Made by a program: the position numbers and the translations under genes. A model generated the notes under the pieces. It searched no databases and had not been told where the DNA came from. It saw only the letters and a program-made list of their open reading frames with translations. Source: Mytilus edulis (taxonomy: Eukaryota). Taken from it: a stretch of 64,000 nucleotides of DNA. Numbering within the stretch: position 1 is the stretch's first letter; every line of letters starts with the position of its first letter. Below, one piece after another: positions 1 through 64,000 of this stretch. The stretch lies in the NCBI RefSeq assembly GCF_963676685.1, contig NC_092348.1, positions 88,970,001 to 89,034,000 on the forward strand. Direction: 5' to 3'.

Positions 1-822
1 CTACACCATCTCATAAAACAGAGCTTTTTCTATAAAAATGAAAATCGTAGATACAAATTTCTTGTTTTGGGTTACAATAATTCATATTTTGTGAAAAATC
101 ACACTGAATCTCCCAGAAAATATACAGAAGATGATATTATCAAAATGCTGGACTTTTTGATCGACAATATATTTGTTGAGTTTGGAGGATTTATATTTCA
201 ACAGACAGTCGGTATTCCAATGGGTACTAATTGTGCACCCCTGCTGGCTGATTTGTTTTTGTACTCGTATGAAGCAGAATTCATTCAGAACCTTCTAAAA
301 GACAAAAAGAAAAAGCACCTTGCGAAATTCTTTAATTTTACTTTCCGATATATTGATGATGTTCTATCATTGAATAACCCATATTTCAGCCAATACTTAC
401 ATCTCATATATCCAAGTGAACTTGAAATTAAGGATACCACTGATACTAGAAGGACTGCTTCATACCTTGATCTTTTCCTCAATATTGACGTAGATGGACG
501 ACTTCACACGAAAATCTATGATAAACGGGACGATTTCAACTTCCCAATTATCAATTTCCCATTTCTCAGCAGTAACATACCCTCTGCCCCTTCGTATGGT
601 GTTTACATATCACAATTGATACGTTATTCTTGTGCTTGTTCACACTATACGGACTTCATATACAGGAGTGTGCTCCTTACGCAGAAACTGCTCCAACAAA
701 GTTATGAGGAGGACAGATTAAAATTGACACTCCGTAAATTTTATGGACACCATCACGATTTGGTGGATCCATACGATGTTTCGTTGACCAAACTAGCTAA
801 GGACATTTTTACCACATGGTAG
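1..822 (+). CDS. C-terminal reverse transcriptase of a Penelope-like retroelement (RT-last, Naiad-type); 5' part outside window
   Basis: Frame 1 is open from base 1 to TAG at 820-822. It has PLE RT motifs QTVGIPMGTNCAP, FRYIDD and YLDL and the thumb YDKRDDFNF..SNIP..YGVYISQLIRY. The ORF stops right after the thumb, with no C-terminal GIY-YIG. Confidence 0.88.
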   Translation, partial: LHHLIKQSFFYKNENRRYKFLVLGYNNSYFVKNHTESPRKYTEDDIIKMLDFLIDNIFVEFGGFIFQQTVGIPMGTNCAPLLADLFLYSYEAEFIQNLLKDKKKKHLAKFFNFTFRYIDDVLSLNNPYFSQYLHLIYPSELEIKDTTDTRRTASYLDLFLNIDVDGRLHTKIYDKRDDFNFPIINFPFLSSNIPSAPSYGVYISQLIRYSCACSHYTDFIYRSVLLTQKLLQQSYEEDRLKLTLRKFYGHHHDLVDPYDVSLTKLAKDIFTTW

Positions 823-2282
823 ATTGTGTTTTGTCATAATGTCGTCTAATCTTTTAATTACCAAACGTGACTTATTCCCGATTGTGACTGTTTTGCCGAG
901 TGTGAACTCGCATTACTATAAGACGTGGTACGGTACTTATCCATCCCAAATTCATGTATTTAGTTTAAATGTTTAATGTTATATTTGTAATTCTCATCGG
1001 ATTTTGTCAAATGTGTTGACGTCTTTTCTATTATATTTATGTGTTATGGTAAAGAAAATTAATCACCGCCTTCATTTATCAGATTTGATTTCGTTCAAAG
1101 TAATCAGTACGATATTTTACGTTTGAAGTTAGATTCATAACAAACCTGACATAGTTTTATAATATAGTTAATTGCTACCTCAGTTTTATATTAATAAGAA
1201 TTAAAATGTGCTTTGTTATTAAATGCAATATCAGTATTTAGTTCAAATATATAATCTTAAATTAATCCTAATTCTATCTTATTCATTCTTATGTGACGTC
1301 ATTTTTCATTTTTTGATGCTCTGTTTTACTAATTCAAATGACGTCATTTTTTTCGTCATTTTTCAGTTTCAAATAGGACGTCACTTGGCGTAGAGGTTTA
1401 AACGTATTCGGATGTGTCTACTTTTGTGTTTCAAATGTCTGGTTATGTAAATGTATTTCAGTTGTTTCCTGTAATTAGTTAATACTTCAGCTTTATCATG
1501 TACATCTTTTGTATATTCATTTTATTAAATTTACTGTTTGCAAAAGTATAAATTACTCTAAATTATAGGGATTTTCTGGTAACTTAACAGAAAACCCTTG
1601 CCGTTTTTGGCACAACCTTTTTGATCTTTTGGTCCTCGATGCTGTTCAACTTTGTACTCGTTTCGGCTTTCAAACTTTTGTATCTGTGCGTCACACCTAG
1701 GTCTTGTGTGGACAAAATACACTTCTGGCGTATTAAAATTTTGAACTTGTTGCCTTTTGTTGGCTGTTGTTCGTGTGATTCTTTGTCAATTGTGTTCTCC
1801 AATTTATTTATATTGTAGTCCTGTGTTGTCATTTTGATGTTATATTTCACATGGTCATAAAAGTGCGAGGTTTGGCATGCCACAAAACCAGGTTCAACCC
1901 ACCATTTTTTCCTTTAAAAATGCCCTGTACCAAGTCAGGAATATGGTCATTGTTATATTATAGTTCGTTTCTGTGTGTATTACATTATAACGTTGTGTCG
2001 TTTGTTTTCTCTTATTTTTGAGTGTAAATTCACATTGCGATAAGACGTGTCACGGTACTTGTCTATCCCAAATTCATGTATTTGGTTTTGATGTTATATA
2101 TATATGTTATATTTGTTATTCTCGTGGGATTTTGTCTATGTGTGTTACATTTTAGTGTTATGTCGTTGTTCTCCTCTTATATTTAATGCGTTTCCCTCGG
2201 TTTTAGTTTGTTATCCCGATTTTGTTTTTTGTCCATGGATTTATGAGTTTTGAACAGCGGTATACTACTGTTGCTTTTATTT
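1..2282 (+). mobile_element. Penelope-like (Naiad-type) retroelement 3' portion, inside a DCAF11 intron
   Basis: RT ORF followed by a ~1.45-kb 3' region with an internal direct repeat (~898-1015 vs ~2020-2145). It ends in GAACAGCGGTATACTACTGTTGCTTTTATTT; a related end occurs inverted near 8260-8287. Confidence 0.7.
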
Positions 2283-2972
2283 ATGACACTTATACACAAT
2301 GCTTATTACCACAAAACATAGATCAAGTTTCAATTTTGGTGGTGTCACGTTTACCGTTCTAGGGTTATGCCCCTTTACAAATAAAAAAATAGCTGGATTT
2401 TTCAATTCGGTTCTCTAACTTAAGTTTGCCTTATTTACAAAACTCTGGTCATGTACAAATTTGGATAGTGTCACTTTTACGGTTCCTGAGTTTTTTTGTC
2501 TTTTTAACATTATATGCAAGCGGGGCATCATCTGTGTGTGATTGGCACATTCCCCATTTATTTGGGTAGACTGTAATAGGTATATTATATTTTATTATGA
2601 TGATGGATGGTTATTTAATATCAAGCAGCAAATTAAATGCAAATTTTAGGAATGAGAACATGTTCACGAAGATAACAGTTAGCTGAAATACATGTCACCC
2701 TACCGGGGTTTAAACCACAACTTCCTGCATTCAAGCCAATCAAGGTGAAAAGGCTGCAATAAGACCACCAACATGACCAAGGCAACTTTATACTTTTGAA
2801 GGAAAATGTAAATTTGGTTGTAATTTCTAAATTTCAATCAGAAATGTATACTATGTAAATCATGTTGTATATTGTTATATATATGAAAGAATCATTGTCA
2901 TTATTTACATATGACAAAAAAAACCAGATTTATGTGTAGATTATATAATGCATAAATGTACTTCTTTTACAG

Positions 2973-3075
2973 ATCCAAATTTACGGATTTACAATACAGA
3001 AAATGGTAATTTTGACAAATTTAAAACCATCAGAGCAAGAGATGTAGGATGGAGTGTATTAGATACAGCATTTAG
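2973..3075 (+). CDS. DCAF11: DCAF11/WDR23 internal coding exon (first visible)
   Basis: AG/GT bounded; encodes DPNLRIYNTENGNFDKFKTIRARDVGWSVLDTAFS, matching the DCAF11 motif KARDVGWSVLD. Confidence 0.93.
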
Positions 3076-3627
3076 GTATACATGTATATATAAACATAAG
3101 GAGATGTGGTATGATTGTCAATGAGACAACATTGACCAAAGTTCAATTGAAGTGGATGTTAGCAATTATAGGCAATCGTTCGACCCTCAACAATGAGAAA
3201 AAATCCATAGGTATGGTCGGTACTTATAGGCTCCTACATGAAAGATATGTACCAATTCAATTCAGAAACTAACGGTGTAATTAATAACAAAACAGTTCAT
3301 GAAAAACAGATATGACAGACATTAACCAGCCATAACCACTGAACTACAACATTGTTAATTTCATTAACAAGTGCACATGCGTCCTTTGTTTCTAGTGTAA
3401 TTTATCATATCACTCTACTGTGCTGAGAAAGGAAATTATCAATCAGTAACATGAAAGAAAAATTTCGTTAAATAGCGATAAATGTTGATATAAAATTATT
3501 CATGGAGATCTCCTGCCTGCATGAAAACTCCTGTAAGATCTAATTTAACTTGTTTAACCTAGAAAATGTAGAAACTTTTATACTTATGTTGTATACAGTG
3601 ATTTCAATGTTTTGTTTGTTTTTTCAG

Positions 3628-3671
3628 TCCTGATGGCCTCTACATGGCATATTCTAGTTGGTCAGACTGCA
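3628..3671 (+). CDS. DCAF11: DCAF11 exon
   Basis: ttttcag/gtaagt; encodes SPDGLYMAYSSWSDC; phases fit neighbours. Confidence 0.92.
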
Positions 3672-4401
3672 GTAAGTGGGTTTTTACATTTTATTTGGAC
3701 ACATTAGGGTCCTTGAACTTTGTATTTAAAGGATTAAATGAAAAAAAATTCTGTCCTGAGTTATAGAACATTAACCTGATTTAAAGGTCATTGGCTATTT
3801 GAAAGTTTAACAACAGCCAAAACAAGTTGTTAAGAAAGTTCAAAACTATTTAAAACTAAAATTAGAACAAGTCATGTAATTTAAACAAAGTAAAAAAAGA
3901 ACTCACATTGTAAATCAAGATAACATAATGTGTATATAGTATTATAGTATTTAAAATTAAAAAGAGTGGTCTTGCATTTCCTTGCCTGGAAATAATATTT
4001 GAATTTACAATTGGTTGAAAAAAGAAGATACCAAAAGGGGTGGGGTAGGGAAAATCAATAAACATTAGTTAGATTAGGAAACATTACACTATGGAAAGAA
4101 GAAAAAAGTCTGTGAAACAGTCAATATTTAAGCCATTTTAAGCAGTGTAAACTTTGGTGATTCAAAGAGTTAGAAGTTCTGTCTCCACTAGTGCCACCCA
4201 TTGTGTTACTGATGACACATAAAAACTCATATATAAGGAAAGAGGAACAGGGTTATGGAACATTCTTTTGATAAAAAAAAAATTGATATGTTATAATGAA
4301 TAGTTTAACAGTATAAAATGGAATAACATAATTCACTAGATTATTTTTTTTAAGGTAAATATTCTACTTACCTTATTTACTGGAATTCCTTTTATTTTTA
4401 G

Positions 4402-4525
4402 TTCATCTATGCAATATATATGGAGAAGAAGACACACATAAATCGTTACATCTGTTCCCAGGGGATCATAGCTTCAGTATTTTCTCTCTCGCCTTTTCTT
4501 CTGACAACAGAGAAATTCTTGGTGG
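4402..4525 (+). CDS. DCAF11: DCAF11 exon
   Basis: Encodes IHLCNIYGEEDTHKSLHLFPGDHSFSIFSLAFSSDNREILGG; AG/GT. Confidence 0.93.
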
Positions 4526-5166
4526 GTAAGTATAGCTACTAATATAGTCAACTAATATAATACATTTATTTCCCGTGCCTGAGGGAAATGTGAAGATTTG
4601 TTCACCCCAGAATATTCATATTTCACGAGGGCTGTGCCCAAGGGATATATGATTATTTGAGGGTGAACAAATCTTTATATCTTTATAAGCCAAGGGATAT
4701 GAATGGTTTGATCCACTGCCTTTACTTTGTTTTCTTCCTGAACATAAGATATAAGTTTGCATACATTTTTTTTCCAATCCACTTGTTTTTATAACTAAAC
4801 ATGACATATAAATTGGTAAACAGTACAGATCAAAAGTTGATTGTAAGTTTTTTTGCTTTAACGTCTGAAATAAAATTGAACAAGATAATGATTTTTGCTA
4901 TCAATATTTTAAAAAAAGAAGTTCAAAACTTTATGGACATTAACCACGCTTAATTTCGCATGCATGATGTAGTCCCGACATTTCAGAGGGGAATGTGAAG
5001 ATTTGTTCAATGACACGTTGGAATAGTCTCAACTAAGACAGTATTATTACTCCTTTCTAAATCAATCAACTTTAACTATGTAGATTTTGTCTTGATTACA
5101 TAAAGATTTTAAAGTGCCTGCTTAATAAAGGATATCAATGATTTTTAGAATTCATTTCTTTTGTAG

Positions 5167-5224
5167 AGCTAACGATGGTTGTTTGTATATATATGATAGA
5201 CATGAAGATAAAAGAACTTTGAAG
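5167..5224 (+). CDS. DCAF11: DCAF11 exon
   Basis: Encodes ANDGCLYIYDRHEDKRTLK; AG/GT. Confidence 0.93.
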
Positions 5225-5633
5225 GTTTGTATAAAGGTTCCATTACAAAGAACATTATTAATCCTTAAAAAGACCAGAAGTGTATGTCAAATAAAAAAAC
5301 AGGAAATACCCAGCTGGAAATAAAAAAACCCACTAAAACAATACAGACTAACAGATAAAACACTACCCAGGAAAAGCAGTGATTGGGCAATATGAACCAA
5401 ACAAAATACCAGGGGTCAAGTGCTCTGCAAAGGTCATCAAACCCTGATCCACTAGAGAAACCAATCAAATTACTCATATATGCTTGACTTCACTTTAAAT
5501 AATTTGTGTATTTTTTATAAAGATTAAACAATTTATTTTTTTTAAATTGTAGCAGTTATTATCAATTTTGATGTGCAGTTGAAAGGTTGTAGAGGCGAAG
5601 TTAAATTTTCAACATTATGTTTTGGTTTTGTAG

Positions 5634-5726
5634 ATTGATGCCCATGAAGATGATGTTAATGCAGTAACTTTTGCAGACGACAGTTCACATATTCTGTTCA
5701 GTGGTGGTGATGATGGGTTGTGTAAG
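5634..5726 (+). CDS. DCAF11: DCAF11 exon (WD40 repeat)
   Basis: Encodes IDAHEDDVNAVTFADDSSHILFSGGDDGLCK; AG/GT. Confidence 0.95.
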
Positions 5727-6113
5727 GTGAGACATATTTGTACTTTTATAAAGTGGAGATTTTCAATTGTGAAGATCCTGATTTCATGTTTATATCTTTC
5801 TTTTGAATTCAACCTGTGCACTTTGCAGAAATCAGCAAAACAAGGTTGAAAAAGCCTGCCAATTATATTCAGTTTTGATTGCACTTATCCAGAGTCATAT
5901 ATTAAAGAATGCCTTAATAAAAGGAGACGGAAGGGAGGAGATAATGAGGCAGCAACCCAATGTCACAAAACCAAAAGAGTTTGGAGTCAAAGACCTTTTT
6001 CTATTAAAATCTTTTTACAAACAATGGGTAGTAACTTGTAAGTGGGTTCAATTTATAACAATGAGGCAATCTTATTACTACTAAGTTTTAAACTCTCTGT
6101 GTGTTGATTATAG

Positions 6114-6206
6114 GTGTGGGACAGAAGAACCTTAAGAGATGACAACCCTCTACCTGTTGGTGTATTAGCAGGACATTGTGATGGAATTACTTATATAGAT
6201 CCAAAG
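6114..6206 (+). CDS. DCAF11: DCAF11 exon (WDxR/DWD box)
   Basis: Encodes VWDRRTLRDDNPLPVGVLAGHCDGITYIDPK; AG/GT. Confidence 0.95.
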
Positions 6207-6504
6207 GTTAGTCCTATAATATAGTTAGGAGATACAAGACAAGAGAAGAAATAAAAACAGTAACTTGATCAGGTTTTATGACAGGATAATGAATGGAAGA
6301 CATGAACAGAGAAATATGGAGTGAAATATTAAAGAAGTGCCAATTTCACCTAACTTATTATGGTGTCAACAACTAGCATTTTTATATTACTCTTTGTTAT
6401 CAAAAGAGAATTGCTCTCTTGCTAAAAAAATGTTTATTCCATGTTTTTATACAGTAATAATGAATGGTGTATAGTTTAACTTATTTATTATGCTTTTCTT
6501 ACAG

Positions 6505-6594
6505 GGAGATGCTCGATACCTGCTATCAAACTCAAAAGACCAAACAATGAAATTATGGGATATTAGGATGTTCTCCTCACAGTGTGCTATTTCA
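6505..6594 (+). CDS. DCAF11: DCAF11 exon
   Basis: Encodes GDARYLLSNSKDQTMKLWDIRMFSSQCAIS; AG/GT. Confidence 0.95.
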
Positions 6595-6613
6595 GTAAGA
6601 AAAAAACTAATTA

Positions 6614-7877
6614 TTTTTAGCTCACCTGGCCCAAAGGGCCAAGTGAGCTTTTCTCATCACTTGGCGTCCATCATCGTCGTCGTCATTAACTTTAAAAAAA
6701 ATCTTTCCTCTGAAACTACTATGCCAAATTTAACCAAACTTGGCCACAATCATCATTGGGATATCTAGTTTAAAAAATGTGTGCAGTGACCCGGCCTACC
6801 AACCAAGATTGCCACCATAGCTAAAAATAGAACATATGGGGTAAAATGTAGATTTTGGCTTATTACTCTGAAACCAAAGCATTTATAGCAAATCGGACAT
6901 GGCGTTAAATTGTTTATCAAGTCAAGATCTATCTGCCCTGAGATTTTCAGATGATTCGGCAACCGTTTGTTGGGTTGCTGCCCCTGAATTGGTAATTATT
7001 TTTAAGGAAATTTTGCCATTTTTGGTTATTATCTTGAATATTATTATAGATAGAGATAAACTGTAAGCAGCAATAATGTTCAGCAAAGTAAGATCTACAA
7101 ATAATTCAACTTGACCAAAATGTTCAGTTGACCCCTTAAGGAGTTATTGCCCTTTATAGTCATTTTTGTTATCTTTTACAAAAATCTTCTCCTCTGAAAC
7201 TACTGTGCCAAATTTAACTATACTTGGTCACAATCATCATTCAGGTATCTAGTTAAAAAAATGTGTGCAGTGACCCGACCATCCAACCAAGATTGCCGCC
7301 ATGGCTAAAGACAGAACATAGGGGTAAAATGTAGATTTTGGCTTATTACTCTGAAACCAAAGCATTTAGAGGAAATCTGACATGGAGTTAAATTGTTTAT
7401 CAAGTCAAGATCTATCTGCCCTGAGATTTTCAGATGAATCGGACAACCGTTTGTTGGGTTGCTGCCCCTGAATTTTAATTTTAAAGGAAATTTTGCCATT
7501 TTTGGTTATTATCTTGAATATTATTATAGATAGAGATAAACTGTAAACAGCAAGAATGTTCAGCAAAGTAAGATCTACAAATAATTCAACATGATCAAAA
7601 TGGTCAGTTGACCCCTCAAGGAGCTATTGCCCTTTATAGTAAATTTTTAACAATTTTCTTAAATTTTAACAAAATATTTTCCTCTGTAACTAATGGGCGA
7701 AGTTCATTATAGATAGAATAGATAGAGATAATTGTAAGTACCAAGAATGTTCAGTAAAGTAAGATCTACAATACATTATCATCACCAAAACACAATTGTG
7801 TCATTAATCCATCTGTGTCCTTTGTTTAATATACACATACACCAACGTGAGATACAGGCTCTTAAGAGCCTCTAGTT
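6614..7877 (+). mobile_element. HINE-like element with two ~480-bp internal repeats
   Basis: AGCTCAC..hairpin..GTGAGCT start, (CGT)n, tandem cores, terminal palindrome GGCTCTTAAGAGCC-TCTAGTT. A second copy is at 50048-52265. Confidence 0.7.
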
Positions 7878-8344
7878 TTGAGTAGAAGTTTTTATTTAAT
7901 ACATGTAAAAAAATGAGGCAACTCTCCACCCAAGTCACAATTTGTAAAAAGTAAACTATTATAGGTCAGAGTACGGTCTTCAACAAGAAGCCTTGGCTCA
8001 CACCAAACAGCAAGCTATAAAGGGTCCCAAAACTGACAAGTGTAAAACCATTCAAACTGGGAAACCAACAGTCTTATCTATTTAAAAAAAACAGAAACAC
8101 CTATGAACCACATCCTCATGCAACAACTACTGAACATCAGAATCCATGACTTAGGACAGGTGCAAACTTATGCAGAGGGTTTAAACGTTTTTATGGTACC
8201 AACCCTCACCCTTATCTGAAACAAAAGTGTAACATCACAACATAGAAAACACACTTTAAAATAAAGGCAACATTGTTATATTGCTGTAAGATGTTAAACA
8301 ATTACAGAAAAACAACCTTGAACAAAAAGCCACCAAATATATTA

Positions 8345-8626
8345 CAGTGACTTGACTGTTAGTGTTGCTCTCCACCAATTGGAACTCATTCAAAATTTTG
8401 ACCAAATTGCAATATGTTTTATTAAACCAAATTGATCAACTGCTCAGAATTTTGAACAAATTGTTCAGTCAAATATGTGAAAGTGCAAGGTGATAAAATA
8501 AAACATACTTACAATCCTATAAGACTTTAACTCAACTTTAATGATGTTGTGACAAAATTAGACTATCTGTTTGTATAGGTATATTATAGTCATTTCCATG
8601 CTGAAGGAACTGTCATTACGCAACGA

Positions 8627-8662
<36 letters not shown>

Positions 8663-9738
8663 CGTCCATCCGTCCGTCCGTCCGTCAGTCCGTCCGTCCG
8701 TCAGTCCTGTTTCTTGTCATCGCAACTCCTCTCAAACCACACAACAGAATTTCACGAAACCTTTTCAGATAATAAGGTTGTGCATATCGACGGGAAATTG
8801 CGATTCAATTTTTTTTCTAGGAGTTACGCCCCTTTGAACTTATTTACTTTAATGTACTACTGCAACACTTTGTCATCGCAACTCCTCTGAAAACACACAA
8901 CAGAATTTCATGAAATTTTGTAGATAATAAGGACATACTATGTATATTGACAGGAAATTATTATTCAATATTTTTTCCTATATAATTTTTTTTTCTTATA
9001 CTTATTTAATTTCTCCAATGACAATGTGGGGACGTGGGGTATGTGAGCGTACTCACTAAGGTTCTTTAATTTTGAATTGCTATAAAAATGTCCAAACTAA
9101 GCTTTTATATAGTTTTTCTTTCTAAAAGTATTCTATATTCATAAGAATCAGATATCATTTTAAATAAAACATCATATATTCAGTAAAATATGTGTGAAAT
9201 AACAATATGCTCTTGATAAGTTTCCATTGGGAGATAACCTAAAATATTATTCTTTTGAATAAAGACTTTTTGAAAGAAAAAAATGATTTTCTCCCCATGG
9301 AAACTTCCTACAAACATATTGCAATTTTACACATATTTTACTTAATATGAAATGTTTTAATTCACATAATGTCTGATTCTTATGAATATAGAATACTTTT
9401 AGAAAGAAAAAACTATATGATAGCTTAGTTTGGACATTTTTATAGCAATTCAAAAAAATAACAGTTCCTTCAGCATGGAAATGATTAAAATATACCTATA
9501 CAAACTGATAGACTAATTTTGTCACAACATGATTAAAGTTGAGTTAAAGTCTTATAGGATTGTAAGTATGTTTTATTTATCACCTTGCACTTTCATGACT
9601 TGGTTGAGGTTTTTTACAGCAGTTAGTTCAAATTTCTGACCAGTTGAACAATTTGATTTAATAAAACAAATTGCAATTTGGTCAGAATTTTAAACAAGTT
9701 GCAATTTGTGGAGAGCAACACTAACAGTCAAGTCACTG
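8345..9738. mobile_element. Foldback / Tc1-mariner-type non-autonomous element with nested insertion
   Basis: CAGTGACTTGAC...GTCAAGTCACTG ends, TA TSD, ~450-bp inverted arms; the left arm is split by an insertion at ~8614-9068. Confidence 0.8.
8614..9068 (+). mobile_element. HINE/pearl-like (Helentron-associated) element
   Basis: 5' hairpin CGCAAC-GAA-GTTGCG, (TCCG)n microsatellite, two core repeats, 3' palindrome GTGAG..CTCAC, inserted in a T-run. Confidence 0.65.
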
Positions 9739-10007
9739 TAATGTACACAGGTAAAAAAAAAAAATTTGTTGTAAGGTATACAGTTTAAATGGAGAATGGA
9801 AATATAAACATGTTATCTCAGGGGAATGGGGATAATTAAATGACTTTATTTTCAAACAGCCTATTTAAGGTCATCAATAATTAACATTAAATAGTTTCTG
9901 GTGCTGTTTAAATGTTATATTAGCTTTAGACCAATATACATATTTCTATTGTTTTCAATTTTTGCATCACTAAATTTCTCAATTTAGAGTATGAATGATT
10001 TTTACAG

Positions 10008-10071
10008 AATACGAAAAAAGCAGTTTCCAAACAACGATGGGATTACAGATGGCAACAGGTCCCTAGGAAAG
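10008..10071 (+). CDS. DCAF11: DCAF11 exon
   Basis: Encodes NTKKAVSKQRWDYRWQQVPRK (DCAF11 signature WDYRWQQVP). Confidence 0.94.
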
Positions 10072-10346
10072 GTAAATCATCTTTTCTCAAAATCATGTCT
10101 TACAAGTTGGCTCATCAAAATTATAACGCTTTGAATAAGAATTTACAAATCAGTTAAGTTTTTGAACTTTTTTTTTATGAGATTCACATGCATTGTATTC
10201 ATTTTGCCAAATCATCTTTTGCAACCTCTAAAAAAAAGTATTAAAATCTAAAAGAATCTGATAGCAGCTTTCCACAAATAAGTCATGGTACTACATTTGA
10301 CATTCAAATTTTTCTTCAATAAAATTCTATCTGGTTTTTTTTTCAG

Positions 10347-10499
10347 TACAAGCAAAGAAGACTTTAGAAGGAGATACTTCAGTGATGACTTACAGGGGAC
10401 ATTCCATTCTCCATACACTCATTAGATGTCACTTCTCACCACAATATACAACAGGACAGAGATATGCTTATACAGGGTGTGCTACTGGAGCAGTTGTCA
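10347..10499 (+). CDS. DCAF11: DCAF11 exon
   Basis: Encodes QAKKTLEGDTSVMTYRGHSILHTLIRCHFSPQYTTGQRYAYTGCATGAVV. Confidence 0.95.
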
Positions 10500-11354
10500 G
10501 TATGTAATATTTACTACATCCCTCCCTAAACATAATCTAGATACCAAACGTGACAGAGATATGCTTAGTCTGTGTGCTAAAGCACCAATTGCAAATATGT
10601 ATATGTTTATTACCCCTTTCCCCTTCTATATCATTGCCTAATTACATCACAGTACAAAGATAGTGTGTTTTTTTTATAGAAACAATAGGAAAGTAACTCT
10701 TGCTTCAATTTTGTAATATAAACCTACCTATAGATACAACATCACTGTGTAATGTTACTCATATAAATGTAGGATGACCATTACAGTATCTGTTCAATCC
10801 ACCATGTTCTACATAAGAAAATACCTGTAATAAGTCAGGAATATGACAGTTGTTATCCATTCGTTTGATGTGTTATATCTTTTGATTTTGGCCATTTGAT
10901 TAGAGACTTTCCATTTTGAATTTTCCTCGAAGTTCAGTATTTTTGTGATTTTACTTTCTACTGTACGATATTCAGATACTAGAGATATAATTTTTGCATA
11001 ATCTGTCGAATTCTTCTTATGAATAAAGGTGTCCTCTTAATTATCACTGTAAAGTAATATTACAAAAATTGTCAAAATTAAAAGCCTATGAAATCATACT
11101 AGAGAATTGTTATATTACAACAGAAGTCAGATAAGAAGAGATTTAAGAAAAAAGAAGACAATTAAAGGGATGCTATATAAAATGATATACTTATGTTTTA
11201 TTCATATCAAAAAACATACGTTGTATTTTAAAACTGCCAAGATTTACAAAATCTTATGATTCAGAAGAATAGTAATTCATGGGATTATCAAATATGTTTA
11301 ACTGAGAAGAATCTGAGAAGATTTTTCTATAGTAAATGATTTCTGCTATTTCAG

Positions 11355-11461
11355 TATATGATTTGCTGACTGGAGAGATTGTTACCAAGTTGACTGGACA
11401 CAAACAGTGTGTAAGAGATGTGTCATGGCATCCATATGAGAACACACTAGTTTCCACTTCG
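11355..11461 (+). CDS. DCAF11: DCAF11 exon
   Basis: Encodes IYDLLTGEIVTKLTGHKQCVRDVSWHPYENTLVSTS. Confidence 0.95.
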
Positions 11462-12359
11462 GTAAGATCATCAGCATTTTTGTTATGTTCAATGCTTGAA
11501 CAATGAACAAAATAACATGTTTAATGATATCAAAAAAAAGAAAATTCAACACCACACACTTCTGTAATTAAAATTTAAGCAAGACATTTTTTATACGCCT
11601 ATTGTATTTTGGTACCGGTATACCAAAATCTTTCTGTCTGTTCCTGAAACACACTTCGTAGTTTCACTCAATTTGGCTTCAACTTATTATCATATTACTT
11701 AAACACAACTTTAGAATTGACAGAAGAAAGCTCCCTTTCATTTTTTTTTTATTTTTAGCTTTGTTGTTCCAGAGTTAAAGAACTTTGACCCTTAGATATA
11801 AGGCAATTTTCACTTACTTATTCATAGATTGGTCCCTTCCACACTTGATATCTGTGGAGGTTCTTGGAAGAAAGCTCACTTTTCAATATTTTTTTTGTTT
11901 TAGATTTCTGGCTTAAATGTTATTGGACTTTAAAGTTGTCAGATTTTAGTTTATCTTTCACATATTGTACCGTTACCATAACTTGTGCTTGCTCTGATTG
12001 ATATAGTGTAAACTTAAAATAATTGTTGGAATTGGTGTACAAATCAAATTGTTTCATTTAAAAAGAGGGTGTGCTTAGGCATGTGTTTCTACTGGTTTTT
12101 TTTCTTGAAATTGATAGCTAAGTTAATATTTGGTTGGTTGAGAACTTTTTATACACCCTTCTGTACATGGTATTTCCCTAAGACAACTTTGCATGATGTA
12201 ACATGTGGTTTATATAATGTGTCCTTGTTGGTTTTTTGTTCAGGGCAAACTTGATGCCTATGCCTAGTTTAGTTTATTTCAGGTGTATGATAAAAAATAG
12301 AAAAGACTGTATATTTGCACAATATTTATGACATTTCAATTATAAAATCAAAGAAATAA

Positions 12360-12585
12360 GGGACGACATCAAAAGATCAATGTAAGATAAAAAACTTAAT
12401 TCAAATAGTTTGGGGGTGGGGGGTTGAACTGCTGCAAGATTTGGTTATCCGACATTGATTTTTACATATATCCATATGGGTCAATCAATTTTTCCCAAAT
12501 TAAGTTAATAGGGGGGTAGGGGGGTCAGTGAAAAAACTATTTGAATTAAGTTTTTTATCCTTCATTGAACTTTTGATGTCGTCCC
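12360..12585. mobile_element. PIF/Harbinger-type MITE
   Basis: ~50-bp TIR GGGACGACATCAAAAG.., TAA TSD. Confidence 0.8.
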
Positions 12586-12810
12586 TAAGTGAAATACAAT
12601 GTTTCTAATTATTTTTCTTTTCAGATGTCAAAGAAATTAGTAGGATAAAACATTAATTCCATTATCTTCAGCAGAAAAATGTGTTTTTTTTTTCAGTTTG
12701 AGTTTTACTTTTAAATTGGCCAAACACATAGAAAAAAATAAGTCAGTATGAAAATATCATTGGAATCAATTGTAATATAGTTTTAAGTCAATATATTTTT
12801 CTATTCATAG

Positions 12811-12999
12811 TGGGATGGTATGGTTGGTAAATGGGAATACATGCCAGAAGAAGATTCAGAGGATGAGTACAGCGACACGTCAGATTCTGATGAAAGTCCG
12901 TCAGAAGATAACGATTTACCTCCGAGACGAAGTCGACGGTTAGCGGACAAAGACAGACGACAAGTTGAACACTTCCAGAGACAAGCTCTATTTGATTGA
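12811..12999 (+). CDS. DCAF11: DCAF11 terminal coding exon
   Basis: Encodes WDGMVGKWEY followed by an acidic/basic tail ending ...RQALFD, stop TGA at 12997-12999. Confidence 0.92.
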   Translation, partial: WDGMVGKWEYMPEEDSEDEYSDTSDSDESPSEDNDLPPRRSRRLADKDRRQVEHFQRQALFD

Positions 13000-15900
13000 A
13001 GAATTACAAGCTTACGTTTGTATTTATATATCACATGAGGCTTCAGCTAGCTAAACAGATTCATATGACCTTCAACTGCTGACTCGTACAATTTATTTGT
13101 TTAATCGTGTGGTGCTTATACACCATTCTTGTATTAGATTCTATGATCTACATAAACCACTTTAATCATTGGATTACTTCATAGATAGATAGATATTTAT
13201 AAATATGGAGAAAATACAACATGACCTTGACCTTGAAATAACTAGGAGAAAAGTAAAATGGTGGAATGATGATTAGAGTGATAGTATTACTACTCATTGT
13301 GTTCCTTTTGAAATGTATAATGTATAGGGATATAATGTTATGTTGTGGTTAAGATCTATTATACTTTAAAGTGATTTCTGTTTTAAACAAAACGTGTGAT
13401 GATACCACTGCTAGTATTAGCAGGAGGTACATTGTGTTTATTGTTTTGATCTGTCTTTTATTTTAATTCTGTGTAAATAAAATGAGTAATTTGAGATTTT
13501 AGTAGAAGAAATTAGGATTGAAAATTGGTTGATTCCCCTGTACAGAGAATTCCCTCCATCCCTGGGCATCCCCTTTTATTAATTTTGTTATGAAATACAT
13601 CCTGTATTAAGTGTCTACATTTGGCATTTCTTTCATAAGGAGTCAAATTTGGGATTCCCTTGTCTGTTTATTAGTCAGCCTACCCATTGATATATTGAAA
13701 TGGCTTTCTTTTTGATATATTTAAGCTATATTGATCAGAAAATATACAATTTTATTTTTGAAGTCTATTGAAAGGTCTTGCCAGTGTATTACAAGTTCGT
13801 ATTGATTTACCAACTCAGGTTTTCCTAAACGTTGAATAACAGAGAGCCAAAAGTAGATTATTTGAACAAACAGTCTCTATCTTCATAGAGTGTTTACAGA
13901 ATTAATTACAAGCTTCAAGTTGAAGGTTAAACCAGGCAATCTAACTGACAATTTAAACTAATCACGATAAATTATTTCTAATAATTGGCTACATGGTAAT
14001 CATAGGTTTTACAGGAATAATATTGGGAAACAGAGTCGACATGATATTTTGCAATAGCACTTATGTAAGGTATAATTTATTTGATACCACTTAAAGGCTA
14101 AATGACAGCAGGTTTTAATGATACTGCTTGAAGTAAGTCATGCCTGTATAATTTATTTGATACCAATGCAAGGTTAAATGACAGCAGTTTTTGTTTACTG
14201 CTTGAAGTATAATAAGTCGATTTTTCGATTTTAATGTGGCACAATGATTTTTTGAAATCGACTTCACCTCATGTTCACACACAGATTTATATTCATTTTA
14301 TACATGCAAAATTGGGACCCAATAAATAACACATTTTGTTCCAAATGGAAGTGATTTTTGCATTTTTATTAAGTTTGTTTTCAAAGTATAAATGGTATTG
14401 GTTTTGCTTATTATTGAAGGTTATACTGCAACTTATAATTGCTTAAATCTGCTACATTTGGAGTGTTGGGTAGTTCTGGCATTCATACCTCAACTCTTTA
14501 TTGTACAATGAGTTATGTCTTGTTTTATTCGGCTGTTATGCTATCTTGACCATATGTTTCATATTTATTTAATGTTTTTATGCCCCATTTATGTGCATTG
14601 TGTTTTTCGGTCTGTTTGTCTGTTGGTCTGTTTGTTTTTTGTGATATATTGCTGTTTTACATCACATTTACATCATGATATTGTTCAGTTAATTTTTTTA
14701 TTGTTTGGTTATTTCTGTTTTTGTTTTTAGTTACATTTTTGTAAATAAATATGTAATACATATTCAATATTACATTATATTAAAATAATTTTGTTATAAA
14801 AACATTGTAGGTATGCAAAATTGCATGAATATTACTTGTAAATATATAAAGCTACTTGGCTTAATTTCTTTTACAACATGGCGATCACTAACATATTTTT
14901 GACCAGAAAATTCACTCCTGACCACTTTTCTCAAGCTTGGATTTTTCCTCTTGTCACTGGGTCTAGCCTTTTAGTGGGTACCTCTCTCTAGATCGTGACT
15001 TTTACTCCCAAATTTTTAACAAATAGGTGAGTAGGTACGATACTTTGTAAAAAAGACCAAACTATCCATTTTGATATAAGAAATGAATATTTTTTTCTCT
15101 CTACTAGGTTCAAAGCCCTTTATGAGTATAAATTTCATTTTGATTATGGAAATTTTTATCCTATCAACTTAAAAAAAAATGACCATAAGAATATTATTGG
15201 GTTGGACTGTTGAGCAGAGAATAATGTAAATTGAAAACTGATAATTATATTATATGATATCATTTAAATAAAAAATTCAATTTTACCCTCATTAGGATAA
15301 CAACAATACCTCAGAAGTTGAGAATTTTGAATAAAAAAATATGTATTATTGATATTGAACAGATAATTAGCATGTGATCATCCGAAGGTTTTTAATTGAT
15401 TGATTTATTACACATTGTTATTACCATAAAGTTAGGTATTTTTATGTTTTATGTACCTCCTCACACTGCATGTGCATAGTATAAATACAGTTGTGCTAGA
15501 AACATTAAGTAATATCACTTATTGGTCTCTCGCTGTTACAAGAAATGAGCTTTCTAGGTGCTAGACCATGTACAACAGAAGTCAGGAATATTTATTTAGC
15601 TTTTAATGCACATGTTATACATGTACTTGGTAATGGGTATACTAAATCAGTTTATTTTCTCATAGAAAACAAGAAATAAATACTTGATGATGATGACGAC
15701 CTTGACTGGCTATACATCTCATCACATGGTCAGTTCATACATACATGTTTTTGATTGAACTTTATAATTTATTCAAAATCATTATTATAAGTTATGGTTA
15801 CATCAAATGTTTTATAGTATTGGAATAACTTTGGCCTAGAGTAGCAATGTTTCATCTTTTTGCATCAAAGGTTTTCTTAAAGTGTTTAATCTGTAGTTGA

Positions 15901-16427
15901 TTTGTTGAACAATTAAACTTTCATTAACTAAAGGATCCATTTATAATATCTTAATACCTTTCCAATTGTTTAAATTGGCATATAATTGACCTGTTAATAT
16001 CTCATGTAGATATATGGGTAAGCTCCATGCTTACAAATTAACACAATATTGTTCATGCATTCTTTGGTGCAACCTTTCAGTCACATGTACTAAGCGGAAA
16101 AAGTTAGCTCATATCCTTTTGTTTCCTTTTTTTTGGATATATTTTCATCATTTCATCTACTTGTAGATTCCTGAAATAGTTTGAATATAATAGATATATT
16201 TTGATTTTAATTAAAGAAATGGTATACCTATTAATTATAGGGTTTATGTGCTATGATAAGTCATTGCTGTGTTTTTAATAAAATATGATTGTATTTTTTG
16301 TTTGTTGGAATGAAAACATATAAAGGATTGTACATATAATTGATAATAAAGATCATTATAAATACTTGTTCCTTATAACTTATCTAAAGATTGACAACAT
16401 CAAACAATAATTAAGTCTCTCTCTCCA

Positions 16428-17352
16428 AAGTCATACTCCAAATACAATCCTCTACAACTCACTGCTATAGTCCGGGTTCAAGTCATACTCCAAATATGAT
16501 CATCTACAACTCACCACTATAGTCAGGGTTCAAGTCATACTCCAAATATAATCCTCTACAACTCACCACTACAGTCAGGGTTCAAGTCATACTCCAAATA
16601 TGATCATCTACAACTCACCACTATAGTCAGGGTTCAAGTCATACTCCAAATATAATCCTCTACAACTCACCACTACAGTCAGGGTTCAAGTCATACTCCA
16701 AATATAATCCTCTACAACTCACCACTACAGTCAGGGTTTAAGTCATATTCCAAATACAATCCTCTACAACTCACCACTACAGTTAGGATTCAAGTCATAT
16801 TCCAAATACAATCCTCTACAACTCACCACTACAGTTAGGATTCAAGTCATACTCCAAATACAATCCTCTACAACTCACCACTACAGTTAGGATTCAAGTC
16901 ATAATCCAAATACAATCCTCTACAAATGACCACTACAGTCGGGGTTTAAGTCAAACTCCAAATACAATCCTCTACAACTCACCACTACAGTTAGGATTCA
17001 AGTCATACTCCAAATACAATCCTCTACAACTCACCACTACAGTCAGGGTTCAATTCCTACTCCAAATACAATCATCTACAACTCACTACTACAGTCAGGG
17101 TTCAAGTCATACTCCAAATACAATCCTCTACAACTCACCACTACTGACAGGGTTCAAGTCTTATTCCAAATACAATGCTCTACAACTCACCACTACAGTC
17201 AGGGTTCAAGTCTTCTTCCAAATGCAGTTCTCTACAACTCACCACTACAGACAGGGTTCAAGTCTTCTTCCAAATGCAATCCTCTACAACTCACCACTTC
17301 AATCAGGGTTCAAGTCTTCTTCCAAATGCAATCCTCTACAACTCACCACTAC
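16428..17352. repeat. 52-bp minisatellite, ~18 copies, between the DCAF11 and HNF4 3' ends
   Basis: Unit CAAGTCATACTCCAAATACAATCCTCTACAACTCACCACTACAGTCAGGGTT. Confidence 0.95.
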
Positions 17353-17989
17353 ATTGACCTCCATAAATCAGAGTAACAGTTACTGACGGTAAGGAATCAA
17401 GTGTCGACTCTAAATGCATTACTCCATTAGACAAATTCACAAAATTGACCTCTGTGTATGTGTTACAGTATTGGTTTCAAGTATCCCTCAAACTGTTTGC
17501 AATACTGGTAAGGTGAACTTGATCCACTAGTACAGGATAGAGGTGCATTTAACATATCAGTATAGATTTCTTCCTGAAAGACCATGGATTTACATGCAGG
17601 TTTTCCAATTGCTCAAGTAAAATGTTTAGACCAAAATAAAGTAACAAAAAACTAATATAAACAAAGGGATAAACAAGTATGAATATAAAGAGATGCGAGA
17701 CCACAATTCAACAATTCAACAATCCTTGTTTTCAAAATTCCAATAGGGAACATATTTTATATAATTGTATCAATAAACCAATTTTTTGAGACCAATCGGC
17801 CATTGGCCTTCTTCAGTTCTTTATTTTTCCTCTCAACTACATGGCTGACATTAATTTGGCCCCTGACATGGCTGACTGTATTATTTTGGCCCCTGATTGA
17901 GTTAATTCAACAATCAACAAGGGCATCTATGTCAAACTAATCTCTGAGAATTAGATTCACTAGAAGTTTGCTGTCATTTATAAGTCTAC

Positions 17990-18500
17990 AGATGAAGTTA
18001 AAAGGGACAAATCAGTTTTTTTTTCACTATTTTTCCTCATGCTTGAAGATATTGATTTGATATTCGGTGTATTGTTTTATCAAGTCAAGTTACAGATCAA
18101 ATTTTGTTCCCGTCTGATTTTTTTGTGCAGAGTTATGGTCCTTGGACTTAGAAAATTCTCTAAAATAATCAGTTTTCCCTAATTTTTAACCTCATGCTTG
18201 AAAATATTGATTTAAACATTGGTTTATAGTTTTATCATGACAACTTACAGATAATGTTTAATTTGGTTCCAGTCTGATGATTTTGTGCAGAGTTATGGTA
18301 TTTGCATTTAGAAAATTCACTTAAATAATCAGTTTTCAACACTTTTGTTCATCATGCATGAAGATAATGACTTGATATTTGTTATATAGTTTACACCATG
18401 ACAAGTTATAGATCAAGTTAAGAATTTGTTGCAATACAATTATTTTTTAACCAGTAGGGGACTATGTAATATCATGCAATACTCACAGAATGCTTGTTAT
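17990..18500 (+). mobile_element. HINE-like 3' fragment with ~3 degenerate ~170-bp repeats
   Basis: Repeated GTGCAGAGTTATGG..TTAGAAAATTC units ending in ..GAATGCTTGTT. Confidence 0.45.
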
Positions 18501-20679
18501 CCAACATTTTTATTTCAAATATAGGACTGCATTTCGAAGACTGTTATTTTGGCCCCTGATTAATTAAATGTATAAATCTTGGCCATTAAGGCATTATTAA
18601 TATGCCAACCAAAACATAATTATACCTTGTAAACACAGCTAGTTGATTTGTTATTCAGCTCAATAATTCCCAACATCTATAAATATCTTTCTTGAAATTT
18701 CAATATACATATTGTTGTCATGTGTTGTAACTACTTGCTCAAAGGTCTTGATATACAGAGAAATTACTTTTTTGGATTCTCTTGAAAAACAAATCAGGGA
18801 GTTTAAGTGGTGCATAAGGGTGTCTTTCTTTCTTTATATATACTATTGTTGAAGACCTATCTGCTCTTTGGTCAGGTGGTTGTCTCTTTGACACATTCCC
18901 CAACTTTATTCTCAATTTTATTGAATGAACACAACTTTTTTTAATAGTTTTTTATTGTCATAATTTTATCTACAAGTAACAAAAAATGTAACATTCAATG
19001 AAGTGCTCGTAAAAATAAAATCTTTTAAATATTAATACAAAAATACTAAAGTTCTATAAACAAAGACTTTCAGTCTTGAATTCTGTAACAATTCTTCTAA
19101 TTAATAGCTATATAAGGCCACACTTCCAAGCTTTATTACACATTTTTATGATAATTCTCTGTGGAGCTATTACAAACACACATTTTTATCTTTTCTCTAA
19201 TTTGTTAAACATTAATTATAGCAAGAAAGCAAAAAGAACTTTGTAGTATGTAAGGAAAAAACAGTTGTAGAAAATAAAGGTTCAAAGGAGCTTGCATGAC
19301 TAAACTTTCTAGTTGTTTAAAACACTAAGGCCAAGCAAGAGACAGATTCTGGCAAGAGAAAGGCAAAATTTTGCATTTTAATTTAGAAAGCATGTTTTAA
19401 AAGTAATATAAGCATGACCGATTATGATGATATAAAAGTTAAATTTAGAACAAAATGAATATGGGAAAATAAAACAAAACATCTCTAAACTGAAAGTAGA
19501 TCTAGAAAAAGCATGCATATGACTGACATGCTTGACCCTTTATACTGTAAATTAATGTATTTCCCTTTTCACATTCAAATTGATTTGATGAAAAATTCTT
19601 TGAAATACTTATATTTGTGAAAATCGATCTTAAATGTGTTGACACTTTTAAGATACGAAAATGAGATGCTCCTTTTATTTACATATATATGAAAACCTTT
19701 AAGAAACATCAGCAATATTTTCCAATACTGATCTTAACTTTCCTTTCTAATATGAGTGATTTGATTTTCCGTATGACTTCAACACTATAACAAATAATCT
19801 GACAGAAAATATACGTGCTTCTAGACTAAACAAAAGCAAAGATAATGATGAAAGAAGTGATAACAGTATACATGTAATAAATCCCTGATTACTTGTAACA
19901 ATTGCATTGATTGGTTTGGAAGAGGATAATAATATGACTTTTAATGACATAGAGTTGTGTATGTGTCAGATCTTTAGCATTTTTATTTGAAACTTTCCTA
20001 TAATTGGATAATTGAAATGATATTTAGACTTATGTCTAATGTTGAAAACCTTGTGGTGACAACTTATATTTTTTGTGGTGTCTATATAGATGCTGTCTTT
20101 TCAATATACAAAAAGTCTTTGTTTAGTGGTTTTAGAAGATCAGAACTACAAGTCTTACATATTTTACATGTAGATTATGAAAATTACAAAGCTTTTTTTT
20201 TCATTTCATGGGTAAAAGGGGGGATGTCATGTTTCAGGGGAAATTCCAAAATATAAAAAAATGATTATAGAATTGATTTTTGTCATATTATTATCCTCCA
20301 TGTAGAATTAAATAATTACATTAAAAAAAACAATGAGCAAAAAAACTGTAGAAGCCATAAATTATATAAAATATGTAGTATGTTTCATACCATGGCTATA
20401 TATAGCACAAAACAATAGGCAGCTGGCAGTTTGTACTATTTTTGTATCTCTAGAAAGCAAAAATAAACTAAGGACTATCTCTGTATGCTAACAATTATAA
20501 TGTTGTAATGTCATGTCTAAAATATATCAACCTGTGATCAGTCACTTAAACTCAGGAAAGGCAGGAGAATCAAATTTCAAATATTTCACCAACATATATG
20601 TATCAATTTGCATGTCTACCTGAATATTACTGTCATATATCAAATACATTTGTTGAGAATTATATTTGTACTGGTCTAT

Positions 20680-20955
20680 TTGTTGTTGGTATTTAATGCC
20701 ACTCATAACATTCTTAGGTATATCACTGTGGTCAGCTTTTATTGGAAGAGGAAGCCAGAAAGCCACTCATAACATTCTTAGGTATATCACTGTGGTCAGC
20801 ATTGGGAGAGGAAGCCAGTAAACCAACAGAGAACCACAACCATCTTCTGAAATGGCAATCTTAGTCAAAAAAGATCCTTGTCAAACTCACAACCACAGTG
20901 TTGTCAGGCTAGTGATCATAATATATGAACTACAACCACTTGGCCACAGTGGACC
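20680..20955 (-). mobile_element. tRNA-derived SINE (V-SINE-like core), decayed
   Basis: On -: A-box-like GTGGCCAAGTGGT, B-box-like GTGAGTTTGA, core ..GGCTTCCTC.; homologous to 41780-42005 and 58905-59082. Confidence 0.5.
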
Positions 20956-22769
20956 CTTAGATTACAATAGATAGACATTGTATAACAGACCATCTACCTG
21001 AATGTGTTTAGAGAACTGATTGCTATGGTTTGAAGTTATTATTTCATTCCTAAGGATGATTATAGATTTCCACCAGAAAGATAGAAATAACATGAATCAA
21101 AGAAACTGTTATTTGGCAAGGGGAGATAATTTTGCCAATAAATTGTTTTCAATTCAGGGGAGATAATTTTTCTAGACCCAACGGTAAATCATTTACATCA
21201 TGTTGTGCACACTCACTTTTTTCTTCCTTTTATATACTTAAAATGAAAGTATTCTTATAAATAAGGACCATTACTTTGAATAAAATAACTGAAATCATCA
21301 CTTATAGCTAGAAATGCAGAAGATGATATGGTCAGGTTATCAGGTAGATTTGGGACAGATTTTTGGATTGTGTGATTTCTTTCAAAGTAATGTTATGTGT
21401 TTCCATTCTACTGGTCTCTACAATAATACATCTAAAGAAGTACATCAAATGCACAATTATCTTTATTACAAAAATATGGCACTTTATTTTATAGTTGCAA
21501 GTCAATATTTCTATACAAATGTATCACCATATCACATAGAACAAAGATTTTTAATTGAAATATCATCCATTAGGCATTTAAAATGCTACAAAATACATGA
21601 GAAGGATGAAAAAAAGTTTATAGCATCAATGTATAGCTTGGTCAATTCTTAAAATACTTGGTGACAGTCTTTTACAATAATACACCTCATCATATATTTG
21701 TGGTCCCTTCAATGAAAAAATAACTTTGAACAGTTTTTACATGGGCAAAATGAAATTTCCATTTAAAAAAATGTTCTACTTGTGAAAGTTAAATTAAAGT
21801 ACTACGTCACACTTCCTACTGCCTACTTAGTAAGCTAAACAATATAATCCTGAATAAGAGACAGAATTTAAAGAGGATCAAATCACTAAATCATTAAGCA
21901 AAACAAAAATATAAACATGATTCCTGCCTTCTACACTTTCAACAGCACTTTACCAAATATTTTCATAAAATAAGTAGGGTAGGCATCAAAATTTTGGATA
22001 TATAGACAGGCAGGAAACATAACTTAATTTTCGTTGGCATAAAATAATTATTTCATTTCAAGTATAAATATTTACATAAACCTAGATCTTATATGTACAG
22101 CTGTGAACATTAACTATATATTTGCATTGTGAAATTCTGTTTAACATCTATGATGGATGAAGTTAATATTAATGAACTTTACAGTATGTATGAGATTTCT
22201 TAAACTAATGATAAATAAAAGTCATCTATTTTAATAGTTATTCAATAATCATCTTTATCTTTTAAAGCACCATTTTGATGCCAGGTTCATGCAACAAACT
22301 CTCAACTACGACTAGACGCTGATTCAGTAGTGATTCATAAAAAATCAATTCTAATACAAAATATTTCACAAAATCTTATTTTATGTATGACTGTCCAATT
22401 ATAATTTGACAAAAATAATTTACAATTAATTTTAATGACAAAAACTAAGCAACTTGCACTACATCCAAATGTTAACTCATCAAATTTGTTTTACAATTAC
22501 ACACTTCAAAGAAAGAAACAAAAAAGAAACTTATATTTCATATCTTCTTGAAAATTATAAAATAAAACATAACAAAATACCTTTAGAATAATTCTTTATA
22601 ATTTATAAATTGATCTATTTCACTAGCAAATTTGTTAAGTATTCAACTGTATTCAACATAATAATAATTCTTAAAAATATAAAAACAAAACACACAAATA
22701 ACAATTAAGAGTTAAAAAAATAAACCAAAACATAATTTTTTGTTTACAAACATAAATGTTAGAGATAAT

Positions 22770-23173
22770 TTACATTGATTCTTGTTTAAACCTCTGTTGT
22801 GGAGTCAATGATTTTTTGTACGATTCACAGTTAGGTAATGACGGAGATGACACGGGTGTGTCAATAAGTCCATTCGTTAGATGTAACGAAGAGTCTAAGG
22901 AACTCATCACAGAATGTCCACTCAAAAACTGATCCGTTGTGCATAGTGGTGGTGTTGGTGTGTTAGCCAATGGTGGCATGCCACCGAGATGGATTGGACT
23001 CGATCCAAGTGGTGACCCTTGACTATGTTGTGGTGACATGTTAACTCCATGTGCATGAGAAACTGACATGACATCTGACGGATTGGCAAACTGGTCCCCA
23101 AAACTGTTACCCATTTGTGATGTTAACGACACTGGTACAGAAGGATTGGTCAACATATCTGTCGGTGCTGCAC
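22770..23173 (-). CDS. HNF4: HNF4 terminal coding exon (F domain)
   Basis: Phase-1 acceptor continues EMLLGG into AAPTDMLTNPS...QRFKQESM, stop TAA at 22772-22770. Confidence 0.88.
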
Positions 23174-25039
23174 CTGTAATTAGAATTATAAAAGTTATAA
23201 ACTACGTAACAACAGACAAAAATTTATATAGGTAAAAGAAATATTAAATCAAAGAGCTTGGTAGCACTACGGGTAAAGATGGCCATTGTTCCCTTGATGT
23301 CAGTATTTTTGTTGCAAAATACTCCCCCTTTATTCCTCATTACAGAAAATAAATTATACCATATATTTTATGAGTACTCAATCTGAAAATTATTCTTGTA
23401 AAATAGAACTCCACCCTTCTTCTGTGTTTAATATGTAAAATAGCAGCAAAGCTACATATCGGAATACCTAATTTATGGATATTACCACTTTTAAAAGGCT
23501 ATGCTTTTTGTTGAAAATTCAGATACAAATTATATTTGTTTTAGCATTTTACATATATATCTGACTTGAATATTGAGTTGTCCAAGTCAATGCTATAATT
23601 ACGTTTACTAGGCCTAAATTTGTTTGAAATCCCAAACTATTTTGCCCTCTACTTTGGGGCTATTTGCATATTGAATATACATAATACCAATAATATACGT
23701 CTTTCCATTAATTTATAACTTGAAAGAAGTAATTATTTGAATCTGGAATAATTCTGAATTAAAGAAAATTGATAAGAAATGAGAAAACTATTCCAATATA
23801 GGAAGATTAGTCATGCATGCTAGGCTAAGGGGGTTAGTTAGTTCATACTAAAATATAAGTGAAAATAACTTGAACGTTATCCATGGCTTACCCACTAAAG
23901 TTGGGTTAGTTTTCATTAGAAATTTCTTATTAATTTTCAAGAATTCAAAACTATCCCAGATTCAAATAATTCCTTGTTTTGAAATTTAAATATTGATTTG
24001 ACTTAATATTTGGGGCCAAATTTAGCCTTTACTGAACTTACTCAATTTTTGCCCATAATTCAGTTCTTAGAGCAAATATCAATTTCTAAAAACTGTGCAA
24101 CCTACATTTATAGTGTACTTCAAATATTTAACTGCGTAGCTAATTACTTAATCAGTTGGGAGTGTTTAACATCCTATACAAGTATTTTACATTAAATTTG
24201 CCATAGATTATTTAAATATTACATTTGATTTGCAATAGATTATATAAATATCACATTTGGATATCGTCATATCTGCATATTTCATCAACTTGAATCATAT
24301 GACCAAGATTATAACTAATTTATGATAACAGCATACAAAATTATTTTATTTACTTTGATTAGAACACCCCAATCTGGTTGACATACAGACCCTGTTTCAT
24401 CTGATAACACCCTATTCGACAATCCTAATATCAACCAATCAAATTTCTGTGTTTGAATTTTTAGAAGTGTGTATCATTACAATAAAAAATTCCCAGAATC
24501 CACCAAAAGTTCATCAAAACAGAAAGTAAAACTCTGTTCTACTTTTTGTTCGACAATCATAATATCATCCAATCATATTTCTGTGTTGAATTTTTAGAGG
24601 TTTGTATAGTACCAACAAGAACAAATACCAAGGATCCCCCAGAAAGATCATCAAAACAGAAAGTAAAACAGAGTGTTGTCAGATCCTTTTTAGCACAGCA
24701 TAGTTACAGGATCTACCTTTATGTCAGATAACATAAAAAATATGATTTAAAAAGATAAAATAAATTTACCTTCATAAATGCTAGACGCAAATTATAAAAG
24801 GTTAGGTTCAATAAATGTAATATCTTCTTGATTCAAAAGATGACAAAGGTATATACAAAACTATGTAATGGTTTTATAACAAACATAATATAAATAAGAT
24901 TTTCTAACAATAATACAGTAGCTCCTTCTCATAAGGCCAAAAAATAAGCAGAGGAAACTGTGGCCTACAACAGACACATGCCACCCTGAACAGAAAAGTG
25001 GTTTTGGCCTCTGGTTAGTGGTAAAAATACCAAGAAATA

Positions 25040-25245
25040 CTGTAAATTCAGAAATAATTGTGTGCATTTATTGTAGCAATTTTATGATTTTAGACTAAAA
25101 TATGATTTAATTTTTGCAATATTGAGAAATATCCTGTTGAATTCATATAAAATATTTCAAAACGCGAAATTTACATTATTGCGATAATAACTCAGTCTCA
25201 TTTTTGGTAACAATAAAACCATCAAAATAATTTCTGAATTTACAG
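25040..25245. mobile_element. Tc1/mariner-type MITE
   Basis: TIR CTGTAAATTCAGAAAT, TA TSD. Confidence 0.75.
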
Positions 25246-25328
25246 TACTGTTAATATGAACAGGCCTTATCACAGTGATGCTTGTTTTTGACATTATAAG
25301 ATTAAGACTACTGTACTATCATACTAAC

Positions 25329-25565
25329 CACCTAATAACATTTCTTGGAGTAAACTATCAATCCTCGCCATTCCAAATAACTTGGCGAACTGTATCTGTT
25401 CAATCATTTGCCAAGTAATGCTCTGTAAGGCGGGCAACAGTAATAAAATCTCCCCAAATCTGCCTCTAGAGTCGTACTGACGATCGTTGATATAATCTTC
25501 CAGATTTACTTGTACTTGGTAACGAAAACTTTTGATTTTTTGTGGATCTGTCAGACCTTTAGCTT
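25329..25565 (-). CDS. HNF4: HNF4 exon (LBD end, AF-2)
   Basis: Encodes [65 protein letters not shown]; canonical splice sites. Confidence 0.96.
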
Positions 25566-25989
25566 CTGGAAAAAAATTGTCAATGTAAGAAACCAAACAT
25601 TTTAGGGTCATTTTCTAGTTCATATGTTTTAATATCATATAATATAAAAGCCTCATCAACATAGCCGAAAATATCTTTTCAGTCATTTTTTTTCTGGATT
25701 TTTCATAAATTGTAAAAATGACGCTTACAATTTGTTTATGATTTTTTTTCACATTTTGTGTTTAAAGCAAGTTTAAGATATAAATATTAATTCAATCAAA
25801 GCCTCTCATTTTCTTTATTTCAAATACTAATCTTATATTTTAATTCAGAAAAAAAACATCAATTTAAATAATAAGAAAGAGTGCATATTTGCCTCAATAC
25901 TGCTTAATTGAGGAACTCTTCCCAAAAAATGAACTACACTTATATCATATCATGTCTTTTTCTCAATTCAGAAAAAAACAGATACTCAC

Positions 25990-26230
25990 CAGGATCAAAG
26001 AAGACAATAGCTTTAATACAGGCAAACTCTGTGTCATCAATCTGTATGTCTCTAAATGCTGCAACTAACTCGTCTAATACTCTGGCTGCAATCGTTCCCA
26101 TCTCCATATCTGTAGCGTTACGTGGAATTATCCCATCATTTCCCAATAATAAAACATCCTTGACGGCCATGGAACGTCTGGCTACACCCAGAACCAAATG
26201 TTCTCCAGCATGAGCTCTCAACAAGGCAAC
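25990..26230 (-). CDS. HNF4: HNF4 exon (LBD)
   Basis: Encodes [40 protein letters not shown]. Confidence 0.96.
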
Positions 26231-26262
26231 CTAAAAATAATAATAAAAAATATTAAATATTT

Positions 26263-26471
26263 AGTTTAGTTTAAACATATTTTATTTACTCAAAGTAAAA
26301 TGGATTGGACACAAGTAAGCCATACTTATGAAGTCCGCTCCGAATGACAATAATTTACAATACAATATTAATATGAGCATGCAATATCAAAATAAACAAT
26401 ATTTTACGAGTCTATCAATTGAGAAAAACAAATGAAACAGAAGTAGATGTAAACATTGAAAACGGTGATGG

Positions 26472-26519
<48 letters not shown>

Positions 26520-26740
26520 CGTGAATTTACCGTAAATACATTTTCTACATAACAAGAAATCTCTCAGACCTCTTGATAAATTCGAATACGTGTTTGAATA
26601 TATTCACATTTTGTTCATACGAGAGATTCGGATTACCAGATGTAAGTAGCTTAACATTTAAAATAAGGTCATCAGGAAGCCATCTTAGATTATTCATCAG
26701 AATTTCTCTCTGGTGTATATATAAAGAGCAGTCTTAAAAG
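26263..26740 (-). mobile_element. 5'-truncated LINE (CR1/L2-group-like) in an HNF4 intron
   Basis: ORF2 C-terminus at 26733-26545 (DCSLY..QR..LLTSGNPNLSYEQNVNIFKHVFEFIKRSERF), (CAT)n 3'UTR, (TAAAC)n tail, 12-bp TSD TATTAAATATTT at 26251-26262 and 26741-26752. Confidence 0.85.
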
Positions 26741-27103
26741 TATTAAATATTTGATCACCATCAAAAGAAGGTGTGTTCCAATTTCATAGAAATTTAAAAT
26801 GTCACAGTGATTAGATTCATTCCAGAGAATTTAAGATCTAACACAGTGATTTTTTTTTATAAAATTCGGAAAAATTCTTTATCTGTTGTTGAACTCTTTG
26901 ATTCACTTCAGAGAATGTTAAATCTGTAGTTGAAATTTTAAAACAACTCCAAAGAATTTTTAATTAATTCATTTCAGAGTACATCTTTTAAACTAGGAAA
27001 TCCTTTAACTGCATAATTAAAAGAATACCTTCTATTTATTAGGCTTACATTTGATAAAATTGTTGTTTTTAATTTTTTTTTTATATATTTATTTTGTTCT
27101 TAC

Positions 27104-27253
27104 CTGATCATCTAATGGCAGTTCACAAAAACACGGTATATATTTTGCCCATTCTACAAGGACAAGTAATTGTTGTTTAATAGATTCACACACATCATCG
27201 GCAGTCGCTATAACCTTGTGTGTTAGGTCACACTGTCCAACGGGGGATGAGAT
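27104..27253 (-). CDS. HNF4: HNF4 exon (LBD start)
   Basis: Encodes [50 protein letters not shown]. Confidence 0.95.
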
Positions 27254-27296
27254 CTGAAAATTCAAACATACATGGTTATTTATACAGTTCTACATA

Positions 27297-27481
27297 CAGT
27301 CAAACTAGCATATAAAGGTCAAATCTAAGGACCAGAGAAAACTGACCTAATAAGAGAGATGATCTTTGAATAAAATGGATTTAAAATGCACAAGTATTAC
27401 AACATCCAATCAAGAAGAGGATGATCTGTTAAAACAGTTTTTTTTTTTTTAATAGAAATGATCTTTATTCAGGTTTGACTG
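27297..27481. mobile_element. Tc1/pogo-type MITE in an HNF4 intron
   Basis: TA-CAGTCAAAC...GTTTGACTG-TA. Confidence 0.6.
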
Positions 27482-27876
27482 TATTCATGCATATGTGAAG
27501 GTTATTCCCAAATTTTTACTTATTATAAAGTATTAGTTCTCTTCCTTTCATTCCTTATTCCCTCACTCAGAATCATACCGATTGATCATTAACTTTATAA
27601 TAACAGTTAAATATCATTTTGTTTTCTAAAAATTGTTTGTATCATCAGATTTTTTCTATCAACAAAATTACTGAGCCAAAAACAGCTCATGAATTATGGA
27701 AATATCATTTTAACAAAATGTCAACATTTTTTTTTCCAAATCCTAGTGACAAATCGGTCTAAAATTAGTCATTACCTATTCATTTTATCATGTGCTTTAT
27801 GTTATGGATCATCCTCATCATCTGATTGTTTTTTTAAACATTAAATAAGATTAAACATAACAATGTATGATCTCAC

Positions 27877-27992
27877 CTGTCTAGAGAGAATTTCAGCGTT
27901 TAACAGCGTACTGACGGAGAGTGAATTGTTTTGACTGGTATCTTCGTAACTGGTTCTTCTAACACTTATTCTGTCTCGTTCATTCTGTACAG
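27877..27992 (-). CDS. HNF4: HNF4 exon (T/A box, hinge)
   Basis: Encodes [39 protein letters not shown]. Confidence 0.95.
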
Positions 27993-28579
27993 CTGTCAAC
28001 AACAAAACAAAAAACTATTATAATCTTTTATTTTACAATGACCTTTTGAAAATCAGAAATACTGATCAAAGGTTGGTAGGAAAATGTTCAGTTTTAATAC
28101 TGACTTTATATCAATCTATAGAGACACCAAGTCATTTTGCAAGAGTAGTCAGAATTGGGAAAGGGGGTCTTTCTTTTCATTATTGTTTAATTTTTTAAGC
28201 CATTTTTTTTTTTCGATATTCTTTATATTTTGGTGTCCTGTTAATACTTTGGCCTATTATTTTTTTGAACCCTCTTTTCTGAATGTTTTTGCCCATTGTT
28301 CTCTATTCAGTAAACCCCATCCAGACCCTTATGCAAGCTATTTTAGATCAGGATATTGCTCTCCAAGAGTAATAATTCAAAATTTATAAAAAAAATCTTG
28401 TGTTAAATCATTTCCTTTGTAGTAAAACTTAAGACTTTTTAAAAGTTCAATTGTCACTCTATAATTGCATTCATTACAGTTGAATGAAGTTATATCAAAG
28501 CTTATGTTATAATATGAACTATGAACTAAATCGTTTAATTTTCTTGTCATGAAATATCATCCATCAGCAATCTGTTTTA

Positions 28580-28903
<324 letters not shown>

Positions 28904-29882
28904 TCATTTAATTATCCATTTCATATAAATTTCTTGTAGGACCAATCAGTAAGTCATTCAGGTACGACTGATTAATTGATATCTCCATTAGAATTCATAA
29001 TTATAAATCCTTGATACATTTTAGCTGCATTATCCTACGAAGAAGAAGAGAAAGATTGTATTACCATGAGTAAGCAACCCAACAATGTCAAACATTTAAA
29101 AGTTACCATCTGATAACCATGACAATACATATTTTGTCAACCACTCAGTGGATATTAATTGTTTCATCATTTAAATGTCAAAGATAAATTTAACATTTTA
29201 AGTCACTACAATAGAAACTTGGTTCTGAAAAAAATGTTCATTTAGTGTCGCTATGTATATACTTAAAATGCATTATGATATAGTTTTACAGTTCATTTTA
29301 CACCTATAATCATTTGTCAAATGTCACACTAAGATGTACATGGGTGTTATTTTAAAATATACTATTACTATACTTATAATGGTCACTCTAGTCATTACTA
29401 CTTAATCTGAGAGATGCAAAAAAATATCACTTACAGTTACTACTTATACCAGAGATTTGTCAAATCAAATATCTTATTTTCCTTTCTATAGTTCATTTTT
29501 TTATCTGTTTTCCATTAGAATAAATTAATAAAACTTATAGAATTTGATAATTTGGTGAAACAAATTATTTTAAAACATACTAAATGTGAAGTTTGAAAAA
29601 AAAATCTTTCCTAAACACTTACATATAGAATTTCTTTGATTTTCTTATTTATAACTTTATAACAAATAAACAGGCAAATAACATTTGCTTTTTAAAACAA
29701 TATAACAAGCAAATGTATTTCTTGTATCATTTTAATAAATACATGATTGATTCTATCATTTTATTTTAAATAAAAGTAAATCAAAAATAGTTCAAATCAA
29801 AATTAAATTTACTTTTTGATCTACAAAATTAAATAAAAATAAAACAAATGTACTAAAAGTACTTAAATAAAAATCCTCCTAC

Positions 29883-29955
29883 CTGGATCATAATAATAGT
29901 ACTCATGTTCCTGATGGACTGGTGCATAATGCTGTTCTAAATAAGAATATAGCAT
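29883..29955 (-). CDS. HNF4: HNF4 candidate proximal first coding exon (or 54-nt cassette 29883-29936)
   Basis: ATG at 29955 gives MLYSYLEQHYAPVHQEHEYYYYDP and a CAG|GTAGG phase-1 donor in frame with the DBD exon. TATA-like and GATA sites lie upstream. Confidence 0.6.
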
Positions 29956-30194
29956 AGTGCTAGTAAAGTCTTTACTACTGGTATGATTTTTTTCCACAAT
30001 TGAAAGAAGATTTTTATCTCTTAAAAGGAGAAGCAGTTCTATCTCTCAGAGCACCAAGAATGGAAAAAGAATTGGTATCAGGAACTACGGTTTAAATATC
30101 TTCTACCAAAGATTAAAACAAACAAATTAATCCCTGTCCCAACACAGAGATCCTCCCACTTTACATGTATATTCAGGTTTCTGTCACTCAAGGA

Positions 30195-30292
30195 GGGTCC
30201 TTATATATATACTATGTTATTTGCAACATTTGACAAGGTTTTATCTGGAGTTATCACCCTTTATCAGTTAATCTTCTATCTTATTGATAGTG
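30195..30292 (-). promoter_or_regulatory. Putative proximal HNF4 promoter (TATA plus GATA cluster)
   Basis: TATATAAG on - at ~30200-30207; five WGATAR sites within 30241-30290. Confidence 0.45.
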
Positions 30293-33109
30293 AATTATAT
30301 AGGAAAAAATCTGCCAGTGACAAAATCCCTGACTGGAATGTGTGGCTATCTATCTGGCCACTTCACACCCTTTAACCACATAAGTGGCAGTGCTAGTTTC
30401 GGTACAACCATGACCTTTACTTATATTCTGACACTCAAACAACCCACTTTTAGTCAGTACGGAAAACCCAGACAAATCGCAGAACTATTTGTCAATAGAT
30501 TATGCCATTCCCTTGTACTATCTACCAATCTTTAAAAAAAGTTGTAACACAAATTCTCATGTCAATCAACAGATAATCAATTTCAAATGTTTTCTGAAAA
30601 TGAAGTGGTGGACATGTTTTACCTAAATAGAACCTGTTTTGATACATGAAGTACCATTTTCATAACCAATAGAAAATACTAAAAACCACTTTTGAATTGA
30701 AGACTGGATCAGCATATTAGGAACAGGGGCATTAAGTCACAATTTTGGCTCATTAATCAACAAAATAAATATCATTTAATACCATCATTTTATAAAATAA
30801 TGGATAAATACAAACTGATGCAGGTTTCAATGTATATTTACTTGGAGGCAAAACCATTTATTTTCAAGTGACAGCACATTTTTTGTAGAAGTATTTAAAT
30901 GTGTAAATACATATTTTACCATTATTGGATGTGACTTGTACTTTTTCCAGAAAATTATTAACATTTTCTAATCACCACTTTACTAACTTTCTACTTAAAA
31001 AAAATGCATTTTATAAGGCCAAAAATTAGTGTGACAGCGATATAAGTTTAGGATCTTTATTTTTTCAAACTGCTTTTTATCTTTTTTTACATAAAAATGA
31101 ACATGTAAATGGCGTATTATTAATGCACCTTATTTCCTTACTTTTTTACATGCACATTACAATTGGGTTTAACTAAAGACCAAATATATTTGAAAATGGG
31201 CTCCAGGGACCTACTTTTATATTTTCAGACATTAACTTGTTACTTTCTATTGGCTTGTTATGTTTAAAAACTTACTAAAGTGAACAATCAATTTTTTACC
31301 TTAAATTTACTAATGTGTTATCATGTTACGATAAATTTGAAGAATTAAAACAATGATGGCAACTTTTTTTTTCTAAGAACAAGTAGTAAATTCACTGTAA
31401 ATTCAAATTATTATCTTGTTCTTGTTCTTGCACAATAATATAAATAGTTTTACTGGCATGACTGGTAATTCGAAAGAAGGGAAACAACTCATATAAAAAT
31501 GTTTTAGAGTTAAGTTCTCATCTCTCAGAACTGACCTGGTGAAATGCCTTTCTGAAAAATGTGAAAAAAAATTGTAAAAAGGTTCAAACTATTAGTTTTT
31601 ATGAAATACAGAGCTCAATGGTAATTTTAAGCAAGAACGTATATTAGTTATACGTCCTTGTTTTAAGTGAATGTTTTCTTTGACAAAATAAGGTATCATT
31701 GTGTTAGAGCATGACTAGTATATAAGTGAGGCATCACTGCAGATCAGATTGCAACTTAATACTGTAATGATATTCAATTTCTTACATTTTGTTGCAGTTG
31801 TATGTTTTGAAAATATTGCCTTCAACACAAAGATGTAAACAAAAGGTCAAAAATTAGATAGTGCAAGCCCAGTTTTACTTGGTGAACTTTTAAAAAAAAA
31901 TATTTTCTCCGTGTGAATTAACATATATAACCACAACAATGTTTACAAACAAACTATCTATCTTTCAAATGCTCAAAATACTACAACAATATACACTCCT
32001 GTTATAAATCTTCCCACTACGACCCAAAACCAACCAAACAAAATTTATTTTTTGCTCATTCAACAATATTTCACAACTAAATCAAGTATAAACCTTATAG
32101 AGATTGTCACACTTGAAACGGTCCTTCAGAAACAGATTAGCATTGATGAAGTATTATCAGAGTGGTGTTTGCATTTATCTCAGATCAGCTATAATACTGA
32201 TCAAAATACCTTTCATCTAGGTGAAGGAATTAACAGCTAGTTATCCCAACACAGGTGTTACAAAAATCACTGTCCAGTGGTCATCTATAAATGTCCAGCC
32301 ATTTTCCCAGGATTGCACCTTCACAGAATATAACTTAATATTTGTTACTCCTCAAAATATCTGTATGTCATGATCTTTCCATCAATAATCAGTCTAGTGA
32401 TAATTGAAATACAAAAAAAACTTCTCAATCTGAATATCTTTTTCTTCCAATCATATTTTTCAGCAATCTTAAGAAACACATCAATTATATTAGGAGAAAA
32501 TCAATTACAGGTTTAAAGACTCAGTCAACTAGAACATAATTATGGAACCCTTTATTGTAATTCTCACCTAAAATAGTATTGCATAAATGTATGTAACCTA
32601 TATAAACTCTCACATTTAATGAAGTGACATTGTCCATAAATTAAATACACCAACCATACTAACTTTATGACATATATAACTTTTCCTGTATTATTCATGT
32701 CTTTCCATAATCTGGTTTTATTTAACCCCCCTTTTTCTCCCTTTCCCCCCCTTTTTATGTATGATAACAGTGAGGATCAGTTATCATTCTTCACAAAGAT
32801 CAATGCATAGAATTACTTGTGAATGTGCAAACCATGAAAAAATGTCTGGTAAATGCACAATTACCATTAACGTGAAACTTTTATTGAGAATATTATTGGC
32901 AAAATGCAACACTAATTAAGGTACTTCAAATTTTGCACAAGTCCAATCAAATTTGGTTTGGACCCAATAAAAGTTCTTTTTTCAAGTATAAAGAAAGAAC
33001 AGAAATAAAGTTTATAGCTTGTTATAATTCATGAGATCTTTGTGTAATTTACTTTCGTTTTGATGTTTATTATTGGACCGATATCTCAAGTTCATCTATC
33101 TAAACCATA

Positions 33110-33470
33110 CCCTTTCTTTTCAGTGTTCTTTATTGGAACAAATTCTCATGTACATTTGCCCAATATCTTTTCTTTTCAGTGTTCCTTATTGGAACAATAT
33201 CTCATGTACATTTGCCCAATATCTTTTCTTTTCAGTGTTCCTTATTGGAACAATATCTCATGTACATTTGCCCAATATCTTTTCTTTTCAGTGTTCCTTA
33301 TTGGAACAATATCTCATGTACATTTGCCCAATATCTTTTCTTTTCAGTGTTCCTTATTGGAACAATATCTCATGTACATTTCAGTGTGCCCTTTCTTTTT
33401 ATTGTTCCTTATTGGAACAATATCTCATGTACATTTGCCCAATATCTTTTCTTTTCAGTGTTCTTTATTG
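33110..33470. repeat. 56-bp minisatellite, ~6 copies
   Basis: Unit CAGTGTTCCTTATTGGAACAATATCTCATGTACATTTGCCCAATATCTTTTCTTTT. Confidence 0.95.
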
Positions 33471-36319
33471 CACCGAATGTCCCGTGCATATCTATCCTAA
33501 GCCTTTCTCTTACTATTCTTAATAATGGAAGTGGTGACCCCTTTCTACATTTCTTAGACTTTAATATTAAATTTCTATATTGTTGAGAGACAACCTGAAA
33601 ATTCACAATTTTTAAATATGAACATACCTAAAATATATGTTATTCCTTCAAAATTCATGATTTACAGCCAAAACTTAACAAATCACATCTAAACCTCAAA
33701 ACTGCAAATATGAAAGTAACGTGTATTTAGAAAATGGTAACATCTAAATTAGGTTATTGTCCTTGATGATAATTAATCACTCCAGGTAGAAATGCTGAGG
33801 TGAAAACGATTACAAATTATCATTTGGACTTTGACTAATTATTGTCACAATACTATATATAGTAAATATAGATAGATAGCAAAGGGGGACAACTTCATCG
33901 TTTTATCAAATAATGCATTTGACATCTGATAATGAATGCATATTGCACTATGCTGGGTTCAAAAACAAGGACATCTGCACAAAAAAAGTAGTTCTTTAAC
34001 TGATATAATATCAAATTATTAAGTACAAGTACTTTTAATTACATAACCAAAAATTTTAAATCAATTATAATATAAAAAAAATAAATCACCATGAAGTTAT
34101 GATCAAATTTTTACATCAATCAATTAAACATAATTTCTTTTTTTCACTGGATATAAGGCAACCAACACACAATTAATCAATCAATCATTTCTTTTTTTAT
34201 TGAAATATCAAAAAAGCAATAAATAAAACTTCTGTGACCTAATATCTCAATTACCGTTAAGTGTAGAGTATCAAAACAACAGACTCTAGAACATATTATG
34301 TTTGCCTTCCTGCAGCCCTTTCTACATTTTTATGACAGGTTACCTAATCTGTGGTAAGATATCCTGTTTCTTAGACAATTACAACCAACCAAAAGAAGTG
34401 AAATCAAATATATAAACCAGGCAATTTGGGGGGAAATTTTACTGTCTTCTGATGATTTAGACATGCATAGAAGGCATTGAACAGTAATTTTTCCCTCAAA
34501 ATTGCTCTGATTAAAGCCTTGATTTTACTTAGTTACTTTGCTCTTGCTTGACCAAGTACCAGAATGTTAAACCACAATGAAGGTAACCTGTCGAAAAAAA
34601 TAAAATTCAGAGTTAAAAGTTGGTAATATGAAAAAAGTCTATTGAATGCTTACCAATTTTATTTAAAATTAAATTTAAAAATAATGAACAAATCATCTGT
34701 TTAAATTATCAATTTTTGGGATGAGGGCTGTGCATCTTTCTAAATTCTATAATGAACAAACAAATAATACACTTGAACTAAAATACAACATGATTCTCTC
34801 TTTCTTCAAATGTCATAATATTTATTTATTTTGACATATTACAACATATTAATCCAATTATCTGGGTGTCATCATTTCAAATTTCAAAACAATTGTCACT
34901 TTTGATGCCACAAGTATTCACACTACCATGGGAAAAATTTAATAAAGATAAATCACACATAATTATTTACAATAATATACACTATCAAAAAATTGATATC
35001 TGATGACCCTCTATCAGGTTTTATCAAAATCTAACTGTTAATAAGATAAGAGGGGAAGAGAACAAACAGTAGTCACAAGGGGAGATAAGCTAGTTATCTC
35101 CCTTTATATAAATCTACAGAGTATTAATTGTACTTAAATGTTTTGCTATCAAATTAATACTCCAAAAGTGATTTAATTTTCCTTTTTTTTCCCTTTGATG
35201 TTTAATTCAAATTCAAGCTACAAAAAAATGAGATTGACAAACATTTCCTGTTTTGGCTTTAGTTTTTGTGGTCCATTAATTATAAAATTCTAAACATAAA
35301 TCTGACTGCCAGAAACTGACCATGTAATGATATGCTTAGTTCAAATTATAATTTTTTTTAATGGCATCCGTTAATTCAACCCTTATTCATGTCTTTTGGG
35401 GGTAAGTTCTTCTGTAAAATGCATGTAATTTATAGCATCTTAATGGGTGGTTTGATAGAGATGTTTCAAGGCCATATTAATGTCATTAATGATAATTCTA
35501 CCTCAAGTAGATCCTATTCTTAAAGTATGCTTCCTACCCATGATAAAATCTATGTTTATGCATCAGCATTTTCTTTCTTTATTTTTTTCATAAATTAAAA
35601 GTGCCAAGATTTTAGATAAAAGGTACTGTTAAAGCATTAATATTTTTCTCTTTTACAGTTTCATAAATTTAAAGTACATAAGATATGACAAAAAAGTTGT
35701 GAAATTTGACAGTGGCCTGGATAATAGTTGAGCAACGTTTTACATCATGTAAGAACATGTTGACGTGCAGGCACTCAGATGGATGGTACAGCTTCTGACA
35801 ATAAGATAGGGGGAGATAACTCATATCGACAAATTGATAACAAGATAGAACAATGTCCAAAAATTATTTATCTGACTTATTTATTTATTTATTCGGTAAT
35901 CTTTTGTAAATATTGGTTTATTTATTTTACATATTTAACAAAATTTACATAAGCAATCATAATTCACAGAAACTTGATTAATAAAATAACATTTATCTAC
36001 ATATATAATAATTATGATTGTAATAATAAGTCGCAGTTAAAAAAAACAATAACTATAAATCACATGGATGTCCTAAAAATATATATTTAAATAAATTTTA
36101 TTGGTTGTTAAAGCTGTTTAAAGTTTAAGCTGTATGTTTCTCATTTATTCATATAAACATTTTGTCAGTATATAGGGAATTCTTTAAACATTTCATCCAT
36201 TGTGGATTTAACAGTTCCAATCTCAATATTTTTTTAAACTAGATTATGTGTCCATAAAAAACAGATGTTTTTATCTTAAATTGTTATTTCCTACATTCAA
36301 ATTAGAGATAAAAAAAAAA

Positions 36320-36672
36320 AATGTGTTCAAAGTACACGGATGCCCCATCCGCACTATCATTTTCTATGTTCAGTGGACCGTGAAAATGGGATAAAATCTC
36401 TAATTTGGCAATAAAATTAGAAAGATCATATCACAGGGAACATGTTAACTAAGTTTCAAGTTGATCAGACTTCAACTTCATCAAAAACTACTTTGACCAA
36501 AAACTTTAACCAAAACTTTAACCTGAAACAGGACGAACGGACGAACGAACAAACGAATGAACGGACAGATGGACGCACAGACCAGAAAAAAACTGACGAA
36601 TGAACAGACAAATGAACAGACGGACGGACACACAGACAAGAAAAAATAATGCCAATAAATGGGGCATAAAAA
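36320..36672 (-). mobile_element. HINE-like element with (CGTT/CGTC)n microsatellite; related fragments at 42630-42785 and 14575-14640
   Basis: TTTTATGCCCCATTTAT terminus, tetranucleotide tract, internal sequence shared with 42630-42785. Confidence 0.5.
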
Positions 36673-38911
36673 CAACATTGCAAATGGGAAAATATCATTC
36701 TCTAATTTTTGCTGATTTATGTTGTCCCAAAGCATTTTTTTTTTACACTTGTGGTTTGTGTGATCTCAGTTCCTCATTGGTCAAAATTACGATGTAAATT
36801 TTCTTGCTCTCCCCTGAATTTGCTTTTCTGACTATAGTAATGATGTTGTCCACTCTTCAGTTGTCTTATCTTATACTGGGCTAAAAATACTGACACACAA
36901 GAAAGAAAAAGCCTAACACGCCTGAAGATGTGTCACAAATAGAGTATGGTCTTTTTGTACATCTAAAACAAATAAACATGAAGTTTTCAGACATATCCTC
37001 TAAAAATCTTACTTGATATATATGTCTTCAACATGGACATTTTAAAATTTTTTAATAATTATATTAAGGACTCCATTTGAAATTTAACAATTTAACTGTG
37101 AAAAAGAAAAAGATTATTCATATCATTCAATGCAGAGGTAGAGATAATATTTCTATTGCAACACTGTTTATAACCTTCATTTTGATTGGACAGCACCAGA
37201 AATATTAGAGGATTGATTCCATTATTGACGAACTGAAATTGAGCATAAAAGCACAAATGTTATACATTGTTGTAAAATTTTCTTTCAAGCGCATAAGAAT
37301 TTATATACAGTATTGTATTTTAAAATTTTGCACGCATCAATTTTTTATTTGATGGTCACTGTTTACATGTATGTCACCACTTACTAAATTTGCGACCATC
37401 AATGCGACCATTGATGCTTTCAAATCTTTAAATTCAATACTGTAACCAACTTATCTTCACGAATACTTTGTTTCTCTTTTTACCCTTTCTAGTCCACTTA
37501 GCATCTAATTAATTTGTCATTTTCTTGATGTTGTATTTATAGGAAAGATACAAGTTTTACATATTTGCACCGATTTGTTTTTGCGTCATTTTTCTACTTG
37601 CGAAGTCGCAACAATAAATTGCTAGCGAAAATAAGTAGGTTTAAAGTCTAACAGAACATAATTTAAAAAAATATCAAATAATGAAGAATTCTAGCCAGCA
37701 TTCAATTATTTGAAGATTTTTTTCATCATGAACTTTACATTATCTGATATACATGTAATATTGCAAATAAAATTCAAAAAGTTTTCTGGAGATTGTTTAT
37801 TAAAATATGTAACCGAACTATAATATTTTAGGTCAGCAAAAATAAATTTTAGTAGTTGAAAATTGACAATCAGAACTCATTTTTAAAAAGTTGCTGAAAT
37901 ATAATTATTTTTAAAATGTCAACTAAACAGATTTTACAAGAAAGCTATGGTCCTTTATCATAGGGAACAAAATAACAATCTGCCCTTATATCCTGCTGTC
38001 ATGAATATGGAGAACAATATTTTACAATAAAATTCCCTTTATATATTGATGGCATTTGAAAAACCCAAAATTGGTTTACAAACAAAAAAGTAAAAACATT
38101 TGTGTAATTTTTTTTTACCTTTCTACCATATTTGAATTCATAAGCAGTAAAACTAAATCCCAAAATATGACTTGATGTACTGAAAATACTATACTAATAT
38201 TTTGATTATTATAATTTTAATTAATATATAGATATTAACTTTGTACATTAACCCTGGGCTGATGAGGAACAAATTTCACAATGGATACCAAAGTCTAGAC
38301 TGGCAATTATCAAAGTCAAACTAGATAACCTGTGTAGTTTGATCAGTCTGTTAATTACAGGTAATAATTACAGGTAATAATTACAGGTAAAACATTGATA
38401 GGATTGATAATTAATTGAATTTTGGTCATGTGTATTCTTAATATGCAACTCATAAGCATCAGTTGATGAACATTTCCATGTAGATGCTCTCAGAATGAAA
38501 TCTGACGTATTGACACCAAGATAACAAAACAAACATACATATCTATGTAGTAACCATCCACTATTTTTATGAATTAGATAACATAAATTTATTTCCTTTT
38601 AAACTGCTTTTCTACAAAACTTTGTGCAGTTTCTTGTTTTCTTTTTTATTCTCAGTGGTGGATACAGAAGTTTTCCCAAAGGGTGACCACTGACTGTCTA
38701 AGAGGGGGCTTACTCCAGTCATGCTTCAGTGAGTCCCTATATTATCAAACAACAATAGAGGGGGCCTGGGCACCCTGAGCCCACCATTAAATCCCCGTCT
38801 GTACACTTCCATCTTTTAGACAGGCGAGTTATGTCTTTCTTTGTAAATTTAGGAAATTTTGCAATGTTTCTATTTTTGTAGAAAATATAACATATTAGAA
38901 TGCATCAATTT

Positions 38912-39056
38912 CATTATTTGGGCACATCCTAGAAACTTTAAATCCCCATTATTTGGGCACATCCTAGCAACTTAAAATCACCATTATTTGGGCACATCCT
39001 AGCAACTTTAAATCCCCATTATTTGGGCACATCCTAGCAACTTAAAATCCCCATTT
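38912..39056. repeat. 35-bp tandem repeat x4
   Basis: Unit CATTATTTGGGCACATCCTAGCAACTTTAAATCCC. Confidence 0.9.
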
Positions 39057-39540
39057 TGAGTTTCCTTTTGGCATTTAGAATACTTTAACACACCAAAATA
39101 ATTTTAAACATGTGAAAATAATGAAAAAAATAATATTTCTCACCACTGGAATTTCTCAAGCATTTTTTTTTTATTTCAACAGAAGTGAAATTAAACAATA
39201 AATTGTACAAAAACAATTGAACAATATGACTAGGAAATGAAAAATATGAATTGTCATAATTATTAATTTCCTATTTAACCATTTAAATAGATCATTGTTT
39301 AAAAATTTAGATTCACTTAATTACCACTTATAAAAAAAACTTAAGGAAATTTCTCACGCAACTAAATTTAGTCAATAATCATTAAATTAATTTTGGTATC
39401 ACTGGGCCTACTCGTGTCTCTACTTTCAATCTAAATTTAGTTTACAACCCCCTCATATCTTTCTAAATTCAATCAAGTCACCAAAGTGGTACGTGCAGGC
39501 ACACTTTCATATAGATTTTTTTTTTGAAGTGTGCCAAATA

Positions 39541-39748
39541 CTGTGGATTTATTAAGTTTTCTTTGGACACTACTTTTTGATGATTTCAGGGGTAATGGGG
39601 AACCTCGATTTTAAATGTTCAACTAATTACAAATTTGTAAAGGAATGTATGCAGAATATGTTAAAACCACAAAATTAAATTTCAACAAATATGCAAGTTT
39701 TCCTCAAATCACAAAATTAGATATCATTGAAAATAAATGAATCCACAG
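39541..39748. mobile_element. Tc1/mariner-type MITE
   Basis: TA-CTGTGGATT...AATCCACAG-TA. Confidence 0.65.
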
Positions 39749-39828
39749 TACTGGTAGATAGCCATCATGAAAAGTTGATGATGTGTCTGTATGACAATGG
39801 TTTCCCTGCCTACACTAGTTGGAGAACA

Positions 39829-41643
39829 AAACTGGACACAGTGACCAATTTTACAGCCAAACAAGAAATCAGACAAAATACTGGACAGTGATAAATGTTA
39901 CAGCCAAACAAGAAATCAGACAAAATACTGGACAGTGATAAATGTTACAGCCAAACAAGAAATCAGACAAAATACTGGACAGTGATAAATGTTACAGCCA
40001 AACAAGAAATCAGACAAAATACTGGACAGTGATAAATGTTACAGCCAAACAAGAAATCAGACAATAAACTGGACACAGTGACCAATGTTACAGCCAAACA
40101 AGAAATCAGACAATAAACTGGACACAGTGACCAATGTTACAGCCAAACAAGAATTCAGACAATAAACTGGACACAATGACCAATGTTACAGCCAAACAAG
40201 AAATCAGACAATAAACTGGACACAGTGACCAATGTTTCAGCCAAAAAAGAAATCAGACAAAATACTGGACATTGTGACCAATGTTTCAGCCAAACAAGAA
40301 ATCAGAAAATAAACTGGACACAGTGACCAATGTTTCAGCCAAAAAAGAAATCAGACAATAAACTGGACACAGTGACCAATGTTTCAGCCAAACAAGAAAT
40401 CAGACAATAAAAGTGGACACAGTGACCAATGTTTCAGCCAAACAAGAAATCAGACAATAAACTGGACACAGTGACCAATGTTTCAGCCAAACAAGAAATC
40501 AGACAAAAAACTGGACATAGTGATCAATGTTTCAGCCAAACAAGAAATCAGAAAATAAACTGGACACAGTGACCAATGTTTCAGGCAAACAAGAAATCAG
40601 ACAATAAACTGGACACAGTGACCAATGTTTCAGCCAAACAAGAAATCAGACAATAAAAGTGACCAATGTTTCAGCCAAACAAGAAATCAGACAATAAACT
40701 GGACACAGTGACCAATGTTTCAGCCAAACAAGAATCAGACAAAATACTGGACAGTGATAAATGTTACAGCCAAACAAGAAATCAGACAAAATACTGGACA
40801 GTGATAAATGTTACAGCCAAACAAGAAATCAGACAAAATACTGGTCAGTGATAAATGTTACAGTCAAACAAGAAATCAGACAATAAACTGGACACAGTGA
40901 CCAATGTTACAGCCAAACAAGAAATCAGACAATAAACTGGACACAGTGACCAATGTAACAGCCAAACAAGAATTCAGACAATAAACTGGACACAATGACC
41001 AATGTTACAGCCAAACAAGAAATCAGACAATAAACTGGACTAGTGACCAATGTTTCAGCCAAACAAGAAATCAGACAAAATACTGGACATCGTGACCAAT
41101 GTTTCAGCCAAACAAAAAATCAGACAATAAACTGGACACAGTGACCAATGTTTCAGCCAAAAAAGAAATCAGACAATAAACTGGACACAGTGACCAATGT
41201 TTCAGCCAAACAAGAAATCAGACAATAAAAGTGGACACAGTGACCAATGTTTCAGCCAAACAAGAAATCAGACAATAAACTGGACACAGTGACCAATGTT
41301 TCAGCCAAACAAGAAATCAGACAAAAAACTGGACATAGTGATCAATGTTTCAGCCAAACAAGAAATCAGACAATAAACTGGACACAGTGACCAATGTTTC
41401 AGCCAAAAAAGAAATCAGACAATAAACTGGACACAGTGACCAATGTTTCAGCCAAACAAGAAATCAGACAATAAAAGTGGACACAGTGACCAATGTTTCA
41501 GCCAAACAAGAAATCAGACAATAAACTGGACACAGTGACCAATGTTTCAGCCAAACAAGAATCAGACAATAAACTGGACATAGTGACCAATGTTTCAGCC
41601 AAACAAGAAATCAGACAAAAAACTGGATATAGTGATCAATGTC
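39829..41643. repeat. 47/49-bp minisatellite, ~37 copies, with higher-order structure
   Basis: Unit AATAAACTGGACACAGTGACCAATGTTTCAGCCAAACAAGAAATCAGAC plus a 47-bp variant. Confidence 0.95.
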
Positions 41644-41779
41644 TCTAACCAGTATTGCACCAGACAAGAGATCTGGTGCATAACTAATGCAATCTAATAG
41701 ATAAATTGACAAAAATATGATCTACACATGTTGGATTATTATCAGTAAGGTGAATTTATGGTGTAAAAAAAAATCAGTA

Positions 41780-42005
41780 CTGTTGGCCATTTTGTGGTGG
41801 TTAGTTTAAATTGATGGAGGAAACTGGAGTGTCCATAGAGAACCCAGATCTTTGGCAGAAAAACTTGCAATCCTATTCAATTAAAATTTAGGCAGAGCAC
41901 ACCTGCCAATTGTGGGGTGCAAACTCTCAGCCTCAGTGTTGGCAGGCTATTATATATAACGATACAGTAGAATGACTACTTACACCTCTCAGCCACCAAG
42001 GCCCC
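41780..42005 (-). mobile_element. tRNA-derived SINE (V-SINE-like core)
   Basis: On -: GGGGCCTTGGTGGCTGAGAGG head and ACTCCAGTTTCCTCCATCAAT core. Confidence 0.55.
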
Positions 42006-44018
42006 TTAACATCGTGGATGTATAGATAAATCTTCTGTTGAAATTCAACACAAGCTTGTCAGAAAATAAACTGTGTTGGGGATAATATCCTATCCTATTC
42101 CAAATATCATTCAAAGTCTTTATTTAAGTTTATTATTCCTTGTCTGTATCATGCAGTGGAATAAAGATATTGTCTCTCTTTCAATTATAGTCTTCAATAA
42201 TACAAGGTATACAATAATAGGCCAAAAGGACCAGTTAACTAAAGAATTTAATAAAATAGAATATGTTGGATAGCACAAACAGAATTACACAAGATATTGG
42301 TGATAAAAACACAACACTGTGACTGTGTGACATCGGCAATCTAACACAAAAATTATAATTCTGAGAATTCAAATGACTTCAATTTGAACTCCTCTTCATG
42401 CATGTCTTATTCAAGATGTTTTGTAGAGTCCTTTTAACAATAAATAACAAGTTATTTTTAAGAGGTTGACATCCTTAGATTGATGTATGCACTAGCCTAG
42501 GACATTAATTTTATGACCCAGTATTATATATGGATACACATTTACAAAAAAAGGTGAAAGTGTGAAATTGTTTGTTTTTACCGTCTATTAACATAAAAAT
42601 TACGATGTTATATAAAACTATCAAAAACAAATACATGAATGCCCCATCTCCACTATAATTTTCTATGTTCAGTGGAATATGAAAATGGGATAAAATCTCT
42701 AATTTGGCATTAAAATTAGAAAGATCAGATCATAGGGAACATATTTACTAAGTTTCAAGTTGATTGGACTTCATCTTCATCAAAAATGGAATCAAATTTG
42801 GTTCTTTCAGCTTTAGTTTTGGTCTGAATGAATTATAATGAATGATCTTTATTCTCTTATACCAAATACATAGTTATAGAGAAGATATTACAATAATAAC
42901 AAATATTTGATATATCATGAACTGAGACTTCTACAAAAAAGATTCTAGATCTGATAACTGGTAGGTATCCGTCATATTGATTACTGCACTGTAGATAGAT
43001 GAACATTAGGATAGACAGGCACCCAGTATTGAAGTATATCCTATTCCGATTATAACAATACACAAAAACCAACTTCACAATACCCAGTATACAGTTAATA
43101 AAAAATCATCAAGTATGAAAATTTCTTTCCAATTTAAAAAAAAAATAACAGAATAAATGTTCAGCAGTATTAACTTCAAATTGTAAATGTCCTAAAATTA
43201 CCTACCAATAATATGCATTATTCCAAATCCAACCAAGATTGATGCAACTAATTCTGAACAATAAAAAGCTGCTACTGCAAGTGTAGGAATATTACATAAT
43301 ACTGAAAGGATGTGAGTCTGATGATAACCAAGGAAGAGCAAAACAACAAAGTAACCGCAAGAACAGATACCAGTTCAATCTCCTTAAGAAGACTTAAGAA
43401 TAAAGTGGGTAATTACTAATAAGGTGACACACGATATTCCCCCGTCACATGATACTTAATGACTTGTATACAGCTCGGCAATTGTCAAAATCATATGTTT
43501 TTTCTGGGTCAATGACATCATATGATGTTATTTAGATACAATTTCACGTTTAAATTGATGTAAACACTTTACATTTGACCATGGCTTCTGCAACAGATCT
43601 GCATGCATGTATGTCCTTAAACTTTCTTATTTTAAATTTTAGTTAGTAGAGGTAATCACAAAAGAAATGTCAATGTCATTTTACTTTTAAAATATTGTAA
43701 TACTTAGACATATATCAGCAAATGTAATAAGTATGGTAACTTTTTAACCTTCACTAATATTTGGGTCAAATAGGGGCATTATTGCCTCTCCTAATAGATA
43801 CTGTACAAAACATTTAGATATAACCCCCGACAAGGTCCCTTACTTGGGATGTTATGGGGTTAAACTTTTAAAAACACTCAAACCTCTTTCCTGTCTTGTA
43901 ACTGACAGTGAATTTACACCAAAAGCATACAATAAAACTAATTAAAATTAAAGAGCTGTGGAATAATTACCAAAGAGACACCTACCAATTAGACATATAA
44001 AACAGATATATAACAGTA

Positions 44019-44354
44019 AACAGGCTATTATTTGAACTTGGAATTATTTTTAATTATGAAATTTGCTTGATTTCTTGTTATTGAATTTTTTTAAAAATTC
44101 CATGTTTATTCTGTACTGAAATGTTCTGTGCTGCGCACAACACTTTCTATTACAAAGAAAATAGTATATTTTCAATAGAATGTACTGTGCCGCGCACAAC
44201 ACTATCTAACCAAAATACATTGTATGGAAAGTGGTATTAACCACTCAAAAGATTATAATACCAAATAAACAAAATTTATCAAAAAAATTTAAACACAAGA
44301 AATTATGCAAATTCCATAATTAAAAATAATTCCAAGTTCAAATAATAGCCTGTT
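44019..44354. mobile_element. MITE with ~48-bp TIRs and apparent 4-bp TSD (AGTA)
   Basis: AACAGGCTATTATTTGAACTTGGAATTATTTTTAATTATG.. and its reverse complement. Confidence 0.7.
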
Positions 44355-45319
44355 AGTATATTATCATAAGTATAAGAGCAGGAAACTAGGAATAATAGAT
44401 AGCAAAACCTCAGGCATTTTGGTCCTCTGAAATCATAAAATAATTATAAAGGGTTCCATGAACCCTGCCTCTAGCCTGCAGCTGTCTGTGTAAAAATGTT
44501 ATGCTGAATGTAAAAAGTAAATTTTATCATTTATCATTTAAATACAGAATTTCTTTTATAAAAATCAACCTTTTTTCTTCAGATACAATTTCTTTTATCT
44601 TGGAAATATACTGAAAATGAAAAAAAATATTTTCTAAATTTGCTATTAATCCTAAAAATGCTTTTGCCAAAAATTCATAAAATTCTATGAAAATTCAACA
44701 AGATAGAATTGATTTCTTTTATATAAACCAACATATAGTTTTTACATGCTAACTGCAAAAAAAAACAAAAAAAAACAGTAAAATAGAGCAAAAATAAAAG
44801 AAAATATTTAAAGTGCTTTTCTCTTGAAATGTTCTTTTGGTCATACCAAAAAGTATCTGATCCATTAACATAAAATTTCATGAAGGTTTGACAAAGTTAT
44901 TGATGACTGCTGAAAAATCTTTAACCTTAGACATTGTATCTAAATGTTCACTGTCAGTAAATTATGCAAAAATGAATATTTTCAAAATTTTGATCTGGAT
45001 ACTACTGTCTTTTGGTCATAAAAAAACTTATATCCAAATTTCATCAAATTCTATGAAGATTTAGCAAATTATTGATGTTTGATAAAAACTTTAACCGCAG
45101 ACAGAACTTAGATGTAGCATCAACTGCCAACAATGACTATGGAATGAAGGATTGCTAGGTCTCGCTATCTAGACATAAATGTTGCAGTCTCCACAAAAAG
45201 AGAATTATTATAGCGTCCAAACAAACGTTGAACAACAATTAAGAGAGTTTTAAAAAAAACTTATAACGGAGATATATAATGAAATTAACAAGGTTGCCAT
45301 AGGTAAAATAGCTATAAAG

Positions 45320-45418
45320 AGATTATCATTGGTCATCTCAACTCGATTGCTTTTCTCACTTTTGTCCTACTGGCTTAAGCGAGAAAATCAATCTTGTTGA
45401 GATGACCAATGATAATCT
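45320..45418. repeat. ~100-bp palindrome / hairpin mini-element
   Basis: AGATTATCATTGGTCATCTCAAC...GTTGAGATGACCAATGATAATCT. Confidence 0.7.
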
Positions 45419-45603
45419 ACTCATTAATTACAGGCAAAAAAATTCAAGAATAACTTCAATTTTTAAATCAAATGTAATGTGAAGTGTTATATTTACATCA
45501 CAAATAATTTACCTCTAAATAAGCTGGTAATAATCAAATGAATAACAAAATAGGTAAAAAAATTCTTTAAAAATAACTTTTCAACAGAGAGCTTTGCCCT
45601 TAA

Positions 45604-46002
45604 GGATGTACTTAGGTGAGGTAAGGTAAAATTTAATAAATTAAGAAATTAAAATTGATACTATAAGCTGGTAGAGCATCAATTAAGAATAAAGATAAGC
45701 TAAAAATATTGATAGGTCACGGACCTCCTTTTCGAGATATTTGAGATTAAAAAATGGCAGGAAAAGGCTGACTCTGACTTTTACCTTATATTTGCATTGG
45801 TATTATTTGGGTCTTAAAACAAAAGAAAGAAAATCAAGAATCTTTTAAAATTTTGGTAAATGACCTTTCATGAGCGATTAAATCTTATATGAAAAAATAA
45901 ATGGGTGTTATGGGGCAAACTATTTTACATTGTATTGTATGGAAAAACACCAAGGAGTCCGAACATTTGACACAAATTCCAAAATCTCACCTAAGTACAT
46001 CC
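45604..46002. mobile_element. Kolobok-like MITE
   Basis: Perfect 17-bp TIR GGATGTACTTAGGTGAG, TTAA TSD. Confidence 0.75.
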
Positions 46003-46045
46003 TTAAGTTAACTAAATGTCTTTATTTTTGAGGATGAAAATTCAA

Positions 46046-46223
46046 CTACCAATACATATATATAGTCAAATAACAAATATCTAAATGTTACTACCAATAC
46101 ATGTCATTAGTCAAATAACAATTATCTAAATGTTACTACCAATACATGTAATTAGTCAAATAACAATTATCTAAATGTTACTACCAATACATGTAATTAG
46201 TCAAATAACAATTATCTAAATGT
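46046..46223. repeat. 45-bp tandem repeat x~4
   Basis: Unit TACTACCAATACATGTAATTAGTCAAATAACAATTATCTAAATGT. Confidence 0.9.
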
Positions 46224-46228
46224 ATTTC

Positions 46229-46528
46229 ATGCTGCGTTTACATGTAATTCAAATCGATTCGCATTAACTAATTCGAATTAGTTTAATTCACATTCGAAAC
46301 GTTTTACGTCCAAACATTAACTCTAATTCCAATTGCAATGCCCGTCAAATTTGCTTTACTGTCCGAACAACATTTACTTTTAATTTGTATCAACAAAAAT
46401 AGATTTCTAAGGCGAATTAGCCAATTCGAATCAATTCGAATTAAAAAGGAAGAGTGTGTGAACGCGATTAGCGAAATCAATTCGAATTCGAATTCAATTA
46501 GAATTAAATGTACGTGTGAACTAGGCAT
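46229..46528. mobile_element. Probable MITE rich in ATTCGAAT palindromes
   Basis: Imperfect TIRs (ATGCTGCGTTTACATGTA / TACGTGTGAACTAGGCAT). Confidence 0.45.
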
Positions 46529-47020
46529 AACATGTCAACTCATATAACTAATTTGCAATCTAATTTGTGACAAATAACTTCTTCAAGTATTTATAAAGTC
46601 AAAAAATAGCTAAATACTTTTCTTTTAAATTGTAAAATATAAATTGATAACAATAACCTTTACTCAAAAGATATAAATAATATTTTGCAGTTATGATTGA
46701 AATTCTGAACAATATAATAACCAATATAAAAATTCATAATGAATATATGTAAATTTTTACATGGTGCTAAGGATCTCAAAATTCTTGCTACATTTTAACC
46801 AATGTTTAATACTTAAGACTTGTACAAACTGTATGTTCAATGTCTTTCCATATTAAACATTGGTTAAAATTAAAATATGATACATGTATATGTGTAGTTT
46901 TTATGTACGACTGTTCAATTTAATTGAAAATGTTAAACAAATTCTAAAGGTTACAAATTTGTTTCATTAAAAAAAAATTTTATATACTATAAAAAAATGT
47001 GTATTGGTAATTAGATTTAC

Positions 47021-47294
47021 CTTGTTTTTCTTGAAGCAGTAACATTTGCAGCTTGGATGTAACCTGGCAGAGATTTATCTCCCCTGTTTTATAATTACAG
47101 TATTGCAGGTATTGTTTAGCTCTTTTCTGATAGCTACTGTAAACAGTTTGGTTACAGTAGGAATTGTTTGTATAATTAAGCTGATTTCCTGCGTATTTGC
47201 TGCCAAATGTTTTCTGTCCGAGAGGTAACACATCGGCACACTTATAAAAACTGTAAGGTTCCTGAGGAACACTTGAACGAATAAATTCAGTCAT
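47021..47294 (-). CDS. Possible further HNF4 alternative first exon (ATG 47294 or 47045)
   Basis: Open frame ends ...LLLQEKQ at AAG|GTAAAT, a phase-1 donor in frame with the DBD exon. TATAAA (47302-47297) and CCAAT (~47390) are nearby. Confidence 0.3.
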
Positions 47295-47983
47295 AATTTA
47301 TATTAGGAAAGGAAATAATATTGTTTTTCAACTTAAATACTGACAAAATTTGAAGTGTCTTGACAGTTCACATCTACTTCCCTAACAAGCCAATCAAATT
47401 GTATATTAACATTTATTTTTTTTGCATAGTATCCAATTTTTGTTTGATTTGGAAGATCATCCTTTTCATATAATCTGAATTTATCTAGAATTTATGTTTA
47501 GAATTTATGTCATAAAAATCAACAACTTTTACTGAACTCTGGAGGAGCAAAATTTAATTTTGTAATTCATACATTTTATTATAATTTTTATGAAAGAGAC
47601 TGCTTTGTCTGAAAAGGGTAAAATAAAGGATGTCATATTGCCGCAAGTATATTTCTACATGTGGTTTTCAAAGAAACAAAACAATTTATGTATATATATA
47701 TTATATACCTGTAATGCTGTATCATTAAATTCAAACAAGTCGACAGATCACAACTATAAAAATCATATTTTTCTCTGGTGGAGAGTTTGTGTAATTTGTA
47801 ATCATACCACACCTTATTATTTCAATATTTGTCTGGAGTTGAGATAATTAAACTTAGCTGTATTAATACACCTCATCCATAATTAGATAAAATGCTGGTA
47901 AACTTTTACACTGGTCAGTGACAGTTTATGGCCTTTGGTTCAAATGGTGTTTTTGATTATAATAGATATCCTTTTTGTGACGT

Positions 47984-48089
47984 CTGTAAGGTGATCAATT
48001 AATTAACGGCTGTAAGGTGATCAAAAAATTAACGGCTGTAAGGTGATCAATTAATTTACGGCTTTAAGGTGATCAATTAATTAACGGCT
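47984..48089. repeat. 26-bp tandem repeat x4
   Basis: Unit CTGTAAGGTGATCAATTAATTAACGG. Confidence 0.9.
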
Positions 48090-48341
48090 TAAAAATTTAA
48101 CAAATATAATTACATCCATGGACATATTGGTACTTGGGATGTTACCTAGTTATCAAAGCCTTACATTTCAGTAACCAATTACTTTCCATGTAGAATTTTC
48201 TTATTGATTTTTGTTATTAATTAATATCATATCAATGCATTTGTATATGACTATTGCCATGTAGGGTCACTTCAAAGAAACATTTAAGACCTTTTTTTGA
48301 ATTTCAATATTTCCAATTTTAAATAAGCAGTCCCCAATTAA

Positions 48342-48959
48342 GGGCATACGATACAGTTTTGATCCTGTATTTACAGTTTGATGAAAATTTCCATATAGGC
48401 TAGTATTTGCCTGATTAAATCAAATATGTAATAAAAAATATACCTTCATGTGCTACTTTTTGAGTTAAATGAGGTCGAAATTTTGTATATTTGCTCAAAA
48501 TTCTGATTGGTTGCCGTATTTTCCCTTTCGAAAGAAAACAATACCTTTTTTGTTTTAAAAGATAAACACAAATTGTTTTTTGTTAGATAATTTGTAATTT
48601 TTGTAATTTATAAGTATCCTAAAAAATTATGCCTTTTTTATTCAGAAATAACTCATATTTATCAAATGGTCATGAATTAAGAAAAAATCGTATTTTTTGC
48701 TGTATATTTATCAAAATTAAAAAAAATCCTCTATTTACAGTTTTATAAAATTTGGTCCACATAATCTCCCTGCAAAATGAAACAAAATGTCGTTTAAAAA
48801 AATAGGGGTCCATGCACTCGTTTTCAAATTAAATCAGTTTGAATGATAGAAAATAGTCGAAAAATGCATCTTTTCCCGATATGTCATAGTTTGATGTCGC
48901 GAAAATAACATTTTACGTTAGCAACGTCATTACCTCCCCTGTAACTGTATCGTAAGCCC
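48342..48959. mobile_element. Kolobok-like MITE
   Basis: TIR GGGC(A/T)TACGATACAGTT, TTAA TSD. Confidence 0.75.
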
Positions 48960-49273
48960 TTAAAAACCACTTTGCTTTTGGATTCCAGAAAGTATTGTTG
49001 AAAAAAGGCATAAAGTTTAAGGTTTGGTTCATAAAGAGATGCAGGTTCAATTTATATGAAATGTGCTATAGAGGGATCTAAAAATTAATGGTCTGTTAAG
49101 ACAGGTTTTTGCTTAATACTGGTGGTCTCTTAAGCAGGTTTTACTGTAGTTGTAAATTTTCTCACGACACTGGACAAGGACCGTGGAACATCTGTAGGAA
49201 GTATATATGGAATTTTGTTGTAGGAAGCAATCATACGTGTACAATTGCAGGATGAACACAGAGATCTTAAAGA

Positions 49274-49286
49274 GGGTCAAAGTTCA
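49274..49286 (+). promoter_or_regulatory. DR1 / HNF4-type binding site
   Basis: GGGTCA-A-AGTTCA, flanked by GGAAGT and ATCAAT/ATTGAT motifs. Confidence 0.4.
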
Positions 49287-49459
49287 GTCTTTATTGATAT
49301 GAAAGGAAGTCTGCCTCGTGCCTGGAAGAATCATAACCAGAAATAACGTATAAATTATATCAATATAGGTCAATTAATGAAAGTCCTTTATTTTGAACTT
49401 AAATTTGAATGCCACTATAACCTTTTTTAACTGAAGTTTCCTACATTTACACAGTAATA

Positions 49460-49600
49460 AATAATAAACTCATCATAGCTAGCGGGCTTAAAATTTGTAT
49501 GCTAGACATACATTTTGTCTACAAAAGACTCATCAGTGATGCTCGAAATCAAGTGAGGTAAAAAAAGCCTAATGAAGTATGATGTTGAAGAGCATTGAGC
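49460..49600 (-). ncRNA. Degenerate minimal type-I hammerhead ribozyme / retrozyme-like fragment
   Basis: On -: GCATCA-CTGATGA-GTCT-tttgt-AGAC-AAAA-TGTATG-TC-TAGC. GAAA has decayed to AAAA. The flank is homologous to 1630-1740. Confidence 0.55.
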
Positions 49601-50047
49601 GTATAATGAGCAGTTACTTCTAGTTATTGATGTGGATTATTGCCGGTACAACAGATTCTGATTTATTTATTTCTACTTAAAATTTAGAAAACATAACAAA
49701 AACAAAAATTAAACATTCTTCTTGACACTGCAAAATTGTAATATATGTCATCATGTCTATTTTTAGGACTAAGTAAGTTATAGTCTGTGACCCTCTCCAT
49801 CTTTATAAATACTTTATTTCACACATGCCATATATTCTTAAATTCATTTAAACTGATAATACATCATGTATATACTTTTCAATTGAGAGAAAAAAAAACA
49901 AAGATAACACAATTCTGCAAAAAGTGTCAGATACCTTAGCAAAAATAAATAGTTATAATGCAAAAATTCATAAATGGAGTAAAATGATACTTTTCACACT
50001 GGGTATCCCATTCCAATCCATGGACGGATCAGAATCCTACATTATTT

Positions 50048-52265
50048 AACTAGAGGCTCTCAAGAGCCTGTGTCGCTCACCTTGGTCTATGTGCATATTA
50101 AACAATGCCAATGGACACAGATAAATTCATGACAAAATTGTGTTTTGGTGATCATGATGTGTTTGTAGATCTTACTTTACTGAACATTCTTGTTGCTACA
50201 ATTATCTCTTTCTATAATGAACTTGGCCCAGTAATTTCCATGATTACAGTGGAAAATATTTTCTAAAACTTTACAAAAATTTATGAAAATTGTTAAGAAA
50301 TGACTATAAAGGACAATAACTCCTTAAGGGGTCAATTGACAAGTTTGGTCATATTGACTTATTTGTAGATCTTATTTTGCTGAACATTATTGTTGTTTAC
50401 AGTTTATCTCTATCTATAATAATATTCAAAATAATAATCAAAATCTCCAAAGTTTCCTTAAAATTACTAATTTTGGGGCAGCAACCCAACAACAGGTTGT
50501 CTGTTTTGTCTGAAAATTTCAGGGCAGATAGATATTGACCTGATAAACAATTTAATCAATATCGGATTTGCTTTTAACGCTTTGGTTGCAGAGGTAAAAG
50601 CCAAAATCTACATTTCACCCTATGTACTATTTTTAGCCATGGCAGCCATCTTGGTAGGTTGGCCAGGTCATCGGACACATTTTTTAAACTAGATACCCAA
50701 ATGATGATTGTGGCCAAGTTTGGTTAAATTTGGCTCAGTAGTTTCAGAGGAGAAGATCTTTTAAAAGAATACTAAAATTTTTGAAAAATGGTTAAAAATT
50801 TACTATAAGGGCAATAACTCCTTAAGGGGTAAACTGACAATTTTGGTCAATTGATTTATTTGTAGATCTTACTTTGCTGAACATTATTGCTGTTTACAGT
50901 TTATCTCTATCTATAATAATATTCAAGATAATACCCAACAAGAGGCTGTCACAACGACAGCAAACCGGATTTATTAACATTTATTTGTGTCCTGGCAATA
51001 TCACAAGAACCATAATTGATGAATGCTGAAAGTGAAAATCGTCAATATCAAATTTGACCTCCATTTTGTAGTCAGTATCAACACATTAAAATTTGAAAAG
51101 CTTAGATTGAATGGTTCATTAGTAAATGCAACAACGTGAATGGAAACGCCATTTTACGATCTTTCAAGAACCATAACTCCTGAACAGTAAAAGTCAAAAT
51201 CGTCATTATTGAACTTGACCTCTATTTTGTCATCAGTAACAACATATAAAAATTTCAAAAGCTTTGGTTGAATGGTTTATAAGAAAATGCACGGACACGA
51301 CTGGAAACTCCATTTTTCAATCTTTCAAGAACCATAACTCCTGAACCGTAAAAGTCAAAATTGTCATTATTGAACTTGACCTCCATTTTGTCATCAGTAA
51401 CAATATATTAAAATTTGGGAAGCTTTGGTAGAACTGTTCATGCGTAAATGCACGGACACGACTGGAAACTCCATTTTTCAATCTTTCAAGAACCATAACT
51501 CCTGAACCATAAAAGTCAAAATCGTCATTATTGTACTTGACCTCCATTTTGTCATTGGTAACAACATATAAAAATTCGGTAAGCTTTTGTAGAACAGTTC
51601 ATGCGTAAATGCACGGACACGACTGGAAACTCCATTTTTCAATCTTTCAAGAACCATAACTCCTGAACGGTAAAAGTCAAAATCGCCATTATTGTTCTTG
51701 ACCTTCATTTAGTTGTCAGTAACAACATATTAAAATTTTAAAAGCTTTGGTTGAACGGTTCATGAGTTAATGCACGGACAACATTTGATTGCCGCCCGCC
51801 CGGCCGCCCGCCGTACATCCCCAAATCAATAACCGACATTTTTGTCACAAAAATCCGGTTAAAAACTGCAAAATTTCCTTAAAATTACTAATTTTTGGGC
51901 AGTAACCCAACAACGGGTTGTCTGATTTGTCTGCAAATTTCAGGGCAGATAGATCTTGACCTAATAAACAATTTTACCCACTGTCAGATTTGCTCTAAAT
52001 GCTTTGGTTTCAGAGTTATATTAGCCAAAATCTACATTTTACCCCTTATTCTATTTTTAGTCATGGCAGCCATCTTGGTTGGTTGGTAGGGTCACGCCAC
52101 ATATTTTTAAACTAGATACCCCAATGATGATTGTGGCCAAGTTTGGTTAAATTTGCCCCAGTAGTTTCAGAGGAGAAGTTTTTTGTTAATGTTAACAGAC
52201 GACAAACGACGGACGCCAAGTGATGAGAAAAGCTCACTTGACCTTTCAGGTCAGGTGAGCTAAAA
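50048..52265 (-). mobile_element. HINE-like element, same family as 6614-7877, interrupted by a nested element
   Basis: Reverse-complement match to 6614-7877 on both sides of 50937-51862. Confidence 0.75.
50937..51862 (-). mobile_element. Nested HINE-like element carrying 161-bp tandem repeats
   Basis: Subterminal IR AACCGGATTT/AAATCCGGTT, (GCCC)n, repeat units at 51160, 51321, 51482 and 51643. Confidence 0.7.
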
Positions 52266-52423
52266 AGTGATCAGACAGTTTTGACAATTACTACAGGTGG
52301 CTGATCTCAGCATTTTAAAAATTATTCCCTTGTCACATTTTCTCTTTTAATAGTGGTTTTAAGATAATATACAAAACTATCATTATATCTGACAATGTTC
52401 ATGACTTTGGACATGCCCATACA

Positions 52424-54569
52424 CACGGTGTAGAATGGTAACGGACTTATCGGGTTTTTGTCGGCGTTTCCGCACTAATCGAGTTCGGCGACGGACTTAT
52501 CGCGTTTTGTTTTCAGACAGTGTGACACAAAATGAGCCAAATAGATGAAAAAAAGTCGTTAGTGTTTATGTTTATATGATCACGGAAGGCACCAATGATC
52601 TAACTTTGCAAAAATTTTCATTTTGCTTCGGTACCACTCTTGGCTTTTTCAAAAAGCTCCACACTAAACAGGTCAACAGGCCGAACACAGCTACTAATGG
52701 TGTGTTTTCCGTTTAAATACACAACATATTAGAATGTGGACTTTTTGTGCTCCTTTATTTCATACAAAATACATATTAGAACCACTTGTGTGCATTCAAA
52801 AACTTAAAATATCGTATATCAAAGCTTTATCAAAATTGGTTGACAGCGGACTAATCGGGTTTCCCTAAAATGGCGTGTTTTTTGGCACCGAACTGTTGAG
52901 GTTTATTTAGCCCAGGAATTATTGTGTTTTTATTGTTTTACCAGGGTAAAAAATGATGTTTTCGTATTTTTTGTTTGTTTGGGAAATGAAAAATAAAAGA
53001 TTTTAATAACCCCATGTATTTGAAATCGTGTGCTAGAATATACAAGTCTGGAACTTCTCACGAACAAGTGTTTTTCCGCAATCTTGATTTTTTTTTCTTT
53101 GAGTAAAAGTACATGGGGCAATATCACATGCAATGCGAAACTAAACACAAATGGTCTATTTCTGCTCTATCCCAGATTAACATGTGAAGGTCTTTTGACA
53201 GATGTTTCGAAAAGACACGTTTATCCCGGCGTAATAGAAATATTCATAATGATGCATGTATGAGTGAAGCTTTATGTGTCAGTCCTGAAAAACGATTGTT
53301 GATGGAGCCGGTGAATAACTATAACAACTGTTCCTTGTGTCTTTTTGTTGTTGGGATGTACAAGTACCCAGCCACGTCCACTTGAATTTTTGTCCATCTG
53401 ATGAGTTAAGCCTTTTTCAACTGAATTTTATAGTTCGTTCTTATGGTGTACTATTATACCACTGTCCCAACTAACATGTTTAACCCCACCACATTATGTA
53501 TGGATGTATGTGCCTGTCCCAAGTCAGGAGCCTGTAATTCAGTTGTTGTCGTTTGTTTATGTGTAACATTTGTTTTTCATTCATTTTTTTTTATATAAAT
53601 AAGGCCGATTGTTTTCTCGTATGAATTGTTTTACATTGTCATTTCGGGGCCTTTTATAGCTGACTATGCAGTATTGGCCTTGCTCGTTGTCGAAGGCCGT
53701 ACGGTGACATATAATTGGTAATTACTGTGTCATTTTGGTCTCTTGTGGAGAGTTGTCTGATTGGAAATCATATATATATACCACATCTTCTTTTTTATAC
53801 CTACTAGTTCAAATAACTATCATGTCTTGAAAGGCATTCTTTGACGCCTTACATCGTCGCAGAAGGGCGTCAAAGTAAACATTTAGAATAGCCTTCCCAG
53901 ACGTCATAATTATTTGTACTAGAGGCCGAGATACTGATAGAATCCCACACATTTGCTTGTGGATTAATAAAGTGTATCATTGTGTGATGTGTGATTAATG
54001 TATAAAGTAAGAAGTGTTGAACAACCATGAAGGCGGAGTAAAAACATAGACTGACTGAGAAGATATGAGTTTCCAAATTCATTTGCGCACAAAGAGTCCG
54101 GTGCCAAAAACACAAAGAGTCTGGTGCCACAAATTTTCCAGATTAACAATCATTTAAGACCTTAATAGTGCATGAAACAGTTCCGAAAGGGAAAATGTCT
54201 AAATTTAATAAATAATAACCAATTATTTACTTGCAGAAGAAAACAACAAGCTTAAAACACGCTTCAATTGGACATCTTTCCATGAAAAATGTTTGTTTTC
54301 AAGTTGGGGTACCACATTGGTGGAAACAATTTAAAATAAATCGTAGCTTCCCATGAATATATGACTAGATATCCAGCAAAATAAATAATTTCCCCATTCC
54401 GTGACATCAAGCTTATTTGGAAATATCAATTCTGCTTTAATACAAATTGAAAGAAATAACCACTTACGCCAAATGTTGTCACCTGAAAACACGATAAGTC
54501 CGTTGCTGAACCCGATTAGTGCGGAAACGCCGAAAAAACCCGATAAGTCCGTTACCATTCTACACTGTG
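52424..54569. mobile_element. Non-autonomous DNA transposon with CAC..GTG ends and 5-bp TSD (Transib/RAG-like)
   Basis: ~80-bp TIRs CAC(G/A)GTGTAGAATGGTAACGGACTTATCGGG, TSD ATACA on both sides, repeated CGGACTTATCG motifs, nested repeat at ~53330-53800. Confidence 0.75.
53330..53800 (+). mobile_element. Non-autonomous interspersed repeat (same group as 3095-3350, 7905-8290, 56945-57180, 61250-61755, 63180-63840)
   Basis: Shared CCTGT..AAGTCAGG core and GGAGAGTTGTCTC..CATACCACATCTTC end. Confidence 0.6.
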
Positions 54570-55123
54570 ATACATGTGTGCTTAAATTGAACTTTTCTTT
54601 TTAAATCTCTATATTCCCCCCTTTTTTGTCTAATCAATGGGTGAACAATACTGAACATAAAAATCAGTACAAGAAAATCTCATACAGCTACAAAAACTGT
54701 TAATAAATAGCAAACAAGTATATATACATTGTACATATAGCTCAATGCACGCTCACTTCCTATTATTATTACGTTTACCCAAGAATCTTGATCAAAACAT
54801 AATTTGGCATATATATATATATATCTACATGTGTTCTAACATGGTACATTTACTTAAATCAAACCACAATCATAAACAAGACAGACAAACAGATGATAGC
54901 AGAAGAAAGACATGAAATTAAATTACCAAATTAACTAACATAATGTCTGATGAACGTAATGAAACAAGTACATGTATACTTAATGAAAACAATAATAAAT
55001 ATAAATTCTACCACTTCATCAAGTGTAATGTCATATTTCTGCACTCAAGACAGTTTAATTTTCATATTTAAACACAAGGTTTGCCAAGATATTTTAATCA
55101 TCAAAAATTAAACAGCAGACTAA

Positions 55124-55772
55124 GGTAGCAATACACAGTTAGGAGTTTAGTTTCGCATTATGGCCCCAGTGGATTTTTCAAACATGAAAGTTATTGTGTA
55201 ATAAAATTCATTTTTAGACAACTGAGTACTAATTTAGCCTTCAAAGAACATCAAGATTATTTTAACATGTTTTATGGGCTAGTTTCTGTTTGACTCTCCG
55301 TATTTTCATTTCTAGACCAGCCATTGGCCCAGAAATTATTGTAATGTTTACAAACACATTTTTCTACACGAAGTTTTTGACGCAATTTTACAAAAAAATG
55401 AGATGAAAGACATATGATTTTCATTGGATTTTCTGAAAGATATATGTAAACTGTTTCAGATAAGGTATTACTTCAAGCGATTGAAATTATACTTTTAGCC
55501 AAATTTTGGGGTAATATGTGACATCTTTTCCCCCCTTTTTGCAATATTTTATAGCAAATAAATGCAGATTGTTGCCATGGATACATCCAAAAGAAATGAT
55601 ATTTTACCTTTTTATATACTGAATATAAAATCTATGGAAGATTCTGATTACATACATATGCACATATATGACACAAACAGTAAGCTTAATATTGCAAGAA
55701 GGCAATGAAAAGGGGATGGTAAAATTTATGAGGGCAAATTTTGAAATTTTTTCCTAAATGTTTATTGCTCCC
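55124..55772. mobile_element. Kolobok-like MITE (older)
   Basis: Imperfect TIR GG(T/G)AGCAATA(C/A)ACA, flanks CTAA/TTAA. Confidence 0.55.
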
Positions 55773-56534
55773 TTAAGTAAAATATAGTATTGCCTAATTC
55801 TAGGTGGTGGAAAGTGTTCTCTTTATAGACAATGTGAAGAAATAATTTATCTTTCATTTCCAATGATCAGTAAAAAGTTGTGTTCTTTCTTTGTATGTCA
55901 TGTCATCAGACATGGTTATTTTTTTTTCTAAACATCAAAATAGAAAGTTCAGAGAACAGCAAGAAAATTTGACATCATAATCGAAATTTGACCAATGCAG
56001 AACTCAAAGATCAAACAACTATTTGGAGATTTAAAAAAAAATTGTATGATATACATAAAACTCTTCTAAAATTCACATTTGTTCATACAATATATTATAT
56101 CTTATAGCATAGAAACAAAGAAACTTTATACTCTAATAATAAATTTCATTTACCTACATAGAATTGAAAATGTAAACAGGGAAGGTGTTAAAGAAACAAC
56201 AAACCAAAAAGCAGAAACTGCCCTAGGCCACCAATGTGTCTTAATTCAGAGAGAAAATCCTGCTCCTAGACGCAGGCTTCAGCTGGCCCCTTAACAATAT
56301 TGTTTACAAATTCAGCAAAATGGACACTACAGTAAACTCAGAAACATGTAAATGAACTAAAATACTAAAAAAACCATTTAAGACTAACTGAATCTGGGGA
56401 GAACACTGTGTATATTCAAGTTTCCTTTAGGTAGTTAGTCAGGGATGGCACCTAAAATTTTAGCTAGGCTACTTATTTTTTTCCATATTTTTGATAGATC
56501 ACTATAACAGCTTTAATTTCAAAGATCAGAGTAA

Positions 56535-57928
56535 GGCCACACCAATTTGATTCCTTGTTCGACAGACCCGCCCGCACCTATTTTTTTCAAAACAGATTTT
56601 TTTTTTTTTATATTCCCGCTTCCCGCATCCGGAAATGTTATCATATCCATTTCCCGCACCGTTTTTTTTGTAAATATTATAAAAAGATATCAACATTTGT
56701 TTTTAAAATCACAGTCTAGCCTGTATATAACGATTTTAAACATAAAAGCACCCCACCACACTGTGTAAATATCTGTATAAATTTATAACAGCGGAAATAC
56801 CTGTAAAGAACAAAAAATTGGTTTCTTTCCCCCTTACTTATATTCCCTATCAAAAAATGTTCGTTGTTAGAATAAAGTACAAAGAACTTCTGAAGGATTT
56901 GCCTTCAACTGCAATTATATTGTATGCTGACGAAACAAAACTATCCATAGCCGCTGCATGTTTATGCACCTGTCCTGATTGATTCAGGGGCCTGTCGTTC
57001 AGCAGTTATCGTTTGTTGATGTTGTTCATTGGTATTTTCCCGTTTGGATATATAAATTAGATTGTTGGTTTTGCTGTTCGAATTGTGTACGCTAATAATT
57101 TTGGGGTCCTTTATAGTTTGCTGTTTGGTCTGTATCAAAGCCCTGTGTAAAAGGCCGTACTTTGACCTGTGTTTGTTATTATCAGGTTGAGAACAACCCT
57201 CCCTCAGACAAGGGGTCATTTTACTGATGTAGAAAAGAAAATAGAAATATAATCAATACCAAGGATTTGTATAGTTCTTCTATACAAAACCTTTGAAAAC
57301 TTAGAATTTTGTACACAAAAAGAGGAGAGTTGCATCATATTTTAAACAACTTTTTCTAAAAGAGGGGTCCACTTATTTTGAATAATATTAAACTGATAAG
57401 GTAAATGTGTTAATTTAACATGGTTAAAATCCAGGAATATTACAAAATTTTTGGACATGTTTTTACCATTTAATAACGGATAGATATATAGTTCTTTGAG
57501 AAAATATGAGCCCTTTTGTACAAACAAATATATTATAACTTATATTGATCCCTCATAAAACATGTTAAAGGGATATTTATAACATTAAGGGGTTGCCCCC
57601 AAACTGATTATGACTTGGATGGAAAATTGTCTCATTGTCAGTCACACATACATAGACCAGATTTAATTACTTCTTGGTGAACAGGGAAAAAATACTTCAG
57701 AAATTAAAGAAATGTCAAAGTACAGGTGATAAATCAAGTTTTAATATTGTCAAAACCTACTAGTTTATGTTTACAAAAAAAAAATATAATCGCTCGCCTT
57801 TACTTTTCAAGCTTCTTCTCAAAAATTTGCCAATTAAATATTTTTTTATTAAACTTTTCAAATCGCTCGCTCGCCCCAAATTTTGGTGTCCAAAAATCCG
57901 CAGAACAAGAAATTAAATTGGTGTGGCC
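56535..57928. mobile_element. PIF/Harbinger-type non-autonomous element with nested repeat (~56945-57180)
   Basis: TIR GGCCACACCAATTT..CTTGTTC, TAA TSD. Confidence 0.75.
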
Positions 57929-58904
57929 TAATTAAAGTTGAGAATAATCTCAAAAGTCAAAACATCAAAGAAATATTTGCAGAGGAAGCTTTAAAAGGTA
58001 ATTGGGGGATATCAATTATGGTCTATTTTTAAATATTGTGTGATATCAATAATACATGACTGGCTCTTAGTCTAAAATAGCAGTTGAAATCTACAAAAAT
58101 GTCAACATTTTTCGCAATTTTTGCCCAGACTGCATGTAATGACTGCTACATGTATTTGAAACACATATTTTTCTAAAGGACACAGTAGGTAAAATATATA
58201 GGTATGTGTCCAGGCAGTGTTCTTCCCAGAGCCTGTTAGCATCATGGTAATGTGATGCTATAATCTTAAATGTGATGCTATCTAAAGTGGTTTTCATATA
58301 CATTGTAGATTATGTTATGGATGTGATGCTATAATTTTTAGAAACAAGATGGTATTTCAATTTCACCTGTCAAATAGGATGCTATATGAAATATCTAGGG
58401 AGAATTGAACACTGCCAAGTTTGTGTGTTTGAAAAGACAGAACATCTTTTCTATATCCACATTTTTTACAGATAAAACTAGAGGTAAATGTACTTCTAAC
58501 TAAGATTTAAAAAAAACTCCAGTCCCACATAAATCAAAGGCAAAGTCTAATGGTTTGCTTTTGAAACCCTCAAAATTATGTACATGTATATTGAAAACAG
58601 GGTTAGACATGTGCACATGGCTATGGTTTATTCTACTTTCACTGCTACTCCAGTATGAACTAACTACCCCCTTGTGTAGGTCTTGCATGCATGGCTAACC
58701 CTCCTAAATTTGGTATGTTTTCATCAAATTTCCAGGACCAGAATTAAAATTATTCCAGATTTAAATAATTCCTTTTTTTAACTCATTAAATATGAATTGA
58801 CATATGTGCAAGAGTAAATCATGTCTGATCATAAAATTCATTACCCACAGATTTAGTATCCTAGATAATGAATTGATTGACGAAACGTTCAACACTTTTG
58901 TTCT

Positions 58905-59082
58905 ATTTTGAGGCAGTCAGTTTTAATTAGTGAAGGAAGCCTGAGTCCCTGGAGAGAATCCTACTCATTAAGATTTGAGGCTAGTGCACCTGCCCTGTGC
59001 TGGATTCTAAAACACAACATCAGGGTTTACAGGCTAGTGACATAGTTATTTGACAACTTAGACCACTCAGACACCAAGGTCC
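58905..59082 (-). mobile_element. tRNA-derived SINE fragment
   Basis: On -: GGGACCTTGGTGTCTGAGTGGTCTAAG head and ACTCAGGCTTCCTTCAC core. Confidence 0.5.
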
Positions 59083-59104
59083 CTTGTTGATAATGAAGTC
59101 CAAA

Positions 59105-59710
59105 CCTACACGGGTTATGTTCTTCTCATATATGCTATGATGGTATGATACTAAACCCCTAACGAGAGGATTGTGCCTGATGTTCATATGATGAAATCAT
59201 AATCTTTCAGTCAGTTTAATTGAAGTCTGGAGCTGGCATGTCAGTTAACTGCTAGTAGTCTGTTGTTATTTATGTATTATTGTCATTTTGTTTATTTTCT
59301 TTGGTTACATTTTCTGACATCAGACTCGGACTTCTCTTGAACTGAATTTTCATGTGCGTATTGTTATTCGTTTACTTTTCTACATTGGTTAGAGGTATAG
59401 GGGGAGGGTTGAGATCTCACAAACATGTTTAACCCCGCCGCATTTTTGCGCCTGTCCCAAGTCAGGAGCCTCTGGCCTTTGTTAGTCTTGTATTATTTTA
59501 ATTTTAGTTTCTTGTGTACAATTTGGAAATTAGTATGGTGTTCATTATCACTGGACTAGTATATATTTGTTTAGGGGTCAGCTGAAGGACGCCTCCGGGT
59601 GCGGGAATTTCTCGCTACATTGAAGACCTGTTGGTGACCCTCTGCTGTTGTTTTTTATTGGTCGGGTTGTTGTCTCTTTGACACATTCCCCATTTCCATT
59701 CTCAATTTTA
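59105..59710 (+). mobile_element. Young-looking non-coding retroelement-derived repeat (Naiad 3'UTR/pLTR-like) carrying the SECIS-like hairpin
   Basis: Shares the CCTGTCCCAAGTCAGGA core with the Naiad 3' region; its 3' end is shared with 18850-18922 and 56160-56390 (-). Confidence 0.6.
59114..59203 (+). other. SECIS-like RNA hairpin within a retroelement-derived repeat
   Basis: ATGA(59137) + 12 nt + AAA(59153) ... TGAT(59178). Helix II GGTATGAT/ATTGTGCC; helix I TCATAT/ATATGA, extended by GTTATG/CATAAT. Confidence 0.6.
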
Positions 59711-60330
59711 CCATTCATGTAATTTTACTAGAAAAAAAAGTTCAAGAAAGGCTATTTGAATTTTCTTGGACGTCTTCCCTAGGACATCCTAGGAAAGCAT
59801 CACAGAAGAAAAAAATAGCCTTTCTAGACATCATAAGCTACACTATTTGGACTAAATTATCCCATGCCTTTCAGACTTAGGCACTGAAGGACTAGTCTAC
59901 ATATAATATTACAGGCTTCAAAATGCATGGGGTGTTAAAGTATGGGATTGTTCAACTAAAATAACACAAATGCCATTGCAAACAGCAAACGAACAAAAAA
60001 AAAATAATAACTACAGATCCAAATAAAAAAACCAACCCCTATCGCTGAGATTACATTCGGAACTTTTTTCCTCTGTCATTTTCCCTGATCATAATGAAAA
60101 ACCTGTCAACAATTTGGTTGCCTATTTTAGGATACGTTAATTTCAATATATATATGATATAAAATAAAGTAGTCTTAAAGTAAAGTACTTTCGTCGAAAA
60201 AGTATTTATTGTTCATTGAATTTGAGGACATTAGTTCTTGCATAAGCCAGTCGGATAAAATAATATTCATGTTTGGGTAAACGATGATGCGGACGTGTTG
60301 ACCGATTTATTTCAATACTTAGTTTCTTAC

Positions 60331-60364
60331 CAACATCATCACAATTTGATGAACTGTCACTCAT
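60331..60364 (-). CDS. HNF4: HNF4 candidate distal first coding exon
   Basis: ATG AGT GAC AGT TCA TCA AAT TGT GAT GAT GTT G|GTAAGA: strong donor, phase 1, in frame (MSDSSSNCDDV-DSPE), next to a motif-dense, relatively CpG-rich promoter-like segment. Confidence 0.55.
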
Positions 60365-60384
60365 ACTATTAGATAACAATTATG

Positions 60385-60595
60385 ACAGGGGTTTCCCAGG
60401 AAATCCCATAGGTCAAACTCCAAATGCCTGGCCAGTTTGTTCGTTTGTTGGTTATCCGCTACACCATCACGTGCTATGTGGTCATGTGACTGTTATCTTA
60501 AGTTCCGGCGTTCCATATTGTGAACTTTACCATGACCACGTGTAAACATAAGTTAAAAGTGTGGACACATAACAATGCCGTCATACGTCATGTAA
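60385..60595 (-). promoter_or_regulatory. Putative distal HNF4 promoter
   Basis: GGGGTTTCCC, GGGATTTCCT, TTCCCAGGAA, CACGTG x2, TCATGTGAC, TTCCGG, TGTAAACA and ACGTCA within ~200 bp upstream of the candidate exon. Confidence 0.45.
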
Positions 60596-62489
60596 AATTT
60601 TTAAATACTATACAAATCCTTGATAATAAAAGAATGAAAAAATGCATTTTTTGAAAATATAGTTACATCAGAGAAATATATTCGTCTCGGTTTACATGTT
60701 CAACTAGATTCTATACGAAACAAATTAGATATGATTTTTGTATGGTTTCAAACATTTAAATAAAGACGGAATATAGAGAGAAAAAAAAATCGCTTTTAGC
60801 GATCAGTTTGTAACAATATCGTCAAAATAAGCTAGATTTTGCATGATTTCATCTTGACACATATTTCAGGAACTGCGAGTACTCTCAAATCGTAATTTCG
60901 TGTTAATTTGACTTGTTGATACAATTTCAAGTGTAATGAATGCTTTTTTGTTATTTAATGTTTACTTATTTAGTGTTATATCTCGTCTCTCTATTTTTAA
61001 TATATACCAGTTTTCATAAGTATTTGGTATGACTATTAATTTTCACTTATATTCTCGTACTATGGACAAACAAATGTTTATTTTGTAAAACATAATGATA
61101 TTTCTGTTCTCCATTACTGTATACCTTACAACAAAATTATTTTCATTTACTTGTGTATAATATTTTATTTTGCGGCATTTTGTCAAAAATTATGGTTGTC
61201 TTTCTGATATTGTTTAACATTATTATTAACATCACCCCTTATTTTATTGATTTTGTATTTACATTGTGTCATAGATTAAATGTATTCGTTGATTGTATGT
61301 TCACTTGTTTGTGTTAATATGTCCTTTGATTGGATTAAGCCATTTCAATTGACATTTTATCATAAATGTGTCTTTCTATCGGTTGTGATGTTACATTATT
61401 GTTTCAGGTAAGAGTGAAGGTTGGTGCCTTTGAAAACATGTAAACCAGCTGCATTTGTTTGCCTGTATTAAGTCAGGAATCGACTGTTCAGTGGATGTCG
61501 ATTGTTGTTGTGGTTCATAAGTGTTTCTCGTTTCTCGTTTTTTTTATATAGATACTACCGTTTTTTTCCCTGTTTCAATGGTTTTACACTAGTCATATTG
61601 GGGCCTTTTATAGCTTGCAGTTCGGTGTGAGCCAATGCTCCTTGTTGAAGAAGGTACATATACGTTGACCTATAGTGTTTTTTTTTTTTTAAATTGTGAA
61701 TTACTAGTAGATGGAGAGTTGTCTCATGGACAATCATACCACAACTTCTCATATCCAGTAAAGTATCGCTGATATATTATTTGGCTTTTCTTATGAAATT
61801 TACCCTAATGTGAACTTATAATAGTGATGACCGGTTGCACCTGTGAACAGCATGTAGTCAGCATGTACATTCATTAAAAGGAAAATAACATCAACATTGG
61901 AAAGTGAAGTATTGGGGCCAGCAGATTTTAAAACCATTTCATTGACTTTCAGACACAAAAAAGTCATTGTTATATAGGCCAATCGAACTATTTATATTTT
62001 TGGTTATATTGGGTTATATGACAAATGTAGTCTCGATGCACCAGAGTTATCGGTCTTACAGCAAACAATATGCATATGGAGCTTCTGGATAATTGAGACT
62101 AGACAAATGGTAGTCTCCGGCGGTCATCTCGATTGATTATATGATGGTTTCTAAAAAAAAATATTCTCAATCTATAAGAAACAAACTAGATACGTAAAAT
62201 ACACGCGAATTGCTGATATATTTTTCGAGTCCATGTGTTGTTTATTCTCATTTTTGGACTTTTTGTAAATAGGATATGCGTTCTAGTCTGGTATGAATAA
62301 AATCTAAGAATTTGGGTCAAATCGATGAACAGAAATATGACCGCCAATGCTACTTTCAGCAAAAGCAAAGTATTAAAAACGCCTATATTTGTTGACAACC
62401 ACTTTAGTTGAATTCTGGTGGATAGTTGCTTCATTGGCATTCCGGCATACAAAATCTCATTAGGTTATTACCAGGTTATTTTCATTAAC

Positions 62490-63202
62490 TGGCACTCATA
62501 CCACATTTTCTTATATTTCTTTTTTTAAATCTCTGTTGAATTAACTTCTTAAAAAGGATATTATCAAATCAATGTGGTATTCAGAACTCATGTATTCCAT
62601 AAAAATTGTCAATTCCAGCTAATTTGATGCCGTTAAATGTCCGTTACATTTTTACTACTATATAATAATATTAGATTATTACTGCACACACCTTATAATT
62701 TCAAAGAGCTTGTTCTTGATAAGTGTCTATTATAACCAATTTTCTGTGGATTATGTATGGTATTCCGATTTCTATTATTATTTGTATTTGAAATATGCGT
62801 ATAGTTTCACATGCATATATTAATCTTATCAACGTCCTTCAGTGGACATTTAATAACCATTATCTGTAAAATGTTTCATACAGTACTTTTTATTTAAATA
62901 CAGTTACAAGGTACAAAAAATATTTGTTATTTCTACTAAGGTCTTTAGTGTACCTACTTTATTGATGTTGGTATACAGCCATCAACACGATATTACCAGA
63001 AAGTCAGGTTTGTTCTTCCAGGAATCTTCTACCTGTATATCAAACCTTGATACTGGTTTTCACATATGTCTTGGATGAGGACAGAACCATTTGCAGATTC
63101 AAAGTTTTGCATAAAAGCGTTGATTTGATAATATCCTTTTTAAGAAGTTAATTCAACAGAGATTTAAAAAAAGAAATATAAGAAAATGTGGTATGAGTGC
63201 CA
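62490..63202. repeat. Perfect 83-bp inverted repeat (62490-62572 / 63120-63202)
   Basis: Base-by-base reverse-complement identity; 547-bp spacer. Confidence 0.9.
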
Positions 63203-64000
63203 ATTACTGAATTAGACAACTGCCCATTTAATCACAATGTATAAAAACTTAAAAAGACATCTTTCTGTTAAAGTAAGGCCTTCAACACGGAGCATTGAAT
63301 CATACCGAACAACAAGCTATAAAGGGCCATACAATGGCTACTGTAAAACAATTCAAACAGGAAAACCAATGATTTCAATTTATTTCATCTCAGTGTGTTT
63401 TATTAAATCTCAGTGTGTAATTTTGAATTCTCAGTGTGTGTTTTTTATTTTTTTAAATCTCAGTGTGTAATTTCGATTTCTCAGTGTGTTATTTTAGGTT
63501 TTTAAATCTCAGTGTGTATTTTTTTCGAAAAAAGGTTTTAAACATAGTTTTGACGAGAACGGCTTGCCATAAATGATCTATAATTAACCACACCGACAAA
63601 CGACAACCACTGAATATCAGTCTCAAGAACCAGTATATGTTCACAAAACTGCAGCGGGTTAAAACGATTTAACAGGCGTCAACCCCTTTACCCTCACCGA
63701 GACAGTAGGTAGGAAAACTGGACTACAGAAAAGGACACACTATAGAATGTCAATTGAAATGGCTTAGCTCAATCAAAAAGACATTTTAACAAAAAACAGG
63801 TAATCATTCACTGAATAAATAAGTTTGATATATGACACAATATATATTCAGGAATATGGGGGTTGTTATCAAATAGTTTGTTTCTATGTGGGTTGACATT
63901 TGTATTTGTTGCACTTCAGTACGTGTTCCTGATTTTCCTTTATTTTCCTCGTAAAGTTGATGTTTTTCCCTTGGTTTTTGTTTTGTTGCCTGGATTTGTT

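Follow-up and report, generated by a model that had tools for sequence, protein, structure and literature searches.

Transposons of the CACTA–Mirage–Chapaev–Transib (CMCT) lineages have common CA..TG termini and target site duplications (TSDs) of 2–5 bp (PMC12730594). Transib is marked by TSDs of 5 bp (PMC1131882), and CACAGTG ends published Transib loci (PMC9435367 supplement). AA at nonamer positions 5–6 is conserved in both Transib and the recombination signal sequence (RSS), and the non-autonomous element TransibN1_AG targets cCASTGg (PMC1131882). The features of the TIR and the TSD are nevertheless labile within Transib (bioRxiv 10.64898/2026.08.26.747230), and only one Transib ORF is reported from surveyed molluscs (PMC10294476).

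The element described here lies in a stretch of 64,000 nucleotides (64 kb) of Mytilus edulis DNA, which we call the window. Its family resembles the non-autonomous Transib elements TransibN1/N2_AG and Hopper/Kodama (PMC1131882, bioRxiv 10.64898/2026.08.26.747230) in having CAC..GTG ends with a CACNGTG heptamer, a 5-bp TSD, symmetric TIRs, no coding capacity, and C and G just outside the TSD. It differs from them in lacking an A-rich nonamer at positions 33–36, in having T after the heptamer where Transib has GG, in its AT-rich rather than GC-rich TSDs, and in a TIR of ~85 bp with three motifs where that of Transib is ~38 bp. The non-autonomous RAGL-B elements found in Pinctada and in Branchiostoma (PMC7204232 Fig. 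S2b), the former likewise in a bivalve host, are also about 2 kb long with CAC termini and a 5-bp TSD, but our family has neither the RAGL TIR consensus nor the A-rich TR2, the asymmetry between ends or the GC-rich TSDs. CMC elements (EnSpm/CACTA and Chapaev; PMC12730594) have the same CAC..GTG termini, but with a TSD of 2–4 bp instead of 5 bp.

The element and its family

The element belongs to an old DNA transposon family without genes and is one of many copies dispersed in the genome. Its parts, by position in the window, are:

52419–52423, unstranded: left 5-bp TSD, ATACA
52424–54569, unstranded: non-autonomous DNA transposon copy, 2146 bp
52424–52508, plus strand: left TIR, about 85 bp, beginning with the family-consensus heptamer CACGGTG
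52442–52502, plus strand: three subterminal CGGACTWATCG-type motifs, 19, 48 and 69 bp from the left end
52453–52461, plus strand: GGTTTTTGT, the RSS nonamer in reverse complement, forming the T-rich tail of the first motif
52847–52857, plus strand: fourth subterminal motif copy, 424 bp from the left end
52879–52897, plus strand: inner inverted-repeat arm, with its partner at 54092–54110, about 460 bp from each end
53330–53803, unstranded: captured, very-high-copy genomic repeat (from depth and non-family coverage; left edge approximate)
53804–53922, unstranded: palindromic (foldback) repeat of ~120 bp, nested here and also present separately at other genomic loci
54088–54133, minus strand: two tandem 23-bp units with the inner inverted motif
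54486–54569, minus strand: right TIR with three motifs, ending in CACAGTG
54570–54574, unstranded: right 5-bp TSD, ATACA

The left end reads CACGGTG from 52424 and the right end reads CACAGTG inward from 54569; these ends and the ATACA duplication beside them are as the first-pass annotation had given them. The inverted repeat it described is also real, though longer than was implied: the TIR extends over about 85 bp with a one-base offset, in arms of 36 nt at 97 per cent and 56 nt at 89 per cent identity. The motif CGGACTWATCG (up to one mismatch) occurs seven times in the 64-kb window, where 0.16 occurrences are expected, and every occurrence is within the element. Each end has three of these, at distances of 19, 48, and 69 bp, and one lies 424 bp from the left, which bears out the earlier remark that subterminal motifs recur, including one near 52848. 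The motifs are putative transposase binding sites. Repeated subterminal motifs are typical of CACTA elements, and hAT elements can have subterminal repeat arrays as well; that such arrays are more typical of these two groups counts against a Transib-like placement.

The interior of the element consists largely of the arms and captured repeats. Depth over the captured repeat at 53330–53803 is about 1000-fold that of the arms, and loci outside the family cover 53386–53803 of it. Separate copies of the ~120-bp palindrome were found at many loci, with matches to query positions 1–114 on both strands. Most full-length family copies contain both of these repeats, so their capture probably preceded the last amplification. 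The description of the element as a deletion derivative is plausible. Among the 22 of 31 stop-to-stop frames that were scanned, no coding remnant gave a Pfam match below E 0.05, in keeping with the earlier failure to recognize any RAG1/2 remnant, and Rfam gave no match.

We carried out the genome-wide TIR search that the first-pass annotation had called for in an assembly of 1.37 Gb (14 large contigs). A 23-base terminus pattern with up to three mismatches identified eighty termini, and its reversed control identified none. A 12-base pattern performed at chance level (101 matches, against 131 for the control), and the 100 matches listed included no new pair converging within 20 kb. The family end was not found in the viral, metagenome, and prokaryote collections searched. 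In the literature, no title or abstract that we found describes the family, and no paper was returned for ‘Transib’ with ‘CACGGTG’; the family may already be catalogued in Repbase or Dfam.

We fetched 10 kb inward from the termini and aligned nineteen long copies, excising nested insertions from four of them. The consensus is 2263 bp long, with a longest stop-free frame of 117 aa, and the window copy is without about 107 bp of it near 53328. Excluding CpG sites, the window copy (itself part of the alignment) diverges from the consensus by 2.4 per cent, sixteen other copies by 3.1–6.8 per cent, and two by 12–16 per cent. A second set consists of short copies that are 71–86 per cent identical, several of them made of two left ends (L166, L178, L182). 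The long copies with ORFs that had been proposed as a search target were not found: the 10-kb inward reads from the fetched termini include no long autonomous copy, the longer paired copies (3.0–5.6 kb) are the short element with nested insertions, and no family copy has a transposase.

Several individual copies have unusual structures. Older copies of 200–700 bp with two left ends in a foldback form are present at L166, L170, L176, L178, and L182, and the L178 foldback retains a perfect 5-bp TSD. At L070 (G000:C3:32494900-32497400), a ~100-bp inverted duplicate of the copy’s own left flank comes after the right end, and beyond it is a second terminus with the true TSD, TAATA; this arrangement resembles a product of template switching or repair.

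Contigs of four other samples (three organism codes) also contain the insertion. The right junction was bridged in 4/4 and the left in 1/4 under a 31-letter rule, with 28–29 letters in the other three; the four runs were chosen for holding this stretch, so that their junctions show sharing rather than fixation. No empty allele of the locus appeared among the 15 joints listed (there were 1674 further) in the four runs, which is no evidence of fixation.

The element is about 24 kb 5′ of a set of nuclear receptor exons on the minus strand (window 22770–28903, with zf-C4 at 28580–28903 and the ligand-binding domain at 25943–26230). It may be upstream of this gene, which we take to resemble HNF4, or in its first intron. 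The window also contains minisatellite arrays at 16428–17353, 39829–41642, and 51004–51780, with units of 52, 49, and 161 bp. Elsewhere, family ends are found within a few kb of a homeobox exon and a noggin gene (L074:5701-6360, L086:5830-6600), and of a STING ligand-binding-like exon and WD40 exons (L159:1663-1938, L080). Reverse-transcriptase-like frames of one abundant retroelement type, presumably Penelope-like, are present at L078:693-1742, L082:5040-6170, and L191:7799-10000, and one such frame ends at the left edge of the window. A 101-aa frame at L167:2957-3259 has a weak Pfam SP24 match (E 8e-5, below the cut-off) that may be due to chance.

Target sites and the resemblance to an RSS

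We tabulated TSDs for eighteen convergent pairs and two more found among eighteen single ends, excluding the near-duplicates L095 and L096. Fourteen of these twenty paired copies have an exact 5-bp TSD (twelve at first pass, with L070 and L163 added once the true right ends were used), four have one mismatch, and two, both with eroded ends, have none. This upholds the original description of a non-autonomous cut-and-paste transposon with CAC..GTG ends and a 5-bp TSD; duplications of 2–4 bp, which the first-pass annotation had named as evidence against its reading, are not seen in the other copies. For three of the eighteen copies tested, we found empty paralogous sites with a single 5-mer. Because these empty repeats have the 5-mer only once, the 5-bp duplication arises at insertion.

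The five bases beside the fifty-eight intact termini are AT-rich (GC 52/290 or 18 per cent, background 33 per cent, P = 7e-9), although the 290 bases are partly dependent since the two ends of one element have a common TSD. The fourteen paired TSDs alone give a similar picture (GC 10/70, P = 3e-4). Farther out, C is found at −6 in 23/58 termini and at −7 in 22/58 (P = 2e-5 and 7e-5). From the AT-rich five bases and the C at −6/−7, the target is therefore ccWWWWWgg, and the C enrichment outside the TSD echoes the cCASTGg targets given for TransibN1_AG. The non-coding element inserted by cut-and-paste at AT-rich palindromic targets, with a stagger of 5 bp.

For comparison, we used a degenerate Transib motif to obtain 100 metagenome loci, one of which encodes a protein matching the solved transposase 6pqn (E 2e-106). 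Twenty-three control ends, 1–3 kb from Transib motifs, were picked by CACAGTGG, which places the heptamer itself outside the test. These true Transib ends have AA at 34–35 in 18/23 cases, and their flanks are GC-rich (67/115 or 58 per cent), though the hosts differ in GC and some of the ends are related. Published TSDs of non-autonomous RAGL elements are also GC-rich (46/70, against 10/70 in our family; PMC7204232 supplement 2). The family differs from both sets, and the canonical Transib membership that had been suggested fails on two features, the A-rich nonamer and the GC of the targets.

The suggested RAGL membership is not supported either. RAGL elements, including non-autonomous ones of ~2 kb, do occur in bivalves (PMC7204232), and CAC termini with a TSD of the right length are found in our family. 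However, the protostome RAGL TIR consensus in the same source, CACTWMCAAACKTYKBB, has AAA at 8–10 where the family has TAG, and the family end CACGGTGTAGAATGG does not fit it. The family TIRs are symmetric, without an A-rich TR2 or nonamer, and its TSDs are not GC-rich as those of RAGL/ProtoRAG are. A genome search with PF12940 returned 0 candidates, though no positive control rang and PF12940 does not detect Transib; two mollusc RAG1L motifs, taken from the alignment in PMC7204232 supplement 7, gave one chance match and none, so that RAG1L was not found with these queries, though its absence is not proven. A non-autonomous RAGL transposon with RSS-type ends, mobilized by RAG1L–RAG2L, is thus largely refuted already, and we regard it as very improbable.

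The first-pass annotation had placed much weight on the likeness of the ends to an RSS, and here the family points elsewhere. Among seventy-one distinct termini, the heptamer is CACGGTG in forty-three, CACAGTG in six, and CATGGTG in four, with CAC intact in fifty-eight. The family heptamer CACGGTG is one transition away from CACAGTG. Deamination of the CpG in CACGGTG gives either CACAGTG or CATGGTG, so the exact V(D)J heptamer is most likely a product of CpG decay. The nonamer complement GGTTTTTGT is indeed 22 bp after the heptamer and inverted, as first noted, but it is part of the repeated motif: it is present, inverted, in 16/71 termini, and each motif copy is followed by a T-rich tail. The RSS nonamer or its reverse complement occurs three times in the 64-kb window. 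AA at nonamer positions 5–6 was found in at most 2/71 termini (spacers 11–13 and 22–24). A V(D)J RSS, with CACAGTG, a 12/23 spacer, and ACAAAAACC on the same strand, was considered and rejected: the nonamer is inverted and on the CACGGTG end, and the exact heptamer is a minority state (6/71). The family’s likeness to the antibody-gene recombination signal is accidental.

Candidate mobilizing transposases

A mobilizing partner elsewhere in this genome, as the first-pass annotation had proposed, was not found with the queries used. An autonomous partner of Transib type would encode a RAG1-core-like transposase of ~700 aa. A Transib motif matched the genome twenty times (eleven times in the control), never in a transposase-like frame. 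A Transib protein had no match to the genome at E 0.1, and a profile of sixteen Transib sequences had none in the fetched loci, the window, or the consensus. Searches of protein representatives and homologues returned close Transib relatives only, with no bivalve seed. Altogether, six queries recovered no RAG1-like or Transib gene from the assembly, though its absence is not proven. In Pfam, which in the copy used is blind to Transib, the 205 frames of at least 85 aa from forty-one loci included no CMCT transposase. One weak DDE_3 match was found beyond the part that matches the family, some 6 kb from an end.

The search machinery did recover other transposases: PF02992 had fifty-three matches in the genome, many in long open frames. 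Several of these EnSpm/CACTA-type frames (550–1000 aa, L213–L242) are in near-identical, multi-copy regions of 7–15 kb. We examined twenty of the fifty-three loci (±10 kb) and found family ends around the transposase in none, nor do their sequences match the family ends; a TIR finder restricted to CAC/CCC defined no EnSpm element ends. The genome-wide terminus search placed no family end within 10 kb of the other thirty-three matches. A CACTA-type partner, which the first-pass annotation had held to be incompatible with its reading, was thus not seen at the twenty loci.

These results bear on a mobilizer from the CMC branch, a Chapaev or EnSpm-like transposase that leaves 5 bp instead of 2–4 and binds the subterminal repeats. 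CAC..GTG termini are common to EnSpm (PMC12730594, PMC6004678) and to our family, which has the repeated motifs as well; every mollusc surveyed has CMC elements (PMC10294476), with the fifty-three PF02992 matches here, and TSD length varies within lineages (bioRxiv 10.64898/2026.08.26.747230). Reported CMC duplications are nevertheless 2–4 bp (bioRxiv 10.64898/2026.08.26.747230, PMC4482050), and, on the EnSpm side, the examined PF02992 loci lack family ends around the transposase. We consider such a mobilizer unlikely.

A source in hAT5 or another non-CMCT group with 5-bp TSDs seems less likely still. hAT5 does make 5-bp TSDs (PMC12730594), hAT elements favour AT-rich sites (PMC1131882), and the subterminal arrays mentioned above would suit them. 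In contrast to the C of our family, however, the third base of hAT termini is reported to be always G (PMC1131882 Fig. S7 legend, for families with 8-bp TSDs), and no hAT frame was found inward of any family end. A PHIS source fits poorly too, since those groups begin with A/G or GG and their target motifs are fixed (PMC4482050).

Placement of the family

The best reading of the sequences is an aged, non-autonomous family of the CMCT clade with a probable Transib-like cutting geometry, a clade assignment based on the ends and the TSD. We give a probability of about 0.62 that the family was moved in the past by a CMCT-clade transposase, most likely a divergent Transib-like one, not found in the assembly. 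We infer this mobilization in trans because the CMCT lineages have CA..TG ends and 2–5-bp TSDs. The family has the 5-bp TSD of Transib and a terminal CAC within a heptamer like CACAATG/CACAGTG, but not the A-rich nonamer after a spacer of 12 or 22–23 bp, nor the GC-rich targets. We therefore describe it as Transib-like in end and stagger, and do not file it as canonical Transib or RAGL because the defining features of these were tested and not found.

Under mobilization by a Transib-like CMCT enzyme, a transposase supplied in trans would have recognized the subterminal motifs and cleaved at the CAC border. It would then have joined the ends to the two opposite strands of an AT-rich target, at positions separated by 5 bp, with repair of the joined target producing the 5-bp duplication. 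By analogy with RAG and Transib, a Transib-like enzyme would be expected to use hairpin-type cleavage. An older wave may have left the short, more diverged copies, some derived from two left ends. Later, a ~2.26-kb master in which the two repeats had already been captured would have spread to a few dozen sites, and its copies would since have decayed by 2–7 per cent.

A bolder proposal, which we offer tentatively and hold as possible but doubtful, is that an undescribed bivalve lineage within the Transib/RAG–CMC transposase clade left this family behind as its footprint. Such a lineage would have kept the CAC heptamer and the 5-bp stagger, with a subterminal array replacing the nonamer/TR2 and AT-rich palindromic ccWWWWWgg sites replacing GC-rich targets, and its end recognition would be intermediate between CACTA-like and Transib-like.

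In itself, the family is an ordinary dead non-autonomous transposon. It can serve repeat annotation, and it warns against reading an RSS into CAC ends with a 5-bp TSD. A partner, if found, would make it possible to test which regions of the protein determine target choice and TIR recognition in the parent lineage of RAG. It would matter because Transib is nearly absent in mollusc surveys (PMC10294476) and because the family combines a 5-bp stagger with the opposite target composition and a different mode of end recognition.
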